Source: Tequatrovirus NIC06P2
DNA length: 64,000 nucleotides
Strand: one strand, 5' to 3'
Sequence record: OZ035760.1
Part shown: positions 1 to 64,000 of the stretch, piece after piece
Numbering within the stretch: the first letter of the stretch is position 1
How the letters are laid out: every line of letters starts with the position of its first letter
Notes under the pieces: model-generated
What the model was told of the DNA's origin: nothing
The model's input: the letters and a program-made list of their open reading frames with translations, nothing else
Database searches by the model: none
Program-made: the position numbers and the translations under genes

Positions 1-316
1 GTTTATTAGGAGCAACTACTGTACTCGGATCAGCTGCTGGCCAAAAAATTGTTGAACGAGCATCAGCAATTTTAATATTTCCATCTTCTGACTGGGAAAT
101 TTCTGCATCATCATTAACTAGAGACAGAATACCGAGAAAACCGTTCAAATCGTAAATTGCTACATCAAAATCAATAACGTCAGAAATATTTGCTTCCGCA
201 TAAGTTGTACCATTAACTGCGCGAGTCATAATAAATTGACCGGATTTAAGCATAATACCAGAGTTAATAGTAGCGAAATTTTTAAGCAGAGCAGTAGTAT
301 CTTTAGACAGTTTCAT
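1..316 (-). CDS. 45: Sliding clamp gp45, N-terminal part (gene continues past window start)
   Basis: Revcomp translates MKLSKDTTALLKNFATINSGIMLKSGQF...DLNGFLGILSLVNDDAEISQSEDGNIKIADARSTIFWPAADPSTVVAPN, matching T4 gp45 N-terminus from memory; SD AAGGAAAT upstream of ATG at 316. Confidence 0.85.
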   Translation of the reverse strand, partial: MKLSKDTTALLKNFATINSGIMLKSGQFIMTRAVNGTTYAEANISDVIDFDVAIYDLNGFLGILSLVNDDAEISQSEDGNIKIADARSTIFWPAADPSTVVAPNK

Positions 317-371
317 GTAATTTCCTTCAATTCAAATGAGATTTAATTTTATAACTAATTAAATAAAGCAA

Positions 372-761
372 TTAACGATTAAAATCAGCCGCAATTGTTT
401 CCGCAACAATTTGAGCAGCAACAATTAGACGTTCATCTGCATTACCGCAATAATCATCTTCAAGACGTTCACCGCATGAAGTCATAATAAATTTAGCACC
501 GGCGTTTAGGGATTCTGTAGTATGTTTGCGCATTAGTTCAATCCATTTATTACTTACTTCACGATCGATAGCTTCATAATACGCATGACGAGCAGGTGCA
601 GATTTAATTTTGTTCTGAATAACTTCCATTGCGTTATCAGAAAGAGACAAAACCCATGCTCGACGAATTTTATTTTGGTTTTGTGGATTTGATTCAGAAC
701 GCACATGTTTTGGCTGAATATCTTTTACATCAACAGTATAATTCACAGTAATTTTAGTCAT
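372..761 (-). CDS. rpbA: RNA polymerase-binding protein RpbA-like (129 aa)
   Basis: 129 aa ORF between gene 45 and gene 46, same size and position as T4 rpbA; assignment by synteny and length. Confidence 0.7.
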
Positions 762-770
762 AATACACCT

Positions 771-962
771 TTAGTCATAATAATCAGTAACAGTCCAAGC
801 TTCATTTCTATTGGACATTATTTTTGTATATTCTGCTTTAAATGCATTCCTAAGCATAGATTCAGTAACTATATGCTCTTCATTAGAAAAATTATTTCTC
901 AGAATATATCGTTTTATTTCAGGAATAGTTAATAGATGCTGTCCAGTTGAATATTCTGCCAC
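771..962 (-). CDS. Small hypothetical protein (T4 45.2 position)
   Basis: 63 aa ORF tightly packed after rpbA; synteny only. Confidence 0.5.
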   Translation of the reverse strand: MAEYSTGQHLLTIPEIKRYILRNNFSNEEHIVTESMLRNAFKAEYTKIMSNRNEAWTVTDYYD

Positions 963-972
963 AGTTCCTCCG

Positions 973-980
973 TATAAATA
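973..980 (+). promoter_or_regulatory. T4-type late promoter TATAAATA upstream of the HNH endonuclease gene
   Basis: Exact TATAAATA on plus strand about 34 nt before ATG at 1014. Confidence 0.5.
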
Positions 981-1013
981 TGTTTATCACTCGCTGTATC
1001 AAAAGGATATGTT

Positions 1014-1727
1014 ATGAATTATAAACTAATTTACGAAAAGTTAATCTCTAATGCTAAATCTCGAAAACTTGATTGCTATACTGAATCTCATCACATTATA
1101 CCACGCTGTTTAAATGGCAGCGATGATGCTTCAAACTTAGTAGATTTAACACCAGAAGAGCACTATGTAGCTCATCAACTTTTAGTAAAAATTTATCCTT
1201 CTGAACCAAAATTAGTCTATGCTGCTAACATGATGACAGTTTCCACAAAATACGCTAAACGCAACAATAAAACTTTCGGTTGGATTCGTCGTAAACTCTG
1301 GGAAATAGAAAAGAATAAAGAATTCTCCCAGGAGACACGAAAGAAAATGTCTGATGCAGTAGCTAATAAAGCAAGACTAACTTGTCCTCATTGCGGTAAG
1401 TCTGGATTAAGCGGGAATATGAATCGTTGGCATTTTGATAACTGCCCAAATCACCCTAATCCTAAAGTTAGACCACCAATGTCTAAAGAACACAGAAATA
1501 ATATCTCAAACGGGCTTAAAGCAATCGTTCTTGAAGAAACATCCTGCGAATTCTGCGGAATGATAGGCAAGAAATGCGTTATCGCAGCGCATAGAAATTT
1601 CTGCAAGAAAAATCCAAATGGACGCAAGAAAACTGAAAAGACTGGTACTTGCGTCCATTGTGGTAAAGTTACCACTTTCGGAAATTTATCAAGGTGGCAT
1701 AATGATAACTGTAAGCACAAACATTAA
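1014..1727 (+). CDS. Free-standing HNH homing endonuclease (Mob-like), antisense to neighbours
   Basis: 237 aa; HNH motif SHHIIPRCLNGSDDASNLVDLTPEEHYVAHQ; two repeated Cys modules CPHCGK...NRWHFDNC and CVHCGK...SRWHNDNC; only plus-strand gene in a minus-strand block. Confidence 0.8.
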   Translation: MNYKLIYEKLISNAKSRKLDCYTESHHIIPRCLNGSDDASNLVDLTPEEHYVAHQLLVKIYPSEPKLVYAANMMTVSTKYAKRNNKTFGWIRRKLWEIEKNKEFSQETRKKMSDAVANKARLTCPHCGKSGLSGNMNRWHFDNCPNHPNPKVRPPMSKEHRNNISNGLKAIVLEETSCEFCGMIGKKCVIAAHRNFCKKNPNGRKKTEKTGTCVHCGKVTTFGNLSRWHNDNCKHKH

Positions 1728-3412
1728 TTAATAGTGGCAACACTAAATCTACCAACTTTTTCCATTTTAATATGCTGTCCATAATCCTGCGGATCATGGT
1801 CTTTATGCGAAATTATGAAGAAGTTGGTATCCTTCAAACCATCTAAAATTTTAGCTACATTTTTAATGCCTTCAGCATCAAATGCACCGTCATACACTTC
1901 ATCAAGAAATAAACAACTTATTTTAACACCTGAAACTTTTTCAGCAATATCACGCCAAGTAAATAAAAGAGCAATATCAATTCGTGCTTTTTCACCTTGA
2001 CTGAATGAAGCATAACTAAAATCTTCGCGACCACGGGATTTAATTGTCTCATTAAATTCTTCATCTAATGTAAACACATAATCCGCTTCCATTATTTTAA
2101 GATAATGGTTAATCTGCTTATTAAATAATGGAATGTACTTTTTAATAATAGCACCTTTAATACCAGAATCTTTGAGCATATCAGTCAAAATTCCTCGGTG
2201 GTATTTTTCCATTACTAAATTAGTTTTTGTCTTAACAATTTTATCAAGTTCTTCTTGAAGCAGTGCTATTTCATCAGCATGGTCAATAAACTCAGAAGAT
2301 GCTTTTTCTATAGCCGCTTTAACCTTTTTAGCTTTATCTACTGCTGCGATCAGAGATTGCTTTTTATTGCGAATATCATTTGCCAACGACTGTTGGGTTT
2401 TAATATTATCTCGGTATTCATCAACAAGAACTTTTAAATTATCACGGTGTGTTGAAAGCTGTTCAAACGAATGCGTACATTCAGAAACTTTATCTTTAAT
2501 TTTAGAAACAACTTTATCACCGGAACTTAATTGTGACAAGCAGGTTGGACATAATCCACCTTCGTGATACATATTAATGACTTTATTATACGAGTCAATT
2601 TTTGATTTAATTAAAACTGCTTCTTGACCGATTTTATTAAATGCATCAGTCGGGTCTTCATCTAAAACAATATTAACTAATCTTTCATTAGCTTCTTCTA
2701 TTTCCGATTTTAGCATTCTAGCTTCTTTTGCCAAATCATCATACATATTTTGCAGACGAGTAAGGTTGTCACCCGTTAATTTTTTCTGGCGTTCAACGTT
2801 ATCATTATATATTTTAATTTGTTGGATAATACTATCTTTTTTAACATCAAGCACTTGGTTTTGTGAATTTAATTCACGTATTAGTGCTTTATTAAGCTTA
2901 TCCATTTCAGCTAATGTTCCTACCTCGAGCAGGTCTTCCACAAGCTTTCTTCGTGCAGGGGTCGACAAACCCATGAAAGGGGTATACCCTGCTGTACCAA
3001 GGACAACAATCTGCTTGAAACTGGCATATGACATTCCGATAAGCTGTTCAAATTCTGCTTGGAAATCTTTACTGCTGGCAGATTCATTAAGACGTGTACC
3101 GTTAACGGTGATTTCAAAAACGTTCGGTTTTTGTCCTCTTTTGATATAGTACTTTTTCTCATCATATTCCATCCACAGTTCAACTAAAAGTTCTTTCTTA
3201 TTTGTGCTGTTTATTAATTGACCTTTCTTTACATCACGGAATGGCTTGCCAAAAAGCCCAAATGTGATGGCTTCTAACATAGTAGACTTACCACCGCCAT
3301 TTCGTCCAGTAATAAGAGTTTTTTGAACCTTATCTAATTGAATGTCAATAGGATTTCCACCTACTGACATTATATTTTGATACCTAACTCGGTTTAGTTT
3401 AAAATTCTTCAC
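1724..3412 (-). CDS. 46: Recombination endonuclease subunit gp46 (SbcC/Rad50-like ATPase)
   Basis: 562 aa; N-terminal Walker A GRNGGGKST; C-terminal signature/Walker B region LSQGEKARIDIALLF...CLFLDEV; matches T4 gp46. Confidence 0.9.
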   Translation of the reverse strand: MKNFKLNRVRYQNIMSVGGNPIDIQLDKVQKTLITGRNGGGKSTMLEAITFGLFGKPFRDVKKGQLINSTNKKELLVELWMEYDEKKYYIKRGQKPNVFEITVNGTRLNESASSKDFQAEFEQLIGMSYASFKQIVVLGTAGYTPFMGLSTPARRKLVEDLLEVGTLAEMDKLNKALIRELNSQNQVLDVKKDSIIQQIKIYNDNVERQKKLTGDNLTRLQNMYDDLAKEARMLKSEIEEANERLVNIVLDEDPTDAFNKIGQEAVLIKSKIDSYNKVINMYHEGGLCPTCLSQLSSGDKVVSKIKDKVSECTHSFEQLSTHRDNLKVLVDEYRDNIKTQQSLANDIRNKKQSLIAAVDKAKKVKAAIEKASSEFIDHADEIALLQEELDKIVKTKTNLVMEKYHRGILTDMLKDSGIKGAIIKKYIPLFNKQINHYLKIMEADYVFTLDEEFNETIKSRGREDFSYASFSQGEKARIDIALLFTWRDIAEKVSGVKISCLFLDEVYDGAFDAEGIKNVAKILDGLKDTNFFIISHKDHDPQDYGQHIKMEKVGRFSVATIN

Positions 3413-3672
3413 AAAAGATTCCTTTTAATGTATCTTTTAGACCATTCTATCATATCATCATAATCTAAAAAGTATTCATCAAATTCAGCCATGCAAACAA
3501 CACCTTGTGCTGCTTTTGATGTGATATAAATTATTCCAACATATCTAGAATCTTCTTCGGTATAATCAATGTTTGCTATGAATTCATCGTTAATGTCAAA
3601 TGTCGAAAACTTCACAGTATGCATCCTTAATACAAGATACAGCCATATCTTGTAATGATTTAGGTGTGTCAT
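3409..3672 (-). CDS. Small hypothetical protein (46.1/46.2 position); start uncertain (internal Met at 3624 possible)
   Basis: ORF overlapping gp46 start by 4 nt; overlaps next ORF in another frame so the 5' end is uncertain. Confidence 0.4.
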   Translation of the reverse strand: MTHLNHYKIWLYLVLRMHTVKFSTFDINDEFIANIDYTEEDSRYVGIIYITSKAAQGVVCMAEFDEYFLDYDDMIEWSKRYIKRNLL

Positions 3673-3859
3673 TATCTAAAATGTTGAAGTTAAAAGATAC
3701 AGCCCAATCTGTGCAGACCGTAACCTTTTTAATACAATTATCTTCAACCTCTAGTGGTTCAAACCAGTATTCAATAATTTCTTTATGCCCAATATCATCT
3801 TTCACTTCGCATTCAAAATGCTGACTCATCATAACATTTTTAAATTCATCAAAAGTCAT
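3596..3859 (-). CDS. Small hypothetical protein (46.1/46.2 position)
   Basis: 87 aa ORF, start overlaps gp47 stop by 4 nt (coupling). Confidence 0.5.
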   Translation of the reverse strand: MTFDEFKNVMMSQHFECEVKDDIGHKEIIEYWFEPLEVEDNCIKKVTVCTDWAVSFNFNILDNDTPKSLQDMAVSCIKDAYCEVFDI

Positions 3860-4875
3860 TGTGTTGCCTCTACATATAGCTGATTTGCATATTGAATAAG
3901 TGCTTCACGGTCAGAATCAGTGATGTCTGGAATTGCATTAATGTATTCTTCCATCAACGTCTGAAGAGATTGAACTTCAACTTCTTCACTGTCATCTGAC
4001 TCGACAGAGTTATCAATTTTTGACACAACTCGTAATGAATGCACAACTTTTTCTAGTTCAGATTCGAACTTCGTTAGATTTTTGTCTACTTCAGTTACTA
4101 TAACACGTACTGATAGATTTGTAAAATCTTTATAGTCAATTTTTCCTTTAAATGGATAATGAATTCTACGATGCCAGGTAGTGTTGTTTGGAATAAATTC
4201 CATTTGTTCTGTTTCTGTATCAAACATCCAGAACCCACGAGGGTCATTCTCGTCACCTGCAGTTAGTGTCCATGGTGTCCCAATATATCTGACGTTAGCA
4301 GCCTCAGAGATAGTATGGAAGTGACCAGACCACACTTCTTTATAAGTCTTAAGGAAATCAGGTTCAAGACCATGAGATTTCATTCCTTTATAAAAATAAA
4401 ATCCGTTCAGTTCCCAGTGACCAACGCAAAAAGAAGCAGATGAAGTTTTGATGTGTTCAAGAATTTCACCAGTATTTTCTTCACACATCCAAGGAATTAA
4501 ATCAATTAAACATCCGTCAAAATCTACTGTAGTAGGCTTATCATATACTTTAACATTAGGATATTTAGCCAAAAGCTCAGTAGAGGCATTTGGATGCATT
4601 ACATTTTTGTAGTGAAGATCGTGATTTCCTACAATAGTATGTAATGTGATTCCAGCACCATCAAGCATTTGAACTATTTCACGGGCAAACTCCATAGTTT
4701 TATGCGTGATCGCTTTTCGCACATCAAAAATATCACCGTATTGAATCCAGGTAGTAATTCCATTTTTCTTAGAATATTCTATCGCTTGCTTAATTCCATC
4801 AATTTGAATACCGCGAATCCACTCATCATCAGCTTTAACGCCTAAATGCCAATCACCTAAATTTAAAATTTTCAT
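3856..4875 (-). CDS. 47: Recombination endonuclease subunit gp47 (SbcD/Mre11-like phosphoesterase)
   Basis: 339 aa; calcineurin-like motifs DWHLG, GDIFD, GNHD, GHWH; same length as T4 gp47. Confidence 0.9.
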   Translation of the reverse strand: MKILNLGDWHLGVKADDEWIRGIQIDGIKQAIEYSKKNGITTWIQYGDIFDVRKAITHKTMEFAREIVQMLDGAGITLHTIVGNHDLHYKNVMHPNASTELLAKYPNVKVYDKPTTVDFDGCLIDLIPWMCEENTGEILEHIKTSSASFCVGHWELNGFYFYKGMKSHGLEPDFLKTYKEVWSGHFHTISEAANVRYIGTPWTLTAGDENDPRGFWMFDTETEQMEFIPNNTTWHRRIHYPFKGKIDYKDFTNLSVRVIVTEVDKNLTKFESELEKVVHSLRVVSKIDNSVESDDSEEVEVQSLQTLMEEYINAIPDITDSDREALIQYANQLYVEATQ

Positions 4876-5033
4876 ATATCAAGAACCGTCATTGAAATGC
4901 AAAATAAAATTATTGAAATAAATCCATCTGGAGTGCTAAAGAACCCAATCCAACATGCTCTAGTGAATAGATAAAATGCAAGAAAAAGTATCACATATCC
5001 AAGAAATATCATTATATCAAACTCCGTATAAAG

Positions 5034-5054
5034 CTAAAGGGCCGAAGCCCTTTA
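5034..5054 (-). terminator. UUCG-tetraloop hairpin at 3' end of a-gt (terminator or RNA-stability hairpin)
   Basis: AAAGGGCCGAAGCCCTTT inverted repeat flanked by T-rich runs on both strands. Confidence 0.45.
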
Positions 5055-6254
5055 TTTTGTAATAATGTCAAACTGTTCTTTAAAGCAGAAGCTTGAATCT
5101 TGATGCTGATACAAAAATTCATATGCTTTTTCTCGCTCACGGTCATAAAGAGCTCGGTCAGATGACAGTTCTTTAATACGCTCGAATGTTGATTCCATGT
5201 CATTTTCATCAAACCAAACGATACCGCTATCATGCGAGGTCAAAGGAGTATTATCAACACGGAATTTTAAATTTTCTCCAGTAGATTTCCAAAATACCGG
5301 AATTGTTCCACATGCACCAAGCTCGAGGTGAGTATATTCTAAAGAGCGCTGTAGATATTTTTTATCCAACTTACTCAACTGATAACCAAATCCAGATTTA
5401 CTCATACGTTCAAGCATTTCGCTATTTACATAACGATCGAGAATTTGCGTTGGTAAATTAGGAGCAATTTTAATTTGGTCTACTTGATGAAGACGATAAT
5501 ACTCGTATGGAATTCCTTTTTCTTTAATAGGAATGAACGCTGGAGAACGTTCCAGACCTTCCATAATAGTACTTAGTCCTGCAGGTTTAAGATGTTTTTC
5601 GTGAAAATCAAACATCTGATAAAAACCTTTCCATGTAGTCGTACGACCAATCCAACGGTTGATATTCATGTTAATTTCAGAAACATCTTTCCAGTAGGTT
5701 GATCGAACCTTCGCAATATCCATAGGAGGCTGAAAGTTGTATACGGTCGGTGCTTCTTCAATATCATCAAACAGAGAAACTGTTTCTGGATACCATTCTT
5801 TCATCAGAACTTTATTAAAATCGCCATTATCAGAATGGCTAAAAATAACATCAGCTCGACGAACAGTTTCTTCTAATCCCAAATTTCGACGCAAAGAAAG
5901 AGAAGAATGGTCATGTTGATAAACTACAACACGAACCGAAGGTTTAATGTTATCAATAATTTTTTTATAGTTATTAATAGTGTCTTCTTCAACTGAAGTA
6001 GCAGGAACGGAATTGATAATTAGAATATCACAATCATTTACCAGCTTAAGTGTTTTATCGTATTCTTTTGCCAATAAAACCGGAATTGAAAATGATTTAT
6101 AATCATGCGCGCAATTACGGGTAAATGATTTATCTTTAGCATAAACCAAAGTTACTTCATGACCATTTTTAATAAACCAATCACGTTGCTCAAGAGAAAA
6201 TTTAGTTACGCCGCAACCTTCAAGACCTCGAGCCATAAAAATGCATACTTTCAT
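5052..6254 (-). CDS. a-gt: DNA alpha-glucosyltransferase
   Basis: 400 aa; MKVCIFMARGLEGCGVTKFSLEQRDWFIKNGHEVTLVYAKDKSF... near-identical to T4 alpha-glucosyltransferase as recalled. Confidence 0.9.
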   Translation of the reverse strand: MKVCIFMARGLEGCGVTKFSLEQRDWFIKNGHEVTLVYAKDKSFTRNCAHDYKSFSIPVLLAKEYDKTLKLVNDCDILIINSVPATSVEEDTINNYKKIIDNIKPSVRVVVYQHDHSSLSLRRNLGLEETVRRADVIFSHSDNGDFNKVLMKEWYPETVSLFDDIEEAPTVYNFQPPMDIAKVRSTYWKDVSEINMNINRWIGRTTTWKGFYQMFDFHEKHLKPAGLSTIMEGLERSPAFIPIKEKGIPYEYYRLHQVDQIKIAPNLPTQILDRYVNSEMLERMSKSGFGYQLSKLDKKYLQRSLEYTHLELGACGTIPVFWKSTGENLKFRVDNTPLTSHDSGIVWFDENDMESTFERIKELSSDRALYDREREKAYEFLYQHQDSSFCFKEQFDIITK

Positions 6255-6278
6255 TTAATATCCTCATTGTTTTGGTTT

Positions 6279-6302
6279 ATTTTACCAAAAATTTATAAAG
6301 CA
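6279..6302 (-). promoter_or_regulatory. Putative middle-type promoter (MotA-box-like TTGCTTTA plus TAAAAT) for a-gt
   Basis: Minus strand reads ATATTGCTTTATAAATTTTTGGTAAAATAAACC just upstream of a-gt start. Confidence 0.35.
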
Positions 6303-6305
6303 ATA

Positions 6306-6323
6306 TAGGAGCCGAAGCTCCTA
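6306..6323 (-). terminator. UUCG-tetraloop hairpin terminator
   Basis: TAGGAGCCGAAGCTCCTA; on minus strand followed by U-rich tract. Confidence 0.5.
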
Positions 6324-6497
6324 TCCGCATAATACACCATACAGAGGCTCATTAGAGCTTCTAAATTTTATGCGCTTATATTTTATAGTTCCTTCCGCTT
6401 TAGCTTTATCATGAGACTCTTTAAAGCGTCTCATCATTTCCTCTTTAGAGGAACGAATTTTATTATAATCTATTTCAGAAGTCTGGGTGTTCATCTT

Positions 6498-6704
6498 TCA
6501 CAGTTGCCACCATTTTTTGACTTGATAAGAATCAACCCACACTTTCATATTAGGGTCTGCTCTTACAATAGGAGGATTAACTTCTTTAATTGAACTATCA
6601 TGGTATTCTTTTTCAGAAATTTTCACACAAAGATGACCATTCAAAGATTCAGTAAATCCTGCATTAATTTTAAGACGCTTGAATTTTACGTGTGTAAGCA
6701 TCAA
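6498..6704 (-). CDS. Small hypothetical protein
   Basis: 68 aa ORF with SD GAGGAT 5 nt upstream of ATG; overlaps end of upstream ORF. Confidence 0.35.
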   Translation of the reverse strand: MMLTHVKFKRLKINAGFTESLNGHLCVKISEKEYHDSSIKEVNPPIVRADPNMKVWVDSYQVKKWWQL

Positions 6705-6987
6705 TCATATCCTCAATCTGCGATCTAGTAGTCTTCCAAAGAATACTGATGAGTTCATCGTTATATGGCTGTTTTAGAATATCCCGACTTTTCTTGATAG
6801 CATATTCGTATTGAGCAAAATTATTATTTTCAGCTGCGATCTGAGCGTGCTTATAAAGACGATTCAGTTCGCGTTTGTTTTTAGACAATAACTTATTTGC
6901 TTTTCTTTCTGCTTCAAGACGGTTCTTTTCTTCAATAGAAGAAATAAGCTTTTCCACTTCATCATTAATTTCGGGTTTATCAGTCAT
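6670..6987 (-). CDS. Hypothetical protein, charged helical (105 aa)
   Basis: ORF between gp55 and a-gt; coiled-coil-like composition. Confidence 0.5.
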   Translation of the reverse strand: MTDKPEINDEVEKLISSIEEKNRLEAERKANKLLSKNKRELNRLYKHAQIAAENNNFAQYEYAIKKSRDILKQPYNDELISILWKTTRSQIEDMIDAYTRKIQAS

Positions 6988-6988
6988 A

Positions 6989-7207
6989 TTATTTCTCTAA
7001 TATAAAATAAAAATCATCATCTGTTAAATGATACCGATAGTTTAATTCTACACCATTAGATTTAAAAGCGGTATCATACGGATTTTCTGGATCAATATCA
7101 ATGTCAAGAGCTAAAACTTCCCTGAGATACATTTTAAGTAAATAGGGAATAGCTTCAACTTCAGGTATTTCTTCCAAGAATCCGGAGAGGTTAATCGTTA
7201 GCCTCAT
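6989..7207 (-). CDS. Small hypothetical protein (72 aa)
   Basis: ORF overlapping gp55 3' end. Confidence 0.45.
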
Positions 7208-7748
7208 ATAAAAAATCCAAACTAGGAGAATCGTCTACAACACTTTTCTTTTCAGCCCCCGGTGTTCTATAGGTTGATTCTTCGTAATGCGTCATTTTAT
7301 CGTAGATGTCTTGAATAAAAGTTTCATCTACTAACGCAACCATATCGTCGTCACGACTGTCATAGACATTGTGAACGAAGTAACTATATTTCTTTGCAAC
7401 TTCCTTACGTTCTTTTTTAATACGTTGGACGAATGCATTAAAACAAGCTTGAGTTATATACGCATGTGGGTTTTTATATTTCGTTTCATCAAAATTGTGA
7501 AGCCCCTTAATAGAAGCTTCTATACCATCTGCAATCATTTCTTGTTTCCAAGACTGGGTGTATCCTGAAAAGTTGAAACGTTTAGATAAGCCTTCTGCAA
7601 TAAGCATAATGGCTAATCCGATAGTATCATTCTGACGAACTACTTTATTTGGGTCTTTATTATTTGCTAATTCTGTTTTCCAATCAATAATAGCTTGTAA
7701 AAGCTCTTTATTGTTTACGTAATTATATTTAGGCTTAGTTTCTGACAT
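7191..7748 (-). CDS. 55: Late-transcription sigma factor gp55
   Basis: [26 protein letters not shown]... matches T4 gp55 (185 aa from the MSETK Met). Confidence 0.9.
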
Positions 7749-7826
7749 TTTCACCTCTTAGCTCAATTCATAGATCTATTATATCATAATATTTGAAGAT
7801 CTATCTTAAAGCATAGAGGATATCAG

Positions 7827-8096
7827 TTATCTAAGTAAACAGTATGCTTGGAACACTTTCTCCATCATCTTTTTAAATTCATGAATATCTATATAATGAC
7901 TAGTTAAATCAGCATGATATAAAAAGTCTAAAAACTTTTCATGTGTGCTAACATATTCACTTTCATTTAATTCAGAAACATGACTTTCCCAATATCCAAC
8001 ACCAGTCTTATTTGGGAAAAATGAAATTTTCATGTATTGGTCAACATAGAAAATGCCATAATTTTCAATAGTAATAGAAATATTAATAAATTTCAT
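7827..8096 (-). CDS. Hypothetical protein (89 aa)
   Basis: ORF in minus-strand early block upstream of gene 55. Confidence 0.5.
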   Translation of the reverse strand: MKFINISITIENYGIFYVDQYMKISFFPNKTGVGYWESHVSELNESEYVSTHEKFLDFLYHADLTSHYIDIHEFKKMMEKVFQAYCLLR

Positions 8097-8308
8097 ACAT
8101 TCATCAACTTAGCCGCTTCAAGAGCTGCATCTAGTGAATCAAATTGGTCAACATATTCAATCAATTCGCCGTAATTAGCATATAACCACCATTGGCTAAA
8201 TTCATACTCAAGGATGAATCCATTTCCTTCAATTTGAGTTAAACCATTGCCATTTGTATTTACTTCATATCCAGCAAGACGCAAATCGTTAATAAGAGTT
8301 TCGTTCAT
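8093..8308 (-). CDS. Hypothetical protein (71 aa)
   Basis: ORF with 4-nt start/stop overlap to neighbour. Confidence 0.5.
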   Translation of the reverse strand: MNETLINDLRLAGYEVNTNGNGLTQIEGNGFILEYEFSQWWLYANYGELIEYVDQFDSLDAALEAAKLMNV

Positions 8309-8310
8309 AA

Positions 8311-8637
8311 TTATACCTTAGTAATTTTCAGGTCTGCAAATTTTTTCTTGCGTTGATTTTTCATGCGACGAATAGTTTTATCGGAAATTTCATGCTTTTG
8401 ATAAGCTTTAGATTCTACACCAAAAGCTTTAACATCAAATTCTGACAAGATATATTGAACCAACAATTCACGTACAGTGTTGCGTCCAATCTTCTGATCA
8501 TTCTGTTTCATCATTTGATGAAGCTCTTTTTCCCATTTATCCAAAATTTGAGGAGTTACAATATCGCCTTTTTCTAGCAAAGAAACTACTTTATCATATG
8601 CGTAAGAATTAATGACGTTTTTAATTTGAATAGTCAT
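8311..8637 (-). CDS. Hypothetical protein (108 aa), basic C-terminus
   Basis: ORF immediately downstream of a terminator hairpin. Confidence 0.5.
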   Translation of the reverse strand: MTIQIKNVINSYAYDKVVSLLEKGDIVTPQILDKWEKELHQMMKQNDQKIGRNTVRELLVQYILSEFDVKAFGVESKAYQKHEISDKTIRRMKNQRKKKFADLKITKV

Positions 8638-8670
8638 ACATTATCCTCAATTACGTTAAAATTTTGTTAT

Positions 8671-8690
8671 CCAAAAAGGGCCGAAGCCCT
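8671..8690 (-). terminator. UUCG-tetraloop rho-independent terminator
   Basis: AGGGCCGAAGCCCT; minus strand stem followed by UUUUUGG. Confidence 0.55.
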
Positions 8691-8890
8691 TAGCTAAACT
8701 TTTTGGCACCCTTCCAGCCTTCATACATCATTGCGGCTGATATTAATATTGCTCCTGAGCAACTTGAATATTTGTGATTCCAAAACCAGTTTAGAAAAAC
8801 TTCATCATCAATACCTTGGGCTATCATATTTTCAAAGAACTGACGACGAGCTTCGGCAATTCGCTGCGATAATTTAGATTCAGGATTCAT
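8690..8890 (-). CDS. Hypothetical protein (66 aa)
   Basis: ORF ending in the terminator hairpin. Confidence 0.45.
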   Translation of the reverse strand: MNPESKLSQRIAEARRQFFENMIAQGIDDEVFLNWFWNHKYSSCSGAILISAAMMYEGWKGAKKFS

Positions 8891-9106
8891 TTAAATTTCC
8901 CAATTACCGTTTTCATCAATAAATTTAATCCAGTCATTTACTGACCACTTAGTTGTATCGCCTTTTGGAGTAACATTTAAAGTATATAGCCCTTGCTTAA
9001 AAAGCATGCGTTTGATATTCATATTTTCCTCAGCTGTAACGATAACACTCGTTTGATTTACGTTTAGCAACTCGTTGAGAAGTATTATAATCAAAATCAT
9101 CGTCAA
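8891..9106 (-). CDS. Hypothetical protein (71 aa)
   Basis: ORF adjacent to previous with 1-nt spacing. Confidence 0.45.
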   Translation of the reverse strand: MTMILIIILLNELLNVNQTSVIVTAEENMNIKRMLFKQGLYTLNVTPKGDTTKWSVNDWIKFIDENGNWEI

Positions 9107-9323
9107 TGTAAACTGATTTTTTCAACTTTCTTACTTCACCACGTAATTGGCGATTTAGCTCATCTTTAACTTCTGAATCAATACCTTTCATTCTACGCCA
9201 TTTATCTGAGCGAAAAATGTTTTCAACCATATCTTTATGACTTACCCCATCAGGAGCTTTACGCTTTCCGAAATAGTCATAATCACGCACTTTTAAGTCT
9301 TTACGACGATACGTTTTACCCAT
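9030..9323 (-). CDS. Hypothetical basic protein (start set at MGKTYRR Met)
   Basis: ATG at 9323 overlaps the stop of the small upstream ORF (ATGGGTAA); longer track ORF would run into that ORF. Confidence 0.45.
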   Translation of the reverse strand: MGKTYRRKDLKVRDYDYFGKRKAPDGVSHKDMVENIFRSDKWRRMKGIDSEVKDELNRQLRGEVRKLKKSVYIDDDFDYNTSQRVAKRKSNECYRYS

Positions 9324-9492
9324 GGAGTTTAATTTCCTTAGCAACTGAACTAAATACAGCACGATCACAAACCATGCGTTTGTTCCATTTAATCACAGTA
9401 TAATGAACATCTAGATCATCGACTGCTGTAACAATAACGATATGTCCGTTAACACGATAGTACTGGTCAATTTTAATCTCTTTATCAACCAT
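9316..9492 (-). CDS. Small hypothetical protein (58 aa, MVDKEIKIDQYY...) not in the supplied ORF track
   Basis: Hand-translated; SD GAGGAA 6 nt upstream; sits directly downstream of an early-promoter-like motif. Confidence 0.4.
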   Translation of the reverse strand: MVDKEIKIDQYYRVNGHIVIVTAVDDLDVHYTVIKWNKRMVCDRAVFSSVAKEIKLHG

Positions 9493-9522
9493 ATCAATTC
9501 CTCAAAGGTAATTCATATGTTA

Positions 9523-9552
9523 ATAATACCACGGTTTGAACTTGTTGTAAAC
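9523..9552 (-). promoter_or_regulatory. T4 early-type promoter (GTTTAC, 18 nt spacer, TATTAT) with A/T-rich upstream element
   Basis: Minus strand: TTTTTCACAAAGTTGTTTACAACAAGTTCAAACCGTGGTATTATTAACAT. Confidence 0.45.
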
Positions 9553-9624
9553 AACTTTGTGAAAAATATTTTAGGGAATGATAAGAAAGGAACGATAGCT
9601 TAGAATGGTAATATACAGAATGTG

Positions 9625-9648
9625 AGAAAGAAAGGCCCAGAGGGCCCG
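9625..9648 (-). terminator. Rho-independent terminator downstream of the nrdH-like gene
   Basis: GGGCCCUCUGGGCC stem followed by UUUCUUUCU on minus strand. Confidence 0.5.
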
Positions 9649-9650
9649 TC

Positions 9651-9944
9651 TTAATCTTCTATGATATCTCTATCATATCCAAGTGAAATGAGAGTTTCTT
9701 TGAAGTGTTTAATGTTCTTTTGTCTAGAATCATTAATGAAAATGACTGGATAACGAATGTTAAGAGATGTGAATCCAGCGCGTTTAGCAAGAGATACAAT
9801 CAGTGGACGATCATACTCAATCTTACCGTTATTTGTAAGAACTTTATAGAAAGTAAAAGGAGCATTGAGCTCCTTTAGAAGTTTTGTAACTGATTGACAT
9901 CCAGGACAACGACCTACTTCATCTGGAATTCCATAGACTTCAAT
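9651..9944 (-). CDS. Glutaredoxin/NrdH-like redoxin (CPGC active site); start codon not canonical
   Basis: KIEVYGIPDEVGRCPGCQSVTKLLKEL... thioredoxin-fold pattern; no in-frame ATG/GTG/TTG between upstream stop and the CxxC region (first in-frame candidate is ATT). Confidence 0.5.
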   Translation of the reverse strand: MEVYGIPDEVGRCPGCQSVTKLLKELNAPFTFYKVLTNNGKIEYDRPLIVSLAKRAGFTSLNIRYPVIFINDSRQKNIKHFKETLISLGYDRDIIED

Positions 9945-9945
9945 C

Positions 9946-10257
9946 TTATTCTTTAAGTTCGAGTTTTGTTCCACGAGAAATAATTCCTTGGTAAGCCCAA
10001 TAAGGAGGATTAACAGAATCCTCACCAGAGTTTTCTTCAGGAAAATAAACCTGGATAACAAATCCAGACGCATCAAAGGTAAAATAAACCGTAGGTAGTT
10101 CACCTAACAATTCGGCACGAGTATTAATTTCTTCGAGATCTCGTTCACGTCCAGCCCAAAAACTAGGATTTAGACTACATTCGTAAAAATAATAGTCATT
10201 ACCGAACATATCAAAACCCTTCCAACTCTCTACCACATACCGCTCAAAACTAATCAT
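9946..10257 (-). CDS. Hypothetical acidic protein (103 aa)
   Basis: ORF whose stop abuts the nrdH-like coding region. Confidence 0.5.
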   Translation of the reverse strand: MISFERYVVESWKGFDMFGNDYYFYECSLNPSFWAGRERDLEEINTRAELLGELPTVYFTFDASGFVIQVYFPEENSGEDSVNPPYWAYQGIISRGTKLELKE

Positions 10258-10259
10258 AA

Positions 10260-10475
10260 TTAAGCCTTTTTATCAAGAACAGAATTCAGCTTGTTAGTAA
10301 TTTTATCCAGACGCTCATTAAACTCACTAGAAGATAAGCCCTTTTCTGGAGAAATTAAACTAATAACGAAAAATATAGCAATAAAAGGAATAAGGAAAAT
10401 AGCTCCAACTGCCATAAACAGAAAGAATGTTACAGTTGTAAGAAAATCAGCTAAACCTTTACGAAATTTATACAT
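10260..10475 (-). CDS. Small membrane protein (71 aa, one TM helix)
   Basis: Hydrophobic stretch TTVTFFLFMAVGAIFLIPFIAIFFVISLI. Confidence 0.5.
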   Translation of the reverse strand: MYKFRKGLADFLTTVTFFLFMAVGAIFLIPFIAIFFVISLISPEKGLSSSEFNERLDKITNKLNSVLDKKA

Positions 10476-10590
10476 ATTTTACCCTTAATTAATTAACAAA
10501 GCATTGATAAGTACTAAACTATATTGGGAATAAAATTCTGGACCAAAATGAAAAATCATATCATTTATAGTATCCATAATGCAATTCAAT

Positions 10591-11061
10591 TTAATCATGT
10601 TTCCACACCCCATCGGTATTTGACCAAAGTCGCTGATTATCTGATCCTCGCCACAGCTTTTTAGTCGGAAGATTTTTCTCATACTTCCCATCAATAATAA
10701 CATCAACATATTTAAGCATTTCTAGTTGTTTAATATCTTCAAACTTATATCCTGTCCACAACCAAATGCTTTTATTGGGATAAAGATTTTTAATAGTTTG
10801 AACCACAGAGTGAATCACGTCTCTGTTATCAGGATAAAGAGGGTCACCTCCGGTTATAGTCAATCCTTCTATATAATCATTATTCAAACATTCAATTAAT
10901 TGTTCTAGTGTTTCACCAGTGAATGGAATACCATTTCTAGCATTCCATGTTGATTTATTATAACACCCTTCACATTTATGCAAACAACCTGTAACGAAAA
11001 GAACGACCCTGCATCCAGGGCCATTCACAAAATCACAAGGATAAAATCTATCATAATTCAT
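10591..11061 (-). CDS. nrdG: Anaerobic ribonucleotide reductase activating protein NrdG (radical SAM)
   Basis: 156 aa; Cys cluster CRVVLFVTGCLHKCEGC; same length as T4 NrdG; start overlaps nrdD stop. Confidence 0.9.
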   Translation of the reverse strand: MNYDRFYPCDFVNGPGCRVVLFVTGCLHKCEGCYNKSTWNARNGIPFTGETLEQLIECLNNDYIEGLTITGGDPLYPDNRDVIHSVVQTIKNLYPNKSIWLWTGYKFEDIKQLEMLKYVDVIIDGKYEKNLPTKKLWRGSDNQRLWSNTDGVWKHD

Positions 11062-12875
11062 TGATGCTTAACCCTATGCATGATTTCTTTATTTTTACCG
11101 AGATTAAATCCGCGTTCGTTCGGATTTCCCAAATAGCCGCATGTTCTTCTTATTGTGTTCATCTTTTTAGGATCAGTTTCTCCACAAATAGAACAAACAA
11201 ATCCATTTTCAGTAGGAGTCATTTCATGGGTACTTCCGCATGTAAAACATTTATCTACTGGCATATTAACACCAAAATAATCTAAATGTTGTGCAGCATA
11301 ATCCCATACGGCCTCAAGACCCTTTAAGTTATTTTTCATATCAGGAAGTTCAACATAAGAAATGTGACCACCTGTCGCAATGAAATGATATGGCGCTTCA
11401 CGAGAAATCTTTTCAAACGGAGTAATATTTTCTTCTACTGAAACATGGAAACTGTTAGTGTACCAACCTTTATCGGTAACATCTTTTACGCTTCCATATT
11501 TTTCTGTATCGAGTTTACAGAAGCGATAACAAAGGTTTTCAGCAGGAGTCGAATATAAACTAAAAGCAAATCCAGTTCTTTCAGTCCACTGTTTAAGATG
11601 AGCATTCATTTTAGTTAAAATTTCTTGTCCAATATCACGACCGACAAGAATATTCAATTCGTGAATACCAATGTATCCTAGGGACACTGAACTTCTACCG
11701 TTTTTAAATAACTCAATTATGTCGTCATCAGGTTTAAGACGAACCCCGAATGCACCTTCTTGGTAAAGAATAGGAGCAACAGTAGCTTTAACTCCTTTTA
11801 AGGAACTAATTCTACACATCAAAGCTTCAAAACACAAATCCATTCGTTCATTGAATAATTCAACAAATTTCTGTTCATTGAACTGTGTTCCAATATAAGA
11901 ATCTAACGCGATGCGAGGAAGATTCAGTGTTACAACACCAAGATTATTACGTCCATCAAGAATTTCATTACCAGTCGAATCTTTCCATACGCTCAAGAAA
12001 CTACGGCAACCCATTGGAGAAACAGGAACAGATGAACCAGTGATAGCTTTATTGTTCTTAGCTGAAATAATATCAGGATACATCCTTTTGCTTGCACACT
12101 CTAGAGCAAGCTGCTTAATATCATAGTTCGGATCGTCTTTATAAAGATTAACACCTTCTTCAACGAACATAACAAGCTTAGGGAAAATAGGAGTTATCCC
12201 ATCACGACCAAGACCTTTAATACGATTTTTCAGAATTGCTTTCTGAATCATTCGTTCAGTCCAGTCAGTTCCCGTACCAAATGTAATTGTTACAAAAGGA
12301 GTCTGTCCGTTTGAACTAAAGAGAGTATTTACTTCATATTCATAAGCTTGGAATGCATCGTATACATCTTTTTCTGTTTTAGATTGAGCATAATTCAACG
12401 CATCAGCGATTTGCCATTTTTCTGCATCCTCAATATGTTTTGCATAGGTGCGTTTAACATAAGGAGAAAGTACTTTATCGACATTAGCAAATGTAGTTCC
12501 GCCATATTGGTGAGAAGCAACCTGTGCAGTAATTTGTGCCATAATTGCAGTAGCAACACCGATTGATTTAGGAGTTTCAATCTGTGCATTACCAAGCTTA
12601 AATCCATTCTCAAGCATTCCTTTTAAATCTACTAAACAACAATTAGTAAATGGAAGAGCAGGGGAATAATCAATATCATGGAAATGAATAATTCCGCTTT
12701 CATGCGCTTTCATAATAAAAGACGGGACCATATTTTTGGCAATGTGTTTAGACACAATACCAGCCATAAGGTCCCGTTGAGTTGGAAAAACACGAGAATC
12801 TTTATTAGCATTCTCGTTTAAAAGGTCTTTATTAGTTTTATGAATCAATCCTTCAATTTCTTTTTCAATTGTCAT
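11058..12875 (-). CDS. nrdD: Anaerobic ribonucleoside-triphosphate reductase NrdD, uninterrupted
   Basis: 605 aa continuous ORF; C-terminal glycyl-radical region RRTCGYLGN and Zn Cys cluster CFTCGS...CSICG. Confidence 0.92.
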   Translation of the reverse strand: MTIEKEIEGLIHKTNKDLLNENANKDSRVFPTQRDLMAGIVSKHIAKNMVPSFIMKAHESGIIHFHDIDYSPALPFTNCCLVDLKGMLENGFKLGNAQIETPKSIGVATAIMAQITAQVASHQYGGTTFANVDKVLSPYVKRTYAKHIEDAEKWQIADALNYAQSKTEKDVYDAFQAYEYEVNTLFSSNGQTPFVTITFGTGTDWTERMIQKAILKNRIKGLGRDGITPIFPKLVMFVEEGVNLYKDDPNYDIKQLALECASKRMYPDIISAKNNKAITGSSVPVSPMGCRSFLSVWKDSTGNEILDGRNNLGVVTLNLPRIALDSYIGTQFNEQKFVELFNERMDLCFEALMCRISSLKGVKATVAPILYQEGAFGVRLKPDDDIIELFKNGRSSVSLGYIGIHELNILVGRDIGQEILTKMNAHLKQWTERTGFAFSLYSTPAENLCYRFCKLDTEKYGSVKDVTDKGWYTNSFHVSVEENITPFEKISREAPYHFIATGGHISYVELPDMKNNLKGLEAVWDYAAQHLDYFGVNMPVDKCFTCGSTHEMTPTENGFVCSICGETDPKKMNTIRRTCGYLGNPNERGFNLGKNKEIMHRVKHQ

Positions 12876-13345
12876 TTTAAACTCTTTCTAAGCTGCTTCT
12901 TAAATGAAGCTATTAACTGTGTTTTGGTGTCAGATTCATTATATTCAAATCCTCTTTGAAGCATCTCGGCCATCATTTCCTCTTTTCCTAAACGAGAAAA
13001 TTCCTTTGATTTATCTCCAACAAAGTTAGGGTGAATATTATTTTGGGTGTAATCGGATTTTAAATAAGTAAGTAAATTTTCTAACCATTCAAGATAATCA
13101 ACACCTTGTCCCTTTAAGCCAGAACGATTAAATTTATGCTTCATTTGACCTTCTGCGGCATTGCAGAGATTACAAAGCAATCCACGTACCTTTCCTGCTT
13201 TTGGTCCATTTAATTCATGGTCATGGTCAAGGTGATTAGCTTGAACGTCAGGATTTAGTTCTCGTTGGCAAATTAAGCATTTACCATTTTGTGCATCATA
13301 AAATTTCTGTTTTTCTTCTTTATATAATTTGCCAGTCAATAACAT
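12872..13345 (-). CDS. 49: Endonuclease VII (Holliday junction resolvase) gp49
   Basis: 157 aa; MLLTGKLYKEEKQKFYDAQNGKCLICQRELNPDVQANHLDHDHELNGPKAGKVRGLLCNLCN matches T4 endo VII. Confidence 0.9.
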   Translation of the reverse strand: MLLTGKLYKEEKQKFYDAQNGKCLICQRELNPDVQANHLDHDHELNGPKAGKVRGLLCNLCNAAEGQMKHKFNRSGLKGQGVDYLEWLENLLTYLKSDYTQNNIHPNFVGDKSKEFSRLGKEEMMAEMLQRGFEYNESDTKTQLIASFKKQLRKSLK

Positions 13346-13386
13346 AATAAACCCTTACCTTAAATAGATAAGGGTATTTATTATTT

Positions 13387-13872
13387 TCAAGTATTGTAAA
13401 ACATTTGATTCAATCGCTTATATTGCCGAATCTTTTGGTCAGAAAAAGAAATTTGAGTTTCAAGCCATTCAATGTACTCTGCGGCAGCTTGCATCAGGTT
13501 ACCTTCATAGCCATCGTTATTTTCTTGTGCAGCTAATTTAGCTAATGCGTATGAAATACGTTCACCTTGAAAAGCGGCTTCAGGCTTCTGAACAACTTGA
13601 TTAGTTCGCTCTACAACTTCTTCAATTTCGCCATTTTCGACTGATTCAGCATTCCATAAGCACCAATACGTAATTGGCTTATCGTAGATGTTAATAATCT
13701 TTCCATCAGAAAGTTCAATTTCAATAATTCCAGTATCAGGTTCTATATCATCTTCGCATTCTTTTGCAAGTTCACGAACTTTAAAGACAGTACCTGCACT
13801 AAGTTCCGGCCAGTAATTACATAGCCCTGTATCAGCACGATTAATTCTAAACCACTTATCTACTGTAATCAT
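13387..13872 (-). CDS. Hypothetical protein at the T4 pin (protease inhibitor) position, 161 aa from second Met
   Basis: Synteny (immediately after gene 49) and length only. Confidence 0.45.
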   Translation of the reverse strand: MITVDKWFRINRADTGLCNYWPELSAGTVFKVRELAKECEDDIEPDTGIIEIELSDGKIINIYDKPITYWCLWNAESVENGEIEEVVERTNQVVQKPEAAFQGERISYALAKLAAQENNDGYEGNLMQAAAEYIEWLETQISFSDQKIRQYKRLNQMFYNT

Positions 13873-13995
13873 GTCCCATCTCCATATCAATTAAGTCATT
13901 TATCGTTGGTTCATTATATACTGTTTCTTCATCAGTGTAAACCGGTTCTTCCGGCTCTGGCTCTACAGTTTCCCATCTAGCCGCCCACCAAGGTT

Positions 13996-14316
13996 TTATA
14001 GCGTAATCCATTCTCGTACTGTCTGAGTTACTACACGTTCTCGAAGCTCAACCAGTTCAACAGTAGGAACTGCATAATACCAGTCAGAATGGTAAGAACC
14101 TGAGCGAGATTCATTTACGGAAACATATACGTAGTGTTTTGGGCTAAAGTAAATTACTCGACGATATTGGCATTTGCCTTGTTGAGTCCATTCTTCGGAT
14201 TCAATCTGAATAAGATAGTCGGAAAAATCGAAATCATAGTTTTCCGAAAATGCATCATGGTCTTCGATGATTTCGCTCAGAACTGCATCAACATCTAATT
14301 TATTTTCAATAGTCAT
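13996..14316 (-). CDS. Hypothetical acidic protein (106 aa)
   Basis: ORF in minus-strand block. Confidence 0.5.
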   Translation of the reverse strand: MTIENKLDVDAVLSEIIEDHDAFSENYDFDFSDYLIQIESEEWTQQGKCQYRRVIYFSPKHYVYVSVNESRSGSYHSDWYYAVPTVELVELRERVVTQTVREWITL

Positions 14317-14327
14317 TTTTTCACCAA

Positions 14328-14522
14328 TTAATTTCGCAATTTATTAAGTTCTTCATAATCAATCCAGGATTCTAATCCTGATGGCAAATCAGATTCAATT
14401 TCCCAAAGAAGTTCTTCAATTTTATGAAGACGATCTAATTCTTCAGCTGGAATAGTAACCATTGATGGAGTTCTTGATACACTAATATCGTAAATCATAT
14501 TTACCCCAGTTTGACCATGCAA
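14328..14522 (-). CDS. Small hypothetical protein (64 aa)
   Basis: ORF in minus-strand block. Confidence 0.45.
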   Translation of the reverse strand: MHGQTGVNMIYDISVSRTPSMVTIPAEELDRLHKIEELLWEIESDLPSGLESWIDYEELNKLRN

Positions 14523-14716
14523 TCACCGTATTTCCACTTAGAAATAGACTTTTCACCATTAGAATAATAAACTTCGAGTTTAGCACGATTATTTTTAATT
14601 TGAATAACCTTGGCTGTCATCAAAGTTCCATACCCATAGTAAACTGCAACTTCATCACCTACATATACCGCGCTTCCGCGGTAGTCATGGATATAATCAG
14701 TTCCTTCGAGAATCAT
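14501..14716 (-). CDS. Small hypothetical protein (71 aa)
   Basis: ORF with 4-nt overlap to nrdC stop. Confidence 0.45.
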   Translation of the reverse strand: MILEGTDYIHDYRGSAVYVGDEVAVYYGYGTLMTAKVIQIKNNRAKLEVYYSNGEKSISKWKYGDCMVKLG

Positions 14717-14976
14717 TTAAAGTATTCCCGCAATTGGTCAAATCCACCAATATGACTTCCATCAGGAGCAAATACCTGAGGCATCGTCAATCCGATTTGA
14801 GTATCACGACCTAGTTTAGTCAGAAGCTCAGCGATTTTCTCATCATCAAAAACACCTTTTTCCGGCATAATGTTGATAAATTCAAACGGCTGTTTCTTCA
14901 CGGTCAAAAGACGTTTTGCATTATCACAATACACGCATTTATGGATGTTGCTATCATAACCATATACTTTAAACAT
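14713..14976 (-). CDS. nrdC: Glutaredoxin (T4 thioredoxin) NrdC
   Basis: 87 aa; MFKVYGYDSNIHKCVYCDNAKRLL...GGFDQLREYFK matches T4 NrdC with CVYC active site. Confidence 0.9.
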   Translation of the reverse strand: MFKVYGYDSNIHKCVYCDNAKRLLTVKKQPFEFINIMPEKGVFDDEKIAELLTKLGRDTQIGLTMPQVFAPDGSHIGGFDQLREYFK

Positions 14977-14977
14977 A

Positions 14978-15235
14978 TTATTCCTTAATTCCTAGTACTT
15001 GTTTAAAAGTCTCGTCGTAATCAAGACTTTGGCCCGTTTGTTCTTTATGTTTGTATATAATATCACTTACTTCTGATAGCATATTTTTATATGAACGAGT
15101 TAAAGCAGATTTAAGCACGCTGTATCTATCAGGAAATTTACCATGTTCATTATAATAAGCTATTGCTAATTCACGGACTGCCTTTTCAGCAGTCTCCATA
15201 TATTCTTTACGCTTGGTCATTTTCTTCTCGGTCAA
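14978..15235 (-). CDS. Hypothetical protein (85 aa)
   Basis: ORF in minus-strand block. Confidence 0.5.
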
Positions 15236-15524
15236 ATCGGTGTTTACAATGGCGACATTTATAACGAAGATTACTAGTCTGCCAATGAACTAATTGTACC
15301 TGTTCAGTACCGCATTCAGGACAATTAGGAACGTTTTTAGAAGCACGTTCGCGGCGTTCAACCATAACCATAATGGCATCCCAAGCAGGAGGTTTAAAGT
15401 CTAAATCATCACAACCATGAATCTTTCCACGCATTTCCAAATCGTCTTCTTCACCGGCCATAATAATTTTAATTAAACTGAAATTACTTGAAGCTGCAAT
15501 GTCTTCTAATAGACGCTTTTTCAT
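15207..15524 (-). CDS. Zinc-ribbon protein (105 aa)
   Basis: CPECG...CRHCKHRF four-Cys motif. Confidence 0.5.
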
Positions 15525-16450
15525 TTCAATACCTCAATAGCATTACGTAAACCATTTGCTTTTGCATTAAGAGCTTTTAACAATTTGGTGTGTTCTGCAA
15601 TTTGGGCTTCAACTTCAATCAAACGAGCATTGAGATATTCGCGTTCTTCACTCAGATTATCAACCTTTTCTACTTTAGGCTCTTTTACAACTGTCTTATA
15701 TGTATTAGGGTTCTTCAGTTTAATTAGAATGCGTGAACTGTATAACATTGAACCATTATCTTCGGTTTCGTCATACATTTCCACTACGTCCATCATCTCC
15801 ACCATCGTGCAGAGTTTATAAGACAACGAACGAATAATTTTGTTGTGCTTATTAATTTCTCTAGCTGTCATGGTGCCGAGATTACGTGAGTAATAATAAG
15901 GAACCTGGATATTAATTAATACTGATGAACCACCTGGCTTGTGTGTTACTTCATCAGCAATAACCCAATCCTTAACATGAACTGTATTTGTACGGTCATC
16001 GCCCGCGGTAAATAGTTTACGAGCATGCTTAAAAAGCATATTCACTTGGTCATTGAATTGACAAGCGAATTTATCAGCAAATTTAGTTTCGGGAATGGTA
16101 GATAACCAATCAGCCAAATGAGTCTTTTTAACATCGTTAACAATAGTAAATTCAACCAAATCGGTTATAGATGTCTCAGATTTAATGAAGCTCGGCTTCA
16201 TAAAGTTTTTAATGTTATCACTAGCTACAGTAGAAGATAACAGACGAGAACGTTTAAACCATTGAAGCAAATTGCCTAACGAATGAGAATAAGCGTTTTG
16301 AGTATCTTTACAGATATGATTTTCCTGGCCAACATATTGAAGGAAATCACGAAGAATATTATTGATTACTGCCCTGTGTCCTATCTGATAATTACGATGT
16401 TTAGTAATAAGACTGTCAAAATAATCAATATAATGTTTACGAGTTTTCAT
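15521..16450 (-). CDS. Hypothetical protein with C-terminal coiled coil (309 aa), member of tandem paralog array
   Basis: N-terminus MKTRKHYIDYF; C-terminal heptad-rich segment. Confidence 0.6.
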   Translation of the reverse strand: MKTRKHYIDYFDSLITKHRNYQIGHRAVINNILRDFLQYVGQENHICKDTQNAYSHSLGNLLQWFKRSRLLSSTVASDNIKNFMKPSFIKSETSITDLVEFTIVNDVKKTHLADWLSTIPETKFADKFACQFNDQVNMLFKHARKLFTAGDDRTNTVHVKDWVIADEVTHKPGGSSVLINIQVPYYYSRNLGTMTAREINKHNKIIRSLSYKLCTMVEMMDVVEMYDETEDNGSMLYSSRILIKLKNPNTYKTVVKEPKVEKVDNLSEEREYLNARLIEVEAQIAEHTKLLKALNAKANGLRNAIEVLK

Positions 16451-16502
16451 GTTCTTCTCACTTTGTTAATGATTTGTACTCCGAGCCATCCTTGGCTTTA
16501 AA

Positions 16503-17504
16503 TTACTTAATTAACTGTAAAGCTTGTTCTAGACGATCAAGACGATTAACGGATTCTTCCCAAATCTTTTTAGCCTGCTCATATTCTTTCTGCGCTTTAT
16601 TAGAAATTTCTAGAACTTCCTTATAAGCTTTTTCTAATGCAATAACTTCTGGACGAATTTCTACCGGTTCAGGTGAATCATCAAGACATTCCATTAGTTC
16701 CTCAAGGGTAGTTTCTTCTTTAGGAGTATTCACAATTTCATCACATTTTTGTTGATAAATTTCTTTATCAGTAGGTGAGTACGCGCACTTTACTTCACGA
16801 AGACTAATTACAATTTTATATCCTTCCCAACCGCATATATTCTTAAAAGGATATGTATGAATATTTTCTACTGTTTCCATACAAAGTAATGCGGTCTCTA
16901 ATTGACGAGTTATAGTGCTAGCAATTGAGAAAAATTTATTAATGTTCTTTTGGTTAGCTTCTGGTGTAAAAAATCCATAATTCACAAAAATAGATACTTT
17001 ATTTTTATCAAGTTCATATTCTTTTATGATAATCATATCAGAAGCCAAAGGATGAATTTGACGATAATCGCCATAACATAATTTAGAAGCTGATTTTAGA
17101 ATCTGTCCTTTGAAAAGTCTGAAATTACTAATCCAACGACGAGTAAAAATATTCTCAGGGTCTTCTTTATTATTAAGATGATAAGAATTAACATCACCGA
17201 ACCAATTATATCCTACTACATCTTTGGTTCGTTTAATTTCTTTCCCAAAATTACCAAGAATATCCCGATTAACCAAATATGAAAGAAGACGAGACTCTTT
17301 AAAGGTTTTCTTGATAAGATCTTTATCTACACGACTAGAAATTTTACGAATTTCATGAATAAATTTAGTAGAAGAAACAATACCTGCATCAACACTATTG
17401 AGCCATTGATTGATAATAGAAAGAACGCTATTTTGGCCAAACATCGGTATAGCTTTATCATCAATAACGCTATTGAATGATTTGATATATTCGTTACGAG
17501 TCAT
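16503..17504 (-). CDS. Hypothetical protein with C-terminal coiled coil (333 aa from MTRNEYIK), paralog array member
   Basis: SD GAGGAG upstream of ATG at 17504; early promoter at 17534-17563; shares a block (RRWISNFRLFKGQILKSASKL vs EWRFIALFRKQLKQILSTASRL) with the next protein. Confidence 0.6.
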   Translation of the reverse strand: MTRNEYIKSFNSVIDDKAIPMFGQNSVLSIINQWLNSVDAGIVSSTKFIHEIRKISSRVDKDLIKKTFKESRLLSYLVNRDILGNFGKEIKRTKDVVGYNWFGDVNSYHLNNKEDPENIFTRRWISNFRLFKGQILKSASKLCYGDYRQIHPLASDMIIIKEYELDKNKVSIFVNYGFFTPEANQKNINKFFSIASTITRQLETALLCMETVENIHTYPFKNICGWEGYKIVISLREVKCAYSPTDKEIYQQKCDEIVNTPKEETTLEELMECLDDSPEPVEIRPEVIALEKAYKEVLEISNKAQKEYEQAKKIWEESVNRLDRLEQALQLIK

Positions 17505-17533
17505 ATTAATCTCCTCAGTAGAAAGTAAGAACA

Positions 17534-17563
17534 TTATACCACATCCTTGTGGCAAAGTAAACT
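17534..17563 (-). promoter_or_regulatory. T4 early-type promoter (GTTTAC, 18 nt spacer, TATAAT)
   Basis: Minus strand: CTAGTTTACTTTGCCACAAGGATGTGGTATAATGTTC. Confidence 0.5.
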
Positions 17564-18587
17564 AGTTCAGTGCATTTAGCGCATTGTTCAGTTTAGAACG
17601 TTGCTTTGTCAGATTTTGAACCCTTGACTGAGCTTGTTCTAACGCCTTTTCAGCTTCTAGCACTTCATTAGTTGCTTTAACGAGTTCATCATCTACTGCC
17701 TTAAGAGACTTCTCAATCGCATCTGCATGCCATTTTTCAACAGGTTTAAGACTCGGATTTTCAACAGGAAGAAAATTCACTTTATTAAGTTTACATGCAT
17801 CTATATTGCTTGAACTATGCATCCAAAATTTAGGATCGTTTGATAAGTAATTGGATAAATTTAAATTTAAGTTATCTTGTACTTCTTGCTTTTTCTCTTG
17901 CGGGACTTCGTCCTTTCTCAAAAAATCATATTTAAATGAAACGATCATATCAAGTTCATATGATGTTGTATCTAACTTAAATCGTTCAAAACGAGGTAAA
18001 ATCTTAGATTGAACAGCAGCAACAACATCCATATACTTAAATGCTTCTGTCAGCTGTGATTTAAGACATTCACAAATTGAAAGAGAATTTTTAGTATTAG
18101 GCTTAAAGCTAATTCGTGCAGTTCTATTATTTTCTTTTAACGGTCTTACTTCCATCTGAAGAGTATAACCATCAAATTTCAGATTCTTTAAGTTAATATC
18201 AGAACCTTTTAATCGACTAGCAGTAGACAAAATTTGCTTTAATTGTTTACGGAATAGAGCAATAAATCTCCATTCAAGACGATAATGATTTGGATTAAAA
18301 AATCCTGTTGATAAATCGACCTTACTCTGACCAACGCCTTGAACAAATAAAGGATTTTTATAATCAATAGTTTTACAGAAATCGGTGAGCTGCTCACGAG
18401 CAGTCATTTGAGTAATATACCCCGCTTTACTAAAATGACGTAACCATTCACTGCTATTCATATACTTAAAGTGAATATCACGATTAACTTTATCAGGGTC
18501 TAAATTATTTTGGCACAAAAATGTCATAACATTACGGGTATAGCTGGCATTACGAACCATATCTTCAATTTGAGAACGAGTTTTCAT
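17562..18587 (-). CDS. Hypothetical protein with C-terminal coiled coil (341 aa), paralog array member
   Basis: N-terminus MKTRSQIEDMV; C-terminal coiled coil. Confidence 0.6.
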   Translation of the reverse strand: MKTRSQIEDMVRNASYTRNVMTFLCQNNLDPDKVNRDIHFKYMNSSEWLRHFSKAGYITQMTAREQLTDFCKTIDYKNPLFVQGVGQSKVDLSTGFFNPNHYRLEWRFIALFRKQLKQILSTASRLKGSDINLKNLKFDGYTLQMEVRPLKENNRTARISFKPNTKNSLSICECLKSQLTEAFKYMDVVAAVQSKILPRFERFKLDTTSYELDMIVSFKYDFLRKDEVPQEKKQEVQDNLNLNLSNYLSNDPKFWMHSSSNIDACKLNKVNFLPVENPSLKPVEKWHADAIEKSLKAVDDELVKATNEVLEAEKALEQAQSRVQNLTKQRSKLNNALNALN

Positions 18588-18595
18588 GGTGTTCC

Positions 18596-19498
18596 TTAAG
18601 ATTTAAGTAAATCAATAATTTTAATTAATTTTTCACGTTCAGATTTAGCTTTACTACTCAATCCAGATAGTCTGAAAATTTCATCGTCATATTGTTGAAT
18701 AGAAATATTCAGCTCTTCAATTTGCTTATTAAAATAATCAATTTGTTCAGAATGTTTTTCGTTACTACGAACTGGTACAGGTTTTGTAGGCAATTTAGTT
18801 GAACTGGATTCATCCGGGCGATAAATTAAAATACAACTTGAACCAATTGGACATTTTGCACCAGATGAATATTCTAATGTTCCAGCTTCTTTTAAAATTT
18901 CAAAAGCTAAACAGAGATGATGACCCATATTGGCATAATCTGTAGAGTGAGCTCTGACGTAATAATCATCTCCACGAGTGCTAAATTTAAAGCATTTAAG
19001 GTCTTCTGTATTATTAGTTTTAAAAATCATTTGTTTATCTAGACCTTTAGCTAATCGAGCGCCTAATGCTAATAATCGTCGTTGATTTTCCCACAAATCT
19101 GCGATCATTTGGTCAAATGATAATTTCGGCATTAGTCGACCATAAAGGTCGTATCCTTTATTATAATTGCGAAGGATTTCACTCGCGTTAATGCGAGACA
19201 ACGCTCCAATTTTATTAAGGGCTTTCATGATGCGATTAGATAAAAGCATTCCAGATCCGTTTGTTCGTTGTAAATGTTTTTCTAATCCAAATCCAATATC
19301 AACTTTAAACTTATCTAAAATTTCGGCGTGAACATCTTTATCAATAACATTTAAATTTAGTACTGGGTTAAATTTATGAAAAAATTTATCTGACTCGTCG
19401 CGTTGAAGTACAGTCCATTCATTTGATTTTTTATTAACTAAAGATTTAATTACTGCATTGACATTATTAATTACTACTGACATATTTTCCTCACTCAA
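18596..19498 (-). CDS. Hypothetical protein with C-terminal coiled coil (300 aa)
   Basis: C-terminus EQIDYFNKQIEELNISIQQYDDEIFRL... Confidence 0.6.
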   Translation of the reverse strand: MSEENMSVVINNVNAVIKSLVNKKSNEWTVLQRDESDKFFHKFNPVLNLNVIDKDVHAEILDKFKVDIGFGLEKHLQRTNGSGMLLSNRIMKALNKIGALSRINASEILRNYNKGYDLYGRLMPKLSFDQMIADLWENQRRLLALGARLAKGLDKQMIFKTNNTEDLKCFKFSTRGDDYYVRAHSTDYANMGHHLCLAFEILKEAGTLEYSSGAKCPIGSSCILIYRPDESSSTKLPTKPVPVRSNEKHSEQIDYFNKQIEELNISIQQYDDEIFRLSGLSSKAKSEREKLIKIIDLLKS

Positions 19499-19899
19499 TT
19501 TTCAATTTTACTAAATACACAGAATATGATGGAAAAGACTATATAAGCACCGCATACAGATTGAACTAATACCATTCCAAAGAACCAAATAATATTATCA
19601 AACCATGTCTGTTTTACGTCGAAAGGACGTAAACTTACAGTAATATTATCACCTTTTTCTATTGAAGAATACATCTCTGGCGAAATATATTCGCTAAATC
19701 TATAACCGTCTTTGAGTTCATATACGGCAATAAACGATAAACTAGACCCCTTTCCTTGAGTTCCTGTAAGGGTATTAACTACAGTAACATCATAATCTTT
19801 ATAATGCATATAATCATTAATTGCGTAATAACCATATGCAATTACTATACATAAACAACATATCAATAAATTCAATCTTTTAATTATCAACTGTTTCAT
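19495..19899 (-). CDS. Membrane protein (134 aa, two TM helices)
   Basis: Hydrophobic N- and C-terminal segments; 4-nt overlap with downstream gene. Confidence 0.55.
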   Translation of the reverse strand: MKQLIIKRLNLLICCLCIVIAYGYYAINDYMHYKDYDVTVVNTLTGTQGKGSSLSFIAVYELKDGYRFSEYISPEMYSSIEKGDNITVSLRPFDVKQTWFDNIIWFFGMVLVQSVCGAYIVFSIIFCVFSKIEN

Positions 19900-19954
19900 A
19901 ATAATCTCAATTAAAAGGGCTTAGAACCATTATACCATCCTTGGTATAAAGCGG

Positions 19955-20482
19955 TTATGCGAGTACCGTCTTTAACCGTTCTTCAAACTTCCGAAGAGTA
20001 TTTTGGCGTTCAGCTCTTTGCTTTTTGTAAGTTTCAATACGCTCTGAAATGAGAGTGTATCGTTCATTTACTGATTCTTTCATAAAATCAGGAATTTCAC
20101 GAGAAGCTTTAATCTCGTCAAATTTATCAATAACAGCTTGCTCTTCAGCAATTAAGTTATCATACATCAAAATATCTTTCTTGATGAACCCAATATCTTC
20201 TTGAGTTACACGAGATAATTTAGATGCTTTATCCTTTTTGTACTGTTCGTTAGTATCACGAGACCAGTGTAATGTACGATTTTTATTCGTATTCTTGTAA
20301 ATTTCTACAATACCAATCTCATCAATAATAACGATCCAATTCCAACGGGATTTGTAAATTTGTCCTCCATCAACCGTGATTTCACCTCCGATTGAGATGT
20401 CATTAAAGAACTTGCTTTGCGCTTCAGATTTAAATTTACCATCGTTGTAATTTACCAGGTTGAAAATATCTTTAGCGTTCAT
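19955..20482 (-). CDS. Hypothetical protein (175 aa from MNAKDIF)
   Basis: SD GGAGAA upstream of ATG at 20482; track N-terminal extension lies in the promoter. Confidence 0.55.
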   Translation of the reverse strand: MNAKDIFNLVNYNDGKFKSEAQSKFFNDISIGGEITVDGGQIYKSRWNWIVIIDEIGIVEIYKNTNKNRTLHWSRDTNEQYKKDKASKLSRVTQEDIGFIKKDILMYDNLIAEEQAVIDKFDEIKASREIPDFMKESVNERYTLISERIETYKKQRAERQNTLRKFEERLKTVLA

Positions 20483-20509
20483 TTTGTGTTCTCCGTAGTT
20501 GATAGTTGT

Positions 20510-20539
20510 ATAGTACCACAGAGGAATGGTCTTGTAAAC
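20510..20539 (-). promoter_or_regulatory. T4 early-type promoter (GTTTAC, 18 nt, TACTAT, ACAACTATCAACTAC)
   Basis: Minus strand: GGTTTACAAGACCATTCCTCTGTGGTACTATACAACTATCAACTACGGAG. Confidence 0.5.
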
Positions 20540-20541
20540 CA

Positions 20542-20844
20542 CTAAAAGAAACTTCTTTCACAATTTTTTCCACTGAACCAAGCGCTCACTGCTTTCTTAG
20601 TCTCAGGAGCAGTGTTATCCATAAACCATTCAAAGGCAGCCTTTTTATGATTCTGGAGGGCTTCTCGGGCTTTAATCTGCTCACGGTCTATTAACACTAA
20701 CATATGAGCCTTTCTTGTCACCATGGGCTTCTTATGATTTTTTGAATATTCCCAATCATTTGTCCATCGCATCGTTGTTGCGAATTGAAGTACAGCTTCT
20801 TTAATTTTAGTTTCGTAAATTTCACGAGCCTTTGAGTATAACAT
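20542..20844 (-). CDS. Hypothetical protein (about 100 aa)
   Basis: ORF with SD GGAGGT overlapping the first track codons, so a later Met start is likely. Confidence 0.45.
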   Translation of the reverse strand: MLYSKAREIYETKIKEAVLQFATTMRWTNDWEYSKNHKKPMVTRKAHMLVLIDREQIKAREALQNHKKAAFEWFMDNTAPETKKAVSAWFSGKNCERSFF

Positions 20845-20926
20845 CATTACCTCCATTTACCAGTTTAATTCTAGTCATCTTTTTAATGGCAGTCCATATA
20901 ATCTATTTCTGAACTGCCTTTTTGTC

Positions 20927-21646
20927 TTAGGATTCTTCTAAATGTCTTTTCTGAAAAGTTGATACCATACTACGATACGGTTCATTTGGATATCCGTGTT
21001 TTATAGCTTCCTTTGTAAATTTTCTCCATCCATATTTAGTTTCTTTCCAAAGCTCGAATAATTCATCTTCATACTGCCATATAGTTAAATGAGAACGCTT
21101 TGCAGCTTTAATTCCATTAATATGCTTTTCTTTTACTGTAGGATTGCTTAGTTTCTTTTTAATAATATTACTAACTTTTCTAACAAAAACTGGGTCCTTA
21201 TATCGTTGCGAAGTTTTTATTGAAGTGTTTAATTTAGCTTCCGGCGTGGATGTGACCTCTTTCATCTTTTTCTTCATATGCTGTATATGATTAGGATTTT
21301 TCCATAAATTTATAGAATGCTTTTTGCATTTTATCCTAGTTTCATCTGCAACCTTTCCTCCTTCACCCCCGTATGACAGGTTAACACAGTTTTTTCCATA
21401 TTTCAATTTACCTGCCATGATATATAATATTTCAGCTTGTACCATTTTATCATAATTATCAAAAACTTCTAAAACCGTTTTTGATAATATGTGGTCATTT
21501 GACACTTTTACACGTTCTATATAATTTCCACTACCAACATACGAATCATTGATGTTATTAGTTATATGTCGACCATAATAGTATTTCTTAATACCTGTCT
21601 TTAAATTTAATATTTCAGTTTTATAGATAGTAAAATATTTTTTCAT
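20927..21646 (-). CDS. GIY-YIG homing endonuclease (Seg-like)
   Basis: N-terminal FTIYKTEILNLKTGIKKYYYGRH...YVGSGN GIY-YIG pattern; basic C-terminal region typical of Seg DNA-binding tails. Confidence 0.6.
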   Translation of the reverse strand: MKKYFTIYKTEILNLKTGIKKYYYGRHITNNINDSYVGSGNYIERVKVSNDHILSKTVLEVFDNYDKMVQAEILYIMAGKLKYGKNCVNLSYGGEGGKVADETRIKCKKHSINLWKNPNHIQHMKKKMKEVTSTPEAKLNTSIKTSQRYKDPVFVRKVSNIIKKKLSNPTVKEKHINGIKAAKRSHLTIWQYEDELFELWKETKYGWRKFTKEAIKHGYPNEPYRSMVSTFQKRHLEES

Positions 21647-22611
21647 TTTAATAATACCGTTTCAGCAATTTCTTCCCAATGGTTTTTGTCGGTCATAATA
21701 AAGTCAGCAAGATAAAGAGCAGTACGCAGTGAAACATTGCGTAAACGATTAACATTGACTTTCATCCATGATAATGCTTTATAAGTTTCTTCATCAGAAA
21801 GACCGCGCTTTTGCATCATGTCGGTTGAAAGAATAACATCTTCAACCCTGACCATAATTTCTTCATTAGTGTGAACACCCAAATCCAAATAAACTGAGCG
21901 GGACACTAATGCTTGTAAATGTGGAGCAAGTTTAGTACCACGGTCTAATTCGCGGTCAATATCAACGTTTGTGATAAAAACAATCGTTCCTTTAAATTCA
22001 AACTCACGCTCAATGCCTTTTTCTTCTAAGTAAGAAGATGCAGTGCTCCAGCAGACTTTACGGGTCTCTCCAGTGTCCAGAGCAGCTTTCAGAAGATTAA
22101 GAATGTCCATATCAGAGAAAACATCCACATCATCAATCAAAAGGACAGAATTCTCTTCACGATTATTCCAAAGCTGTTCATAAAGACCGATACCAGAGAT
22201 TTTACCATTAATGCTTTTATACTCAATGTATCCAATATCATTTGCTTTATTCAAAGCTTTATCTAAAGAATACGTTTTACCAATACCTGCTGCTCCCGAG
22301 ATAATTAATGAACGAATGTTTCCGTTAATAATACCATTCGTCATCATTCCCATAACATTAAATCTTTTATTAATGCGGGTTTTCATATCTTCATATGATT
22401 CTTTAACTTCTTCAACTTTTACACCATCATATGAAATGTCTGATTTGTAAACCCAAACACCGCGACGCTTACCGTCAATTTCAACAAAAACTTTACCATC
22501 TCCTTGTGCATCTACCGGAGCATTATCTGGGAACCATTCACCTAAGAGCTCAAAAGTTCCAGAGATTTCTTTACCGAAGTAGATACCCTTATTGATAGTT
22601 ACAGTTTTCAT
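21643..22611 (-). CDS. AAA+/P-loop ATPase (322 aa from MKTVTINK)
   Basis: Walker A GAAGIGKT, Walker B VLLIDDVD; SD GGAGAA upstream of ATG at 22611; early promoter immediately upstream. Confidence 0.7.
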   Translation of the reverse strand: MKTVTINKGIYFGKEISGTFELLGEWFPDNAPVDAQGDGKVFVEIDGKRRGVWVYKSDISYDGVKVEEVKESYEDMKTRINKRFNVMGMMTNGIINGNIRSLIISGAAGIGKTYSLDKALNKANDIGYIEYKSINGKISGIGLYEQLWNNREENSVLLIDDVDVFSDMDILNLLKAALDTGETRKVCWSTASSYLEEKGIEREFEFKGTIVFITNVDIDRELDRGTKLAPHLQALVSRSVYLDLGVHTNEEIMVRVEDVILSTDMMQKRGLSDEETYKALSWMKVNVNRLRNVSLRTALYLADFIMTDKNHWEEIAETVLLK

Positions 22612-22647
22612 TTTATTCTCCAATCTCACATTTGTTTTGATAGGGTA

Positions 22648-22678
22648 ATAGTATCACACTACTACCCTTCTGTAAACA
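22648..22678 (-). promoter_or_regulatory. T4 early-type promoter (GTTTAC, 18 nt, TACTAT)
   Basis: Minus strand: TTGTTTACAGAAGGGTAGTAGTGTGATACTATTACCCTATCAAAAC. Confidence 0.5.
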
Positions 22679-22680
22679 AT

Positions 22681-22944
22681 TTATTTTAACGTTCGCCAAA
22701 TTTTTACTGCTTCACGGCGAGATACTTCTACAGCTCCAAGTTCTACAGCTTTTTGGCGTCGGCGAGCGTGTAAGTCATAATGTTTAATGCGTTTATCTTG
22801 AAACCAAGAACGTTTCATTCCTATTGCTTCTGCCATTTCATGAAGCTCTTCAATATCTCCATCAGTGAACATATGACAATTTTTAGTTGGATGACCGCGA
22901 AGTTTCCATCCATGATTCATTAAAACATCTACGTAAACTGTCAT
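22681..22944 (-). CDS. DUF4031-like small protein (87 aa)
   Basis: Pattern YVD..WGW/HGW...H...D...EELH.FA..IG..R.WFQ...HYD recalled as DUF4031; unverified. Confidence 0.45.
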   Translation of the reverse strand: MTVYVDVLMNHGWKLRGHPTKNCHMFTDGDIEELHEMAEAIGMKRSWFQDKRIKHYDLHARRRQKAVELGAVEVSRREAVKIWRTLK

Positions 22945-23090
22945 TGATTCTTCTCCAAATAAGTTTCGATAATTTTCTGAGCGAGATAAACTGCATTATC
23001 TTCAGTTGCATCTTCTAAGAAACTTTCAAAACACTCTGAAATTTCTTCTGTGTCAATCAACTTTTTTACTTCAATTGGTGTAATTTTCAT
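22941..23090 (-). CDS. Small hypothetical protein (start set at MKITPIEV)
   Basis: Track ORF begins MVLYNYQ, which is the promoter -10 region read as codons; true start must lie downstream of the promoter. Confidence 0.4.
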   Translation of the reverse strand: MKITPIEVKKLIDTEEISECFESFLEDATEDNAVYLAQKIIETYLEKNQ

Positions 23091-23122
23091 TTTTCCGTTT
23101 AAGGGTTTGTTTTGATAGTTGT

Positions 23123-23152
23123 ATAGTACCATAAAGCTTTATGCTTGTAAAC
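23123..23152 (-). promoter_or_regulatory. T4 early-type promoter (GTTTAC, 18 nt, TACTAT)
   Basis: Minus strand: TTTTTCACAAAATGGTTTACAAGCATAAAGCTTTATGGTACTATACAACTATCAAAAC. Confidence 0.5.
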
Positions 23153-23175
23153 CATTTTGTGAAAAATTTTTGAAA

Positions 23176-23202
23176 TAAAAAAAAGGGAGCCCGAAGGCTC
23201 CC
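23176..23202 (-). terminator. UUCG-tetraloop rho-independent terminator
   Basis: GGGAGCCUUCGGGCUCCC followed by UUUUUUUU on minus strand, 3' of the NTase-fold gene. Confidence 0.6.
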
Positions 23203-23204
23203 TA

Positions 23205-24218
23205 TCATTTATAATAACTTCGGTGGTTTTCAAGATAGACCTTCTCAAGGAAGTCATCCCAGAAACCCATGTCTACTTTTTGCTGCATACCGTTCTTAGA
23301 AGCTTCAGTAGATGCTGCTTCTACTTGATCGACCACATCTTCCAAAAACTCTTGAACCGTTTTAAATGGATGTTTACCCAACTTCACGTCGAGAATAAAT
23401 GGAGCGTCTTGAAGTGGATAAACCAAGTCACCAGTTTTGTAAATTTCCAATAGTTGAAGTCCACCACGACAAGCATGGCTCAGAGCTTTCCAGTCAATGC
23501 CTTCGTTGGCTTCGGCCTTACGAGCACGTTCACCGTATTCAGCATCTAATTTGTTCAGTGACTGCTTAAGCTCAATAAGAGAAAGCGTTGTCTGATATTT
23601 ACGACCCAACACAGTGTAGAACGTTTGTGGGCCTGTTTTCTCATGATTATGGAACACCCATTCACAGAATTCGTTTTCTGGAAGACGATGCTTAATATCT
23701 TCAACTTTAGTACGACGCTGCTTAATGGAACCGTCTTCTTGGTAATCAACCCATTGCTCAGGGATTTGATTAACTACTTTCAATACATCACGTAATGCAG
23801 CCAAACGAGAACCCTTGACACCGTATTTAGAAGCTTGCTTGCGGACATATCCTAAATATGATTTCATGTTAGTCGTATAAAAACGAGAACGGTTGTCTTG
23901 AATAAACTTCCACACATCAGGCAAATCAGATTTAACCACTAGTTCAGGTGGAGTATGAAGCATATCCAATGCTACAGTTTCACCATCTGCTGCTAATTTA
24001 AAGAAATATTTAAGACTGTATAGTTCATGGTCAATATCATCTTTAGTGTTTTTAGATGATGTGTTGTTAGTGTTTTTACTCATGTGCTCTTTAACATTTC
24101 CAATAAGAATATCACGAGCAGGAGGAACAAAGATTTCTTTAAAATCTACATCAGATTCTGGAGTAGAAGTTCCATAAAGATGACTACCAAAATAGCTTTT
24201 CATTACTGTTTTCATCAT
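23205..24218 (-). CDS. Nucleotidyltransferase-fold protein (pol-beta superfamily motif)
   Basis: N-terminal HLYGTSTPESDVDFKEIFV (G-[ST]...D-x-D); 337 aa; last gene of a tight five-gene operon. Confidence 0.6.
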   Translation of the reverse strand: MMKTVMKSYFGSHLYGTSTPESDVDFKEIFVPPARDILIGNVKEHMSKNTNNTSSKNTKDDIDHELYSLKYFFKLAADGETVALDMLHTPPELVVKSDLPDVWKFIQDNRSRFYTTNMKSYLGYVRKQASKYGVKGSRLAALRDVLKVVNQIPEQWVDYQEDGSIKQRRTKVEDIKHRLPENEFCEWVFHNHEKTGPQTFYTVLGRKYQTTLSLIELKQSLNKLDAEYGERARKAEANEGIDWKALSHACRGGLQLLEIYKTGDLVYPLQDAPFILDVKLGKHPFKTVQEFLEDVVDQVEAASTEASKNGMQQKVDMGFWDDFLEKVYLENHRSYYK

Positions 24219-24676
24219 TCAGCCTTATATTCAATAACAGGACATACTTTAGCTTTACGAGCTTTTAAAAATTCGACGATAATCGATTTCTTGGGTTGAA
24301 TAGGAGGTAAACCTTTATACGCCCTATCAATATTTTCTACATGTAAAGCATAATCCTTTTTCCATTTATAATCTTTATATTTTTCATGCAGTTGTGCAGG
24401 AATAACAAATGAACCGATAATAAGTAAAACAAGCAAAATGGCAAGTATAAATGCTGATGGAATAAGAGTCCATAAACTACCAAAAATAAGCCATTTCTGT
24501 ATGATTTCTGCGCAGATGATAGTTAGACCTACGAGTATAATACATCCGAAAAAAGAAACGAAAAATGTAGGGATAACAATAGACCAAAAGTATGCGCATA
24601 GTGTCTTAGGTCGTTGCCATTCATCGTTAAACAATTTGAATAATTTATAGTGCCAAGAGTTTTCATTAATAATCAT
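24215..24676 (-). CDS. Membrane protein (153 aa, 2-3 TM helices)
   Basis: Hydrophobic segments FWSIVIPTFFVSFFGCIILVGLTIICA and LIPSAFILAILLVLLIIGSFVIPA; 4-nt overlap with NTase gene. Confidence 0.55.
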   Translation of the reverse strand: MIINENSWHYKLFKLFNDEWQRPKTLCAYFWSIVIPTFFVSFFGCIILVGLTIICAEIIQKWLIFGSLWTLIPSAFILAILLVLLIIGSFVIPAQLHEKYKDYKWKKDYALHVENIDRAYKGLPPIQPKKSIIVEFLKARKAKVCPVIEYKAE

Positions 24677-24678
24677 AA

Positions 24679-25200
24679 TTATCCTTTCATTGAAGGCGTA
24701 ACGGTTGTTAAATACTTAATCATAGCTTCAGCTTCTGATTTTGATAATGAAATTTCTCCATTGTTTTGACGAATAGAAATAAAATCCGGATGACGGTCAC
24801 CACCAGCTTTTAAAACACACATATAAGTATCAACTTCGCCTTCAATATTTGAAATGCTTGAAGCAGTTCCACATGAATGCGGTTTTTGATAAATCAATAC
24901 AGCTTTTCTTCCACCGTTTGACTGTTCATAGGCTTTTAATACATCAAACAAATCAGTTCTTTTATCAATAGCTAAAATGTTATTTTCATCTTCAATGTTA
25001 AATCCTTCGGATACTTCATAAAGTGTCACCCATAAATCGCCAATATCAATAACAGCGTTCACTTTTCCATGACTTTCAAGAGCATGACAAATTTTCTTGA
25101 TTTCGTCATAACTCATTTTAATAATATCATCTCCTTGAATAAGGAAGATGTCATTTTTAAATTCAACGCGAATTAAACCACTTCCACTTGAAATAAACAT
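24679..25200 (-). CDS. Hypothetical protein (173 aa), paralog of next gene
   Basis: C-terminus SKSEAEAMIKYLTTVTPSMKG resembles TKDEAIALKTYLDSVIPTMISK of neighbour. Confidence 0.55.
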   Translation of the reverse strand: MFISSGSGLIRVEFKNDIFLIQGDDIIKMSYDEIKKICHALESHGKVNAVIDIGDLWVTLYEVSEGFNIEDENNILAIDKRTDLFDVLKAYEQSNGGRKAVLIYQKPHSCGTASSISNIEGEVDTYMCVLKAGGDRHPDFISIRQNNGEISLSKSEAEAMIKYLTTVTPSMKG

Positions 25201-25206
25201 ATTTCC

Positions 25207-25761
25207 TCACTTTGAAATCATAGTTGGAATGACAGAATCAAGATAAGTCTTTAGTGCAATAGCTTCGTCTTTGGTAAATGTGACAATATGTGATCGAAAA
25301 TCGTCGATTTGGCGAATAGTTAAGACATCTCCCTCTTCATAACATTTTGATACATTTAAAAGAGTTTCATCATTCTGATTGCAAGCGTTAGTAATAATAG
25401 CATTGCAATTTTTGAGCCATTTTAAACTATGTTTTCTTTCATTAGAATAATAAAAATATTTAATCTTAGCTATAAAACTATCCCAATGGATAACTGATAA
25501 ACACATTGACTCACTTTTAATATTAAATCCTGGGCATGAAGAATAAAAATGAATTTTGTGCTCATCATTGATGCTTACTATTTTATCAGTATAAGGATAT
25601 TCAATTTGGGTTAAATGAATGATTTCACTAGGCGTAAAATATAGCATATCGTCTTCTTGCGTCAAACGATACATGTTATTTACTTTTTCTATAGCCAATT
25701 CACCAAAAAGCGGACTAACTTCTAATACTAATCGTTTCATATTAATCCTTTTTATTGACAC
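25207..25761 (-). CDS. Hypothetical protein (184 aa), paralog of previous gene
   Basis: Shared C-terminal motif with 24679-25200. Confidence 0.55.
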   Translation of the reverse strand: MSIKRINMKRLVLEVSPLFGELAIEKVNNMYRLTQEDDMLYFTPSEIIHLTQIEYPYTDKIVSINDEHKIHFYSSCPGFNIKSESMCLSVIHWDSFIAKIKYFYYSNERKHSLKWLKNCNAIITNACNQNDETLLNVSKCYEEGDVLTIRQIDDFRSHIVTFTKDEAIALKTYLDSVIPTMISK

Positions 25762-26008
25762 GAATTTGTTCTAAAATTTTAGAATATTCCTTTGTATCAG
25801 ATTTACGTACAATCGATACACTATACGGCATACTATCGGTGTCTTTTATAAAGCGTTCCAAATGACACTCTAACAAAATTTCTGGATTATAAATCGTGTA
25901 CATCAAATTACCTGTTGCTCCACGATATTGGCAGATTTCTACTGATTGAACACCATTCCATAATTTTGTTAAAACTAAATCACCTACTTCTAATTTAGGA
26001 AAGCCCAT
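25742..26008 (-). CDS. Hypothetical protein (start at MGFPKLEV)
   Basis: ORF abutting upstream stop. Confidence 0.45.
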   Translation of the reverse strand: MGFPKLEVGDLVLTKLWNGVQSVEICQYRGATGNLMYTIYNPEILLECHLERFIKDTDSMPYSVSIVRKSDTKEYSKILEQIRVNKKD

Positions 26009-26009
26009 G

Positions 26010-26195
26010 TTATTCACCAATTAAAGTTTCAATATAAGAATCAAGATTTACTTTAGCTTCTTCCATAAGAGTTTTGTATTTAATCTTGTTAGCATGTCCG
26101 GAGAAAGCTGATTCATCAATAATTGTTGATGTATGAACAGCTTTACTATACGTCTCAATTAATTCTCTTAATTTAAAAGCCTGCTCACTTGTCAT
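26010..26195 (-). CDS. Small helical protein, member of about 60-aa paralog family
   Basis: MTSEQAFKLRELIETY...LDSYIETLIGE; family pattern M..(S/T).EQ..K...L and (K/E)..L..Y(L/I)E. Confidence 0.45.
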   Translation of the reverse strand: MTSEQAFKLRELIETYSKAVHTSTIIDESAFSGHANKIKYKTLMEEAKVNLDSYIETLIGE

Positions 26196-26357
26196 TACAT
26201 ACTCCTCTGAATCATATCAATAATGTTGTTTACCAGATTATAAGTAAACATTGGGTAATTATATTGAATCATCACATACACAACAAACAAAACTTTCATT
26301 CTCTTCTCCTTGGCAGTTGACAAGATTACTATACCATAACCTTGCCAACTTGTAAAC

Positions 26358-26533
26358 CATTAAATGACGTTTTCAATAAAATTCTGAAGCTTTGTATGAG
26401 CATCAACCATGATTTTCATTTCTTCTTTGGCGAAAGCTATACCTCTTTCCCGAGAAGAACACTCATAGTCAGAAACTGCATTAGCATATTCTTCAATTAA
26501 CTTCATTAAAAACATCTGCTTTTCAGTTTTCAT
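26358..26533 (-). CDS. Small helical protein (58 aa, MKTEKQMFLMKLIEEY...), family member, not in ORF track
   Basis: Hand-translated; start overlaps upstream stop. Confidence 0.35.
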
Positions 26534-26717
26534 TATTCCACCTAATCATTTCAAGATATTGAACTAACTTAGCTTTAGATTTATCCAAATCCTTTTTAGC
26601 TGCTTCTATACCATCGTATGAATATCCTTCACAATGCTCAACTGCTAATTGATATGAATCTATTTCAATATCACGTGCTAATTTAATGATTTTTTCAAAC
26701 TGATCGCATGTTAGCAT
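26523..26717 (-). CDS. Small helical protein, family member (64 aa)
   Basis: MLTCDQFEKIIKLARDIE...KLVQYLEMI. Confidence 0.45.
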   Translation of the reverse strand: MLTCDQFEKIIKLARDIEIDSYQLAVEHCEGYSYDGIEAAKKDLDKSKAKLVQYLEMIRWNNEN

Positions 26718-26719
26718 AC

Positions 26720-26923
26720 TTACACTCTCGTATTATGATCGATAATTTCATCAAGAAACATATCTAACGCTTCTAAAGCATTATCCACTTTAGTTTCAAA
26801 GTCTTTAATGCCTTTATTCGAAATACCCGATGAATACCAAGCAAAGTTAATGCGCTCCTCATCTGCTTTACGAATTAAAGCTACCAATTCCTTAATTTTA
26901 TCAGCTTGTTCGATACTAATCAT
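26720..26923 (-). CDS. Small helical protein, family member (67 aa from MISIEQ)
   Basis: [17 protein letters not shown]...; ATG overlaps upstream stop (TAATG). Confidence 0.45.
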   Translation of the reverse strand: MISIEQADKIKELVALIRKADEERINFAWYSSGISNKGIKDFETKVDNALEALDMFLDEIIDHNTRV

Positions 26924-27111
26924 TATTCCACCACATATGAAAGAGAGAATATTGCACACGCCATGTGAGTTGCAACTTCATCACACATATTATAACGTTT
27001 CTTAAGAAGTTCTACAAGTTCTTCACTAGTAACTTCATCCATGTCGACGAAAAAATCACCATTAATGATGACGTAGATATTTCCTTCTTGATTGAGTGCT
27101 TCAATTTTCAT
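26923..27111 (-). CDS. Small hypothetical protein (62 aa from MKIEALNQ)
   Basis: SD GAGGAG upstream of ATG at 27111, directly downstream of an early promoter. Confidence 0.45.
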
Positions 27112-27139
27112 GATGTTCTCCTCTTTATCCGATAGTTGT

Positions 27140-27169
27140 ATAGTATCACAGCTCAAATGGAAAGTAAAC
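27140..27169 (-). promoter_or_regulatory. T4 early-type promoter (GTTTAC, 18 nt, TACTAT, ACAACTATC)
   Basis: Minus strand: CGGTTTACTTTCCATTTGAGCTGTGATACTATACAACTATCGG. Confidence 0.5.
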
Positions 27170-27179
27170 CGGTAAAATG

Positions 27180-27201
27180 AAAAAAGTCTCCCGAAGGAGA
27201 C
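27180..27201 (-). terminator. UUCG-tetraloop rho-independent terminator
   Basis: GUCUCCUUCGGGAGAC followed by UUUUUUCAUUUU on minus strand. Confidence 0.55.
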
Positions 27202-27206
27202 TAATG

Positions 27207-27593
27207 TTATTCGAGGGAAAGAAGATACTTACTCTGGTAAAACATTCCAGTAATATCATCTATCGTGCTTTGGATGGCTGGAGGCATTTCTTTATAAATG
27301 CTGTTAGATTGGTCTAGTATGCGATCAATCATTTTAATTGTGTCGGTAGGAAGTTTACTAGCATCTGGAATTGAAGGTGTGTATTTTCTACCAGAATACC
27401 CCAAATATTGCTCACCAAATTTATCAATCAAATCTGGCAACTCGGAGAAAATAAAATCGTATGCTTTGTGTCTAGCATAACTTTTAGTTTCAAAATGTGC
27501 AGAATGAAAATAAGCTTGTGCAGCCATTAATAAACCTAAGTATTCATCTGCCTTTGAAGGTTTTCCACTTTGTGAAAAGTCGCTGAATTTCAT
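27207..27593 (-). CDS. Hypothetical protein (128 aa; T4 rI.-1 position)
   Basis: Synteny downstream of rI; 4-nt overlap. Confidence 0.5.
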
Positions 27594-27883
27594 TCAGTCT
27601 CCAATTTAATGTTCATAATTCTAGCGTATGATTGTGCCATCTCCGCGCCTCGTTCTATACATTCAAAATCAGAAGAGCACGGGTCATTTTTATAGGTCGT
27701 TCTCATAAAACTATAGAATTGTTCAGACGATTCTACGCTTTTATTTTCAAAAAGCATATAAACGTGTCTAATACCAGATTCCATAAATTTATCAAAATGA
27801 GGATCGACATTCGCTTCAATTGGTGGAGATAAAGCAAACGCTAATCCTAGCATGGCAAATAGTGCCGTTGCTTTTAAGGCCAT
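27590..27883 (-). CDS. rI: Lysis-inhibition regulator RI (antiholin)
   Basis: 97 aa; MALKATALFAMLGLAFALSPPIEANVDPHFDKFMESGIRH... matches T4 RI with N-terminal signal-anchor-release domain. Confidence 0.85.
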   Translation of the reverse strand: MALKATALFAMLGLAFALSPPIEANVDPHFDKFMESGIRHVYMLFENKSVESSEQFYSFMRTTYKNDPCSSDFECIERGAEMAQSYARIMNIKLETE

Positions 27884-27895
27884 AAAGGCCTCCTA

Positions 27896-28108
27896 TCATT
27901 TTTGTCCTGTATTTACTTTATGCCGATGCACGGCCTTAACTTTATCAAGGTATTTTTCAAAATTTCGCAATCTAGTATAGTCTGCCGGAGATTGGTTGAG
28001 TGATACTTCTCGACGCAAAGCTGAAATGATATTTCCAACTTCCCTACGAATTTCATCTAATTGAAGAACAGTAAGATTGCGAAGTTGCTTTTCAGTTAAT
28101 TGTAGCAT
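27896..28108 (-). CDS. Small hypothetical protein (70 aa)
   Basis: ORF between tk and rI. Confidence 0.45.
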
Positions 28109-28150
28109 ATATACCCCTTTAGTTAGATAAACCTATTTATAACTTTTGCA

Positions 28151-28732
28151 CTAACCGAGCTTTTTAGTTAATTCATTCCAATGTTTTCTACACAAAGAAA
28201 CATAAATTTCATCACCAATACAGATTTGATTACCTTCTTTAACGGGTGTTCCATCTTCCATTAATCGAGCTGTCATAATCGCTTTTTTGCCGCAATGACA
28301 AACTGCCTTCAGTTCAATAAGTTTATCTGCAATTGCCAAAAGTTCTTTAGAACCTTCAAATAATTTTCCGGCGAAATCAGTCCTTAATCCATAAGCCATA
28401 ACAGGAACATTATATGTATCAACAATTCGGCTCAATTGATGCACCTGTTCAGTTTTTAAAAACTGGGCTTCATCTACAAATACGCAATGAATATCTTTTT
28501 GTGCTTCAGCCCATTTATAGAACTCGAAAATATCCATATCATCTGTAATAATATTCGCTTCCTGCTTAATTCCAATGCGAGAAACGACTTCACAGACAGA
28601 ATCGCGAGTATCAATAGCAGGCTTAAGAACTAATACACTCATTCCACGTTCTTTATAATTATGTGCAGCAGTCAAAAGAGAAGCAGATTTTCCAGCATTC
28701 ATTGCTGCATAAGTAAAAATTAAACTCGCCAT
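28151..28732 (-). CDS. tk: Thymidine kinase
   Basis: 193 aa; P-loop AAMNAGKS; Zn-binding Cys residues CHCGKK and CIGDEIYVSLCRKH; matches T4 Tk. Confidence 0.92.
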   Translation of the reverse strand: MASLIFTYAAMNAGKSASLLTAAHNYKERGMSVLVLKPAIDTRDSVCEVVSRIGIKQEANIITDDMDIFEFYKWAEAQKDIHCVFVDEAQFLKTEQVHQLSRIVDTYNVPVMAYGLRTDFAGKLFEGSKELLAIADKLIELKAVCHCGKKAIMTARLMEDGTPVKEGNQICIGDEIYVSLCRKHWNELTKKLG

Positions 28733-28733
28733 C

Positions 28734-28922
28734 TTAGTCCTTAGTTAAATTTTCTAAATATGTTTTTAAATCATTTTCAGCTTTATCGATAGATTTTACT
28801 AATTCGTAATATGTTTCGGCATCTCCATATTCAGAAGATATTTCAAAAGACAAATCCTTTTCTAAACTAATAATTTCACCAACTAAAAATAATATTTCGT
28901 TCTTTTGTTCGCGAGTAATCAT
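28734..28922 (-). CDS. Small helical protein, family member (62 aa)
   Basis: MITREQKNEILFLVGEI...LKTYLENLTKD. Confidence 0.45.
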   Translation of the reverse strand: MITREQKNEILFLVGEIISLEKDLSFEISSEYGDAETYYELVKSIDKAENDLKTYLENLTKD

Positions 28923-29110
28923 AAGGAATTTATATAATTAATAAGTTCTTGTTCTTTATTATCGAATTCTTTAGAAAGTTCTTCGTACTCGTTTGCACTA
29001 AAAGGACCGCATTCATTACAAACTTTTTCCAATTCACTATTTTTATCCATAACTTCGTGGATAAGAGAAAAGAGTTTGTCTTTTTGTTCTTTACTTAAAC
29101 TCATAACCAT
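28919..29110 (-). CDS. Small helical protein, family member (63 aa)
   Basis: MVMSLSKEQKDKLFSLIHEV...ELINYINSL. Confidence 0.45.
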   Translation of the reverse strand: MVMSLSKEQKDKLFSLIHEVMDKNSELEKVCNECGPFSANEYEELSKEFDNKEQELINYINSL

Positions 29111-29328
29111 GTCACCTTTAAGCAGTATTCTTCTACATGCTGTTTACGACCTTTCTTATCAATAAAGGTATATTCAACGAATGTTCCAATGTAGTCTTTA
29201 TCTACATCATGTGGACTATTAATTGGACATTTAGTACGGCAAATGCGTTCCCATTGACGAATAATTACTGCCTTATTCTTTGGGTCATATGGATGTGGAT
29301 AATGTATATTCATAATAATGGTTCCCAA
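29101..29328 (-). CDS. Small Cys/His-containing protein (75 aa)
   Basis: ORF with overlapping neighbours. Confidence 0.45.
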   Translation of the reverse strand: MGTIIMNIHYPHPYDPKNKAVIIRQWERICRTKCPINSPHDVDKDYIGTFVEYTFIDKKGRKQHVEEYCLKVTWL

Positions 29329-29777
29329 TCAACAATCACAATTTCTAATTTAGAGGAATATGTATCTAAAATCCCCTCAATAATATCCCAGTTTCCTTTA
29401 CCTATGCCTGCACCAATCCTAGGCATATAGATTGTAGGTTTAATCAGTTTATTTTCACCAAACTCATTTAATTCTAACATACAATTCATTAAAGCGGAAT
29501 ATTCAAAATTTGGCCCTGGTTGAAATTGAGTATAAAGATTAAAGCAGTAAGCTTTATGAGTCCTAAAGTATTTTTCATAGACTGAGTAAGAACCAAGTTT
29601 AGTTACATCACCCCATTCAGTCTGTAATTTATCAGCTTCCAAAATTTTAGGGAAAGCTTTGGTTAATTGACCTGCGACTCCAGCTTTCATCGTATGAAAA
29701 CAATTGCATCCATGCGCAATATTTTTACCTTCAGTGAAAAGGGCGACAATATCGCCCTTGATATATTTTACAATCAT
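29310..29777 (-). CDS. Macro-domain protein (ADP-ribose binding/hydrolase fold)
   Basis: IKGDIVALFTEGKNIAHGCNCFHTMKAGVAGQL and MPRIGAGIGKGNW resemble MacroD signatures (AIVNAAN...GGGVAGAI; IAFPAISTG). Confidence 0.55.
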   Translation of the reverse strand: MIVKYIKGDIVALFTEGKNIAHGCNCFHTMKAGVAGQLTKAFPKILEADKLQTEWGDVTKLGSYSVYEKYFRTHKAYCFNLYTQFQPGPNFEYSALMNCMLELNEFGENKLIKPTIYMPRIGAGIGKGNWDIIEGILDTYSSKLEIVIVDWEPLL

Positions 29778-30115
29778 CTAGTACTCAATCCTCGATTATA
29801 AGAATCTACCAAACGGTCAACCATTGAATGACAAGCGGCTTTATCTTTCTCCTCCGCAACTGAACATTCTAATGTATTCCACTTTTTAGCATATCGTTTT
29901 AATAATGTATCGTTTTTGTATCTGCTTGATTTATCTCTTTCTCCGTCTTTATATGCATATATTAATTTCTGCGCAAATTCAGCTTGGCATGCTTTATTTT
30001 TCCCGCAATAATCAGCTGCAGTACGGTTTACATACTCTCTAATTTCAGTATATGATGTATCTGCTAACGCAGAAAATGAAATTAATCCTATACATAAAAC
30101 CAAAATTTTAGTCAT
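29774..30115 (-). CDS. Small secreted protein with signal peptide (113 aa); T4 vs position
   Basis: N-terminal MTKILVLCIGLISFSALA signal-like; four Cys; synteny only for vs. Confidence 0.45.
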   Translation of the reverse strand: MTKILVLCIGLISFSALADTSYTEIREYVNRTAADYCGKNKACQAEFAQKLIYAYKDGERDKSSRYKNDTLLKRYAKKWNTLECSVAEEKDKAACHSMVDRLVDSYNRGLSTR

Positions 30116-30653
30116 TTACTATTTCCAAAAGTTTATTATTTTTAAGGTAATTAGCCTTTTCTAGGACTTCAGAAGCATATTTAGAACCAGCTTTAACATT
30201 CCATCCCGAATTATAAGAGGATATTGCTTTTCTTATATCACCCTTATGTATATTTAACCAATAAGAAAGTTCAATGTACGCCCAGGAAGCTGAATTGGAT
30301 CGTTTATTCAACATTCTTTTTATTTCAGCATCGGTCATATTATAACCAAGTTCCTTAACTCTTGCTCGCATAGTAGGCAAATAATTTTGGAACATTCCGT
30401 AGGCGTGATGCTTTGGTTTAGATTTTAAATTAACTCCGCCAGAGCTTTCTTGCCATAAAATAGCAGCCATTATATGACCTAATCCGCTCTTGTGGATATT
30501 TTTGTGTGTTTTATATTTTCCATCCTTAGAAAATTGTTCCCCGAATTGATACGCGTAACGCATGTTATCGAGTTGGACATTACTGAAAGTATGCTCGGAG
30601 CTATGTGCCATCATTGAAATGGCCAATAGACCAGCGAGTAGTGCTTTTCTCAT
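30108..30653 (-). CDS. Periplasmic lytic transglycosylase-like protein (SLT domain; T4 vs.1 position)
   Basis: Signal peptide MRKALLAGLLAISMMAHS; SLT motifs AILWQESSGG and AYGMFQ. Confidence 0.7.
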   Translation of the reverse strand: MRKALLAGLLAISMMAHSSEHTFSNVQLDNMRYAYQFGEQFSKDGKYKTHKNIHKSGLGHIMAAILWQESSGGVNLKSKPKHHAYGMFQNYLPTMRARVKELGYNMTDAEIKRMLNKRSNSASWAYIELSYWLNIHKGDIRKAISSYNSGWNVKAGSKYASEVLEKANYLKNNKLLEIVND

Positions 30654-30660
30654 GCTTACC

Positions 30661-31122
30661 TCATTGAGTTTTAATTACTGCTTTAGAAGCCTTTCCTGGT
30701 AAACGACGACTGTTGATAATTGCCATCCTACATTGAAGTGACGGGTCTTTGAACTTCGCGTTAGGTTTACAAACTGTAAATCCAAGCCAAAGATTTCCAT
30801 CTGTGATTTCTAAACGTCCAGGACGATATTCAACCCCATCAATAAAATCCTCGTCAATGTCAGGACGCGGAGGCATACTCAGGAATTCATTAACTTCTAA
30901 AACATGGTCTTTTATTTTATGGAATAATTCAAAAACATATGTCTCATCAATCTCCCGCTGAATTGCGCGATCAAGAAGATGCTGAGAATATTTTAGATGA
31001 AACGATGAGACCCCTGCTGCTTTTGATGCCTCACGAATCTCATTGTTAATTTGACGAAACTCCGACTCAAAGTGACGACGAAGCTTATTTCGACGGATAA
31101 AAACTTCTGTATTGATAGTCAT
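30661..31122 (-). CDS. regB: Endoribonuclease RegB
   Basis: 153 aa; MTINTEVFIRRNKLRRHFESEFRQINNEIREASKAAGVSSFHLKYSQHLLDRA... matches T4 RegB. Confidence 0.9.
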   Translation of the reverse strand: MTINTEVFIRRNKLRRHFESEFRQINNEIREASKAAGVSSFHLKYSQHLLDRAIQREIDETYVFELFHKIKDHVLEVNEFLSMPPRPDIDEDFIDGVEYRPGRLEITDGNLWLGFTVCKPNAKFKDPSLQCRMAIINSRRLPGKASKAVIKTQ

Positions 31123-31149
31123 GTTATTCTCCTCTTAACTGATAGAAAA

Positions 31150-31179
31150 ATTATACCACAGTCAAGAGGAAAAGTAAAC
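31150..31179 (-). promoter_or_regulatory. T4 early-type promoter for regB (GTTTAC, 18 nt, TATAAT)
   Basis: Minus strand: CTGTTTACTTTTCCTCTTGACTGTGGTATAATTTTTC. Confidence 0.55.
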
Positions 31180-31181
31180 AG

Positions 31182-31460
31182 TTATTCTTTAAATCTAATC
31201 AATTTATTCATAGACTTTGAAACTTCTGCACGAACTTCATGTAGATTTTTGAGCTGTTCAAGACGCTGCTCATAGTAAGCAATTTCATCTTCTTCGAGAC
31301 AGTCCTGTGAATCTTCTTTAAGATAACGTGCATAGTCCTGGAAAGCATTACGAACTACTTCCTGAAAGTCATCAAGACTTTGAATTTTCTTAGGAGCAAC
31401 AGATACACGACGAGGGGCAGTATAATACTCATAACCAAACCCTGCGCTTAATTGAGCCAT
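31182..31460 (-). CDS. Hypothetical protein (T4 vs.3 position; start at MAQLSAG)
   Basis: ATG overlaps upstream stop (TAATG). Confidence 0.45.
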
Positions 31461-31726
31461 TAATATTTTTCCTCTGGTTGGAACACAGCACGACAAGCCC
31501 ACATACTGGCTTCTTTGAGTTTCGTTTTAGCAATAGTTAACTGATCGAGGCTTTCGGCATAATTCTTCGCGAATTCACAGTCTTCACAATTATCTAGTGC
31601 TTCCCAGAATTCATCGTATAAAGCATCAAAGATAAGTCCTAAACGAACTTCAGCGTCTTTGATGGCATTCACTTTACCGATTTTCTTTTCAGTATGCGGC
31701 TTATAACCCTTAATATCTTCAATCAT
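31460..31726 (-). CDS. Hypothetical protein at T4 vs.4 position (candidate Acb2-like anti-CBASS sponge, by synteny only)
   Basis: 89 aa from [11 protein letters not shown]; fourth ORF in the regB to denV series; no sequence verification possible. Confidence 0.4.
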
Positions 31727-31940
31727 ATTTGACTTCCTCACCAGTACATAAATCATATTCAACTAAACGAATAGGTTCATGAATGCCATATCCCTGAACA
31801 GAAATTTCTGTAGTAGGATAAATTCCATCAATATCACCCATGTTCCATGCTTCGTTAAATTGCTGTTCGCCTGAATTACTAAACCATTCGGCAAAAGCAT
31901 TTAGCACATCTTCAGAACCTTCAATAATTATCTTTGCCAT
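31719..31940 (-). CDS. Small acidic hypothetical protein (73 aa)
   Basis: ORF with 8-nt overlap to downstream gene. Confidence 0.45.
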   Translation of the reverse strand: MAKIIIEGSEDVLNAFAEWFSNSGEQQFNEAWNMGDIDGIYPTTEISVQGYGIHEPIRLVEYDLCTGEEVKYD

Positions 31941-32302
31941 TACAAACTCTCGGTAAAGGTACGAGCGATAACATCGCGCTGCTGTTCCGGAGTCAGAGAG
32001 TTAAAGCGAACTGCATAACCGGATACACGGATGGTCAGCTGCGGATATTTTTCCGGATGCTTAACTGCATCTTCCAGAGTTTCACGACGCAGAACGTTAA
32101 CGTTCAGGTGTTGACCACCTTCAATTTTAACTGTAGGCTGTTGCTCAATTTCAATTTCACGGGCATGCAAACCGTAGAAAATTTCTGGGTCTACAAAAGA
32201 GTCCTCTTTAAAGGTTTTAGAGACAATAATTCGTGCTTGAATACCATCTTCAAAATAAATAGTACCTTTATGTGTGCCTTCAAGAATTTGATATGCTTTC
32301 AT
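31940..32302 (-). CDS. Autonomous glycyl-radical cofactor (GrcA/YfiD-like)
   Basis: 120 aa; C-terminal [15 protein letters not shown] glycyl-radical motif; T4 is known to encode a YfiD homolog (Y06I). Confidence 0.75.
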
Positions 32303-32309
32303 ATAAACC

Positions 32310-32639
32310 TCAATTAGAAAATAAATTTATCCAAGATTGTTCTTTAATTAAAAATGGCTCAGAATCATATGCCATTAAACTCTGTGTGATTAGTCCTTTA
32401 AAAGGCCCATCAATAAATTCCATGGTAAAATATGGAATTTTATTCATTAGCCGTGCATTAGGAGCAGTACATAAAACTCTGCATCCTTTGAATACACCCT
32501 TTTGTAATTTGTATTGCTTGGGATAAAATTCGCTCAAAATGTTATTATTCGCTAAAATTTCAAAATGATTCACCAATTTATTTTTAATAGTTTTTGGTGA
32601 AAAATAGAGATATTCGAAAAGCTGTGCGTCTGTCATCAT
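32310..32639 (-). CDS. Hypothetical protein (109 aa from MMTDAQ)
   Basis: ATGA overlap with upstream stop. Confidence 0.45.
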
Positions 32640-33175
32640 TGCATTCCGATTACGAAAAACTGTGGACGAGTAATACCACCAATGCAACATTTACTATTGC
32701 AACAGTACTGTACAGTGTCAATATGAGCATCATAAATCTTATCCATATCAGGAGATTTGACAGGCTCATCAATTATATACAAAATTCGCGAAAGCGATAA
32801 ACCTCTGAACTTGCTTCCTTTATTACCAATAAAACTGCGCACAGAATCAGTAAATAAACGAAAACGTATATCATCATTAGAATAACGCGAAAATTCCTTT
32901 TTAATGTCATCTGCGGAATTTTTAGCATAAACTGAAGTATTAGAAAGAACAATAACTGTTCCGCCATCATACAACCAGTTAGCAGCGAAGTTAGTCACAG
33001 CAATTGATTTACCGGATTGACGTCCACCATCTATACGAAGTGTGCAGTACTGTTTAAGTAAGTCTTCAAATGATAGGATATAATCGTTTTTACAAATTTC
33101 TTCTACTCTAGCATCAGAATGGTGTGTAAAAGCATTCATCAGGGATAGATAAGGACCAGTTAAAAATGTTCTCAT
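32636..33175 (-). CDS. Small P-loop NTPase-like protein (179 aa)
   Basis: Walker A GGRQSGKS, Walker B-like ILYIIDEP. Confidence 0.5.
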   Translation of the reverse strand: MRTFLTGPYLSLMNAFTHHSDARVEEICKNDYILSFEDLLKQYCTLRIDGGRQSGKSIAVTNFAANWLYDGGTVIVLSNTSVYAKNSADDIKKEFSRYSNDDIRFRLFTDSVRSFIGNKGSKFRGLSLSRILYIIDEPVKSPDMDKIYDAHIDTVQYCCNSKCCIGGITRPQFFVIGMQ

Positions 33176-33327
33176 TTCTTCTCTCTAAATTTGGGCCATT
33201 CCATGGCGCATGAATTGTCCATTTCTGTATTTACCCATTACCGCACTTGGGCTCGACCTTATTACAGGTTGGCGGGAATCCCTCACAGAATCATGAGGTC
33301 CAGCTTGTTCCCATATTTCTTATTTGC

Positions 33328-33801
33328 TTATTTGAATGATTTAACGTACTGAATAGAACCTTTACTATTCACAAAGGCAATTTTACCATTTTTGTTATAC
33401 ATGGTAGCAGTACGCTGATAGCCATAAGTTTGTTTACCAGATTGATAACCAACTAATGCAAAATTATCTTCACCCATTTTATTCTGTTTAGCGCGAATGC
33501 GTTCATGACCATGTGCCATAAGAACCTTAGCATCACCAGTTGCAATGGATCTACGAGTTTTTTCATCTTCAACTGTATTAACAAAGTCGTCAAATGAATC
33601 AAATTTAGCATGAGATTTATTATACAGTTTTCCATCTACTGCATAATTATATCCCTGTACATCCATCTCAACTTCTGTACCATCATCCAATACAGCAGTG
33701 ATTTTTTGACCTTTTTTAAATTTCAAAAGATCAGTAAAAGATTCAGCAATAATTTGAGAATTAATAGCTGCTTCAGTGATAAATTCTTGATATGTTTTCA
33801 T
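33328..33801 (-). CDS. Internal-protein-like protein with capsid targeting sequence (157 aa)
   Basis: N-terminus MKTYQEFITEAA matches the T4 IP capsid-targeting sequence MKTYQEFIAE with a protease site after Glu10; SD AGGAAA. Confidence 0.55.
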   Translation of the reverse strand: MKTYQEFITEAAINSQIIAESFTDLLKFKKGQKITAVLDDGTEVEMDVQGYNYAVDGKLYNKSHAKFDSFDDFVNTVEDEKTRRSIATGDAKVLMAHGHERIRAKQNKMGEDNFALVGYQSGKQTYGYQRTATMYNKNGKIAFVNSKGSIQYVKSFK

Positions 33802-33810
33802 ATGTTTCCT

Positions 33811-34227
33811 TTAAATGTAAATATTTTTACCGTAATACTTATACCAATGTGGTTTCATTAAAATTTTTTCATCAAGTCGTTGTTGACTCAATTTAATAGC
33901 TGATTTGCATGGATTATAATCATTTTTCCATTCTACTGGAATATCGCTGATGTCAGGAACTTCAGTATCTTTTATACTGAACCCTCGTTTTAAGCATTCC
34001 GTTATAATGTCCGATTGACGCTTTCGCAAAAATTCTAACTTATCGTAAAAGAAAGTAACATGACCAGAACCTAAAATAAATTTAGAAGATATTTTAAAAT
34101 CTTTAACGCGCTTACCATTTGCCACATGCTTACGAACTATACCAAAAACACGTGGCAATTCACGATATTCTGCGATTAAATGTTGATCAGCAAGTTCAGA
34201 TACTAAAGTCAAATTAATACGAGTCAT
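33811..34227 (-). CDS. denV: Pyrimidine-dimer DNA glycosylase, endonuclease V (DenV)
   Basis: 138 aa; [29 protein letters not shown]...WYKYYGK matches T4 DenV. Confidence 0.9.
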
Positions 34228-34252
34228 TTTATCCCTCCAAGTAACTGTGAAT

Positions 34253-34282
34253 ATACTATCACAGTTTTAGGAGAAAGTAAAC
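34253..34282 (-). promoter_or_regulatory. T4 early-type promoter for denV (GTTTAC, 18 nt, TAGTAT)
   Basis: Minus strand: AAGTTGTTTACTTTCTCCTAAAACTGTGATAGTATATTCAC. Confidence 0.5.
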
Positions 34283-34286
34283 AACT

Positions 34287-35255
<969 letters not shown>

Positions 35256-35274
<19 letters not shown>

Positions 35275-35618
35275 TCACTCACAAACTCTTCCATTGATTC
35301 TTTTTCAATATAAGACATGTAGCTATTATATTCCTTTAATTGTATTTTGTAATCCTTTTTTCTTTGCCAATTTATTTTAAAATTATCATAATGAAAATAT
35401 AACATAGTACCAAAGAATGAAAATAATGAAATAATTTTAGTATAGTGAAGTTCACTCCAAACTTCTGTTATATTTACTGTGCCGTCGATGTTTAAAATAA
35501 GACAGTCAATTAACAATCCAAAAAGACTACCCGCAAGAGCTGCAGCCAACGCCACAGCAAAAATTAAAAATGACTCAGGAAGAGAATATTTGACTTTATT
35601 TAGTTTTGGCTTTTGCAT
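35256..35618 (-). CDS. Membrane protein (120 aa)
   Basis: TM segment FLIFAVALAAALAGSLFGLLIDCLIL; basic C-terminal tail similar to next gene. Confidence 0.5.
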
Positions 35619-35992
35619 CGTGATTCCTTAACAAATTTCATAATTTCATTAAATTCATACATATCAAGTTTAAGCTGATGTTCCTTTTTAATCTTTTTAC
35701 ACTGAGCTTTCCATTCGCGTACACGTTTACGATAATGTCTTCCTTGATACCAGTATCCTACCCAATTTACGGGTACTAATAAAAATGGAACTACTAATGG
35801 AAGAATTAGCATTAACACAAGTATTTCGCCAGAATCAATATCAGTCATAACATCTAAAACACCTCCAATAATCAATAGAATTACAAATGATATAAGTATA
35901 ACAGGACCTATTAATACATCAGTAGAAATTATCTGGTGCTTTGATTCATACTTCAAAGGTTTACTTGGAAGGTATAGTGATGGCTTTGACAT
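35600..35992 (-). CDS. Membrane protein (130 aa from MSKPSLYL), likely paralog of previous
   Basis: Two TM segments; C-terminal W..K...K pattern shared with 35256-35618. Confidence 0.5.
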   Translation of the reverse strand: MSKPSLYLPSKPLKYESKHQIISTDVLIGPVILISFVILLIIGGVLDVMTDIDSGEILVLMLILPLVVPFLLVPVNWVGYWYQGRHYRKRVREWKAQCKKIKKEHQLKLDMYEFNEIMKFVKESRCKSQN

Positions 35993-36569
35993 ATTCTCTA
36001 CATTCCTTAACAAATTTTTCTAGTAATAAATCGCTTTCAAAACTAGGATTTTCCACGAATTTATCAAAAAGATCATCAACAATATTCAAGATATTCCTTT
36101 TACTAAGAATACGTTTATTTTCATGCTTCGTTTCAGAGTCAACTATAAGAGTAAAGAAATATTTCTTTCCCTTAAATTTTACCGTAGTATCAATATAAAA
36201 TAAATTTGACTTTTGTAAATTACGTTTAAACCATGCGTCGCTTAAACTATAAACACCGAGATAATCAAAATCGTCGTTTAAATAACATACTGTCCATTCA
36301 GGAGAAATGAAATCAGTAAATTCAACATCAAAATCACACGTCAATGAATGAATTGATTCAATACTGTTAATAAGTATTCCAGGACGTATTAAAGACTTTT
36401 TACCTCTGGAAAATCTTCCAGAAAGACTTTCATCAGTTTCATATGAAGAACCCCAATAATAATTACGCCCTTCTGCCATACGTTTAAGAGCATTTAATAA
36501 TTGGTCTGGAACATCAACCTGTCTTTGGAATTCTTCAAACATTGAATTGAAATCACTTTGCATTTTCAT
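35961..36569 (-). CDS. Hypothetical protein (202 aa)
   Basis: ORF downstream of hairpin 36590-36605. Confidence 0.5.
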   Translation of the reverse strand: MKMQSDFNSMFEEFQRQVDVPDQLLNALKRMAEGRNYYWGSSYETDESLSGRFSRGKKSLIRPGILINSIESIHSLTCDFDVEFTDFISPEWTVCYLNDDFDYLGVYSLSDAWFKRNLQKSNLFYIDTTVKFKGKKYFFTLIVDSETKHENKRILSKRNILNIVDDLFDKFVENPSFESDLLLEKFVKECREYVKAITIPSK

Positions 36570-36589
36570 TCCTATTTACTCCATGTAAT

Positions 36590-36605
36590 AGGGGCCGAAG
36601 CCCCT
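36590..36605 (-). terminator. UUCG-tetraloop hairpin (terminator or processing/stability element)
   Basis: AGGGGCCGAAGCCCCT; weak U-tract so function uncertain. Confidence 0.35.
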
Positions 36606-36610
36606 TATCA

Positions 36611-37204
36611 TTATTTCAGAGAATTAATGTATTCCTGAACATCGGCAGAGGTAGTTTCAACCCCAGAAATATTACCGTTAAAGGTTTCAACTCGAGCAAG
36701 AGTATCTTCAATATCAACTTTAGTCAGTGCTGCAATTTCAACTACATCATCAGCAGTACTAATTCCAAGGGCATTCGCAGCACGAGTTTCACGGATATAT
36801 TCCAATTTAACTGCAAGTTCTTGGCGAGCATCATCCAATTCAACTACTTTCTTGGCGATTTCAATTCGCATTTCAGCATACCCATCAGCTTTAGTAGTCA
36901 ACTGTTCAGCTGTTCGACGATATAGCAAGCCGAGTTTAGCATGCATTGTTACATCTTGACCTTCGGAAAGAAGCTTGCGAATTTCACGCTCTTTTGATTC
37001 AGCCTGTTTATTCTTTTCAATAACAAGTTCACGAATACGTTTTTCTTCATTAATAGATTTAACAGAAGCAGTTTTTAGGTCTTTAATTTTATCAAGTAAT
37101 TTTGCTGCTGCAGCAGTGTACTGTTCTTCAACAGATAGATTTTTAGCCATAGCAGAACCAAGTTTAGTGCGAATAAACTCAACAATTTTCTTCAGTGTGT
37201 TCAT
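36611..37204 (-). CDS. Coiled-coil protein with PspA/IM30-like pattern (197 aa)
   Basis: All-helical, heptad-rich; loose resemblance to PspA (TLARVETF vs PspA MARFESFE region); unverified. Confidence 0.45.
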
Positions 37205-37217
37205 AGTATTTCCTTAG

Positions 37218-37424
37218 GTTAATTAAGATTTAAAATCCATGAGAGTATTATACTCCGGATAGTTTGTAAACTATTTCAACATCGCCTTTTGCTGCTTTAT
37301 AACCTTCAGCCCAAGATACAACCGAGTTTTTATCCGAAGATTCAAATTCTGGCATTGGGCTTTCGCCAATGTTCACGCAGTATGTTTCTTCATTTTCGTC
37401 GAACCAAATAATTAAAGTAGTCAT
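37218..37424 (-). CDS. Possible small ORF (about 68 aa, MTTLIIWFDENEETY...) absent from track
   Basis: Hand translation with SD GGAGAAATAA; absence from the track suggests I may have a frame error. Confidence 0.25.
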
Positions 37425-37492
37425 TTATTTCTCCGTTTCTGTATTTGTTTTGATAAGTCTATAATAACACCGTCCTTGGTGTTTGTACACAA

Positions 37493-37756
37493 TTATTTCA
37501 TATTATTGAAATATTCTTCTGCGATTTCATCGTTATCATGGTAAACTTTAGAAGACAGTTTAACATAACCTTCGGCAGTGAACATGTTAATCACAACCTT
37601 TACAGTATACCACTGACCATCTTCATTACCCATTACTGCGTAAGTTTCAAACATCGGATGGTCAGGACCGATAACTTTAATATCATTCACTGTACGGCCA
37701 AAATCTTCTGAAACACATTTCATAAAGAAGTTGAACAGTTCGCCGTAATTATCCAT
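37493..37756 (-). CDS. Hypothetical protein (87 aa from MDNYGELF)
   Basis: SD GGAGAA upstream of ATG at 37756; track N-terminus MVLYNYQ is the promoter read as codons. Confidence 0.45.
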   Translation of the reverse strand: MDNYGELFNFFMKCVSEDFGRTVNDIKVIGPDHPMFETYAVMGNEDGQWYTVKVVINMFTAEGYVKLSSKVYHDNDEIAEEYFNNMK

Positions 37757-37800
37757 TTCATTCTCCAAGTTGTTTTTCTGTATCAGTAGTTGATAGTTGT

Positions 37801-37830
37801 ATAGTACCATGGAAGAATAGGGATGTAAAC
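37801..37830 (-). promoter_or_regulatory. T4 early-type promoter (GTTTAC, 18 nt, TACTAT, ACAACTATCAACTAC)
   Basis: Minus strand: TTTTTTCACAAAACGGTTTACATCCCTATTCTTCCATGGTACTATACAACTATCAACTAC. Confidence 0.5.
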
Positions 37831-37961
37831 CGTTTTGTGAAAAAATTTTTTAAAAAGTTTTGGGGAATTCTAGGGCAGGGAGGGGCAATTAAAGGATAGG
37901 ATAATATATTATAAAGGATAGAAACTAAATGATGCCTAGAGAGGCCCAGAAAGGTCTAGAT

Positions 37962-37989
37962 GCCAAAAAGCCCTATCATTTAGATAGGG
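37962..37989 (-). terminator. Rho-independent terminator after IP-like gene
   Basis: CCCUAUCUAAAUGAUAGGG followed by CUUUUUGG on minus strand. Confidence 0.5.
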
Positions 37990-37997
37990 ATTTAAAA

Positions 37998-38561
37998 TTA
38001 TTTGCTTAGTTTAGTTATTATAGCTTCTGCGGCAGCTTTTAGCTTAGATGCGGTGTTAATACGATTTTTAATTTCAGTATACGCATCGCCAAGAACATCA
38101 AGGCTATCAGAATAAACACTTACACTATTGCGTTCGCTATTTGAAATAGAACCTTTAGTTTTACGATCAAAATCGGTATACACGTCTTGAAGATCGCGTG
38201 CTGCCTTCTTTGCATCATCCAATGCATCAAGAGCTTTATTCAAAGCATTAACGTATTTTTTAGTATCGAACATATTCTTAGAAATTTTAACAGGCGCACG
38301 TTCAGGAGTAGCTAAGGCAGATTTAGGAACCTGAGCGCCTGATGCTAATTTCTTAGAAATTTTGAAAAATGCTTTATTGAATTTATTTTCTTGACTCATC
38401 GTAAAAGAACTATTATCAATGTTATACATTTCAATAGCTTTAGCTTTCCACTTAAGAAAATCGCCACGGTCTTTTGGGTCCAAGTGGAAGAATACTTTAG
38501 TAAGATCTGCTTCAGATGGTAATTTTGCTGCTTCGGTTAAAAATTCGGCATAGGTTTTCAT
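37998..38561 (-). CDS. Internal-protein-like protein with capsid targeting sequence (187 aa)
   Basis: N-terminus MKTYAEFLTEAAK; Lys/Ala-rich helical body. Confidence 0.55.
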   Translation of the reverse strand: MKTYAEFLTEAAKLPSEADLTKVFFHLDPKDRGDFLKWKAKAIEMYNIDNSSFTMSQENKFNKAFFKISKKLASGAQVPKSALATPERAPVKISKNMFDTKKYVNALNKALDALDDAKKAARDLQDVYTDFDRKTKGSISNSERNSVSVYSDSLDVLGDAYTEIKNRINTASKLKAAAEAIITKLSK

Positions 38562-38644
38562 TTAAAATCCTTGAAATAATTTATTGGTTATTAATTATTT
38601 ATCACGTTGTTATATGTAACAGCATTCTCCGAGCGATTCAAACT

Positions 38645-38672
38645 AAAAAGCCCCAACCTTTCTGTCGGGGCT
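38645..38672 (-). terminator. Rho-independent terminator (near-identical copy of 39198-39226)
   Basis: AGCCCCGACAGAAAGGUUGGGGCU followed by UUUUUAG on minus strand. Confidence 0.55.
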
Positions 38673-38678
38673 AAAATG

Positions 38679-39152
38679 TTATTTAATTTGCTTAGCAGAC
38701 CAAATGCGGTCTTTGATAATTTTTTGGATGTCTTCAACATATTCAAGAGAGTGAACATGCGGGTTATCTTTGAAACTATAAGCACGAGCTAGCTTTTGGC
38801 CTTCAGTTTTGATTACTAAAAGCTCTTTAAGGATAGCTTCATATTTGGAGATAATTCCTTTAACGATATTTTTCTCTTGTGTGACTTTAGGATCTGCTTT
38901 AGGAGCAGGTTTACCTGAAGCCTTTGCAAAGGCAGCTCCAGTAGCAACTAAACTTTTCCAAGCCATACTAACTGCATTCCCTGTAAATCCTTCGGCTTTC
39001 ATATCACGAGCAAATTGGAATCGTGATTCATCGGAAGCATCTTTATAGGAATATTTACCCGCGGCAATGGCAGCTTTTGCAACAGCTTGAATTTCGGTGC
39101 TAGATGCTTCATTTAACACCGCTTCATTTAAAAATTGAGCATATGATTTCAT
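38679..39152 (-). CDS. Internal-protein-like protein with capsid targeting sequence (157 aa)
   Basis: N-terminus MKSYAQFLNEAV; bracketed by two near-identical terminator hairpins. Confidence 0.55.
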   Translation of the reverse strand: MKSYAQFLNEAVLNEASSTEIQAVAKAAIAAGKYSYKDASDESRFQFARDMKAEGFTGNAVSMAWKSLVATGAAFAKASGKPAPKADPKVTQEKNIVKGIISKYEAILKELLVIKTEGQKLARAYSFKDNPHVHSLEYVEDIQKIIKDRIWSAKQIK

Positions 39153-39188
39153 CTTATTTCCTGTTTTAATTCGGGGTTTTAATATACT

Positions 39189-39196
39189 TATTTATA
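39189..39196 (-). promoter_or_regulatory. Late promoter TATAAATA upstream of IP-like gene
   Basis: Plus TATTTATA is minus TATAAATA, about 37 nt upstream of ATG 39152. Confidence 0.4.
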
Positions 39197-39197
39197 C

Positions 39198-39226
39198 TAA
39201 AAAGCCCCAACCTTTCGGTCGGGGCT
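39198..39226 (-). terminator. Rho-independent terminator closing the tRNA/stable-RNA transcription unit
   Basis: AGCCCCGACCGAAAGGUUGGGGCU followed by UUUUUAG on minus strand. Confidence 0.55.
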
Positions 39227-39231
39227 AAGCC

Positions 39232-39540
39232 TTGCGGCAACCTTGTCGGGGTTCCACCTGCTAAGGCAAGTGTTTGTACGAAACGCCGGGATTCGAACCC
39301 GGTTATTAAGCAGTTGACGCTACTCAATATTTTTAAAAGGCCATATCTCGACCATATCCGAACGTTCCGTCAAAAACGCTACTCGGCTTACGGCAAAGAT
39401 ATTTCCTCGAATCGATAATTCGGTGCGCCGTTTCTGCTGTGATGTAAGAGGGCATTAGCAGATCGTAAAGATTTGTTAATGCCAGTCCTTAAACAGGGAA
39501 CATCAGTCCGACGACTTACCGGTAGCGACCCGGTTTCTTG
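39232..39540 (-). ncRNA. Candidate small stable RNA region (T4 has two stable RNAs of unknown function in its tRNA cluster)
   Basis: About 300 nt with no convincing ORF between tRNA-Arg and the terminator; contains a tRNA T-arm-like GGGATTCGAACCC and short hairpins but no complete cloverleaf. Confidence 0.3.
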
Positions 39541-39542
39541 TC

Positions 39543-39619
<77 letters not shown>

Positions 39620-39622
39620 TAG

Positions 39623-40288
39623 TTAAAATTTCATTTTTCGACCTTTAAACCATCCTTCTGGAATTGGGTCAGTTTTCTTAATACGTTTAGAAACTTTTTC
39701 ATCTAATGAATGAATCCACATCATACCAAATTGGGAATTCTTTTCACCTTTTTGGTGATTATTTTTAGCATGAATTTCTTTCATTTTATTAATAGTTTCA
39801 AGAGTATGATGCTTATTTAAAAATCGGCTATTATTTAAAAATTTTTCTTTGTATTCAGGAGTTGACCACAAACGGTTAAATACATTTGAACCATTTTTAC
39901 GATATTTTTCTTGAAGTAAAATATCATTTTTAAAACGTGACTTAAACGATTTAGCTCCTTTTAAACTAGCGTCTTTCTTCTGATTTAGCATCTCAGGAAT
40001 ATTTATATGATCCCATCCACCTTCACCGCCAAGTTTTAAATTATACACATCAGGTCTATTTAAAAACTCTTCTGTGACAATATTTTTCTCGGCTTCAAGC
40101 ATAGATTCTTTATCATCAAAATACTCTAATATTTCTTTAGAAAAATTTTCTATGCCATACTTATCTTGGGCTCTTTTTAATAATTTACCAGAACCCATAT
40201 ATCCATCATCTAAATTTTCGGTAGAATGCACACCAATATAAATTTTATTATTAATTTTATTTGTTATTTTATAAAGATAAAAATGCAT
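39623..40288 (-). CDS. segB: GIY-YIG homing endonuclease SegB-like, embedded in the tRNA cluster
   Basis: MHFYLYKITNKINNKIYIGVHS...GYMGSGK GIY-YIG motif; T4 segB lies in the tRNA cluster; track N-terminal extension overlaps a tRNA so start set at 40288. Confidence 0.7.
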   Translation of the reverse strand: MHFYLYKITNKINNKIYIGVHSTENLDDGYMGSGKLLKRAQDKYGIENFSKEILEYFDDKESMLEAEKNIVTEEFLNRPDVYNLKLGGEGGWDHINIPEMLNQKKDASLKGAKSFKSRFKNDILLQEKYRKNGSNVFNRLWSTPEYKEKFLNNSRFLNKHHTLETINKMKEIHAKNNHQKGEKNSQFGMMWIHSLDEKVSKRIKKTDPIPEGWFKGRKMKF

Positions 40289-40334
40289 ATCAGTCCCTAA
40301 TAAAGAACTGAGCGTCTCACGACGAGTCATAAAT

Positions 40335-40421
40335 TGGTGGGGAGTGGTGGAGTCGAACCACCCGAGTCGCAATGACAATGGATTTACAGTCCACACCGCT
40401 ACCTCTACGGGATAACTCCCC
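40335..40421 (-). tRNA. Class II tRNA with anticodon GUA (tRNA-Tyr-like), 87 nt, CCA encoded
   Basis: Hand-folded: acceptor GGGGAGU/ACUCCCC (7 bp), anticodon stem GUGGA/UCCAU, loop CUGUAAA, long variable arm, T-arm GGUGG-UUCGACU-CCACC; anticodon loop identical to E. coli tRNA-Tyr. Confidence 0.6.
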
Positions 40422-40430
40422 TAATTAATT

Positions 40431-40507
40431 TGGTGACCCAGACCAGATTTGAACTGGTAACCTTTCCCTTATGAGGGGACTGCTGCTAACCATTGAGCTA
40501 CAGGGCC
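40431..40507 (-). tRNA. tRNA with anticodon CAU (T4 tRNA-Ile type, reading AUA after modification; tRNA-Met not excluded)
   Basis: T-arm ACCAG-UUCAAAU-CUGGU, acceptor about 6 of 7 bp, anticodon loop CUCAUAA; CCA encoded. Confidence 0.65.
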
Positions 40508-40508
40508 T

Positions 40509-40584
40509 TGGTGCTGATTGACGGAATCGAACCGCCGACCTTCTCATTACAAGTGAGTTGCTCTACCTACTGAGCTAAATCAGC
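40509..40584 (-). tRNA. tRNA-Thr (UGU)
   Basis: Acceptor GCUGAUU, D-arm GCUC-AGUAGGUA-GAGC, anticodon loop CUUGUAA, T-arm GGCGG-UUCGAUU-CCGUC, CCA encoded. Confidence 0.8.
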
Positions 40585-40586
40585 AA

Positions 40587-40673
40587 CGGAGGCGATAGGA
40601 TTTGAACCTATGAGTCGCCGGAGCGACTGCCGGTTTTCAAGACCGGTGCATTAAACCACTCTGCCACGCCTCC
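40587..40673 (-). tRNA. tRNA-Ser (UGA), class II, CCA not encoded
   Basis: Acceptor GGAGGCG/CGCCUCC, anticodon stem-loop CCGGU-CUUGAAA-ACCGG, long variable arm. Confidence 0.8.
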
Positions 40674-40675
40674 AG

Positions 40676-40749
40676 TCTCCGTGGCAGGATTTGAACCTAC
40701 GACATTCTGCTCCCAAAGCAGACGCTCTACCAAACTGAGCTACACGGAG
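40676..40749 (-). tRNA. tRNA-Pro (UGG), CCA not encoded
   Basis: Acceptor CUCCGUG/CACGGAG, anticodon stem-loop UCUGC-UUUGGGA-GCAGA. Confidence 0.8.
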
Positions 40750-40759
40750 TAAATTAAAT

Positions 40760-40833
<74 letters not shown>

Positions 40834-40838
40834 AAATT

Positions 40839-40925
40839 TGGTGCGAGAAGTGGGACTCGAACCCACAAGGAAATCATTCCGCAGCATTTTAAGTGCTGTG
40901 CCTTTACCAATTTGACCATTCTCGC
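40839..40925 (-). tRNA. tRNA-Leu (UAA), class II
   Basis: Acceptor GCGAGAA, anticodon stem-loop CAGCA-CUUAAAA-UGCUG, T-arm GUGGG-UUCGAGU-CCCAC, CCA encoded. Confidence 0.8.
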
Positions 40926-40926
40926 G

Positions 40927-40999
40927 CTGGGAATAAAGGACTCGAACCTTTGCATCTAGCAGTCAAAGTGCTATGCCTTACCAACTTGGCTAATTCCCA
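40927..40999 (-). tRNA. tRNA-Gln (UUG)
   Basis: Acceptor UGGGAAU/AUUCCCA, anticodon stem-loop UAGCA-CUUUGAC-UGCUA, T-arm AAAGG-UUCGAGU-CCUUU. Confidence 0.8.
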
Positions 41000-41096
41000 A
41001 TTATTAACAAAGGCTCTCAAGCAAGAACCCTTGATGATAGAGGGTATTAATCAGTGCGGTATGAGTTAATAATAACAAATAATTCTTAAAGCATAT

Positions 41097-41384
41097 TTAC
41101 CATTTATGATGATACATACTTACGATGCATTCAAGACCTAAAGGATTCTTGAAAATATCATATTCAAGAGGACCTTTTTCTGTTTCAATAAAGAAATCAA
41201 AATTTACTGTATTAAATTTACGGTCTTCCTTTACTAATTTAACTTGAGAAGATGAACGGTCAATGTAAACCTTTTCAACTTCAAAACATGTTAAAACGCC
41301 ATAATCATCAATCAAGGCTTTAGCTGCTTCTTGATCATATTTATATCCATTTTCAATGGATGATACTTTCGCATAAAGAATCAT
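41097..41384 (-). CDS. Hypothetical protein (95 aa)
   Basis: ORF upstream of tRNA cluster. Confidence 0.5.
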   Translation of the reverse strand: MILYAKVSSIENGYKYDQEAAKALIDDYGVLTCFEVEKVYIDRSSSQVKLVKEDRKFNTVNFDFFIETEKGPLEYDIFKNPLGLECIVSMYHHKW

Positions 41385-41386
41385 TA

Positions 41387-41800
41387 TCAGCCTCTATCAA
41401 CGATAGTATGAGTATGGGCATTTACGATTTGCCACCAGTCGAAACGATTGGAACCATAATCTGCTGGTTTATTTTCATTTTCTTTAATGATATCACGCAG
41501 TTTATCTTCTGTTTCAGCATACGCAATTAAATCATCATATCCACCACAAGGATAATAATTATCACCTGCGAATAAAAGAAAATTTACCTTAGATGGATTT
41601 ACGTAATAATGGTCTTTAGGATATTTAGTTCCTCTACAATCAGTTACTTCAACATAACGATAAGAAAATCCATTTTTACTTTCAATCCAACTCCACGCTT
41701 CAAAAGGAGTATTAAAAACTTTATCAGGTATTAAATTACCTTCAAAATGAGAAGGATTTGCATAATCCCCGGCATAAACATAATATTCGTTAATACTCAT
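41387..41800 (-). CDS. Hypothetical protein (137 aa), Tyr/Trp-rich
   Basis: ORF abutting the next gene. Confidence 0.5.
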   Translation of the reverse strand: MSINEYYVYAGDYANPSHFEGNLIPDKVFNTPFEAWSWIESKNGFSYRYVEVTDCRGTKYPKDHYYVNPSKVNFLLFAGDNYYPCGGYDDLIAYAETEDKLRDIIKENENKPADYGSNRFDWWQIVNAHTHTIVDRG

Positions 41801-41986
41801 TTATTCACCTTTAGAAATTTTATCCATAACGATAGCGATTAAACCAATTAAAAATGCTACTACAAGTGAAAACACATTTTCTGCTGTAGTTAATAATCCG
41901 CATATAAATCCAGCAAACATTGAAAAACTAAAAGCGGAAGCAGAAATTGCAATAGCAACATTTCGAATTAATTCACAACGTTTCAT
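41801..41986 (-). CDS. Small membrane protein (61 aa)
   Basis: Two hydrophobic helices; SD GAGGAG upstream; early promoter immediately upstream. Confidence 0.5.
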   Translation of the reverse strand: MKRCELIRNVAIAISASAFSFSMFAGFICGLLTTAENVFSLVVAFLIGLIAIVMDKISKGE

Positions 41987-42014
41987 TTTATTCTCCTCAG
42001 TAGTTGATAGGGTA

Positions 42015-42044
42015 ATAGTATCACCACCCTATCTAAAAGTAAAC
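42015..42044 (-). promoter_or_regulatory. T4 early-type promoter (GTTTAC, 18 nt, TACTAT)
   Basis: Minus strand: AAGTTTACTTTTAGATAGGGTGGTGATACTATTACCCTATCAACTAC. Confidence 0.5.
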
Positions 42045-42278
42045 TTATTTTTTACGAAAAATTGATTTATTTTCTGCTGCCCATTTTTCAATAACTGCAG
42101 CCGGACCAGTAACAACAATTTTATCACCGTAATCTTCTGCGGCGAGTTGACCGAAATTATCTAATGCATCACGAAGAACTCCATGAGGCATTTCACCCAT
42201 TTTATCTTTCTTGCCAGTGTAAATAAACTCAACTTTTACATCAGAAGATTCAGCGATAAATTCTTTAAACGTTTTCAT
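42045..42278 (-). CDS. Internal-protein-like small protein (77 aa) with capsid targeting sequence; T4 ipI position
   Basis: N-terminus MKTFKEFIAESS; located between the tRNA cluster and 57B as ipI is in T4. Confidence 0.55.
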   Translation of the reverse strand: MKTFKEFIAESSDVKVEFIYTGKKDKMGEMPHGVLRDALDNFGQLAAEDYGDKIVVTGPAAVIEKWAAENKSIFRKK

Positions 42279-42308
42279 TTTATTTTCCTAATTAATTTTG
42301 ATGAGGTA

Positions 42309-42338
42309 ATAGTATCACTACCTCATCAGCATGTAAAC
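42309..42338 (-). promoter_or_regulatory. T4 early-type promoter (GTTTAC, 18 nt, TACTAT)
   Basis: Minus strand: CACAAAGTTGTTTACATGCTGATGAGGTAGTGATACTATTACCTCATCAAAAT. Confidence 0.5.
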
Positions 42339-42350
42339 AACTTTGTGAAA

Positions 42351-43047
<697 letters not shown>

Positions 43048-43048
<1 letters not shown>

Positions 43049-43773
43049 TATAGTACCTTTAGTGTATTTTTAATTTTAGAAAAAAGTTCTTCAAGAGAAC
43101 CATCGTTTGTAATTACTAAATCGCCATCACGAATTGGCAATCCAGCTTCTGTAATATGTGTATCATTGGATTTTTGACCAGGACGAACTACATGAATTAC
43201 TGTAGCACCCATCGCCCTAGCCGCATCCATTTCATGATCTTGACGAGTATCAGGAACGATATAATAATCATAACCTGAGTTAAATTTATCAAGATAATCT
43301 AAAGCAAATAATTTTACCCAGTACATGCGATCGAAGTTATTAACAATCAAATCCGTACCTAGGGCTTGCATCAGACGACGGACTGACCATTGATCTTCAA
43401 TATTATTTATAACGTCAATAATCTTGTTAAATGCTACGGAATTAACTGATTCTTGTCCTTCGTCATCAAAAACAAACACACCTTTAATTGGGCTTTTACC
43501 ATTAAGATAGCAAAATGCTTGTTCCATAATCGTGATTACTTCTGATTTAGTCAGATTTAAATTAGTCTCACGATCATAGTCAATTCCTTCAAACTCTTTA
43601 CGAGTTAAGCAAGGATAGTCAGTGTTTTCTGCAAATACGCCCCATGCATAAGCCAATGCATCCTTAATAGGACCAGCAAGTTGGTATTTAACTGCAGAAT
43701 AATTGCTCATGATAAAATCAGCAGTAGTATCTTTTCCACTACGCTTTACACCGCTTAAAAAGATTAGTTTCAT
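43048..43773 (-). CDS. 1: Deoxynucleoside monophosphate kinase (gene 1)
   Basis: 241 aa from MKLIFLSGV; P-loop GVKRSGKD; SD GAGGAG upstream. Confidence 0.88.
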
Positions 43774-43822
43774 GTGTTTCTCCTCAAATTTAATTAAGAT
43801 TATAACACACAAAACTGAAGCA

Positions 43823-44353
43823 TTAAACTTCTGCTATAATTTTTCCATCTTTTTCTACTTGAAAATAGGTGTAAGGAATCGTTGCAGTACATACTAAAGC
43901 CGGGTCTGAATCTTCCGTATAGCTAAATTCTACTTCAGATAGGTCAGAAACCCAAGGCTTATAAAAATTTATTGACATCACGATTTCAGTTTTACTATTA
44001 TCTAAAATGTAAAGCGTAATGTATTCAGGGCCTGTTTTTTGGGCAGTATTTTCACCTGTAAGATAGTTGCTAGTTCCTAGCATCCATTCATACATTCCTA
44101 TCCACGACTTAAGTTCTTCATCAACTATAAATCTCACAACGAGTGGATCATACTCAAATGTAACACCTGGACGTTGTGCTCGACCCAGGCCAAATGGCCC
44201 AGTCACGGTATCAGTAACAGGTATTCTAATTCCTGGAATAGGAACTGACTGAGCATTTAAAGTAAAAGCAGATGTAGTATTACTATGCGGTATTGATACT
44301 ACAAAGTTAGTTGTATTTGCTTGGTTAAAAATTTGTTGCAGAGCTTGCGACAT
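43823..44353 (-). CDS. 3: Tail tube terminator / tail completion protein gp3
   Basis: 176 aa from MSQALQQIFNQ; SD GAGGAA; synteny 1-3-2-4. Confidence 0.8.
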   Translation of the reverse strand: MSQALQQIFNQANTTNFVVSIPHSNTTSAFTLNAQSVPIPGIRIPVTDTVTGPFGLGRAQRPGVTFEYDPLVVRFIVDEELKSWIGMYEWMLGTSNYLTGENTAQKTGPEYITLYILDNSKTEIVMSINFYKPWVSDLSEVEFSYTEDSDPALVCTATIPYTYFQVEKDGKIIAEV

Positions 44354-44459
44354 ATATTCCTCATAATGCTTTATAACTGTTGGTGGTATAATGGGTCTAA
44401 GTCCCTTCCATTCAATTCCATTTAGAACAAACAACAGAAAAGAATGGAAGATAATAGAA

Positions 44460-45284
44460 TTAGATATTTGACCAGACTTTGTTTGCAGAGAAACGTTTTC
44501 CTTTTGAAACGAACTGCTGAAGTGGCATCAACACAACGTTCGCCCAGTCTTTCGGGGCGATTTCAACAAGGCTACCCATAATATTACCGGGTATATATGC
44601 CTTAATCATTTGGTCTGCACCCCTAAATCCTTTCACTTGACTCCAATCAATTTTTAATTTCGTTTTATTAGTAATAGTAGGTGTATTTGAGTATTGCTTT
44701 AAAAGCTCTTCTAGGAATTGCTGACGAGCTTTAGGTGGAATATAGTGCAAGTTTAATCCGTACATTAAATTATGCTTACCTAAACCAAGATAAATTATCA
44801 AAGGAAATTTATCCCAGTAAGGAAGAGTTTCCTTGTGTTTAGCATCGTAAGCAAAAGCATATATTCGTCCCGGCTGTGGGCGAACAACTTTATGTCCTTT
44901 TACTTGCTTAATAGTTTCAGCAAACCACTTTCTGGTTTTATTATTAATTGCTGCGCCTTCATTACGAATTTTATCACGCAATGTTTGCCTGAATGAATTT
45001 ATCATAAGCAGTTGTCTTTCTTGCTTATTGAGTTTATTCATTGGTTTTGATTCAAGCTTTTGAATCTTTTCAGCCGTTTTAATTCCTGAAGCATATTTTG
45101 ACATTGCCGAAGTAAACGTGGAGTATTTGATTCCTCTTTCTTCAGCAAATTGCTTTCCTGTCATTCCTTTTGCTTTGGCCTTTTTATACTCAAGACCTAT
45201 CTGAATCCATTTCTTTTCGTTTAATGATTGCTTAACCTTTGGAACTTGGGGAGTGCTTTCATTAATTATTTGAAAAATAGCCAT
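44460..45284 (-). CDS. 2: DNA end-protector protein gp2
   Basis: 274 aa, same length as T4 gp2; ATG overlaps gene 4 stop. Confidence 0.85.
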
Positions 45285-45736
45285 TATGCCCCCTTAAAGC
45301 CAAGAGCTCGTAATCCATCTTCTGTTAGAATTCTAAATTTTATTCCACGCTTTTCAGCTAAAGATTGTGCTGCTTTCCATTTGTCGGTATTAACGGAATA
45401 TGTATAAATTTCATTCATAAATCTTTTCTTCGCTGCGGTTGTTAGATGCGCTGGTTTAACTGGTGGTTGTGTTTCTTTTTTAGGTTTTATTTCAATAAAA
45501 AATTCTTGTCCAGAAGAATCTTTCATCCAAATATCCATGAAGTATCTACGTTTTTTCCCTTCTGCATTACAAAAATAAGGAATTACTGCTGTTTCACTAC
45601 CCCATGCAATAATTTCTGGATTTTTATCTAACCATTCAAAAAAGAATTTTTCCCAATTTGATCTATACGTAATTTTTTTAGGGTCACCTCTATACTTTGA
45701 TATATTTTTAGGAACCCATTTTCCAGAATATGCCAT
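45284..45736 (-). CDS. 4: Head completion protein gp4
   Basis: 150 aa, same length as T4 gp4; divergent from gene 53. Confidence 0.85.
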
Positions 45737-45747
45737 TGGATTCTCCT

Positions 45748-45755
45748 TATAAATA
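45748..45755 (+). promoter_or_regulatory. Late promoter TATAAATA for gene 53
   Basis: Exact TATAAATA about 29 nt before ATG 45784. Confidence 0.55.
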
Positions 45756-45762
45756 GATAATA

Positions 45763-45770
45763 TATTTATA
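45763..45770 (-). promoter_or_regulatory. Divergent late promoter TATAAATA for gene 4
   Basis: Minus-strand TATAAATA about 27 nt upstream of ATG 45736. Confidence 0.5.
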
Positions 45771-45783
45771 AACAGGAGGGCCC

Positions 45784-46374
45784 ATGCTCTTTACATTTTT
45801 TGATCCGATTGAATATGCGGCCAAAACGGTGAATAAAAACGCGCCGACTATTCCTATGACAGATATTTTTAGAAACTATAAAGACTATTTTAAACGCGCT
45901 CTTGCGGGATACCGCTTACGTACTTATTATATCAAAGGTTCACCCCGCCCAGAAGAATTAGCAAATGCTATATATGGAAATCCGCAGTTGTATTGGGTTT
46001 TATTGATGTGTAATGATAATTACGATCCGTATTATGGATGGATTACTTCACAGGAAGCTGCTTATCAAGCATCTATACAAAAATACAAAAATGTAGGTGG
46101 AGACCAGATAGTATATCATGTGAATGAGAACGGTGAAAAATTTTATAATTTAGTATCATACGATGATAATCCATATGTTTGGTATGATAAAGGCGATAAA
46201 GCTAGAAAATATCCTCAATATGAAGGAGCACTTGCTGCTGTTAATACGTATGAAGATGCTGTTCTTGAAAATGAAAAACTTCGTCAAATAAAAATAATAG
46301 CAAAATCAGACATTAATTCATTTATGAACGACCTTATACGTATAATGGAGAAATCTTATGGAAATGATAAGTAA
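45784..46374 (+). CDS. 53: Baseplate wedge protein gp53
   Basis: 196 aa, same length as T4 gp53; SD GGAGGG. Confidence 0.9.
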   Translation: MLFTFFDPIEYAAKTVNKNAPTIPMTDIFRNYKDYFKRALAGYRLRTYYIKGSPRPEELANAIYGNPQLYWVLLMCNDNYDPYYGWITSQEAAYQASIQKYKNVGGDQIVYHVNENGEKFYNLVSYDDNPYVWYDKGDKARKYPQYEGALAAVNTYEDAVLENEKLRQIKIIAKSDINSFMNDLIRIMEKSYGNDK

Positions 46375-48085
46375 TAACCTTAATTGGTTTGTTGGTGTTG
46401 TTGAAGATAGAATGGACCCATTAAAATTAGGTCGTGTTCGTGTTCGTGTGGTTGGTCTGCATCCACCTCAAAGAGCACAAGGTGATGTAATGGGTATTCC
46501 AACTGAAAAATTACCATGGATGTCAGTTATTCAACCTATAACTTCTGCAGCAATGTCTGGAATTGGAGGTTCTGTTACTGGACCGGTAGAAGGAACTAAA
46601 GTTTATGGTCATTTTTTAGACAAATGGAAAACTAACGGAATTGTCCTTGGCACGTATGGTGGAATAGTTCGCGAAAAACCGAATAGACTTGAAGGATTTT
46701 CTGACCCAACTGGGCAGTATCCTAGACGTTTAGGAAATGATACTAATGTATTAAACCAAGGCGGAGAAGTAGGATATGATTCGTCTTCTAACATTATCCA
46801 AGATAGTAACTTAGACACTGCAATAAATCCCGATGATAGACCACTATCAGAGATTCCAACCGATGATAATCCAAATATGTCAATGGCTGACATGCTTCGC
46901 CGTGATGAAGGATTAAGACTAAAAGTTTATTGGGATACTGAAGGATATCCGACAATTGGTATTGGTCATCTTATCATGAAGCAGCCAGTTCGTGATATGG
47001 CTCAAATTAATAAAGTTTTATCAAAACAAGTTGGTCGTAAAATTACTGGAAACCCAGGTTCTATTACGATGGAAGAGGCGACGACTTTATTTGAACGTGA
47101 TTTGGCTGATATGCAACGGGACATTAAATCACATTCTAAAGTAGGACCAGTCTGGCAAGCTGTCAACCGTTCTCGTCAAATGGCGTTAGAAAATATGGCA
47201 TTTCAGATGGGTGTTGGCGGTGTAGCTAAATTTAACACAATGTTAACTGCTATGTTAGCAGGAGATTGGGAAAAAGCATATAAAGCCGGTCGTGATTCAT
47301 TGTGGTATCAACAAACAAAAGGCCGTGCATCCCGTGTTACCATGATTATTCTTACGGGGAATTTGGAATCATACGGTATTGAAGTGAAAACACCGGCTAG
47401 GTCTTTGTCAGCAATGGCTGCTGCTGTAGCAAAGTCTTCTGATCCAGCTGACCCTCCTATTCCGAATGATTCGAGAATTTTATTTAAAGAACCTGTTTCT
47501 TCATATAAAGGTGAATATCCGTATGTTCACGCAATGGAAACTGAAAGCGGACATATTCAGGAATTTGACGATACCCCGGGACAAGAACGATACAGATTAG
47601 TTCATCCGACTGGAACATATGAGGAAGTATCACCGTCAGGAAGAAGAACAAGAAAAACTGTTGATAATTTGTATGATATAACAAATGCTGATGGTAATTT
47701 TTTGGTAGCTGGCGATAAAAAGACTAACGTCGGTGGGTCAGAAATTTATTACAACATGGATAATCGTCTCCACCAAATAGATGGAAGCAATACAATATTT
47801 GTACGTGGCGATGAAACTAAGACGGTTGAAGGTAATGGAACTATCCTAGTAAAAGGTAATGTTACTATTGTAGTTGAAGGTAATGCTGACATTACAGTTA
47901 AAGGAGATGCTACCACTTTAGTTGAAGGAAATCAGACTAATACAGTAAATGGAAATCTTTCTTGGAAAGTTGCTGGGACGGTTGATTGGGACGTTGGTGG
48001 CGATTGGACAGAAAAAATGGCATCTATGAGTTCTATTTCATCTGGTCAATACACAATTGATGGATCGAGGATTGACATTGGCTAA
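46358..48085 (+). CDS. 5: Baseplate hub/central spike with lysozyme domain gp5
   Basis: 575 aa; internal lysozyme domain MLRRDEGLRLKVYWDTEGYPTIGIGHL; C-terminal VxGxxxxxx beta-helix repeats. Confidence 0.95.
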   Translation: MEMISNNLNWFVGVVEDRMDPLKLGRVRVRVVGLHPPQRAQGDVMGIPTEKLPWMSVIQPITSAAMSGIGGSVTGPVEGTKVYGHFLDKWKTNGIVLGTYGGIVREKPNRLEGFSDPTGQYPRRLGNDTNVLNQGGEVGYDSSSNIIQDSNLDTAINPDDRPLSEIPTDDNPNMSMADMLRRDEGLRLKVYWDTEGYPTIGIGHLIMKQPVRDMAQINKVLSKQVGRKITGNPGSITMEEATTLFERDLADMQRDIKSHSKVGPVWQAVNRSRQMALENMAFQMGVGGVAKFNTMLTAMLAGDWEKAYKAGRDSLWYQQTKGRASRVTMIILTGNLESYGIEVKTPARSLSAMAAAVAKSSDPADPPIPNDSRILFKEPVSSYKGEYPYVHAMETESGHIQEFDDTPGQERYRLVHPTGTYEEVSPSGRRTRKTVDNLYDITNADGNFLVAGDKKTNVGGSEIYYNMDNRLHQIDGSNTIFVRGDETKTVEGNGTILVKGNVTIVVEGNADITVKGDATTLVEGNQTNTVNGNLSWKVAGTVDWDVGGDWTEKMASMSSISSGQYTIDGSRIDIG

Positions 48086-48119
48086 TATACTTCCAATGAG
48101 CGCTGATTTAGGAGAATCC

Positions 48120-48614
48120 ATGGAAGGTTCTTCTATCGACGTCACCTTTACCGCTCAATTAGAAACAGGTGAAACGTTAGTATCTATAAATATAACTAGT
48201 TACGAAGAAACTCCTGGGGTTTTAGTAGAAGAAAATCGCTTATATGGAACATATGAATCTGTGTTTGGATTTGGAAATGACGCGTTGAAATATCGTTTAG
48301 GTGATGAATTTAAAACTGCTGCTTCATGGGAAGAACTTCCTACTGATTCTGATACTCAGTTGTATTTGTGGAAAGCTCCTCAGAATCTCCAGAAGACATT
48401 CACTTACGAAGTAACATTAATATATGACTACCAAGAACAAAGTGAATCTGGGGGTTCTGGAAGTAATTCTAGGTCATCTTCTGATACTACTGAACCAACG
48501 GATCCTCCTGCTCCAATAAGAAAAACTCTCGTTAAAAATTATACTAAAACTATAGTTGGAAATTGGAGTCGTTGGGCTAATAAATTAAGAAGCTATGTGT
48601 ATGAGAGGTCATAG
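48120..48614 (+). CDS. Hypothetical protein (T4 5.1 position); start ambiguous (48057, 48096 or 48120)
   Basis: SD AGGAGA precedes ATG at 48120; longer track ORF overlaps gp5 3' end. Confidence 0.55.
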   Translation: MEGSSIDVTFTAQLETGETLVSINITSYEETPGVLVEENRLYGTYESVFGFGNDALKYRLGDEFKTAASWEELPTDSDTQLYLWKAPQNLQKTFTYEVTLIYDYQEQSESGGSGSNSRSSSDTTEPTDPPAPIRKTLVKNYTKTIVGNWSRWANKLRSYVYERS

Positions 48615-48908
48615 ATGCCAGGATTAAGTTATGATAAATGTGTTACTGCTGGTCATGAAGCATGGCCTCCAACAGTTGTGAATGCTACACAAAGTAAAGT
48701 ATTCACTGGAGGAATTGCTGTTCTCATAGCAGGTGATCCAATTACAGAACATACAGAAATTAAAAAGCCATATGAAACACATGGCGGAGTGACACAACCC
48801 AGAACTTCTAAGGTATATGTCACTGGAAAGAAAGCTGTTCAAATGGCTGATCCAATATCATGCGGTGATACTGTGGCTCAGGCATCATCTAAAGTATTCA
48901 TTAAATAG
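48615..48908 (+). CDS. 5.4: PAAR-repeat spike tip protein gp5.4
   Basis: 97 aa; matches T4 gp5.4 size and PAAR-like motifs. Confidence 0.85.
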
Positions 48909-48916
48909 GATTTAAA

Positions 48917-50899
48917 ATGGCAAATACCCCTGTAAATTATCAATTAACAAGAACAGCAAATGCTATTCCCGAGATATTCGTCGGGGGTACGTTTGCTGAA
49001 ATAAAACAAAACCTCATTGAATGGCTTAATGGCCAAAATGAATTTTTGGATTATGATTTTGAAGGCTCAAGATTAAACGTTCTGTGTGACCTTTTGGCTT
49101 ATAATACATTGTACATTCAGCAGTTTGGTAATGCTGCTGTATATGAAAGCTTCATGCGTACTGCTAACTTACGAAGTTCAGTTGTTCAGGCTGCACAAGA
49201 TAATGGATATTTACCTACTTCAAAATCCGCTGCGCAGACCGAAATTATGTTAACATGCACCGACGCATTGAATAGGAATTACATTACTATTCCTCGCGGA
49301 ACTCGCTTTTTAGCATATGCAAAAGATACTTCTGTTAATCCATATAACTTCGTTTCTACCGAAGACGTTATTGCTATTCGTGATAAAAATAACCAATATT
49401 TTCCACGTTTAAAATTGGCCCAGGGACGTATAGTAAGAACTGAAATCATTTATGATAAATTAACGCCTATTATCATTTATGATAAAAATATTGATAGAAA
49501 CCAGGTTAAATTATATGTTGATGGAGCGGAATGGATTAACTGGACGAGAAAGTCAATGGTTCATGCTGGTTCAACATCAACGATTTACTATATGCGTGAA
49601 ACTATTGACGGAAACACTGAATTCTATTTTGGCGAAGGTGAAATTTCTGTTAATGCTTCTGAAGGAGCTTTGACCGCTAATTATATCGGAGGTCTTAAAC
49701 CTACCCAGAACTCTACGATTGTTATTGAGTACATCAGTACTAACGGTGCAGATGCGAATGGCGCAGTCGGATTTTCATATGCAGATACATTAACAAATAT
49801 AACTGTCATCAATATTAATGAAAATCCAAACGACGACCCAGATTTTGTTGGGGCAGATGGCGGCGGTGACCCAGAAGATATTGAGCGTATTCGCGAATTG
49901 GGTGCTATTAAACGCGAAACCCAGCAACGCTGCGTAACTGCAACCGACTATGATACATTCGTCTCAGAAAGATTCGGTTCTATTATTCAAGCGGTTCAGA
50001 CTTTCACTGATTCTACTAAACCTGGTTATGCATTTATTGCTGCTAAACCTAAATCAGGACTATATTTAACTACTGTACAACGTGAAGATATTAAAAATTA
50101 TCTCAAAGATTATAATTTAGCTCCTATTACGCCATCAATTATTTCTCCTAATTATCTTTTTATTAAGACTAATTTAAAAGTCACATATGCTTTAAATAAG
50201 CTGCAAGAATCCGAACAGTGGCTCGAAGGTCAAATAATTGATAAAATTGATCGTTATTATACCGAAGATGTAGAAATTTTTAACTCGTCTTTTGCCAAGT
50301 CTAAGATGTTGACATATGTAGATGATGCAGATCATTCTATCATTGGTTCATCAGCGACAATTCAAATTGTTCGTGAAGTACAAAACTTCTATAAAACGCC
50401 TGAAGCAGGTATTAAATACAATAATCAAATAAAAGATCGTTCTATGGAATCTAATACGTTTTCATTTAATTCTGGACGAAAGGTTGTAAATCCTGATACT
50501 GGTTTAGAAGAAGATGTATTATATGACGTTCGCATAGTATCAACAGACCGAGATTCTAAAGGAATTGGTAAAGTTATTATTGGTCCATTTGCTTCTGGCG
50601 ATGTTACAGAAAATGAAAACATTCAGCCGTATACAGGCAACGATTTTAACAAATTAGCAAATTCTGATGGACGCGACAAATACTATGTTATCGGTGAAAT
50701 AAATTATCCAGCTGACATGATTTATTGGAATATCGCTAAAATTAATTTAACATCTGAAAAATTTGAAGTTCAGACTATTGAATTATATTCTGACCCAACC
50801 GATGATGTTATCTTTACTCGCGATGGTTCACTGATTGTATTTGAAAATGACTTACGTCCACAATACTTAACTATCGATTTGGAGCCTATATCACAATGA
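48917..50899 (+). CDS. 6: Baseplate wedge protein gp6
   Basis: 660 aa, same length as T4 gp6. Confidence 0.92.
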   Translation: MANTPVNYQLTRTANAIPEIFVGGTFAEIKQNLIEWLNGQNEFLDYDFEGSRLNVLCDLLAYNTLYIQQFGNAAVYESFMRTANLRSSVVQAAQDNGYLPTSKSAAQTEIMLTCTDALNRNYITIPRGTRFLAYAKDTSVNPYNFVSTEDVIAIRDKNNQYFPRLKLAQGRIVRTEIIYDKLTPIIIYDKNIDRNQVKLYVDGAEWINWTRKSMVHAGSTSTIYYMRETIDGNTEFYFGEGEISVNASEGALTANYIGGLKPTQNSTIVIEYISTNGADANGAVGFSYADTLTNITVININENPNDDPDFVGADGGGDPEDIERIRELGAIKRETQQRCVTATDYDTFVSERFGSIIQAVQTFTDSTKPGYAFIAAKPKSGLYLTTVQREDIKNYLKDYNLAPITPSIISPNYLFIKTNLKVTYALNKLQESEQWLEGQIIDKIDRYYTEDVEIFNSSFAKSKMLTYVDDADHSIIGSSATIQIVREVQNFYKTPEAGIKYNNQIKDRSMESNTFSFNSGRKVVNPDTGLEEDVLYDVRIVSTDRDSKGIGKVIIGPFASGDVTENENIQPYTGNDFNKLANSDGRDKYYVIGEINYPADMIYWNIAKINLTSEKFEVQTIELYSDPTDDVIFTRDGSLIVFENDLRPQYLTIDLEPISQ

Positions 50900-53800
50900 C
50901 AGTAAAAGCACCTTCAGTCACTAGTCTCAGAATTTCCAAGTTATCCGCAAATCAGGTGCAAGTACGCTGGGATGACGTTGGTGCTAATTTCTACTATTTT
51001 GTAGAAATCGCTGAGACAAAAACAAACTCGGGGGAAAAACTCCCGAGTAATCAATATCGTTGGATTAATTTAGGATATACAGCAAATAATAGTTTCTTTT
51101 TTGATGATGCTGATCCATTAACAACATACATTATTAGAGTAGCCACAGCTGCGCAAGATTTTGAGCAGTCTGATTGGATTTATACCGAAGAGTTTGAAAC
51201 TTTTGCTACAAATGCTTATACATTTCAAAACATGATTGAAATGCAATTAGCCAATAAATTCATTCAGGAAAAATTTACTCTTAATAATTCTGACTATGTC
51301 AATTTTAACAATGACACTATAATGGCTGCATTGATGAATGAATCATTCCAATTCAGCCCATCGTATGTTGATGTTTCATCAATAAGTAATTTTATTATTG
51401 GTGAAAATGAGTATCATGAAATACAAGGTTCTATTCAGCAAGTATGTAAGGATATTAATCGAGTTTATTTGATGGAATCAGAAGGGATTCTATATCTTTT
51501 TGAGCGTTATCAACCCGTAGTTAAAGTATCAAATGATAAAGGACAAACCTGGAAAGCTGTAAAGCTCTTCAATGACCGTGTAGGATATCCTTTATCTAAG
51601 ACTGTATATTACCAATCTGCAAACACAACATACGTTCTAGGATACGACAAGATTTTCTATGGCCGCAAATCTACTGATGTTAGATGGTCAGCTGATGATG
51701 TCAGATTTAGTTCGCAGGATATAACATTTGCTAAACTTGGCGATCAATTACATCTAGGATTTGATGTAGAAATTTTTGCCACTTACGCGACTTTGCCAGC
51801 TAATGTATACCGCATTGCAGAAGCTATTACTTGCACCGATGATTACATTTACGTTGTCGCCAGAGACAAAGTTAGATACATAAAAACGAGTAATGCACCC
51901 ATAGATTCTGATCCATTATCCCCAACATATTCGGAAAGACTTTTTGAACCCGATACAATGACTATAACCGGAAATCCTAAAGCAGTATGCTATAAAATGG
52001 ATTCTATCGGTGATAAAGTTTTTGCTCTTATTATTGGTGAAGTTGAAACATTAAATGCTAATCCTAGAACATCAAAAATAATTGATTCTGCTGATAAAGG
52101 AATATATGTTTTAAATCATGGCACGAAAACATGGAAAAGAGTTTTTGGTAATACCGAAGAAGAAAGAAGACGTATTCAACCCGGATATGCGAATATGTCA
52201 ACTGATGGTAAATTAGTTTCTCTGTCTTCGAGCAATTTTAAATTTTTAAGTGATAATGTTGTTAATGACCCTGAAACTGCAGCAAAATATCAGTTAATTG
52301 GTGCTGTCAAATATGAATTTCCTCGTGAATGGTTAGCTGATAAGCATTATCATATGATGGCATTTATAGCGGATGAAAAATCTGATTGGGAAACTTTTAC
52401 GCCTCAGCCAATGAAATACTACGCAGAACCGTTCTTTAACTGGTCTAAAAAATCTAACACACGTTGTTGGATAAACAACTCTGATAGAGCTGTAGTAGTT
52501 TATGCTGATTTAAAATACACTAAAGTTATAGAAAATATTCCGGAAACATCACCAGATAGATTAGTTCATGAATACTGGGATGATGGTGATTGCACTATAG
52601 TAATGCCAAATGTCAAATTCACTGGATTTAAAAAATACGCATCAGGAATGCTTTTCTATAAAGCCTCCGGTGAAATAATTTCTTACTATGATTTTAACTA
52701 TCGTGTGAGAGATACAGTAGAAATTATTTGGAAGCCAACTGAAGTATTTTTAAAAGCATTTTTACAAAACCAAGAGCATGAGACTCCTTGGTCACCAGAA
52801 GAAGAGCGTGGATTAGCTGACCCTGATTTAAGACCATTAATTGGCACAATGATGCCTGATTCTTATTTGTTACAGGATTCGAATTTTGAGGCATTTTGTG
52901 AAGCATATATTCAGTATCTTTCTGATGGATATGGAACTCAATACAATAATTTACGAAATTTAATTCGTAACCAATATCCACGAGAAGAGCATGCATGGGA
53001 ATATTTGTGGTCAGAGATATATAAAAGAAACATTTATTTAAATGCTGACAAACGTGATGCTGTTGCAAGATTCTTTGAATCACGTAGTTATGATTTTTAT
53101 TCTACTAAAGGAATTGAAGCATCATACAAATTTCTTTTTAAAGTTCTTTATAATGAAGAAGTCGAAATTGAAATTGAATCGGGAGCAGGTACTGAATATG
53201 ATGTAATCATTCAATCTGATTCTCTTACAGAAGATTTAGTAGGACAGACTATCTATACTGCAACCGGAAGATGCAATGTTACTTATATAGAAAGAAGTTA
53301 TTCTAATGGTAAATTGCAATGGACCGTGACTATACATAATCTTTTGGGGCGTTTAATAGCAGGGCAAGAAGTTAAAGCAGAAAGACTTCCAGGTTTTGAA
53401 GGCGAAATTATTCGTGGGGTTAAAGGAAAGGATTTGCTTCAAAATAATATAGACTATATTAATAGAAGTCGATCATATTATGTAATGAAAATTAAATCCA
53501 ATTTACCTTCTTCTCGTTGGAAATCTGACGTTATTCGTTTTGTTCATCCAGTAGGATTTGGATTTATAGCAATTACACTTTTAACAATGTTTATTAATGT
53601 TGGTTTAACTCTTAAACATACAGAGACTATAATTAATAAATACAAAAACTATAAATGGGATTCTGGATTGCCTACTGAATATGCTGATAGAGTAGCTAAA
53701 TTGACTCCAACTGGTGAAATTGAGCATGATTCGGTAACAGGCGAAGCAATTTATGAGCCTGGCCCAATGGCTGGTGTAGAATATCCTCTTCCTGATGACT

Positions 53801-53994
53801 ATAATGATGAAAATAACAATTCAATATTTCAAGGTCAATTGCCGTCTGAACGACGTAAATTAATGAGTCCTTTATTTGATGCATCTGGAACAACATTTGC
53901 ACAATTTAGAGATTTAGTTAATAAACGTCTAAAAGATAATATAGGAAATCCAAGAGACCCTGAAAATCCAACACAGGTTAAAATAGATGAATGA
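50896..53994 (+). CDS. 7: Baseplate wedge protein gp7
   Basis: 1032 aa, same length as T4 gp7; 4-nt overlap with gp6. Confidence 0.92.
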   Translation: MTVKAPSVTSLRISKLSANQVQVRWDDVGANFYYFVEIAETKTNSGEKLPSNQYRWINLGYTANNSFFFDDADPLTTYIIRVATAAQDFEQSDWIYTEEFETFATNAYTFQNMIEMQLANKFIQEKFTLNNSDYVNFNNDTIMAALMNESFQFSPSYVDVSSISNFIIGENEYHEIQGSIQQVCKDINRVYLMESEGILYLFERYQPVVKVSNDKGQTWKAVKLFNDRVGYPLSKTVYYQSANTTYVLGYDKIFYGRKSTDVRWSADDVRFSSQDITFAKLGDQLHLGFDVEIFATYATLPANVYRIAEAITCTDDYIYVVARDKVRYIKTSNAPIDSDPLSPTYSERLFEPDTMTITGNPKAVCYKMDSIGDKVFALIIGEVETLNANPRTSKIIDSADKGIYVLNHGTKTWKRVFGNTEEERRRIQPGYANMSTDGKLVSLSSSNFKFLSDNVVNDPETAAKYQLIGAVKYEFPREWLADKHYHMMAFIADEKSDWETFTPQPMKYYAEPFFNWSKKSNTRCWINNSDRAVVVYADLKYTKVIENIPETSPDRLVHEYWDDGDCTIVMPNVKFTGFKKYASGMLFYKASGEIISYYDFNYRVRDTVEIIWKPTEVFLKAFLQNQEHETPWSPEEERGLADPDLRPLIGTMMPDSYLLQDSNFEAFCEAYIQYLSDGYGTQYNNLRNLIRNQYPREEHAWEYLWSEIYKRNIYLNADKRDAVARFFESRSYDFYSTKGIEASYKFLFKVLYNEEVEIEIESGAGTEYDVIIQSDSLTEDLVGQTIYTATGRCNVTYIERSYSNGKLQWTVTIHNLLGRLIAGQEVKAERLPGFEGEIIRGVKGKDLLQNNIDYINRSRSYYVMKIKSNLPSSRWKSDVIRFVHPVGFGFIAITLLTMFINVGLTLKHTETIINKYKNYKWDSGLPTEYADRVAKLTPTGEIEHDSVTGEAIYEPGPMAGVEYPLPDDYNDENNNSIFQGQLPSERRKLMSPLFDASGTTFAQFRDLVNKRLKDNIGNPRDPENPTQVKIDE

Positions 53995-54991
53995 TTCAAG
54001 TGTTATCTATCGTGCGATAGTTACTTCAAAATTTAGAACAGAAAAAATGTTGAATTTTTATAATTCAATTGGAAGTGGTCCGGATAAAAACACTATCTTT
54101 ATCACATTTGGAAGATCAGAACCGTGGTCATCAAATGAAAATGAGGTGGGCTTTGCCCCACCTTATCCTACCGATTCTGTATTAGGTGTAACTGACATGT
54201 GGACTCATATGATGGGAACAGTAAAAGTTCTTCCATCAATGCTTGATGCTGTTATTCCTCGCAGAGATTGGGGAGATACTAGATATCCGGATCCATACAC
54301 ATTTAGAATTAATGATATTGTAGTGTGTAACTCAGCTCCTTACAACGCTACTGAATCAGGCGCAGGCTGGTTAGTATATCGTTGTTTAGATGTTCCTGAT
54401 ACCGGAATGTGTTCAATCGCATCTTTAACTGATAAGGATGAATGCCTTAAGTTAGGTGGAAAATGGACTCCTTCTGCTAGGTCAATGACTCCTCCTGAAG
54501 GTCGAGGAGATGCTGAAGGAACAATTGAACCTGGGGACGGATATGTTTGGGAATATCTATTTGAGATTCCGCCTGATGTATCTATAAATAGATGCACGAA
54601 TGAATATATCGTGGTTCCTTGGCCTGAGGAATTAAAAGAAAATCCGACTAGATGGGGATATGAAGATAATCTCACTTGGCAACAAGATGATTTTGGATTA
54701 ATTTACCGTGTTAAGGCAAATACTATCCGTTTTAAAGCATATTTAGATTCAGTTTATTTTCCTGAAGCTGCATTGCCAGGAAATAAAGGATTTAGACAAA
54801 TATCAATAATCACGAATCCTCTTGAAGCTAAAGCTCATCCAAATGACCCAAATGTTAAAGCTGAAAAGGATTATTATGACCCAGAAGATTTAATGAGGCA
54901 TTCGGGTGAAATGATTTATATGGAAAATAGGCCACCTATTATTATGGCAATGGATCAAACAGAAGAAATCAATATTCTGTTTACATTTTAA
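53987..54991 (+). CDS. 8: Baseplate wedge protein gp8
   Basis: 334 aa, same length as T4 gp8. Confidence 0.92.
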   Translation: MNDSSVIYRAIVTSKFRTEKMLNFYNSIGSGPDKNTIFITFGRSEPWSSNENEVGFAPPYPTDSVLGVTDMWTHMMGTVKVLPSMLDAVIPRRDWGDTRYPDPYTFRINDIVVCNSAPYNATESGAGWLVYRCLDVPDTGMCSIASLTDKDECLKLGGKWTPSARSMTPPEGRGDAEGTIEPGDGYVWEYLFEIPPDVSINRCTNEYIVVPWPEELKENPTRWGYEDNLTWQQDDFGLIYRVKANTIRFKAYLDSVYFPEAALPGNKGFRQISIITNPLEAKAHPNDPNVKAEKDYYDPEDLMRHSGEMIYMENRPPIIMAMDQTEEINILFTF

Positions 54992-54996
54992 ATTAA

Positions 54997-55022
54997 GGGA
55001 GCCCATGGGCTCCCTTTTTCTT
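54997..55022 (+). terminator. Rho-independent terminator after gene 8
   Basis: GGGAGCCCAUGGGCUCCC followed by UUUUUC. Confidence 0.6.
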
Positions 55023-55030
55023 TATAAATA
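55023..55030 (+). promoter_or_regulatory. Late promoter TATAAATA for gene 9
   Basis: Exact TATAAATA 25 nt before ATG 55055. Confidence 0.55.
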
Positions 55031-55054
55031 CTATAAACTCATAAGGAAACCGCT

Positions 55055-55921
55055 ATGTTCATTCAAGAACCAAAGAAATTGATTGATACCGGCGAAATTG
55101 GTAACGCTTCTACTGGTGATATCTTATTCGACGGTGGTAATAAAATTAATAGTGATTTTAACGCAATTTATAATGCGTTTGGCGATCAGCGTAAAATGGC
55201 AGTAGCAAATGGCACTGGAGCAGATGGTCAAATTATCCATGCTACTGGATATTATCAAAAACACTCTATTACAGAGTACGCAACTCCAGTGAAAGTCGGC
55301 ACTAGACATGATATTGATACCTCTACTGTAGGTGTTAAAGTTATCATTGAAAGAGGCGAACTCGGCGATTGTGTTGAATTCATTAACTCTAATGGATCAA
55401 TATCAGTTACTAATCCTTTGACAATTCAAGCTATTGATTCAATTAAAGGTGTTTCAGGTAATTTAGTAGTAACTAGCCCATATAGTAAAGTTACTTTACG
55501 CTGTATTTCATCTGATAATTCTACGTCGGTTTGGAATTATTCTATTGAAAGTATGTTTGGACAAAAGGAATCACCAGCTGAAGGTACATGGAATATTTCT
55601 ACATCTGGATCAGTTGACATTCCATTATTTCATCGTACTGAATACAATATGGCTAAATTGCTAGTTACGTGCCAATCGGTAGATGGAAGAAAAATTAAAA
55701 CAGCAGAAATAAATATTCTTGTGGATACTGTTAATTCAGAGGTAATTTCTTCTGAATATGCTGTCATGCGAGTTGGGAATGAAACCGAAGAAGACGAAAT
55801 CGCTAATATTGCATTTAGTATTAAAGAAAATTATGTAACGGCGACTATAAGTTCTTCAACTGTCGGTATGAGAGCAGCAGTTAAAGTTATCGCTACGCAG
55901 AAAATCGGGGTGGCTCAATAA
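55055..55921 (+). CDS. 9: Baseplate protein gp9 (long tail fiber socket)
   Basis: 288 aa, same length as T4 gp9. Confidence 0.92.
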   Translation: MFIQEPKKLIDTGEIGNASTGDILFDGGNKINSDFNAIYNAFGDQRKMAVANGTGADGQIIHATGYYQKHSITEYATPVKVGTRHDIDTSTVGVKVIIERGELGDCVEFINSNGSISVTNPLTIQAIDSIKGVSGNLVVTSPYSKVTLRCISSDNSTSVWNYSIESMFGQKESPAEGTWNISTSGSVDIPLFHRTEYNMAKLLVTCQSVDGRKIKTAEINILVDTVNSEVISSEYAVMRVGNETEEDEIANIAFSIKENYVTATISSSTVGMRAAVKVIATQKIGVAQ

Positions 55922-57729
55922 TGAAACAAAATATTAATATCGGTAATGTTGTAGATGATGGTACCGGTGACTACCTGCGTAAAGGTGGTATAAAAATAAA
56001 TGAAAACTTTGATGAGCTTTATTATGAACTCGGTGATGGTGATGTTCCATATTCAGCCGGTGCCTGGAAAACTTATAATGCTTCATCAGGACAAACATTA
56101 ACAGCAGAATGGGGAAAATCATACGCTATTAATACATCTTCTGGAAGAGTGACTATAAATCTTCCAAAGGGTACAGTTAATGATTACAACAAGGTAATTA
56201 GAGCTAGAGACGTATTTGCTACATGGAACGTCAACCCAGTTACACTAGTAGCTGCTTCCGGCGATACGATTAAAGGGTCTGCAGTACCAGTTGAAATTAA
56301 TGTTCAATTCAGCGATTTAGAACTAGTGTATTGTGCCCCAGGACGTTGGGAATATGTCAAAAATAAACAAATTGACAAAATTACCAGTTCAGACATTAGT
56401 AATGTAGCTCGTAAAGAATTTTTAGTCGAAGTCCAAGGACAAACAGACTTTTTAGATGTTTTCCGTGGAACTAGTTATAATGTAAATAACATCAGAGTAA
56501 AACATCGCGGTAATGAATTGTATTACGGTGATGTATTTAGCGAAAACAGCGATTTTGGCTCTCCAGGCGAAAATGAAGGAGAACTGGTTCCTCTTGATGG
56601 ATTTAATATTCGATTAAGACAGCCTTGTAATATTGGTGACACTGTTCAAATTGAAACATTTATGGATGGTGTATCACAGTGGAGAAGTTCATATACAAGA
56701 CGTCAAATTAGATTGTTAGATTCAAAATTAACGTCAAAAACTTCTTTAGAAGGAAGCATTTACGTTACTGATTTATCAACAATGAAATCAATTCCATTTT
56801 CTGCTTTTGGATTAATTCCAGGAGAACCTATTAATCCTAACTCTCTTGAGGTTCGTTTTAACGGGATTTTACAGGAATTGGCTGGCACAGTTGGAATGCC
56901 ATTATTTCATTGTGTTGGTGCCGATTCAGACGATGAAGTAGAATGCTCTGTTTTAGGTGGAACTTGGGAACAATCTCATACCGATTATTCAGTTGAAACT
57001 GATGAAAACGGCATACCAGAAATTTTACATTTCGATAGAGTATTTGAGCATGGTGACATTATCAATATCACCTGGTTTAATAATGATTTGGGTACATTAT
57101 TAACAAAAGATGAGATTATTGATGAAACTGATAATCTCTATGTATCGCAAGGACCTGGAGTAGATATTTCTGGTGATGTAAATTTAACAGACTTCGATAA
57201 AATTGGTTGGCCAAATGTAGAAGCAGTTCAATCTTATCAACGCGAATTTAATGCTGTTTCAAATATCTTTGATACGATTTATCCTATTGGAACTATATAT
57301 GAAAACGCTGTTAATCCAAATAACCCTGTTACATATATGGGATTCGGCTCATGGAAATTATTTGGGCAAGGAAAAGTTTTAGTTGGATGGAATGAAGATA
57401 TTTCGGATCCGAATTTTGCTCTAAATAACAACGATTTAGATTCTGGTGGAAATCCTTCGCATACTGCAGGTGGAACAGGTGGTTCTACTTCTGTTACATT
57501 GGAAAATGCTAATCTTCCTGCAACTGAAACAGATGAAGAAGTTCTAATAGTTGATGAAAATGGATCAGTCATTGTTGGTGGGTGTCAATACGATCCAGAT
57601 GAATCCGGTCCAATTTACACTAAATACCGTGAAGCTAAAGCATCTACTAACTCTACTCACACTCCGCCAACATCAATAACTAACATTCAACCATATATTA
57701 CAGTTTATCGTTGGATAAGGATTGCATAA
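55921..57729 (+). CDS. 10: Baseplate wedge protein gp10
   Basis: 602 aa, same length as T4 gp10. Confidence 0.92.
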
Positions 57730-58384
57730 TGAGTTTACTTAATAATAAAGCGGGAGTTATTTCCCGCTTAGCCGATTTTCTTGGTTTTAGACCTAAAGCT
57801 GGTAATATAGATGTAATGAATCGTCAATCAGTTGGGTCAGTGACAATTTCTCAATTAGCGAAAGGATTTTATGAACCAAACGTAGAATCAGCTATTAATG
57901 ACGTTCATAATTTTTCTATAAAAGACGTTGGTACAATTATTACTAATAAAACTGGTGTTTCTCCTGAGGGTGTTTCTCAAACTGATTATTGGGCATTTTC
58001 TGGAACTGTAACAGACGATTCTCTTCCTCCGGGTTCTCCTGTTACGGTATTAGTATTTGGTCTTCCAGTTTCAGCAACAACTGGAATGACGGCAATTGAG
58101 TTTGTTGCAAAAGTTCGTGTTGCCCTTCAAGAAGCTATTGCGTCATTTACTGCTATCAACTCATATAAAGACCATCCAACAGATGGTAGTAAATTAGAAG
58201 TTACTTATTTAGATAATCAAAAACATGTATTAAGCACATATTCTACATATGGAATAACTATTTCACAGGAAATTATTTCTGAGTCTAAACCTGGCTACGG
58301 TACATGGAATTTATTAGGCGCACAAACTGTAACTTTAGATAATCAGCAGACTCCTACAGTACTTTATCATTTTGAGAGAACAGC

Positions 58385-58388
<4 letters not shown>
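57729..58388 (+). CDS. 11: Baseplate protein gp11 (short tail fiber attachment)
   Basis: 219 aa from MSLLNNKAG; ATG overlaps gp10 stop (TAATG). Confidence 0.9.
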
Positions 58389-61428
<3,040 letters not shown>

Positions 61429-61430
61429 CA

Positions 61431-61448
61431 TGGGGCCGCAAGGCCCCA
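61431..61448 (+). terminator. GNRA-tetraloop hairpin after wac (terminator or stability element)
   Basis: UGGGGCCGCAAGGCCCCA; weak U-tract. Confidence 0.4.
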
Positions 61449-61459
61449 AAGGATTTTAA

Positions 61460-63161
<1,702 letters not shown>

Positions 63162-63202
63162 TAAATATTATAAACTAATTAAAGCCCAGATTAGGAGAAA
63201 TC

Positions 63203-64000
63203 ATGTTTGGTTATTTTTATAATTCGTCTTTTAGACGATATGCTACCTTGATGGGCGATTTGTTTTCAAATATCCAAATCAAACGTCAGTTAGAATCTGG
63301 TGATAAGTTTATACGTGTTCCTATTACGTATGCATCAAAGGAACACTTCATGATGAAATTGAATAAATGGACATCAATAAATTCACAAGAAGATGTAGCT
63401 AAAGTTGAAACCATTCTACCTCGTATAAATTTACATTTAGTTGATTTTAGCTATAATGCTCCATTTAAAACAAACATTTTAAATCAGAATTTACTGCAAA
63501 AAGGTGCAACTTCTGTAGTATCGCAGTATAATCCATCTCCTATTAAAATGATTTATGAATTGAGTATCTTTACTCGCTACGAAGATGATATGTTTCAAAT
63601 AGTTGAACAGATTCTTCCATATTTTCAACCTCATTTTAATACAACTATGTACGAGCAGTTTGGAAATGATATTCCATTTAAAAGGGATATCAAAATTGTA
63701 CTGATGTCTGCTGCTATAGACGAAGCTATAGATGGGGATAATTTATCTCGTCGTAGAATTGAATGGTCATTAACATTTGAAGTAAATGGATGGATGTATC
63801 CTCCAGTAGATGATGCAGAAGGATTAATTCGTACTACTTATACAGATTTTCATGCTAATACAAGAGATTTGCCTGATGGCGAAGGTGTTTTTGAATCTGT
63901 CGATAGCGAAGTTGTTCCTCGAGATATTGACCCAGAAGACTGGGATGGAACAGTAAAACAAACTTTCACTAGTAATGTAAATAGACCAACACCGCCAGAA
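63203..64000 (+). CDS. 15: Tail sheath stabilizer/terminator gp15 (partial, runs off window end)
   Basis: MFGYFYNSSFRRYATLMGDLF...; SD AGGAGA; about 266 of 272 codons in window. Confidence 0.88.
   Translation, partial: MFGYFYNSSFRRYATLMGDLFSNIQIKRQLESGDKFIRVPITYASKEHFMMKLNKWTSINSQEDVAKVETILPRINLHLVDFSYNAPFKTNILNQNLLQKGATSVVSQYNPSPIKMIYELSIFTRYEDDMFQIVEQILPYFQPHFNTTMYEQFGNDIPFKRDIKIVLMSAAIDEAIDGDNLSRRRIEWSLTFEVNGWMYPPVDDAEGLIRTTYTDFHANTRDLPDGEGVFESVDSEVVPRDIDPEDWDGTVKQTFTSNVNRPTPPE

Follow-up and report, generated by a model that had tools for sequence, protein, structure and literature searches.

Four adjacent genes in the region of nrdC raise the question of whether they form a single diversified family and, if so, what such a family does for a T4-like phage. 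The window (the whole 64,000-nucleotide stretch of Tequatrovirus NIC06P2 that was analysed, record OZ035760.1) belonged to a Tequatrovirus (T4-type) genome, with 98% nucleotide identity to Tequatrovirus genomes, and its four minus-strand genes are orthologs of T4 nrdC.3, nrdC.4, nrdC.5, and nrdC.6. They are consecutive, co-oriented ORFs that lie in the same order and orientation as in T4 (NC_000866), between nrdC/nrdC.2 and nrdC.7/nrdC.8, and nucleotide comparison found the block in 653 phage records. The nrdC.3 ortholog (gene 1; 15521..16450, minus strand), assigned by T4 synteny, encodes 309 aa starting with MKTRKHY; nrdC.4 (gene 2; 16503..17504, minus strand) encodes 333 aa (MTRNEY); nrdC.5 (gene 3; 17562..18587, minus strand), the DUF7235 and anti-Dsr1 member, encodes 341 aa (MKTRSQ); and nrdC.6 (gene 4; 18596..19483, minus strand) encodes 295 aa (MSVVIN). 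The initial annotation correctly noted that three of the proteins start with MKTR or MTR, and its span of 15521-19498 was right in place, but not in its end, because position 19498 marks a TTG that precedes the true nrdC.6 start. That start is the ATG at 19483, as orthologs open with MSVVIN or MSQAIN and a GAGG Shine-Dalgarno sequence lies ahead of the ATG.

A promoter-like site was located just upstream of nrdC.4 (17533..17561, minus strand; gTTTACt, 17 nt, and a TG-extended TATAAT), and its 10 of 12 consensus matches plus the TG in a consensus scan are a match to consensus only. Direct reading of the sequence showed that GTTTAC-17-TGgTATAAT is followed downstream by GAGGAG and then by the ATG at 17504. 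A 350-aa, TTG-extended nrdC.4 ORF was rejected as an artefact because its TTG falls within this site; nrdC.4 starts at the ATG. By analogy with T4 early promoters, such a site would give early-class expression. Furthermore, nrdC.5 has been described as an early gene (PMC9391042).

All four proteins have a common design, in which a head (helical N-terminus and α/β core) is followed by a linker and a C-terminal helix, the tail. The linker is rich in Pro, Glu, and Lys, flexible, and of low model confidence; the tail is a helix of 45–60 aa with heptad character. The AlphaFold2 models, which are single chains only, had a pLDDT of 82.6 and a pTM of 0.68 for nrdC.4 (helical N-terminus, α/β core, low-confidence linker at residues 259-284, and helix at 285-332) and a pLDDT of 77.4 and a pTM of 0.66 for nrdC.6. 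The tails correspond to a heptad/coiled-coil segment of nrdC.3 defined by heptad score (15524..15676, minus strand; approximately residues 259-309), the C-terminal helix of nrdC.4 (16506..16652, minus strand; residues 285-333), a coiled-coil segment of nrdC.5 that is preceded by a KPVE..H motif (17565..17747, minus strand; approximately residues 281-341), and a C-terminal helical segment of nrdC.6 (18599..18751, minus strand; residues 245-295), with helices at 245-271 and 277-294 and a break at SGLSS. A crude heptad score singled out the last 45-60 aa of every protein, the end at which the initial annotation had placed a coiled coil; relative to shuffled sequences the score was clear for nrdC.5 (p 0.005) and nrdC.6 (reached by 0/200 shuffles) and only marginal for nrdC.3 and nrdC.4 (p 0.055-0.085). 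An indel of precisely 7 residues distinguishes nrdC.5 orthologs within the C-terminal helix, the nrdC.5 profile had only weak PDB matches, to keratin and SMC coiled coils, and the C-terminus of Marfa gp080 matched the nrdC.5 tail region (HHalign 94.6%, E 6.9e-8). The tail is predicted to oligomerise. Profile and structure comparison turned up neither a relative of solved structure nor a convincing match to a known fold for the superfamily; the best structural matches, all weak, were phage tail terminator or tail completion proteins (lambda gpU, SPP1 gp17-like, and GTA 6tba_4A), and the RNA polymerase alpha-NTD/Rpb11 fold was also listed among the closest comparisons.

Existing classifications keep these proteins apart. 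Both nrdC.3 (E 1.2e-115) and nrdC.4 (E 8.9e-169) belong to phrog_1435, and PF26897 is precomputed on all 64 database homologs of nrdC.4. The nrdC.5 protein matched PF23882 (DUF7235) along residues 1-341 (E 5.6e-118; 394.3 bits, cut-off 30), a model to which nrdC.3, nrdC.4, and nrdC.6 gave no match in a Pfam scan of the four proteins. The nrdC.6 protein belongs to phrog_2257, and PF26899 is precomputed on all 105 of its database homologs. This division into three separate Pfam families would be expected if the genes were unrelated and alike only by convergent coiled-coil composition, and coiled coils do yield spurious profile matches. However, the alignments span the globular head. BLASTP linked nrdC.3 to nrdC.4 (E 6e-8, 26.5% identity over 226 aa), and HHalign extended this to 253 columns (97.3%, E 1.6e-11). 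The nrdC.4 and nrdC.5 families aligned over 240 collinear columns (HHalign probability 89.9%, E 1.7e-6), within which RRWISNFRLFKGQILKSASK was paired with EWRFIALFRKQLKQILSTASR, in agreement with the internal block earlier seen in genes 2 and 3. An iterative HMM search from nrdC.4 picked up nrdC.3, Marfa gp080, IME523 gp085, and then nrdC.5. The identity of nrdC.3, nrdC.4, and nrdC.6 to NrdC.5 is only about 15-25%. Three motifs, two of them in the head, could be aligned in all four families and in two bridging proteins.

The nrdC.6 protein is the most divergent of the four, and its direct HHalign comparisons with nrdC.4 and nrdC.5 were not significant (E 0.022 and 0.064), a result that also favors convergence. 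On the other hand, the nrdC.6 HMM matched the bridging protein IME523 gp085 over 173 profile positions (107-279; E 2e-4), and the AlphaFold2 models of nrdC.4 and nrdC.6 share the same order of secondary-structure elements. Foldseek matches were reciprocal: the nrdC.4 model matched JS10 NrdC.6 (E 2.4e-5, probability 1.0), and the nrdC.4 and nrdC.6 models shared BFVD targets among T4-like phage proteins, including IME523 (E 4.6e-8 and 7.7e-8) and PM2 (E 8e-8 and 3.7e-7). The link of nrdC.6 to the other three is thus drawn from predicted structures and one bridging sequence. Head similarity and a shared fold topology, found directly for genes 1-3 and indirectly for gene 4, indicate that nrdC.3–nrdC.6 are true paralogs, homologous across head and tail, so that the initial annotation of tandem paralogs understated a resemblance that is beyond chance; significant profile similarity was present, and assignment to known structural proteins was not obtained. 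Convergence is therefore largely refuted and barely credible. Proteins that Pfam and PHROGs each divide among three families are here joined into one superfamily.

Members of the superfamily came only from T4-like phages and in every case lay downstream of nrdC. Copy number ranged from one (Marfa and IME523) through two (Acj61) and three (VR25-like and JS10-like phages) to four (Tequatrovirus). Identity to the T4 proteins was 60% for nrdC.3, with differences mostly in residues ~60-270, 97.9% for nrdC.4, 94.4% for nrdC.5, and 84% over the full length of nrdC.6; the last value is lowered because the T4 reference record is frameshifted, and identity was 83-100% across the first 240 residues. The nrdC.3 gene is the youngest and most polymorphic of the four. 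It has at least 3 allele classes across the 653 phage records, with divergence confined to the head, and alleles with 40-60% difference in the core retain 76-100% identity over their final 40 residues. Mean pairwise identity of nrdC.4 orthologs was 0.67 in the tail and 0.50 in the head, and pN/pS was lower in the tail than in the head of both nrdC.4 (0.09 vs. 0.22) and nrdC.6 (0.03 vs. 0.15). Head values of 0.15-0.22 compare with 0.012-0.023 for nrdC.8 and nrdC.10. Natural fusions, internal duplications, and disruptions occur in the array, including nrdC.4 split in vB_EcoM_G8 and nrdC.3 truncated in ACG-C40, and natural losses of single members are tolerated. The allele classes, fusions and disruptions, range of copy number, and raised head pN/pS suggest an arms race; pN/pS was <1 everywhere, and its pattern fits relaxed constraint equally well. 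These results support the earlier reading of diversified tandem paralogs that share a helical module at the C-terminus, and the region of the T4-like genome that holds them is plastic and non-essential.

For the third gene, the statement that its function cannot be assigned no longer holds. T4 nrdC.5 overcomes the Dsr1 sirtuin defence: its expression from a plasmid restored plating of a T4 clone with a deletion including nrdC.5 on MG1655 carrying ECOR17 dsr1 (Srikant, Guegler and Laub, eLife 2022, PMC9391042). The assay concerned T4 nrdC.5 only, and the allele in the window, which is an ortholog in the same position with 94% identity and the 394-bit Pfam score, would be expected from this sequence identity to act likewise. 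The anti-defence role proposed by the initial annotation therefore stands for nrdC.5; for nrdC.3, nrdC.4, and nrdC.6, paralogs that share the head-linker-tail design of T4 NrdC.5 and fall into other Pfam and PHROG families, we infer it. With one copy already known to disarm Dsr1, each of its three paralogs becomes a candidate immune inhibitor, although an experimental phenotype is known for only one of the four paralogs. Neighboring genes also act against host defences: OLD is inhibited by gp49.2 (PMC13096335), Septu by nrdC.1, and Druantia III by bas37_0203, the ortholog of nrdC.8 (bioRxiv 10.1101/2025.11.20.689424). From literature and synteny, the locus around nrdC appears to behave as an anti-defence island. 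In the accessible part of the HIDEN-SEQ supplements, nrdC.3-nrdC.6 and bas37_0198-0201 are classed as non-essential in T4 and Bas37 without significant depletion, the nrdC.6 ortholog having a non-significant dip (log2FC -0.73, q 0.81). As far as these sources reach, literature and synteny thus place the array among genes that are dispensable on laboratory hosts and have anti-defence neighbors, as counter-defence genes do.

We consider it probable, with considerable reserve, that nrdC.3–nrdC.6 are a diversified set of immune inhibitors that act stoichiometrically and share an oligomerising scaffold, a counter-defence role being published for nrdC.5 and putative for the other three. Tandem duplication of a single ancestral gene just downstream of nrdC would have given rise to four non-essential genes. 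Each head would bind and block its own bacterial immune target in a one-to-one manner, the inhibitor being made early in infection, ahead of triggering of the host sensor, and the tail would oligomerise the protein for higher-avidity engagement of oligomeric immune proteins. Direct binding of Dsr1 by NrdC.5 is accordingly presumed in this model; the literature searched contained no report of such binding and no published molecular mechanism for NrdC.5, and indirect action is possible. The same paralogs could instead have mixed functions, with only nrdC.5 in counter-defence and the others in accessory roles (for example in modulating the physiology of the host or in transactions of phage DNA or RNA) or decaying as duplicates. 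The accessible parts of two functional data sets give nrdC.3, nrdC.4, and nrdC.6 no phenotype, disrupted copies of these three exist in nature (nrdC.6 is frameshifted in the T4 reference), and a raised pN/pS that remains <1 is compatible with relaxed constraint. However, hundreds of genomes retain each family at full length, the nrdC.4 and nrdC.6 tails are under strong purifying selection (pN/pS 0.03-0.09), and the adjoining genes are enriched for anti-defence functions, and we regard mixed functions as unlikely.

The tails also bear on whether the inhibitors act singly. Each family conserves a distinct tail sequence of its own, and in nrdC.4 and nrdC.6 conservation is higher there than in the head; a P-V-E/P...H motif ahead of the helix is common to nrdC.5, nrdC.6, and the single-copy bridging proteins; and the genes are adjacent and co-oriented. 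Such features could reflect co-assembly of the paralogs through their C-terminal helices into a multi-head hetero-oligomer that acts as one machine. Nevertheless, plasmid-borne nrdC.5 alone rescued the T4 clone whose deletion includes nrdC.5, single members are lost naturally, and single-copy phages exist, in which homo-oligomers or monomers must be functional. A joint machine is decidedly improbable.

For separately acting inhibitors, the best-understood model of how NrdC.5 might act on Dsr1 is, by analogy, DSAD1 of phage SPbeta, which counteracts the DSR2 sirtuin defence according to reports such as PMC10973363 and PMC11087589. As these sources describe it, DSAD1 resembles NrdC.5 in being phage-encoded and in neutralising a defence protein that has a SIR2 domain and depletes NAD. 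In contrast, it comes from another phage group and has another target; the likeness is in mode of action only, and no sequence or fold relationship between DSAD1 and nrdC.3–nrdC.6 was found in this analysis. Moreover, DSR2 recognises the tail tube, whereas for the Dsr1 sensor the reported ligand is the major capsid protein (PMC13581612). A further idea, speculative and something of a long shot, is that the α/β head is a decoy that evolves fast, mimics a conserved fold of virion proteins and plugs immune sensors; the best structural matches, weak as they are, point to tail terminator and tail completion proteins. An early, coiled-coil-multimerised head would then occupy sensor domains before late structural proteins appear, Dsr1 being one such pattern-recognition sensor. 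If so, the array would be an expandable "sensor plug" panel, with three more sensor-inhibitor pairs (nrdC.3, nrdC.4, and nrdC.6) to find.

Other anti-defence clusters of T-even phages, including the dmd-tifA-adfA "anti-TA island" (PMC9391042) and the group of gp49.2, nrdC.1, and the nrdC.8 ortholog, likewise consist of small non-essential genes in plastic regions, each directed at one host system and subject to fast gain, loss, or amplification. Neighbors of the gp49.2, nrdC.1, and nrdC.8 type are mutually unrelated according to the papers cited, whereas nrdC.3–nrdC.6 are one scaffold that radiated in place. The array adds modestly to known biology and does not represent a new type of system: its members are long-annotated T4 ORFs, one of them with a published counter-defence role. 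The heads vary, two tails (nrdC.4 and nrdC.6) are tightly conserved, and the locus is fixed across T4-like phages. Three hypothetical proteins carried by hundreds of therapeutic-candidate coliphages thereby become specific, cheaply testable candidates for immune inhibitors, and their shared scaffold would allow specificity to be charted by swapping heads and comparing alleles.

The window derives from a T4-type phage genome. In nucleotide searches, 15521-19498 was 96-98% identical to many Tequatrovirus genomes and matched 653 phage records, with at least 80% of the query covered in 462 of these. Comparison with the annotated T4 record identified its four minus-strand genes as orthologs of nrdC.3 (15521-16450), nrdC.4 (16503-17504), nrdC.5 (17562-18587), and nrdC.6 (18596-19483), with protein identities to T4 of 60, 98, 94, and 84%, respectively. 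The block is flanked by nrdC, nrdC.1, and nrdC.2 on one side, and by nrdC.7 and nrdC.8 on the other. The four tandem ORFs of the initial annotation were found as described apart from two corrected starts, and an MKTR or MTR start in three of the four proteins was correctly noted. The start of nrdC.4 is the ATG at 17504 (MTRNEY); a 350-aa version extended to a TTG codon was rejected because the extension enters a promoter-like site (GTTTAC-17-TGgTATAAT) and then GAGGAG. Likewise, the start of nrdC.6 is the ATG at 19483 (MSVVIN), in line with every ortholog, and not the TTG at 19498 that had been taken as the end of the region. A promoter and terminator scan returned 30 sites against 27.8 expected from shuffled sequence, i.e., no overall enrichment, and only the promoter-like site upstream of nrdC.4 was retained because of its position and sequence. 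A gene for a 239-aa homing endonuclease (20927-21646, minus strand; phrog_314, E 1.9e-30) lies farther along between nrdC.9 and nrdC.10, an insertion that is absent at that position in T4 and present in another comparison locus (L003).

The tandem array, initially described as paralog-like, was confirmed and strengthened: nrdC.3, nrdC.4, nrdC.5, and nrdC.6 are paralogs. The first two share 26.5% identity over 226 residues (BLASTP, E 6e-8), fall together in phrog_1435, and were aligned by HHalign over 253 columns (97.3% probability, E 1.6e-11). With deeper alignments, the HHalign match between nrdC.4 and nrdC.5 begins at residue 64, runs to the C-terminus, and spans 240 collinear columns (89.9% probability, E 1.7e-6); the internal block previously noticed in the second and third genes falls inside this alignment. 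The outlier is nrdC.6, for which direct HHalign comparisons were not significant (E 0.022 with nrdC.4 and 0.064 with nrdC.5), although these weak alignments cover the same two motifs. It is tied to the others by three lines of evidence. The AlphaFold2 model of NrdC.4 (pLDDT 82.6) matched the BFVD model of NrdC.6 from phage JS10 (Foldseek E 2.4e-5, probability 1.0); the models of NrdC.4 and NrdC.6 (pLDDT 77.4) matched a common set of uncharacterised proteins from the T4-like phages IME523, PM2, Acj61, Acj9, Mineola, CBH8, and fHe-Yen9-01; and the NrdC.6 HMM matched the bridging protein IME523 gp085 over profile positions 107-279 (E 2e-4 for a database size of 100,000). In an iterative HMM search from NrdC.4, IME523 gp085 joined at iteration 2 and NrdC.5 afterwards.

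The secondary-structure elements of the NrdC.4 and NrdC.6 models correspond one to one, and the joint alignment revealed three common motifs: a helix matching SR-L-S...A....L.NF.K, a helix-turn matching IL..A.[KR]L..G.D, and a P-V-E/P...H element directly ahead of a C-terminal helix that ends in ..QR.KL..A[IL]..LK. Sequence searching was not enough to bring the family together, since a combined nrdC.3 and nrdC.4 profile retrieved only 10 proteins from 1.84 billion representative proteins and did not reach nrdC.5 or nrdC.6; the family is also spread over three separate Pfam entries (PF26897, PF23882/DUF7235, and PF26899). Convergence, with unrelated genes alike only in coiled-coil composition, would suit the separate Pfam entries, but the collinear alignments and matching structural elements make this explanation highly improbable.

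Both models comprise a helical N-terminal part and an α/β core (together, the head), a low-confidence linker, and a C-terminal helix (the tail), which spans residues 285-332 in NrdC.4 and 245-271 plus 277-294 in NrdC.6. A crude heptad score selected the C-terminal 45-60 residues in all four proteins, clearly in NrdC.5 and NrdC.6 and marginally in NrdC.3 and NrdC.4; the C-terminal coiled coil originally ascribed to every gene is supported as a predicted helix with heptad character. Within this helix, an indel of exactly seven residues distinguishes NrdC.5 orthologs from one another, and the sole matches of the NrdC.5 profile to PDB sequences were weak ones to keratin and SMC coiled coils. These, like matches to designed helical repeats, were regarded as compositional, and profile searches of PDB sequences found no solved relative for any of the families. 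The fold likeness of the predicted models is best read as a generic α/β resemblance that gives no family assignment. Searches of Pfam, NCBIfam, and PADLOC yielded nothing above threshold for nrdC.3, nrdC.4, and nrdC.6, and sub-threshold matches to PHL, BipA_C, tyrosine recombinase, BrxC, and PgrA were dismissed as noise or coiled-coil bias. The common helix would also suit a hetero-oligomeric machine in which the paralogs co-assemble by their C-terminal helices and act jointly; this seems unlikely for a locus with only one copy in some phages.

The family is small and restricted to T4-like phages. All significant Foldseek matches (E ≤ 0.001) were from Straboviridae-type phages of Escherichia, Yersinia, Klebsiella, Enterobacter, Serratia, Erwinia, Pectobacterium, and Acinetobacter, and an Aeromonas phage protein reached only E 5.5e-3. 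Across T4-like genomes, the family occupies a fixed site downstream of nrdC with a variable number of copies: one in Klebsiella phage Marfa and Enterobacter phage IME523, two in tandem between nrdC and nrdC.10 in Acinetobacter phage Acj61 (p120/p121), three (nrdC.6, nrdC.5, and nrdC.4) in VR25-like and JS10-like coliphages, and four in Tequatrovirus, in which the extra gene, nrdC.3, is a duplicate of nrdC.4. Family HMMs detected no further paralogs in the 64-kb window. Marfa gp084 and IME523 gp088, 257-aa ORFs beside the single-copy genes, and Acj61p118 were rejected as members because they show no similarity to the family. Two genes upstream of the single Marfa copy, gp082 (5272-5706 of the Marfa locus, 144 aa) has a terminal helix with the family-typical ending ...LFALK.

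Variation is concentrated in the heads, for which pN/pS among 5-7 close genomes was 0.15-0.22 versus 0.012-0.023 for nrdC.8 and nrdC.10; in the same comparison the tails of nrdC.4 and nrdC.6 were far more constrained (0.09 and 0.03). At least three allele classes of nrdC.3 occur among the 653 records, with identities to the window copy of ≥90% in 358, 60-80% in 191, and <60% in 100. These classes are approximately 95, 76, and 60% identical to that copy, and the flanking genes in those genomes are 90-98% identical. The window and T4 alleles share 76-100% identity over their first 60 and last 40 residues and only 40-56% over the core. Natural rearrangements are also common. In ACG-C40, nrdC.3 is truncated to its last 72 codons. 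Escherichia phage vB_EcoM_G8, otherwise 98% identical to the window, has nrdC.4 split into ORFs of 193 and 158 aa (7001-8003 of locus L006), and BFVD lists the 158-aa fragment as a protein of its own. In NrdC.6 of Shigella phage Sf25 (P0122, 378 aa), an internal segment of about 83 residues (IRAHSTDY...QIEEL) occurs twice in tandem right before the C-terminal helix. A natural chimera (P0120) on metagenome/ENA contigs of up to 167 kb fuses nrdC.5 to nrdC.3 with nrdC.4 deleted, joining the middle of NrdC.5 to NrdC.3 from the motif-2 helix onward at a shared (K/Q)VN. It was not accepted as evidence of recombination between homologous blocks, because the two parts meet out of register, at a shared VN dipeptide, which suggests illegitimate recombination. 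In the T4 record NC_000866 (12000-12200 of locus L001), the annotated NrdC.6 has 275 aa and its C-terminus is unrelated; the conserved tail NISIQQYDDEIFRLSGLSSKAKSEREKLIKIVDLLKS follows ...QIEEL in another reading frame, so this is a 1-nt frameshift or a sequencing error. The T4 annotation used in the HIDEN-SEQ preprint (bioRxiv 10.1101/2025.11.20.689424), gives nrdC.6 as an 891-nt gene.

The published phenotype concerns nrdC.5. A T4 clone that had lost it in a deletion could plate on ECOR17 only when dsr1 was disrupted; MG1655 gained protection from this clone through dsr1 on a plasmid, and expression of nrdC.5 restored the clone's infectivity (Srikant, Guegler and Laub, eLife 2022, PMC9391042). 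Dsr1 is a SIR2-domain defence protein with a sensor domain reported to recognise the phage major capsid protein (2026, PMC13581612). Among neighbours, nrdC.1 inhibits Septu and bas37_0203 of phage Bas37 inhibits Druantia type III (2025 preprint, bioRxiv 10.1101/2025.11.20.689424); the latter is the nrdC.8 ortholog, given its 528-nt length and position. The window ortholog of nrdC.8 (19955-20482, minus strand, 175 aa, phrog_2274) terminates in a heptad-like helix (...KKQRAERQNTLRKFEERLKTVLA), but was rejected as a fifth family member (HHalign against the paralogs, E 0.06 or worse); a weak Foldseek match (E 8.5e-3) involved a 175-aa KPV15 protein with only putative kinship to nrdC.8. Between pin and nrdC (13387-14716, minus strand), ORF sizes are unlike those of T4 49.1, 49.2, and 49.3, and this may be another variable counter-defence segment, as published work places there gp49.2, which inhibits OLD (PMC13096335). 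In the HIDEN-SEQ supplements (same preprint), nrdC.3-nrdC.6 and their Bas37 orthologs are classed as non-essential. In our literature search, no paper brought the four genes together in a single family or described a mechanism for NrdC.5.

The anti-defence interpretation offered initially is right for nrdC.5 and plausible for the other three genes. A mixture of functions, with nrdC.5 alone acting in counter-defence and its paralogs serving other roles or decaying, would accommodate the truncated nrdC.3 and split nrdC.4, less readily the constrained tails, and is possible if rather doubtful. In the most probable reading, which we propose, nrdC.3-nrdC.6 are stoichiometric immune inhibitors of one family that has radiated; direct binding, oligomerization, and the roles of nrdC.3, nrdC.4, and nrdC.6 are inferred parts of this model. 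The variable head would set target specificity, with Dsr1 as the target of NrdC.5; early synthesis would bring the protein to the sensor ahead of the late trigger protein, and oligomerization by the tail could provide avidity for oligomeric immune proteins. What is new is that known genes are grouped around a counter-defence protein already described; the kind of system is not new. In practice, the grouping provides three specific candidates together with a scaffold on which specificity could be mapped.

Follow-up and report, generated by a model that had tools for sequence, protein, structure and literature searches.

Does the nucleotidyltransferase (NTase) encoded at the end of a compact phage operon act together with its neighbors, and on what kind of substrate? 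The question is raised by a block of genes in Tequatrovirus NIC06P2 (sequence record OZ035760.1), of which a stretch of 64,000 nucleotides, hereafter the window, was analyzed. The original prediction described a five-gene operon in which an NTase is coupled to a membrane protein, possibly as a signalling, exclusion or anti-defense module.

Extent of the transcription unit

All five claimed ORFs are present, on the minus strand between 23205 and 26008, among what are ordinary early genes of a T4-like phage, Tequatrovirus being the source type of the window. The unit does not start at 26008, however, since two further tightly packed genes lie upstream of that position, encoding a DUF7438 protein (61 aa) and MobD.2 (34 aa). 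The transcription unit thus has seven genes, and not five. It runs from an early promoter through mobD.2, DUF7438, Tudor, two y05I paralogs, the membrane protein and nrdC.11 to a UUCG terminator, as follows:

26328..26356, minus strand: putative T4 early-type promoter that would start the unit (TTTACA, 17-nt spacer, TG-extended TATAGT; 10 of 12 consensus matches, with TG)
26195..26299, minus strand: mobD.2 ortholog, 34 aa (tblastn, 94-97% identity to mobD.2 of T4T and ACG-C40)
26010..26195, minus strand: DUF7438 protein, 61 aa (PF24219, E 1.4e-15)
25742..26008, minus strand: phage Tudor-domain protein, 88 aa (PF24144, E 1e-39)
25207..25740, minus strand: y05I-A, MobD.1 ortholog, 177 aa from the ATG (PF24449 and PF24448)
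24679..25200, minus strand: y05I-B, 173-aa MobD.1 paralog, Tequatrovirus-specific (PF24449 and PF24448)
24215..24676, minus strand: membrane protein, 153 aa, PHROG 944 (hydrophobic spans)
23205..24218, minus strand: nrdC.11, long-form Pol-beta nucleotidyltransferase of the RlaP family, 337 aa, or 336 aa if the second ATG is the start (PF10127)
23176..23203, minus strand: intrinsic terminator (8-bp stem, UUCG loop, U8 tract)
23123..23151, minus strand: putative next early-type promoter, for the downstream unit (TTTACA, 17-nt spacer, TACTAT with TG)

Judged by its sequence, the element at 26328..26356 would be an active promoter, and it has a counterpart upstream of mobD.2 in T4T. The element at 23123..23151, which precedes a unit made of a gene for a 63 aa protein, DUF4031 and nrdC.10, is matched by one upstream of nrdC.10 in T4T. 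The strong terminator noticed after nrdC.11 was confirmed: AGGGAGCC-UUCG-GGCUCCCU, at 23203-23184 and followed by U8, folds with a dG of -18.6 kcal/mol (z -4.7 versus shuffles), and the element is also present in T4T. Among the upstream genes, mobD.2 has a stop that overlaps the start of the next gene by 1 nt. The DUF7438 protein belongs to a tandem set of four paralogs within the window (the others lie at 26360-26959), and its gene has no counterpart in T4T; the Tudor-domain protein is the 'small protein' of the earlier description.

The 4-nt overlaps that were said to run through the operon exist at the membrane/nrdC.11 junction only (ATGA, 24215-24218); the other spacings are +1, +6 and +2 nt. 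Such tight same-strand packing is unremarkable, because the minus strand carries every large ORF from 372 to 45736 of the window and because overlaps of 4 nt and 1 nt are common across the region in the annotated relative ACG-C40. The six other genes would be co-transcribed with nrdC.11 because T4 early genes are packed in that way.

The T4 NrdC.11 locus is like that of the window, sharing its terminator and the early promoters on both sides. In T4, however, the upstream neighbor of nrdC.11 is the HNH homing endonuclease MobD, at the place occupied in the window by the membrane protein and y05I-B, the second y05I paralog, both of which T4 lacks. Further upstream, the window has the Tudor protein and the extra DUF7438 protein, both missing in T4. 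Of the set formed by Tudor, the y05I pair, the membrane protein and RlaP, T4 thus retains only MobD.1 and NrdC.11, and the locus is the mobD.2-to-nrdC.11 early unit of a T2/T4-type phage, apparently in a fuller form that T4 has lost. The operon prediction was to be abandoned if the block mapped to a conserved T4 cluster with a known unrelated role; the block does map to a conserved T4 cluster (mobD.2 to nrdC.11), but this cluster has no known unrelated role, so the prediction does not fall on that ground. T4 tolerates deletion of nrdC.11 to mobD.3 (PMC9825161), which fits an accessory or counter-defence gene. No experiments on the function of NrdC.11, MobD.1 or y05I were found in the searchable literature, and NrdC.11 belongs to a gene family already known, in a T4 cluster that is likewise known but uncharacterised.

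Family and fold of the nucleotidyltransferase

The 337-aa protein and T4 NrdC.11 are orthologs (98.8% identity to T4T over 337 aa, 100% to T2). It matches the RlaP family, PF10127, with an E value of 2.5e-11 (44.2 bits versus a cutoff of 23), the alignment spanning residues 7-135 of the protein and positions 23-142 of the 249 in the profile; among the matches listed, almost all of some 240 NrdC.11 homologs carry PF10127. The family name reportedly goes back to a 2016 paper by Burroughs and Aravind.

The Pol-beta motif first read in the sequence proved to be genuine, as its catalytic residues align with the catalytic positions of canonical RlaP. D23-x-D25 was placed correctly, whereas the G-S pair is not G16-T17 but the canonical G11-S12 (FGS), ten residues before D23. 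G11, S12, D23 and D25 are invariant in 127 NrdC.11 sequences reaching down to about 25% identity, and D61 and D63 are at least 90% conserved. An hhalign comparison of the NrdC.11 profile with canonical short RlaPs gave a probability of 95.8% (E 7.9e-9), pairing GS, D23, D25 and D63 with the invariant G37, D49, D51 and D88; significance was reached only with a 17-sequence profile of short RlaPs, a single short sequence giving a weak match (25% probability).

In the AF2 model (pLDDT 91.6), a core of beta-GS-helix-beta(DxD)...beta(D) is followed by a C-terminal helical bundle. Residues 1-130 are the only part alignable to canonical RlaP. The other 200 residues differ, matching neither the Pfam model nor the short RlaPs; they include a beta-rich insert (about 155-209), and the C-terminal bundle is divergent. 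Searches of PDB chain sequences with NrdC.11 and with its 127-sequence profile returned nothing relevant. Its sequence places NrdC.11 in a separate, long-form branch of the RlaP family.

The Pfam check proposed at the outset, between CD-NTase, MNT-type and other Pol-beta families, therefore came out for neither of the first two but for RlaP. NrdC.11 gave no CD-NTase profile match and had no CD-NTase among its structural neighbors; PADLOC gave zero matches for eight proteins of the region, and NCBIfam nothing significant for the region's proteins. The NCBIfam MntA model scored 13.2 bits versus a cutoff of 60 (E 0.06), over the GS..DxD stretch only. An MNT-type antitoxin identity was rejected, as the protein has 337 aa with extra domains and there is no separate HEPN gene nearby. 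The weak MntA match would favor a reading in which NrdC.11 nucleotidylates a protein or a small molecule, be it MNT-type AMPylation of a HEPN RNase or a reaction like that of aminoglycoside nucleotidyltransferases. We find this very unlikely, given a score so far below the cutoff, a family-specific Pfam match and genomic contexts that indicate RNA, and the fact that KNTase-type NTases usually carry a HEPN-like bundle as their C-terminal domain. Characterised RlaPs, moreover, left E. coli proteins unmodified (bioRxiv 10.64898/2025.12.29.696909).

Neighbors of nrdC.11 in phages and bacteria

The tandem paralogs (173 aa, and 177 or 184 aa) are true but distant ones, with 22% identity and a blastp E value of 2.8e-6. 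PF24449 and PF24448 match both proteins at 1e-21 to 1e-39, with no PUR-family Pfam match, and the common C-terminal motif EA.A.K.YL..V.P.M is present as a helix in both. Their predicted structure is a Pur-alpha/PC4-like fold (also MRP/Whirly-like), in which modelled beta-beta-beta-beta-alpha repeats form pairs, each pair making a PC4-like domain; with Pur-alpha the identity is 5%, and the likeness is one of fold and not of PUR family membership. From these models, the paralogs are predicted binders of single-stranded nucleic acid. They probably dimerise via the third repeat, a point for which analogy has to serve because the model of the C-terminal domain is of low confidence. The family is confined to phages and very small, with 24 representatives in a set of 1.84 billion proteins.

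The 153-aa protein has, as described, the two to four hydrophobic spans of a membrane protein, at about 25-98. Across 45 homologs, an N-terminal SWHY...P..LC.YFW motif and a C-terminal K.K.CP motif are conserved, and the protein has no significant Pfam, NCBIfam or PADLOC match.

We then considered how often these genes accompany nrdC.11. A phage collection yielded 1517 records for NrdC.11, 930 for the membrane protein, 483 for y05I-B (433 of them at >90% identity) and 406 for the Tudor protein; about 590 phage records have NrdC.11 without a detectable membrane homolog. Of 78 IMG/VR phage loci, 43 have a same-strand membrane homolog upstream of nrdC.11, spanning several genera and including Acinetobacter phages; the Tudor gene is directly upstream of y05I in 18; and 33 have NrdC.11 with none of the Tudor, y05I and membrane genes. 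One to three unrelated genes separate the membrane gene from nrdC.11 in Klebsiella and Enterobacter phages. Across phages, the immediate upstream neighbor of nrdC.11 is drawn from at least six unrelated families, several of them with the same 4-nt overlap; a conserved soluble partner at this place was rejected, the neighbors at the 78 loci being of many unrelated families.

The bacterial sample consisted of 80 loci whose NrdC.11-like proteins are full-length matches at 32-54% identity, and homologs of the membrane, y05I, Tudor, DUF4031 and NrdC.10 proteins were found beside none of them. Pfam-confirmed RtcB, Pnkp, Hen1 or Ro60/TROVE genes were present in 17 of the 80, the remaining 63 having no recognisable repair gene within 6 kb. 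A canonical short RlaP immediately follows the long form in 18 of 64 bacterial loci, as in the Asticcacaulis arrangement Hen1-Pnkp-long RlaP-short RlaP, while T4-like phages have no short RlaP.

These distributions bear on the pairing of the NTase with a membrane protein. Such a pair could make a nucleotide or oligonucleotide signal or nucleotidylate a host target, for signalling, exclusion or anti-defense, and would resemble CBASS, Hailong (where the NTase HalB has HalA as its membrane effector) or a phage system mimicking such a signal. The ATGA overlap of the membrane gene with nrdC.11, seen here and in RB69, and the upstream homolog in 43 of the 78 loci are in its favor. Yet the 4-nt overlap is formed by whatever unrelated gene lies upstream, unrelated genes intervene in some hosts' phages, T4 and the roughly 590 records keep NrdC.11 without the membrane homolog, none of the 80 bacterial relatives has one, PADLOC gave no match for any of the genes, and the structural neighbors include no CD-NTase. 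We regard this pairing as extremely unlikely. What remains of it is a conserved synteny in part of the Straboviridae, with no obligate pairing. More generally, coupling of the NTase to its neighbors is unsupported, because T4 lacks the membrane, Tudor and second y05I genes, and because many NrdC.11 phages and all 80 bacterial loci are without the membrane, y05I and Tudor genes.

Another possibility is that the whole block (Tudor, the y05I pair, the membrane protein and RlaP) is an RNA-handling module, with y05I binding or annealing the broken RNA, NrdC.11 filling in the missing nucleotides and the membrane protein giving the complex its location. The predicted y05I fold is consistent with this, since MRP1/2 are RNA-binding proteins (PMC7549692). 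One early promoter would drive all genes, and the order Tudor, y05I (or its C-domain alone), membrane, zero to three genes, nrdC.11 is kept across several Tevenvirinae genera and persists inside a plastic region, although conserved gene order alone is weak evidence because T4-like genomes are globally syntenic. With only MobD.1 and NrdC.11 in T4, NrdC.11 alone in 33 of 78 loci, these neighbors beside none of the 80 bacterial genes and a low-confidence y05I C-domain, we consider such a module unlikely. The membrane, y05I, Tudor and other genes would rather be independent variable passengers than parts of one signalling machine.

Proposed role and known systems

Pseudomonas RlaPs (PfRlaP and PaRlaP) add one or two NMPs to RNA 3'-OH ends in a Mn2+-dependent manner, use neither DNA nor protein as substrate, and improve the aminoacylation of repaired tRNA missing one nucleotide (bioRxiv 10.64898/2025.12.29.696909). 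In the same study, T4 NrdC.11 falls in SSN cluster 5 and the characterised RlaPs in cluster 1a. RloC-type anticodon nucleases excise the wobble nucleotide, which was proposed to defeat phage tRNA repair. RlaP has been predicted to restore nucleotides excised by RloC (PMC7824862).

The reading that we favor, and hold to be fairly probable, is that NrdC.11 is an RNA-end repair NTase countering ribotoxins, lying in a mobD.2-nrdC.11 unit with independent accessory genes. Going by its sequence, NrdC.11 would be an active Pol-beta-fold enzyme that uses NTPs to add one or a few NMPs to RNA 3'-OH ends, with D23, D25 and D63 as catalytic residues positioned by G11-S12. Some host anticodon nucleases, RloC among them, trim a nucleotide after tRNA cleavage; NrdC.11 would restore it, and the healing and sealing enzymes of the phage itself, T4 Pnk and Rnl1/Rnl2, encoded outside the window, would then make the tRNA functional again. 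The six remaining genes of the unit would be accessory and independent, in an early region that is hyperplastic. Neither in the window nor in T4 does an RNA ligase, kinase or phosphatase gene adjoin nrdC.11, so the link to repair comes from homology and from the bacterial contexts. The long form's activity, RNA substrate and anti-ribotoxin role are all presumptive: as only residues 1-130 align to canonical RlaP, its substrate or product could differ from those of the characterised short enzymes, and as T4-like phages lack the short RlaP with which it is often paired in bacteria, the long form may not suffice for the published activity. Of the anti-defense idea, a broad counter-defence role survives as the most likely function, and the signalling or membrane-coupled form does not.

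On one metagenomic phage-like contig, an NrdC.11 homolog lies between YqeY and a CCA-adding-type PolyA_pol gene. PF01068 ligase and Metallophos genes near distant homologs (three metagenomic contexts) were not counted as RNA-repair evidence, because they most likely represent the T4 gene-30 (DNA ligase) neighborhood.

NrdC.11 might instead be an RNA 3'-end tailing enzyme unconnected with repair, with a part in decay marking of host mRNA or tRNA, in upkeep of the 3' ends of phage tRNAs or in blocking host toxins that attack tRNA 3' ends. Characterised RlaPs can use any NTP to label many E. coli RNAs, with little specificity (bioRxiv 10.64898/2025.12.29.696909), the phage of the window encodes its own tRNA cluster, and the contig with the PolyA_pol gene would also fit. 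However, the recurrent bacterial partners are the end-healing and sealing Pnkp/Hen1 and RtcB/Ro60, which point to repair of internal breaks, and the decay mark has no supporting evidence; tailing is a possible but not a likely role. Also quite unlikely is that the long RlaP, with its beta-rich insert and divergent C-terminal domain, forms a functionally distinct class, an obligate partner of the short RlaP in the bacterial Pnkp/Hen1 and RtcB/Ro60 repair operons, from which T4-like phages took the long form only. The phage version might then be joined by y05I and Tudor as RNA-binding accessories and by the membrane protein as an anchor, in an early-expressed assembly devoted to rebuilding tRNAs trimmed by nucleases such as RloC; if true, this would reveal a counter-counter-defence step absent from the classical T4 Pnk/Rnl1 story.

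If RNA-end repair is the correct reading and NrdC.11 puts the trimmed nucleotide back, phages would have in it their missing answer to RloC, and the T4 Pnk/Rnl1 pathway would gain a third enzymatic step. The nucleotide-restoring hypothesis for RlaP is already published, with T4 NrdC.11 placed in the family (PMC7824862; bioRxiv 10.64898/2025.12.29.696909). Added here are the evidence against 'NTase plus membrane protein' as a module; the long NrdC.11 branch and its bacterial Pnkp/Hen1 and RtcB/Ro60 operon setting, often in tandem with a short RlaP; the PUR/PC4-like fold predicted for the MobD.1/y05I paralogs; and the corrected operon boundaries.

Among known systems, PfRlaP and PaRlaP, from Pseudomonas RtcB operons, are like NrdC.11 in Pfam family, in the GS/DxD/D set and, going by the model, in having an NTase domain followed by a helical domain, and the bacterial relatives of NrdC.11 share their RNA-repair operon setting; the long form has about 310-350 aa, versus about 270 aa for RlaP. 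The nearest solved structures are the kanamycin nucleotidyltransferase ANT(4') and Hailong HalB, yet identity is 8-14% and no sequence-level match was found between either and NrdC.11. Their substrates also differ from the RNA-end role proposed here, ANT(4') acting on aminoglycosides and HalB synthesizing oligo-dA de novo; the comparison with Hailong covered the HalB NTase. For the y05I paralogs, the closest known systems are Whirly, MRP1/2 and Pur-alpha/PC4-like domains. T4 Pnk/Rnl1 tRNA repair counters the PrrC anticodon nuclease. nrdC.11 is not adjacent to pseT or rnlA, and its tie to Pnk/Rnl1 is one of shared logic, by analogy: a phage enzyme acting on cleaved host tRNA would defeat a suicidal ribotoxin in both cases, Pnk/Rnl1 healing or sealing the ends to which NrdC.11 would add nucleotides.

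Boundaries and setting of the transcription unit

Every large ORF between 372 and 45736 lies on the minus strand, with rI, tk and genes of the nrdC.x series nearby. The unit belongs to the tk-to-nrdC region of a Tequatrovirus, an early region that is hyperplastic and transcribed leftward. By megablast, 695 phage records match 23000-26300, and in 360 the match covers 80% or more of it; nearly all are T4-like phages of Escherichia, Shigella and Yersinia, the closest being vB_EcoM_ACG-C40 (97.9%). All five ORFs of the operon originally predicted at 23205-26008 are present. The unit does not start at 26008, however, as two further genes and then a T4 early-type promoter lie upstream.

Genes and signals of the unit in order of transcription (spacing to the next gene is measured from annotated ATG starts)
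26356-26328, minus: putative T4 early-type promoter by consensus match, TTTACA-17-TATAGT with TG upstream
mobD.2 (34 aa), minus; spacing -1 nt
26010-26195, minus: 61-aa gene (DUF7438); spacing +1 nt
25742-26008, minus: Tudor gene (88 aa); spacing +1 nt
25207-25740, minus: y05I-A, MobD.1 ortholog (177 aa); spacing +6 nt
24679-25200, minus: y05I-B, second paralog (173 aa); spacing +2 nt
24215-24676, minus: membrane protein gene (153 aa); spacing -4 nt (ATGA)
23205-24218, minus: nrdC.11 (337 aa)
23203-23184, minus: putative terminator, 8-bp stem, UUCG loop, U8
23151-23123, minus: second putative early-type promoter, directly after the terminator

The 4-nt overlaps expected throughout are thus confined to the membrane protein/nrdC.11 junction. 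The genes of the annotated relative ACG-C40 are closely packed along the whole region, with many 4-nt overlaps, and such features alone tell us little. The UUCG terminator was located as predicted (dG -18.6 kcal/mol, z -4.7). In T4T, mobD.2 to nrdC.11 are framed by the same promoter, terminator and second promoter, from which we conclude that the boundaries of the transcription unit are conserved; consensus matches suggest the function of these elements. The corrected boundaries are a modest new point, and the unit itself, though real, is an early transcription unit of ordinary T4 type.

Several other features of the region were recorded. A strong sigma-70-like site within y05I-A (25638-25665, minus strand; TTGACG-16-TATATT with TG, 10/12 matches), kept at the same place in T4T mobD.1 (locus L002, 3708-3735), could serve as an internal promoter for the genes downstream. 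Four tandem DUF7438 (PF24219) paralogs of 61, 57, 64 and 79 aa, namely the extra 61-aa gene, mobD.2a, mobD.3 and mobD.4, occupy 26010-26959 (minus strand), broken up by mobD.2 and the early promoter; the 'helicase loader' name that PHROGs gives to one of them looks unsupported. ARAGORN made nine tRNA calls in the T4-type tRNA cluster (39543-40999, minus strand). One of these, tRNA-Tyr(GTA) at 40335-40421, is borderline (Rfam 30.3 against a gathering score of 29), is not known from T4, and overlaps the start of a 257-aa ORF (39623-40396), probably a seg-type homing endonuclease.

The genes upstream of nrdC.11

The two tandem paralogs were correctly recognized, both matching PF24449 and PF24448, the N- and C-domains of a 'y05I-like putative transcription factor'. 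The family is small, with 38 clusters at 90% identity and only 24 representatives at E 1e-3 among 1.84 billion proteins. In an AF2 model of y05I-A, residues 12-100 are well predicted (pLDDT 76-92) and the C-domain poorly; its secondary structure comprises three beta-beta-beta(-beta)-alpha units. In the PC4-like fold, two beta-beta-beta-beta-alpha units, within one chain or between chains, form a surface binding single-stranded DNA or RNA (PMC7549692). The model thus points to a PUR/PC4-like fold for the MobD.1/y05I paralogs, a modest new point. By analogy, the N-domain would correspond to repeats I and II and the C-domain to a third repeat, which could mediate homo- or heterodimerisation; we infer that the motif common to both paralogs lies in the helix of this third repeat. 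Two further proteins were noted. P0261 is a natural chimera, with its N-terminal two thirds from y05I-A and its C-terminal third from y05I-B, which implies that in some phages the tandem paralogs have recombined with each other or undergone a deletion. In P0286 (3120 aa), three stretches match the y05I profile at its C-terminal helix motif (E 1.5e-9); these may be repeats of the motif or an artefact of composition.

The 153-aa protein is a membrane protein, as proposed, with two to four hydrophobic spans. Two motifs are conserved across 45 homologs, SWHY...P..LC.YFW in the cytoplasmic N-terminal part and K.K.CP at the C-terminus; the protein matched no family or defence system.

It had been suggested that this protein and the nucleotidyltransferase (NTase) encoded by nrdC.11 could form a signalling, exclusion or anti-defence module. 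The T4T counterpart of the unit consists of mobD.2, mobD.1, mobD (an HNH homing endonuclease) and nrdC.11, and lacks the 61-aa gene, the Tudor gene, the second y05I paralog and the membrane gene. Tblastn of the phage collection found NrdC.11 in 1517 records, the membrane protein in 930, y05I-B in 483 (433 of them above 90% identity, in Tequatrovirus only) and Tudor in 406. A membrane homolog lay upstream on the same strand in 43 of 78 IMG/VR loci, and abutted nrdC.11 only where NrdC.11 was at least 76% identical to that of the window. In phages of Klebsiella, Enterobacter, Yersinia and Acinetobacter it lies 350-1800 nt away on the upstream side, separated from nrdC.11 by one to three unrelated genes; phages of the RB43, Aeromonas and Vibrio types lack the membrane homolog. 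At least six unrelated families occur directly upstream of nrdC.11, several with the identical 4-nt overlap, and none of the phage neighbour families was found beside 80 bacterial NrdC.11-like genes. Taken together, these observations argue against the NTase being obligately coupled in function to the membrane protein, although a looser association within the Tevenvirinae is conceivable. The suggested signalling or exclusion pairing of the two finds no support.

Among the same 78 loci, a y05I gene was directly upstream of the membrane gene in 32 to 34, encoding either a full-length protein or a C-domain-only protein of 65-107 aa, and a Tudor gene was directly upstream of y05I in 18. From this pattern, the order Tudor, y05I, membrane gene is conserved and its distance to nrdC.11 variable; the conserved order is again new, if modest.

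The flanks of nrdC.11 hold further genes. A DUF4031 protein (87 aa, PF13223 E 8e-22; 22681-22944, minus strand) and a 63-aa ORF (22941-23132, minus strand), missing from T4, lie between nrdC.11 and nrdC.10, and the pair follows nrdC.11 in 8 of the 78 loci. An ORF of 239 aa (20927-21646, minus strand), GIY-YIG-like at its N-terminus but without a Pfam match, overlaps the nrdC.10 stop by 4 nt. Its homolog in one IMG/VR locus (L019) is directly upstream of nrdC.11, a junction occupied in T4 by the unrelated HNH endonuclease MobD (L002, 4241-5020), so that homing endonucleases seem to have landed repeatedly on the 5' side of nrdC.11.

Family and predicted structure of NrdC.11

The NTase is the known T4 NrdC.11 (98.8% identity to the T4T protein, 100% to that of T2), which published work already places among the RlaP RNA-repair NTases; the COG3541 match of nrdC.11 orthologs has been known since 2006 (PMC1524935). 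The protein falls in PHROG 388, labelled nucleotidyltransferase. In Pfam it matches PF10127 (RlaP, 'RNA repair pathway DNA polymerase beta family'), scoring 44.2 bits where the gathering score is 23, over residues 7-135 only. PADLOC returned no match for the protein, and the match to MntA fell far under threshold.

In an alignment of 127 sequences, extending to about 25% identity, G11, S12, G16, S22, D23 and D25 are invariant, and D61 and D63 at least 90% conserved. This conservation identifies FGS...SDVD as the canonical hG[GS]-x10-DxD motif; the expected GS...DxD is thus present, but its glycine-serine is not the 'YGTS' first chosen. Compared profile to profile with 17 canonical short RlaPs from bacterial genomes (95.8% probability, E 7.9e-9), NrdC.11 has G11-S12, D23, D25 and D63 in register with their invariant G37, D49, D51 and D88, so the motif residues do fall at catalytic positions. 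We regard membership in RlaP as very probable. The AlphaFold2 model built from the 127-sequence alignment is confident (mean pLDDT 91.6), with a core beta1-GS-helix-beta2(DxD)...beta(D63) after which come helices, an insert rich in beta strands (about 155-209) and, at the C-terminus, a bundle of helices. Foldseek agreement was weak, and its neighbours included no CD-NTase.

Bacterial relatives and comparison with characterised RlaPs

A scan with the NrdC.11 profile, using one genome per bacterial or archaeal species, yielded 80 loci with full-length relatives (32-54% identity), whose neighbours were clustered and then confirmed with Pfam. RtcB (PF01139), Pnkp (PF16542 with AAA_33 and Metallophos), Hen1 (PF12623) or Ro60/TROVE was present at 17 of the 80. 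Where downstream DNA was sufficient (64 loci), 18 had a canonical short RlaP (about 270 aa, full-length PF10127 match, 228 bits) directly 3' of the long NrdC.11-like gene, frequently with a 4-nt overlap. These tandems (among bacterial loci L093-L172, for example L151 5935-7787, L147, L136 and L169) often lie inside Hen1-Pnkp or Ro60-RtcB operons, as in Hen1-Pnkp-long RlaP-short RlaP of Asticcacaulis or, elsewhere, Ro60-RtcB-...-long RlaP-short RlaP. The association with repair genes and short RlaP supports an RNA-repair role for the NrdC.11 clade. The distinction between long and short forms, and their pairing in bacterial repair operons, are new but modest points; the tandem is not mentioned in bioRxiv 10.64898/2025.12.29.696909. 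T4-like phages have the long form only (1517 records), the search of phage records revealing no short RlaP among them; the short form occurs in 80 other phage records, chiefly phiKZ-type jumbo phages, which have that form only. At one locus with a distant homolog (L014, 6001-8216, on a 140-kb JGI contig), the NrdC.11 homolog lies between a Zeta_toxin/AAA_33 kinase-like gene upstream and, downstream, genes for a YqeY-domain protein and a PolyA_pol (CCA-adding-type) NTase; this may be a tRNA-end maintenance neighbourhood.

According to a 2025 preprint (bioRxiv 10.64898/2025.12.29.696909), Pseudomonas RlaPs of RtcB operons extend RNA 3'-OH ends by one or two NMPs, prefer Mn2+ and do not use DNA or protein; given a nicked tRNA mimic, they act preferentially at the 3' end of its 5' half, and they increase aminoacylation of a repaired tRNA from which one anticodon-loop nucleotide had been lost. 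Its authors propose that RlaP is the antidote to 'smart' ribotoxins such as RloC; in their similarity network, T4 NrdC.11 ('of unknown function') belongs to cluster 5. For phage RlaPs, PMC7824862 makes the same prediction. For NrdC.11, the reading we lean towards, at somewhat better than even chances, is that it extends RNA 3'-OH ends by one or a few nucleotides without a template, which would help the phage Pnk and RNA ligases to restore tRNAs damaged by nucleotide-excising host ribotoxins. NrdC.11 is nevertheless not simply equivalent to the characterised RlaPs, with which its first 130 residues alone align, and its usual partner may be a short paralog absent from T4.

Follow-up and report, generated by a model that had tools for sequence, protein, structure and literature searches.

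The two adjacent minus-strand genes flanked by the rnaC terminator and the e.8 promoter very probably encode two capsid-targeted internal proteins (IPs), at a third polymorphic IP locus. We call these proteins IP157 and IP187, and by the window we mean the whole stretch of DNA analysed, 64,000 nucleotides long, from a T4-like phage of the genus Tequatrovirus. The locus is bordered by rnaC (39277-39415) and e.8 (37493-37756); rnaC and rnaD were placed by BLAST to T4, and an Rfam scan of the region returned tRNAs only. It is distinct from both the ipI locus (57B-tRNA.4) and the ipII/ipIII locus (denV-e). Published accounts give two IP loci, and one of them states that IP genes are absent elsewhere. 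The window also encodes Ip4 and one IP of the ipI locus, both of which belong to PHROGs named internal virion protein.

The first-pass annotation had described two adjacent ORFs of 187 and 157 aa, starting with MKTYAEFLTE and MKSYAQFLNE, and had likened these starts to the T4 sequence MKTYQEFIAE. Both ORFs were found (Table 1), and the likeness was borne out by the four mapped positions of the capsid-targeting sequence (CTS), Tyr4, Phe7, Leu/Ile8 and Glu10, which are kept in both. Compared with the IPII/IPIII leader of the T4 record (MKTYQEFIAE), the leader of IP187 is identical at 7 of 10 positions and that of IP157 at 5 of 10. Experiments on T4 IPIII have established that residues 4, 7, 8 and 10 govern targeting and processing; the targeting signal of the approximately 10-residue T4 CTS is carried by residues 4 (Tyr/Phe) and 7 (Phe), and the gp21 prohead protease cleaves after L/I-x-E (PMC9026906). 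The targeting residues Y4 and F7 are present in both leaders, as is a predicted gp21 site L-x-E at residues 8-10 followed by Ala (L8-T-E10 in IP187, L8-N-E10 in IP157). Furthermore, IP157 has a second L-x-E site, VLNE at residues 12-15, with Ala again following E15. In six-frame translation, the window shows the pattern M-K-x-Y-x-x-F-x-x-E at three places, all of them starts of long minus-strand ORFs, against a mean of 0-0.005 in 400 shuffles. Therefore, a chance match of the leader pattern is excluded. The CTS positions are also kept in diverged relatives, the starts of which are MKFKEFLAE, MLEYSEFLKE and MITFNEFLNE.

Table 1. Genes, hairpins and promoter motifs of the IP157/IP187 locus, in window positions
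Feature	Positions	Strand	Description
Hairpin A	39203-39226	(-)	AGCCCCAACCTTTCGGTCGGGGCT; 10-bp stem + TTTTT; -20.3 kcal/mol, z -3.8; ends the tRNA-rnaD-rnaC unit as an intrinsic terminator and brackets the IP157 cassette upstream
Late-promoter motif of IP157	39189-39196	(-)	TATAAATA; agrees with T4 late-promoter consensus; ATG lies 36 nt downstream
IP157 gene	38679-39152	(-)	157-aa ORF; CTS MKSYAQFLNE encoded at 39123-39152
Hairpin A'	38649-38672	(-)	AGCCCCAACCTTTCTGTCGGGGCT; stem-loop, then TTTTT on the transcribed strand; -16.3 kcal/mol, z -4.8; terminator of the IP157 cassette and upstream bracket of the IP187 gene
Late-promoter-like motif of IP187	38596-38603	(-)	GATAAATA; 7/8 match; 34 nt upstream of ATG
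IP187 gene	37998-38561	(-)	187-aa ORF; CTS MKTYAEFLTE encoded at 38532-38561
Hairpin B	37971-37989	(-)	-10.5 kcal/mol, z -2.1; terminator closing the IP187 cassette

Regarding the layout of the locus, the 157-aa gene had been described as flanked by two near-identical hairpins. Both of them are real stem-loops with TTTTT, and they agree at 23 of 24 positions with one mismatch, whereas 100 shuffles gave 0 matches. In T4 there is one copy of hairpin A, where rnaC adjoins e.8. The proposal that each gene stands in a terminator-bracketed cassette also held, the IP187 gene being bracketed by hairpin A' and hairpin B. Hairpin B falls just beyond positions 37998-39226 and differs from the A/A' pair. 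Downstream of it there is a T4-like junction, CTTTTTGG/CATCTAGACC, while most relatives have TATCTAGGCC; the hairpin B junction is kept in RB14, RB69 and the related loci L002, L005, L006 and L012.

The late-promoter motif expected upstream of the 157-aa gene was located and its position is conserved across the relatives. By itself this motif is not enriched in the AT-rich window (13 observed vs 10.8 expected), and its significance comes not from the count but from its being at the same position in all the related loci, which belong to three genera. Actually, xATAAATA stands directly after the terminator in all the related loci examined, a placement shared by the Mosigvirus-like loci and the Klebsiella phage KpV477; it is exactly TATAAATA in most of them and AATAAATA in L006 and L007. 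The order terminator, xATAAATA, about 36 nt and ATG is kept in the Tequatrovirus, Mosigvirus-like and Jiaodavirus loci despite their diverged flanks. A scan of the IP157 linker for a sigma-70-like early promoter gave no good -35/-10 pair, and the late motif is found directly after the terminator instead. In the case of IP187, the ATAAATA core is equidistant in L002, L005, L006, L012, RB14 and RB69, as AATAAATA or GATAAATA. Against late expression of IP187 there are the 7/8 match of its motif and the strong terminator ahead of it. Going by these motifs, each gene would be a self-contained late cassette composed of terminator hairpin, late promoter, RBS, gene and terminator, a layout from which we infer transcription during prohead building.

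For IP157, some evidence is available from virions. The phiD1 protein g140, which is the IP157 orthologue with few residue differences, is listed as PPAP by LC-MS/MS of purified virions, in a dataset of low specificity (PMC8309999 Table S3; public dataset PXD026812), in which g129 is the phiD1 Ip4. In this unspecific proteome 113-137 of the 277 gene products are called particle-associated, DenV, lysozyme e and NudE among them (PMC8309999). The presence of such plainly non-structural proteins would suit another explanation, a very unlikely one, according to which the leader is a relic of recombination with ip genes and the proteins are unpackaged and cytoplasmic, late in infection. However, the mapped leader residues are kept among relatives with 25-60% body identity and with different codons, and on this conservation despite diverged bodies and codons we rejected the relic. 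Furthermore, the 10-residue CTS is by itself enough for packaging foreign proteins in T4 (PMC9026906), and the late-promoter layout agrees with the timing of prohead assembly. As far as the sequence can tell, IP157 and IP187 are most likely packaged, processed and injected internal proteins; the leader, the L/I-x-E site followed by Ala, the late motif upstream of the 157-aa gene and the basic Cys-free bodies all fit the internal-protein reading of the first-pass annotation.

In order to describe the polymorphism of the locus, we compared the cassettes of the window with those of T4, RB14, RB27, RB69, phiD1, one Klebsiella phage and the L-numbered related loci. Four configurations were found, with identical junctions at hairpin-TTTTT(A/G)G: i) no cassette, in T4; ii) the 157 cassette only, in phiD1, RB27, L003 and L004; iii) the 187 cassette only, in RB14 and RB69; and iv) both cassettes, in the window, L002, L005 and L012. 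Phages with both genes include HMD-9, ime09 and HP3. Hairpin A' is the cassette junction in all the configurations. The unit had been suspected to be modular, and this presence/absence comparison among phages gives precise junctions at the hairpin. Such junctions show that the cassettes have evidently been gained, lost and combined through homologous recombination in the repeated hairpin/TTTTTGG linker. In the PeSL cassettes of RB49 and phi1 (Arbiol et al. 2010, PMC2839356), short conserved promoter-plus-stem-loop linkers also flank single accessory ORFs, and recombination between linkers also produces clean insertions or deletions that leave the neighbouring transcription undisturbed. However, the PeSL promoter is sigma-70-like and early, whereas here there is a late-promoter motif and the repeat is formed by the terminator hairpin with TTTTT(A/G)G. 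The IP157/IP187 cassettes are an analogue of PeSL and not a member of it.

Both proteins match PHROG 2280 ("unknown function"), IP157 with E 1.7e-60 and IP187 with E 1.4e-53. This family is mosaic, predicted to be all-helical, basic and Cys-free, and its homologues occur in T4-like phages only. Among the approximately 780 records that match the genomic region, IP157 has homologues in 511 phage records and IP187 in 164, every one of them annotated as hypothetical. IP187 corresponds to RB14ncORF136c and to RB69 ORF149c/148c, which is split; the RB14 and RB69 records name Ip4, Ip5 and 'internal head protein' genes, yet they leave these ORFs hypothetical. The distant homologues of IP187 are 204-205 aa long. 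A HMMER search with IP187 against 1.84 billion representatives gave 5 matches, all of them in phages, and therefore no cellular homologue hinting at a function. The sequences of IP157 and IP187 are absent from the supplements of Silas 2025.

The relationship between the two proteins is a distant one. In a direct BLASTP they have the leader alone in common, and hhalign gave a weak C-terminal match with a probability of 16%. The C-domain of the protein P0022 matches the 205-aa protein of L008 (E 4e-6), and in full-length alignments with IP187 this 205-aa protein shows 23% identity and P0027 28% (E 4.2e-6 for P0027). Judged by these comparisons, IP157 and IP187 belong to one family as remote, mosaic relatives, by an indirect link that runs through the PHROG 2280 profile and the chain of homologues. 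Every gene examined at the locus is in this family and has a Pro/Lys/Ala-rich linker, which is longer in the 205-aa variant.

No enzyme or housekeeping family was matched in the Pfam, NCBIfam, PDB-sequence and Foldseek searches, in keeping with the internal-protein reading, and a housekeeping enzyme was rejected on this ground. The Pfam candidate Cytochrome b562 was discarded as sub-threshold noise (17 bits vs a cut-off of 30). NCBIfam gave no match and the PDB sequence profiles no meaningful match. Regarding the folds, the AlphaFold models present two helical domains with a Pro/Lys/Ala linker between them; the IP157 model is all-helical with modest confidence (pLDDT 75.6), while the confidence of the IP187 model is low (62.3) and we judged it too weak for a fold search. 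With the IP157 model, the best Foldseek match in the PDB had E 1.5 and the matches were generic helical bundles, and in BFVD only its own relatives were found.

By computation, mature IP187 has about 19.7 kDa, pI 9.54 and net charge +9, and mature IP157 about 16.1 kDa, pI 9.5 and net charge +7; neither has Cys. The corresponding values are pI 9.56 for IPII* and 20.4 kDa, pI 9.65 and net charge +10 for IPIII*, which mature IP187 thus closely mirrors. This resemblance favours a reading that we consider rather unlikely, in which the proteins are packaged but have a structural or physical task without a host target, so that they neutralise and organise the packaged DNA or aid ejection, in replacement of IPII/IPIII. 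Consistent with it, ipII and ipIII are absent from the window and missing from the phage, a PK/PA-rich linker architecture is common to all the proteins examined at the locus, and by NMR the Lys residues of T4 IPs touch DNA phosphates (PMC3012670). As the genes form one family with a Pro/Lys/Ala linker, a generic DNA-associated role fits as well as a specific inhibitor. Nevertheless, there is no strict complementarity with the classical genes, because the stretch of phiD1 that was examined contains neither ipIII nor IP187, and L003 combines ipIII with the 153-aa variant. Furthermore, the equally basic T4 IPII and IPIII proved to be specific GmrSD inhibitors (PMC12373910), and the presence/absence polymorphism together with the mosaic C-terminal domains resembles arms-race variation.

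The closest known system is formed by T4 IPI, IPII and IPIII together with the polymorphic Ip4-Ip10 of T-even phages (Repoila et al. 1994; Mullaney and Black 1996; Silas et al. 2025). The T4-type IPs and the present proteins have in common a 10-residue leader with Tyr4, Phe7, the L/I-x-E site and Ala at P1', and both are small, basic, Cys-free and non-essential-looking, with presence/absence polymorphism between close relatives and with bodies lacking database homology. However, the T4-type IPs are encoded at the ipI or the ipII/ipIII locus and not at rnaC-e.8. Their linkers also differ, since the classical ip genes, whether of T4 or of the window, have early-type promoters and AT-rich stem-loops without TATAAATA within 110 nt, whereas here we find a GC-rich intrinsic terminator and this motif. 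Finally, the classical IPs are unrelated proteins, each assigned to a PHROG of its own that bears the name internal virion protein, whereas here there is one mosaic family. The PDB-solved GmrS/GmrD inhibitor IPI* would share with IP157 and IP187 the predicted delivery route and possibly the purpose; it has a compact alpha/beta fold and a leader of 19 residues, whereas they are predicted to be all-helical and have no sequence or fold similarity to it.

In the mechanism that we propose, the 10-residue leader, through Tyr4 and Phe7, would dock each protein into the scaffolding core, and gp21 would cut after Leu8-x-Glu10 to give the basic mature proteins (approximately 19.7 and 16.1 kDa), which would stay with the DNA. 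We infer docking and cleavage from the exact conservation of the T4 IPIII residues, and they are partly backed by the virion proteomics of the IP157 orthologue. The predicted N-terminal peptides are AVLNEASSTEIQAVAK (from Ala11) or ASSTEIQAVAK (from Ala16) for IP157, and AAKLPSEADLTK for mature IP187. The proteins would enter with the DNA and act ahead of any phage gene expression, and their most plausible role would be the stoichiometric inhibition of host GmrSD-type Type IV nucleases that attack modified T-even DNA.

The analogy with anti-defence proteins is stronger because T4 Ip1, Ip2 and Ip3 are all reported as inhibitors, each of a distinct GmrSD variant (PMC12373910). By this analogy, we give an even chance to some anti-defence role for IP157 and IP187, and regard GmrSD as their specific target as possible but doubtful. 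Actually, the two proteins belong to a PHROG separate from those of IPI*, Ip2 and Ip3, and the IP157 model had no Foldseek match in the PDB or BFVD beyond its own relatives; neither the sequences nor the folds show a likeness to IPI*, Ip2 or Ip3 that would point to a target. Injected effectors could also act against another early host system, such as Type I/III R-M, BREX, RecBCD-like nucleases or abortive-infection sensors. When the ten classical ip genes were set against five additional active GmrSD clusters by Silas et al., whose tests covered ip1-10 only, there was no reproducible inhibition (Supplementary Fig. 9), and therefore not every IP need target GmrSD; moreover, the 157 family keeps its N-domain conserved in phages that infect E. 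coli, Klebsiella and Yersinia, which would fit a broadly conserved target. However, the IPs with known targets (Ip1-3 only) all act on GmrSD enzymes, and we consider a target outside Type IV unlikely.

A wider proposal, which we put forward as improbable but worth stating, is that PHROG 2280 is an unrecognised family of injected IPs in a third late-promoter slot, and provides the missing inhibitors of the GmrSD or other Type IV variants that restrict T-even phages and that Ip1-10 miss. If so, the slot would span Tequatrovirus, Mosigvirus and Jiaodavirus, a function common to the members would reside in the conserved N-domain, and target specificity would depend on the exchanged C-terminal helical domains.

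Host immunity meets internal proteins before any other phage molecule, and several Type IV enzymes active on T-even phages have no known inhibitor. By analogy, IP157 and IP187 are candidates for new anti-restriction proteins. Recognising them enlarges the IP repertoire with proteins encoded outside the two loci usually inspected for ip genes, and would correct the view in print that such genes occur at those loci only. The cassette polymorphism, with its four clean states, also offers a neat natural case of modules being shuffled by way of terminators. For therapeutic T4-like phages, both proteins are candidate host-range determinants that can be tested at once.

The first-pass annotation had proposed that two adjacent ORFs, IP157 (157 aa) and IP187 (187 aa), encode internal proteins (IPs) with a capsid-targeting sequence (CTS), each in its own terminator-bracketed cassette. 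Both ORFs were confirmed, on the minus strand, starting with MKSYAQFLNE and MKTYAEFLTE respectively, and the likeness to T4 also holds, as MKTYQEFIAE is the start of IPII and IPIII in the T4 record. The pattern M-K-x-Y-x-x-F-x-x-E occurred three times in the six-frame translation of the window, each time opening a long minus-strand ORF, and it was essentially absent from 400 shuffles. According to a review of the work of the Black laboratory (PMC9026906), the first 10 residues of IPIII are enough for packaging; residues 4 and 7 chiefly govern targeting, residues 8 and 10 govern processing, and the prohead protease gp21 cleaves after L/I-x-E. Both proteins have Y4, F7, L8 and E10, followed by Ala. 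These positions are kept in relatives whose bodies are just 25-60% identical, with the leaders MKFKEFLAE in Klebsiella phages, MLEYSEFLKE in Yersinia phage fHe-Yen9-01 and MITFNEFLNE in a 204-aa metagenomic protein. This conservation points to a leader under selection rather than recently copied.

IP157 carries a tandem pentapeptide at residues 6-15 (FLNEA/VLNEA), with a second L-x-E protease motif at residues 13-15, five residues past the first. The extension E-[SA]-[IV]-L-N-E after the CTS was also found in several unrelated IPs of related phages (93 aa in locus L005, 90 aa in L007 and 205 aa in L008), which suggests that a subset of IPs may have an extended, doubly cleavable leader.

Without the 10 leader residues, IP187 has 19.7 kDa, a pI of 9.54 and a net charge of +9, and IP157 has 16.1 kDa, a pI of 9.50 and a net charge of +7. 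Both mature proteins are rich in Lys, have no Cys, and are very near the mature T4 proteins IPII* (pI 9.56) and IPIII* (20.4 kDa, pI 9.65, net +10). The AlphaFold models (pLDDT 75.6 for IP157 and 62.3 for IP187) are all-helical: a small helical domain at the N-terminus is followed by a linker rich in Pro, Lys and Ala and by a long helical hairpin at the C-terminus. Searches of Pfam, NCBIfam, PDB sequences and folds gave no match, so that the clear homology to a housekeeping enzyme that would have refuted the first-pass reading was not found. The CTS positions, the L-x-E site, the basic Cys-free bodies and the lack of enzyme homology all support the reading as internal proteins. An anti-defence function has as its main rival a generic part in neutralising or organising DNA. 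Three things favour this rival: the basic architecture with its PK-rich composition, the closeness of IP187* to IPIII*, and the lack of both ipII and ipIII in this phage, where denV abuts e. The two roles do not exclude each other.

Regarding the virion, g140 of Yersinia phage phiD1 is an IP157 orthologue with a few residues different, and it is listed as particle-associated (PMC8309999 Table S3). This listing has limited value, because the particle set of that study is broad (113-137 of 277 gene products) and takes in DenV, lysozyme and NudE. We found no proteomic data on IP187.

By BLASTP, IP157 and IP187 have the leader alone in common. However, both match PHROG 2280, annotated as unknown function, over their full length (E 2e-60 and 1e-53 respectively), as do three further proteins, one of 205 aa from this locus in L008/L010, one of 177 aa from Klebsiella phages and the metagenomic one of 204 aa. 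The members are connected as a mosaic. In the Klebsiella and Yersinia proteins, an N-domain of the conserved 157-family type (invariant residues AGKYSY...E.R..F..D...GF) is joined to a C-domain akin to the one in the 205-aa protein (E 4e-6). The 205-aa protein itself aligns with IP187 over the full length at 23% identity. The metagenomic protein also aligns with IP187, at 28% identity, and is a significant HMMER match to it (E 4.2e-6). Homologues were found in T4-like phages only, even when 1.84 billion representatives were searched exhaustively. T4 IPI, IPII, IPIII and the two other CTS proteins of the window each fall in a separate PHROG, all named internal virion protein. The homologue in the record of Klebsiella phage KpV477 (Jiaodavirus; 2495-3030), which pairs a 157-family N-domain with another C-domain, is broken by an in-frame TAA, whereas other Klebsiella phages encode unbroken versions of 177 aa. 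Either this copy is a pseudogene, or the sequence contains an error, or the strains differ.

Many Tequatrovirus genomes from Escherichia, Shigella, Yersinia and Salmonella hosts match the region at 92-96% identity. Gene order was derived by comparison with the annotated T4 record and by placing T4 features on the window with BLAST. The genes here lie on the minus strand, in the order tRNA cluster and segB, tRNA-Arg, rnaD, rnaC, IP157/IP187, e.8 and e.6 along transcription; in the T4 record the rnaC-e.8 interval is gene-free. The segB-like ORF, of the GIY-YIG homing-endonuclease type, shares 96% identity with T4 segB across 652 nt, and its longest reading frame overlaps the tRNA-Tyr gene, which is extra with respect to T4. 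The CAU-anticodon tRNA is Met according to ARAGORN and Ile in the T4 annotation. T4 e.7 had no BLAST match in the window, and the e.6-e.8 gap holds a 58-aa ORF resembling RB14ncORF134c/RB69ORF145c in position and size.

Features of the window around the IP157 and IP187 genes and at the classical IP loci
Feature	Position	Strand	Remark
ipI-locus ORF	42045-42278	-	77 aa, MKTFKEFIAE; PHROG 8111
Stem-loop downstream of it	42010-42040	-	GATAGGGTGGTGATACTATTACCCTATC
segB/tRNA stretch	40335-40507	-	
segB-like ORF	39623-40396	-	
tRNA-Arg	39543-39619	-	T4 comparison
rnaD	39422-39538	-	T4 BLAST
rnaC	39277-39415	-	T4 BLAST
Hairpin A	39203-39226	-	
Late-promoter motif, IP157	39189-39196		TATAAATA
IP157	38679-39152	-	
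Tandem pentapeptide	39108-39137	-	
Hairpin A'	38649-38672	-	
Late-promoter-like motif, IP187	38596-38603	-	GATAAATA
IP187	37998-38561	-	
Hairpin B	37971-37989	-	closes IP187 gene
e.8	37493-37756	-	T4 BLAST
58-aa ORF	37248-37424	-	
e.6	36611-37204	-	T4 BLAST
e	34287-34781		
denV	33811-34227		
Ip4-like ORF	33328-33801	-	157 aa, MKTYQEFITE; PHROG 3155

The cassette elements described in the first-pass annotation were also borne out. Hairpins A and A' differ by one loop base, a match not seen in shuffles, and both form strong stem-loops on the transcribed strand followed by TTTTT; hairpin B is a third terminator, unlike these two. The late-promoter motif of IP157 lies between hairpin A and the RBS. 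In DNA this rich in AT, the octamer by itself shows no enrichment. We extracted the interval from T4, RB14, RB27, RB69, phiD1, fPS-90 and ten IMG/VR contigs, and found four cassette states, with junctions at the hairpin linker that are mostly base-identical (the window and a few loci deviate by one or two bases).

Cassette states of the rnaC-e.8 interval (L numbers, compared phage loci)
State	Where	Arrangement
No cassette	T4	hairpinA-TTTTTGG / TATCTAAGCC (e.8 promoter region)
IP157 only	phiD1, RB27, L003, L004	hairpinA-TTTTTGG / TATAAATA...IP157...hairpinA'-TTTTTGG / TATCTAGGCC
IP187 only	RB14, RB69	hairpinA-TTTTTAG / TTTGAATC...(G/A)ATAAATA...IP187...hairpinB-TTTTTGG / TATCTAGGCC
Both	window, L002, L005, L012, L006	IP157 and IP187 cassettes in series

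In some Mosigvirus-like contigs the 205-aa relative fills the slot instead, and KpV477 has an equal layout with diverged sequence (hairpin, AG, TATAAATA, 36 nt, ATG of MKFKEFLAE). Thus, both the late-promoter motif and the bracketing by terminators are conserved, and each cassette behaves as a unit of its own that recombines at the hairpin linker. In RB69 (NC_004928, Mosigvirus; 11429-11991) the e.8-IP187 stretch is 93% identical to the window at the nucleotide level despite the other genus, which fits horizontal exchange and hints at a recent lateral transfer of the IP187 cassette. The RB69 gene is split into ORF149c/148c by either a frameshift or a sequencing error, its first 122 residues being nearly identical to IP187. 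The heptamer pair of the hairpin B stem (CCCTATC/GATAGGG) recurs in the stem-loop downstream of the ipI-locus gene, which may be chance or a linker motif common to IP loci.

The classical ip genes of T4 and the window have early-type promoters, AT-rich stem-loops and a common leader sequence (AATATTTACATTTAAAGGAAACATATG), whereas the rnaC-e.8 locus has GC-rich terminators and a predicted late promoter. The Ip4-like ORF, equal to 'Ip4' of RB14 and T2, lies directly downstream of denV with the 5' leader of T4 ipII and ipIII. Early-promoter-like elements that contain AT-rich stem-loops (GTTTACA...GATGAGGTAGTGATACTATTACCTCATC) lie on either side of the 77-aa ORF, a linker type unlike the GC hairpin plus TATAAATA of the rnaC-e.8 locus.

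It is already established that CTS-bearing internal proteins are diverse and polymorphic and that they act against restriction. More than 30 IP variants are reportedly known, a figure for which Comeau 2007 is cited. IPI* is an inhibitor of GmrS/GmrD, and Ip2 and Ip3 block further variants of GmrSD, every inhibitor being specific for a single variant (PMC12373910; PMC3012670; PMC9391042). Two Ip loci are spoken of (Silas et al. 2025; see also Arbiol et al., PMC2839356). The rnaC-e.8 IP locus seems unrecorded, although Repoila 1994 or Comeau 2007 may have recognised it earlier. In the records of RB14 and RB69, genes at the classical loci carry the names Ip4, Ip5 and 'internal head protein', while the rnaC-e.8 genes are labelled hypothetical; the IP187 and IP157 families (164 and 511 phage records respectively) are hypothetical in every record listed.

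IP157 and IP187 are probably new, unannotated members of the internal-protein class, encoded at a third locus that seems undescribed and has a regulatory cassette of its own kind, and we consider it quite probable that they are packaged and gp21-processed products of recombining late cassettes. By analogy with the known IPs, the chances of any anti-defence role would be roughly even, and GmrSD would be a rather doubtful target. The finding is of moderate interest because both proteins are common and, as candidate orphan inhibitors of Type IV restriction, lend themselves to direct testing.

Follow-up and report, generated by a model that had tools for sequence, protein, structure and literature searches.

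Phage tRNA genes have long been put down to codon usage, but some are now known to replace host tRNAs that have been destroyed by defence nucleases. The tRNA cluster of Tequatrovirus NIC06P2 raises this choice of roles at a single gene. Within a stretch of 64,000 nucleotides from sequence record OZ035760.1 (the whole of which is referred to here as the window), a tRNA-like gene sits between tRNA-Ile and the homing endonuclease gene segB. An earlier note, made from the sequence alone, read it as a class II tRNA-Tyr that may serve counter-defence rather than codon-usage tuning. Is this a genuine tRNA gene, and if so, what would it do for the phage?

The tRNA-Tyr gene and its cluster

ARAGORN called nine tRNA genes in the window, all on the minus strand, in the order Gln, Leu, Gly, Pro, Ser, Thr, Met/Ile(CAT) and Tyr, followed by segB and then by Arg(tct). 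This agrees with the order in the earlier note, which ran from Gln to Ile with an Arg gene beyond segB, and the additional 87-nt tRNA-Tyr(GUA) that the note had placed between Ile and segB was called at exactly the same coordinates with the anticodon claimed for it (gta). The anticodon loop CUGUAAA and the long variable arm, both named in that note, are present in 40335-40421. The features of the locus, by position in the window, are:

39203..39226, minus strand: strong intrinsic-terminator-like hairpin downstream of rnaC, 10 pairs followed by a T run (scan)
39278..39541, minus strand: homologues of rnaD and rnaC (T4 stable RNAs) at the end of the tRNA transcription unit; approximate, transferred from the T4 annotation
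39543..39619, minus strand: tRNA-Arg(UCU), an allele unlike those of T4 and T6 (ARAGORN and alignments)
39623..40288, minus strand: segB, free-standing GIY-YIG homing endonuclease, 221 aa, with catalytic residues Y17 and G19 (Pfam GIY-YIG, 26.8 bits)
39703..39711, no strand assigned: downstream microhomology copy, CTAATGAAT when read on the plus strand, within segB towards its 3' end
40289..40334, minus strand: leader of the segB cassette, 46 nt, with a 9-bp hairpin at 40290-40311 (terminator-like scan; same leader in ESh25)
40335..40421, minus strand: tRNA-Tyr(GUA), class II, 87 nt, CCA encoded (ARAGORN, Rfam RF00005, covariation and T6 match)
40421..40429, no strand assigned: upstream microhomology copy, CTAATTAAT on the plus strand, made up of the first base of tRNA-Tyr and the Ile-Tyr spacer
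40431..40507, minus strand: tRNA-Ile(CAU), "Met" according to ARAGORN; identical with that of T4 apart from the encoded CCA
40509..40999, minus strand: six tRNA genes, Thr, Ser, Pro, Gly, Leu and Gln (ARAGORN and Rfam)

By alignment the window is a mosaic Tequatrovirus, with a best match over 24 kb at 97.5% identity and 93% of the query. The description of the other eight tRNAs as canonical T4-type genes holds for most of them, since Gln, Leu, Gly, Ser and Ile match their T4 counterparts at 100% identity and Thr at 96%, but it does not hold for Pro (~85%) or for Arg, which is a different allele. The tRNA-Pro gene (40675-40749) is ~85% identical to both the T4 and the T2 genes. The tRNA-Arg(UCU) gene matches that of T2 at 62 of 74 aligned positions and has a T2-like acceptor stem, in contrast to the T4/T6 allele. 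Its T loop, UUAGAAU, has an A at the expected C56 and its D loop is without the usual GG, yet it still scores 71 bits with Rfam.

Alignment to T4 (AF158101) bears out the statement that T4 itself is without tRNA-Tyr. Identity ends just past the discriminator base of tRNA-Ile and returns at about codon 6 of segB, and T4 has just 41 bp between tRNA-Ile and segB, with no tRNA-Tyr at this position. In the window, tRNA-Tyr follows tRNA-Ile after a spacer of 9 nt, and an intact segB lies directly downstream at a distance of 46 nt. The segB gene is ~98% identical to that of T6. The hairpin in its leader stops 1 nt short of the segB ATG at 40288 and might control segB translation. There is also an in-frame ATG at 40328-40330, 4 nt past the tRNA-Tyr CCA, and a mechanical GTG-started ORF (39623-40396) extends into the tRNA-Tyr gene. 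Further downstream, the rnaD/rnaC region aligns with T4 and T6 at 96% mean column identity.

Structure, conservation and spread of the tRNA-Tyr lineage

Evidence that the gene is real comes mainly from its homologues, which were taken from T6, T2, an rV5-like phage, two Karamvirus phages, a Phapecoctavirus, FelixO1-like phages, T5 and T5-like phages, Klebsiella phages, a Hafnia phage, two Enterococcus phages and an E. coli plasmid. The acceptor stem consists of 7 bp (GGGGAGU/ACUCCCC), six of which carry compensatory changes among the homologues, and is followed by the discriminator A (A73) and CCA. The anticodon stem has 5 bp, three of them covarying, and closes a 7-nt loop with U33, G34-U35-A36 and A37. 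The variable arm, UGUCAUUGCGACUCG, is 15 nt long with a 3-bp stem, GUC/GAC, in which two pairs change on both sides in homologues (RNAalifold), and the T loop, UUCGACU, contains the conserved T-loop residues (T54-Psi55-C56 and A58). A structural parse of 16 sequences found that the acceptor, anticodon, variable and T stems keep their pairing through compensatory changes, and the RNAalifold consensus of 13 homologues is a cloverleaf. Because 15 of its 24 pairs have changed on both sides among these homologues, the tRNA-Tyr gene at 40335-40421 is real and far beyond a chance match. The gene is under selection.

Single-sequence measures are less favourable. The general tRNA model of Rfam (RF00005) gives tRNA-Tyr 30.3 bits, a small margin over the gathering score of 29, while the other eight tRNAs of the window score 54-73 bits with the same model. 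The tRNA-Sec model scores higher on tRNA-Tyr (35.4 bits) than RF00005 does, and the minimum-energy fold of the single sequence is not a cloverleaf (z = -1.49). The low Rfam score, like the tRNA-OTHER label given to some database copies, is due to an unusual connector between the acceptor and D stems that runs through the whole lineage.

It is here that the earlier description of a textbook cloverleaf has to be amended; it was right that this is a tRNA-Tyr, but the connector has 4 nt (UAUC) rather than the canonical 2 nt (positions 8 and 9). The D stem that fits the homologues is CCGU/GCGG, enclosing the 7-nt D loop AGAGGUA, and with the stem set in this register the loop accommodates the canonical A14, G18-G19 and A21. 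The stem is invariant but for a C-G to U-A change at pair 2 in T5 and, independently, at pair 1 in SP15. ARAGORN had drawn a different D stem, UCCC/GCGG with a C.C mismatch, which breaks in the majority of homologues, Roth80, KNP2, Zyzzx and Entb_43 among them; it is ruled out by CCGU/GCGG, which is intact in every homologue and compensatory in T5 and SP15. Among the 16 parsed homologues the connector measures 4 nt in 13 and 5 nt in the remaining three (the Karamvirus Entb_43, ESCO5 and SP15), and the phage lineage as a whole has D loops of 7-8 nt. By-eye comparison of the parsed homologues found no consistent Watson-Crick pairing by which a longer D stem or an acceptor stem of 9 bp would take up the two extra nucleotides. 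Acceptor and anticodon stems are separated by 20 nt in all, as they are in E. coli tRNA-Tyr, which gives the impression of a two-base slip in the register of the D stem.

Judged from these alignments, then, the tRNA-Tyr departs from the textbook cloverleaf in having a non-canonical core. Every homologue examined retains the two extra connector nucleotides, whether it comes from Tequatrovirus, Karamvirus, rV5-like, FelixO1-like, T5-like, Phapecoctavirus, Klebsiella or Enterococcus phages or from E. coli plasmids. They may define a non-canonical tRNA-Tyr lineage specific to mobile elements, in which the altered core is perhaps adaptive and not a neutral quirk, although we regard this as quite unlikely. 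If it were true, the altered core could change recognition by tRNA-Tyr-directed nucleases, modification enzymes or TyrRS. The conserved 4-5-nt connector is mentioned neither in the two studies on tRNA-Tyr and PtuAB defences discussed below (PMC11555353, PMC13096335) nor in anything returned by a full-text literature search, and it may be the sole point of possible novelty at this locus. A literature search for earlier surveys of T-even tRNA-Tyr likewise gave nothing specific. According to its annotation, the T5 homologue suppresses amber codons efficiently once its anticodon is swapped, and the 4-nt-connector architecture therefore works in translation. By analogy with the T5 and SP15 homologues, the tRNA-Tyr of the window would be charged with tyrosine and used in translation.

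The lineage is widespread. Megablast found tRNA-Tyr in 609 phage records at 80-100% identity, 84 of them at ≥99% and at least 40 with an identical gene. Most of the 609 records label it tRNA-Tyr and a few tRNA-OTHER. A more sensitive blastn search recovered the lineage in 1353 records, including T2 at 97.7%, and the T6 genome (AP018814) also carries the gene. In 5426 complete E. coli genomes, blastn detected no chromosomal copy of the phage-type tRNA-Tyr, and plasmid copies at 88-93% identity were found in 269 of them, on plasmids of ~70-120 kb. On the plasmid in NZ_CP024264 the gene is part of an Asn-Tyr-Thr-Ser cluster with a DNA ligase gene nearby, a setting that points to a phage-plasmid. 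The copy in Enterobacter phage KMB17 (Karamvirus) looks decayed, with a mismatched acceptor stem and an altered anticodon loop, and is annotated under a hypothetical protein CDS, not as a tRNA. In unrelated elements (momo, ESCO5, T2 and the NZ_CP024264 plasmid), tRNA-Tyr adjoins tRNA-Asn, tRNA-Asp or both. The tRNAs with GUN anticodons (Tyr, Asn and Asp) are queuosine carriers and targets of colicin E5. This neighbourhood could point to other anticodon nucleases, or simply to AT-rich codon demand. The gene itself is not new; it is annotated in hundreds of genomes, and the tRNA-Tyr of T2L was already named in 2008 (Brok-Volchanskaya et al., NAR, PMC2330249).

A probable counter-defence role and the alternatives

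What such a gene can do for a phage has been studied by one group in two systems (Azam et al., Nat Commun 2024, PMC11555353; Chihara et al., Nat Commun 2026, PMC13096335). The Septu EcB88 PtuAB cuts tRNA-Tyr in its variable arm, at C48/A49 in the E. coli tRNA and at C48 in that of T6 (PMC13096335). The T6 tRNA-Tyr counters Septu by dosage; it is seen on Northern blots, its overexpression restores plating, and deletion of the T6 tRNA region increases sensitivity (PMC13096335). Wild-type T6, with one copy of the gene, has only intermediate resistance, T2 is resistant, and T4, which has segB but no tRNA-Tyr, does not escape (PMC13096335). Escape mutants of T6 amplify tandem 718-bp units through microhomology, a process that requires the nuclease activity of SegB, and each unit comprises tRNA-Tyr and segB without its 28 C-terminal residues (PMC13096335). 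Whether the T6 tRNA acts as a supplement or a decoy was left undecided by the authors (PMC13096335). The report that tRNA-Tyr is the target of a retron effector, to which the earlier note had alluded, concerns retron-Eco7, whose PtuAB depletes host tRNA-Tyr (PMC11555353). Infection is rescued by the tRNA-Tyr of the T5-like phage SP15, and this rescue hinges on promoter strength and an intact anticodon, with a change of anticodon abolishing it (PMC11555353). Purified Ec78 PtuAB left tRNA-Tyr uncut in vitro and nicked DNA (PMC12819146), so the loss of the tRNA may be indirect.

The counter-defence role proposed for the gene in the window is supported by the published experiments on the T6 gene (PMC13096335), which homology connects to this phage. 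The window has the features of the T6-type anti-Septu module, namely a T6-like tRNA-Tyr with the same cleavage site, an intact segB and the microhomology pair. The two microhomology copies are exactly 718 bp apart and match at eight of nine positions (script check), and a junction between them would take off 28 C-terminal residues of SegB (28.0 codons); spacing and loss both equal the published T6 figures. A generic repeat finder did not report the pair, whose longest exact run is just 5 nt, and it was spotted by reading the sequence.

From these observations a mechanism can be proposed. The tRNA-Tyr would probably be transcribed with the cluster and excised from the precursor by host tRNA-processing enzymes. 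Co-transcription is favoured because the gene lies so close to tRNA-Ile and has no promoter-like site directly upstream; a crude consensus scan, limited to sigma-70-type sites, found none on the minus strand over 40294-41235, where the tRNA genes upstream of Tyr lie. As CCA is encoded, CCA addition should be unneeded. The product would enlarge the tRNA-Tyr pool of the cell, which should matter when Septu or the PtuAB of retron-Eco7 depletes host tRNA-Tyr to abort infection. Its variable stem contains the same GUC/A site that Septu cuts in the E. coli and T6 tRNAs. Given this cleavable site, protection would come from dosage, by supplement or decoy, and not from cleavage resistance. One gene copy would be expected to give partial protection. 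Dosage could then be raised if SegB drove tandem amplification of the 718-bp tRNA-Tyr-segB unit through recombination between the microhomology copies at 40421-40429 and 39703-39711.

An alternative is that the gene supplies a tyrosine-rich proteome, giving AT-rich phage genes more translation capacity whether or not a defence system is present. Tyrosine makes up ~2.8% of residues in E. coli proteins. In the 68 long ORFs of the window it accounts for 4.6%, with 77% of its codons TAT, and the window has 34.9% G+C. Many virulent phages also have the lineage within a large set of tRNA genes, beside those for Asn, Asp, Lys and Ile tRNAs, which read AT-rich codons. A tuning of codon choice is excluded, since UAU and UAC are both read by one GUA tRNA. 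However, T4, a close relative, manages without tRNA-Tyr, and the published T6 phenotypes depend on the defence system (PMC13096335). A supply role is plausible and compatible with counter-defence, but as the explanation of the gene we think it unlikely.

It could also be that the gene is passenger DNA, shuffled with other T-even tRNA cassettes by homing-endonuclease traffic and recombination and of no benefit here. The cluster is indeed mosaic, with five tRNAs identical to those of T4, a Tyr gene of T2/T6 type and an Arg gene nearer to that of T2. The Ile-Tyr-segB junction is common to only 23 of the 613 tRNA-holding records; the segment is identical to that of phage UPWr_E4 and ~98% identical to that of T6. 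The segB cassette occupies the exact slot of the T2 tRNA-Asn, and T2 and the window agree both at the left junction, CCAATTT, and where tRNA-Arg begins, CGAGGCATAGCTCA. In T2L, tRNA-Asn is the preferred cleavage site of SegB, with a minor site in tRNA-Tyr (PMC2330249). Given this slot and this preference, the arrangement of T6 and the window looks like the expected product of segB homing into a T2-type cluster, a step that we infer. In Shigella phage ESh25 the same segB cassette with its 46-nt leader stands directly after tRNA-Gly, and Tyr, Asn and Arg follow further downstream (1041-1769 of the examined ESh25 locus), which implies that the cassette moves between tRNA 3' ends within the cluster. 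The SegB motif RAWTSGAAC has 10 matches in the window against 6.2 expected and is not enriched; there are matches in tRNA-Thr, in tRNA-Gly and at a site near rnaC, and none in tRNA-Tyr. The at least 40 identical copies and the 84 at ≥99%, the compensatory stem changes across at least nine phage groups, which imply purifying selection, and the measured phenotype of the T6 gene (PMC13096335) all speak against the passenger account, and we consider it very improbable.

That the gene is a decayed or non-functional tRNA-like pseudogene, as the weak RF00005 score beside the higher tRNA-Sec score, the tRNA-OTHER labels, the single-sequence fold and the decayed KMB17 copy might suggest, is hardly credible when the odd connector is kept throughout the lineage, including in the suppressor-capable tRNA of T5, when the anticodon-loop residues, the T loop (UUCGA), the discriminator A and CCA are preserved and the D loop still fits A14, G18-G19 and A21, and when the T6 tRNA is seen on Northern blots and rescues infection (PMC13096335).

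Overall, and by analogy with T6, we consider it likely that the window encodes a functional phage-lineage tRNA-Tyr(GUA) in the T6 arrangement Ile(CAU), Tyr, segB, Arg, which would feed the tRNA-Tyr pool, give dosage protection against PtuAB defences and be amplifiable by SegB. Both the observation and the counter-defence hypothesis have already been published for T6, where the same gene occupies the same position, and the value of the locus lies in correct annotation, not in discovery. As a natural example of the T6-type module it is a clean one, in which the tRNA-Tyr lies next to a homing endonuclease able to amplify it. The phage is predicted to resist Septu and retron-Eco7 in part and to escape rapidly through 718-bp amplification.

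Comparison with known systems

The closest counterpart is T6 (AP018814), which has the same gene order of Ile(CAU), Tyr, segB and Arg. Of the 87 positions of its tRNA-Tyr, 86 agree with the window, and the two tRNAs have the same variable arm, Septu cleavage site included. Identity is ~98% for segB and its leader, and the microhomology pair is 718 bp apart in both. The window has C41, which makes G31-C41 a Watson-Crick pair, whereas T6 and T2 have U41 (G.U). The window also keeps tRNA-Pro and tRNA-Ser, which are absent from T6, and its tRNA-Arg is a different allele. The tRNA-Tyr of T2 (AP018813), at 97.7% identity, likewise stands after tRNA-Ile/Met, but T2 has no segB, carries tRNA-Asn in the segB slot and has a different tRNA-Ile allele (67% identical).

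E. coli tRNA-Tyr (tyrU, tyrT and tyrV) shares GUA, CUGUAAA, A73, G1-C72 and a long variable arm with a GUC/GAC stem, but just 57 of 83 aligned positions of tyrU match the window. Connector, D stem and D loop measure 2 nt, 3 bp and 11 nt in the E. coli tRNA, against 4 nt, 4 bp and 7 nt in that of the window.

The tRNA-Tyr of T5 agrees with that of the window at 74 of 85 aligned positions and is of the same phage lineage, and the unusual 4-5-nt connector and the D stem recur in T5 and SP15. The role proposed for them is also the same, the replacement of tRNA-Tyr depleted by PtuAB. The SP15 gene has its own strong promoter, in contrast to the gene in the window, which lies inside a polycistronic cluster without a dedicated promoter-like site. 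The variable arm of SP15, CGACUCGGAAGGGUCUCG, has 18 nt with a 5-bp stem and a GGAA loop and differs from that of the window; this 18-nt type occurs in 163 T5-like records (SP15 and 162 others). In the annotated T5 genome (NC_005859), however, the variable arm equals those of the window, T6 and T2. The T5-derived tRNA-Tyr is said to be cleavage-resistant through a distinctive variable loop (PMC13096335), and it seems to be the SP15-type arm, rather than the annotated NC_005859 tRNA, that this description fits. The arm of the window is of the T6 type with an E. coli-like GUC/A stem, which places its tRNA-Tyr with the cleavable type that should protect by dosage.
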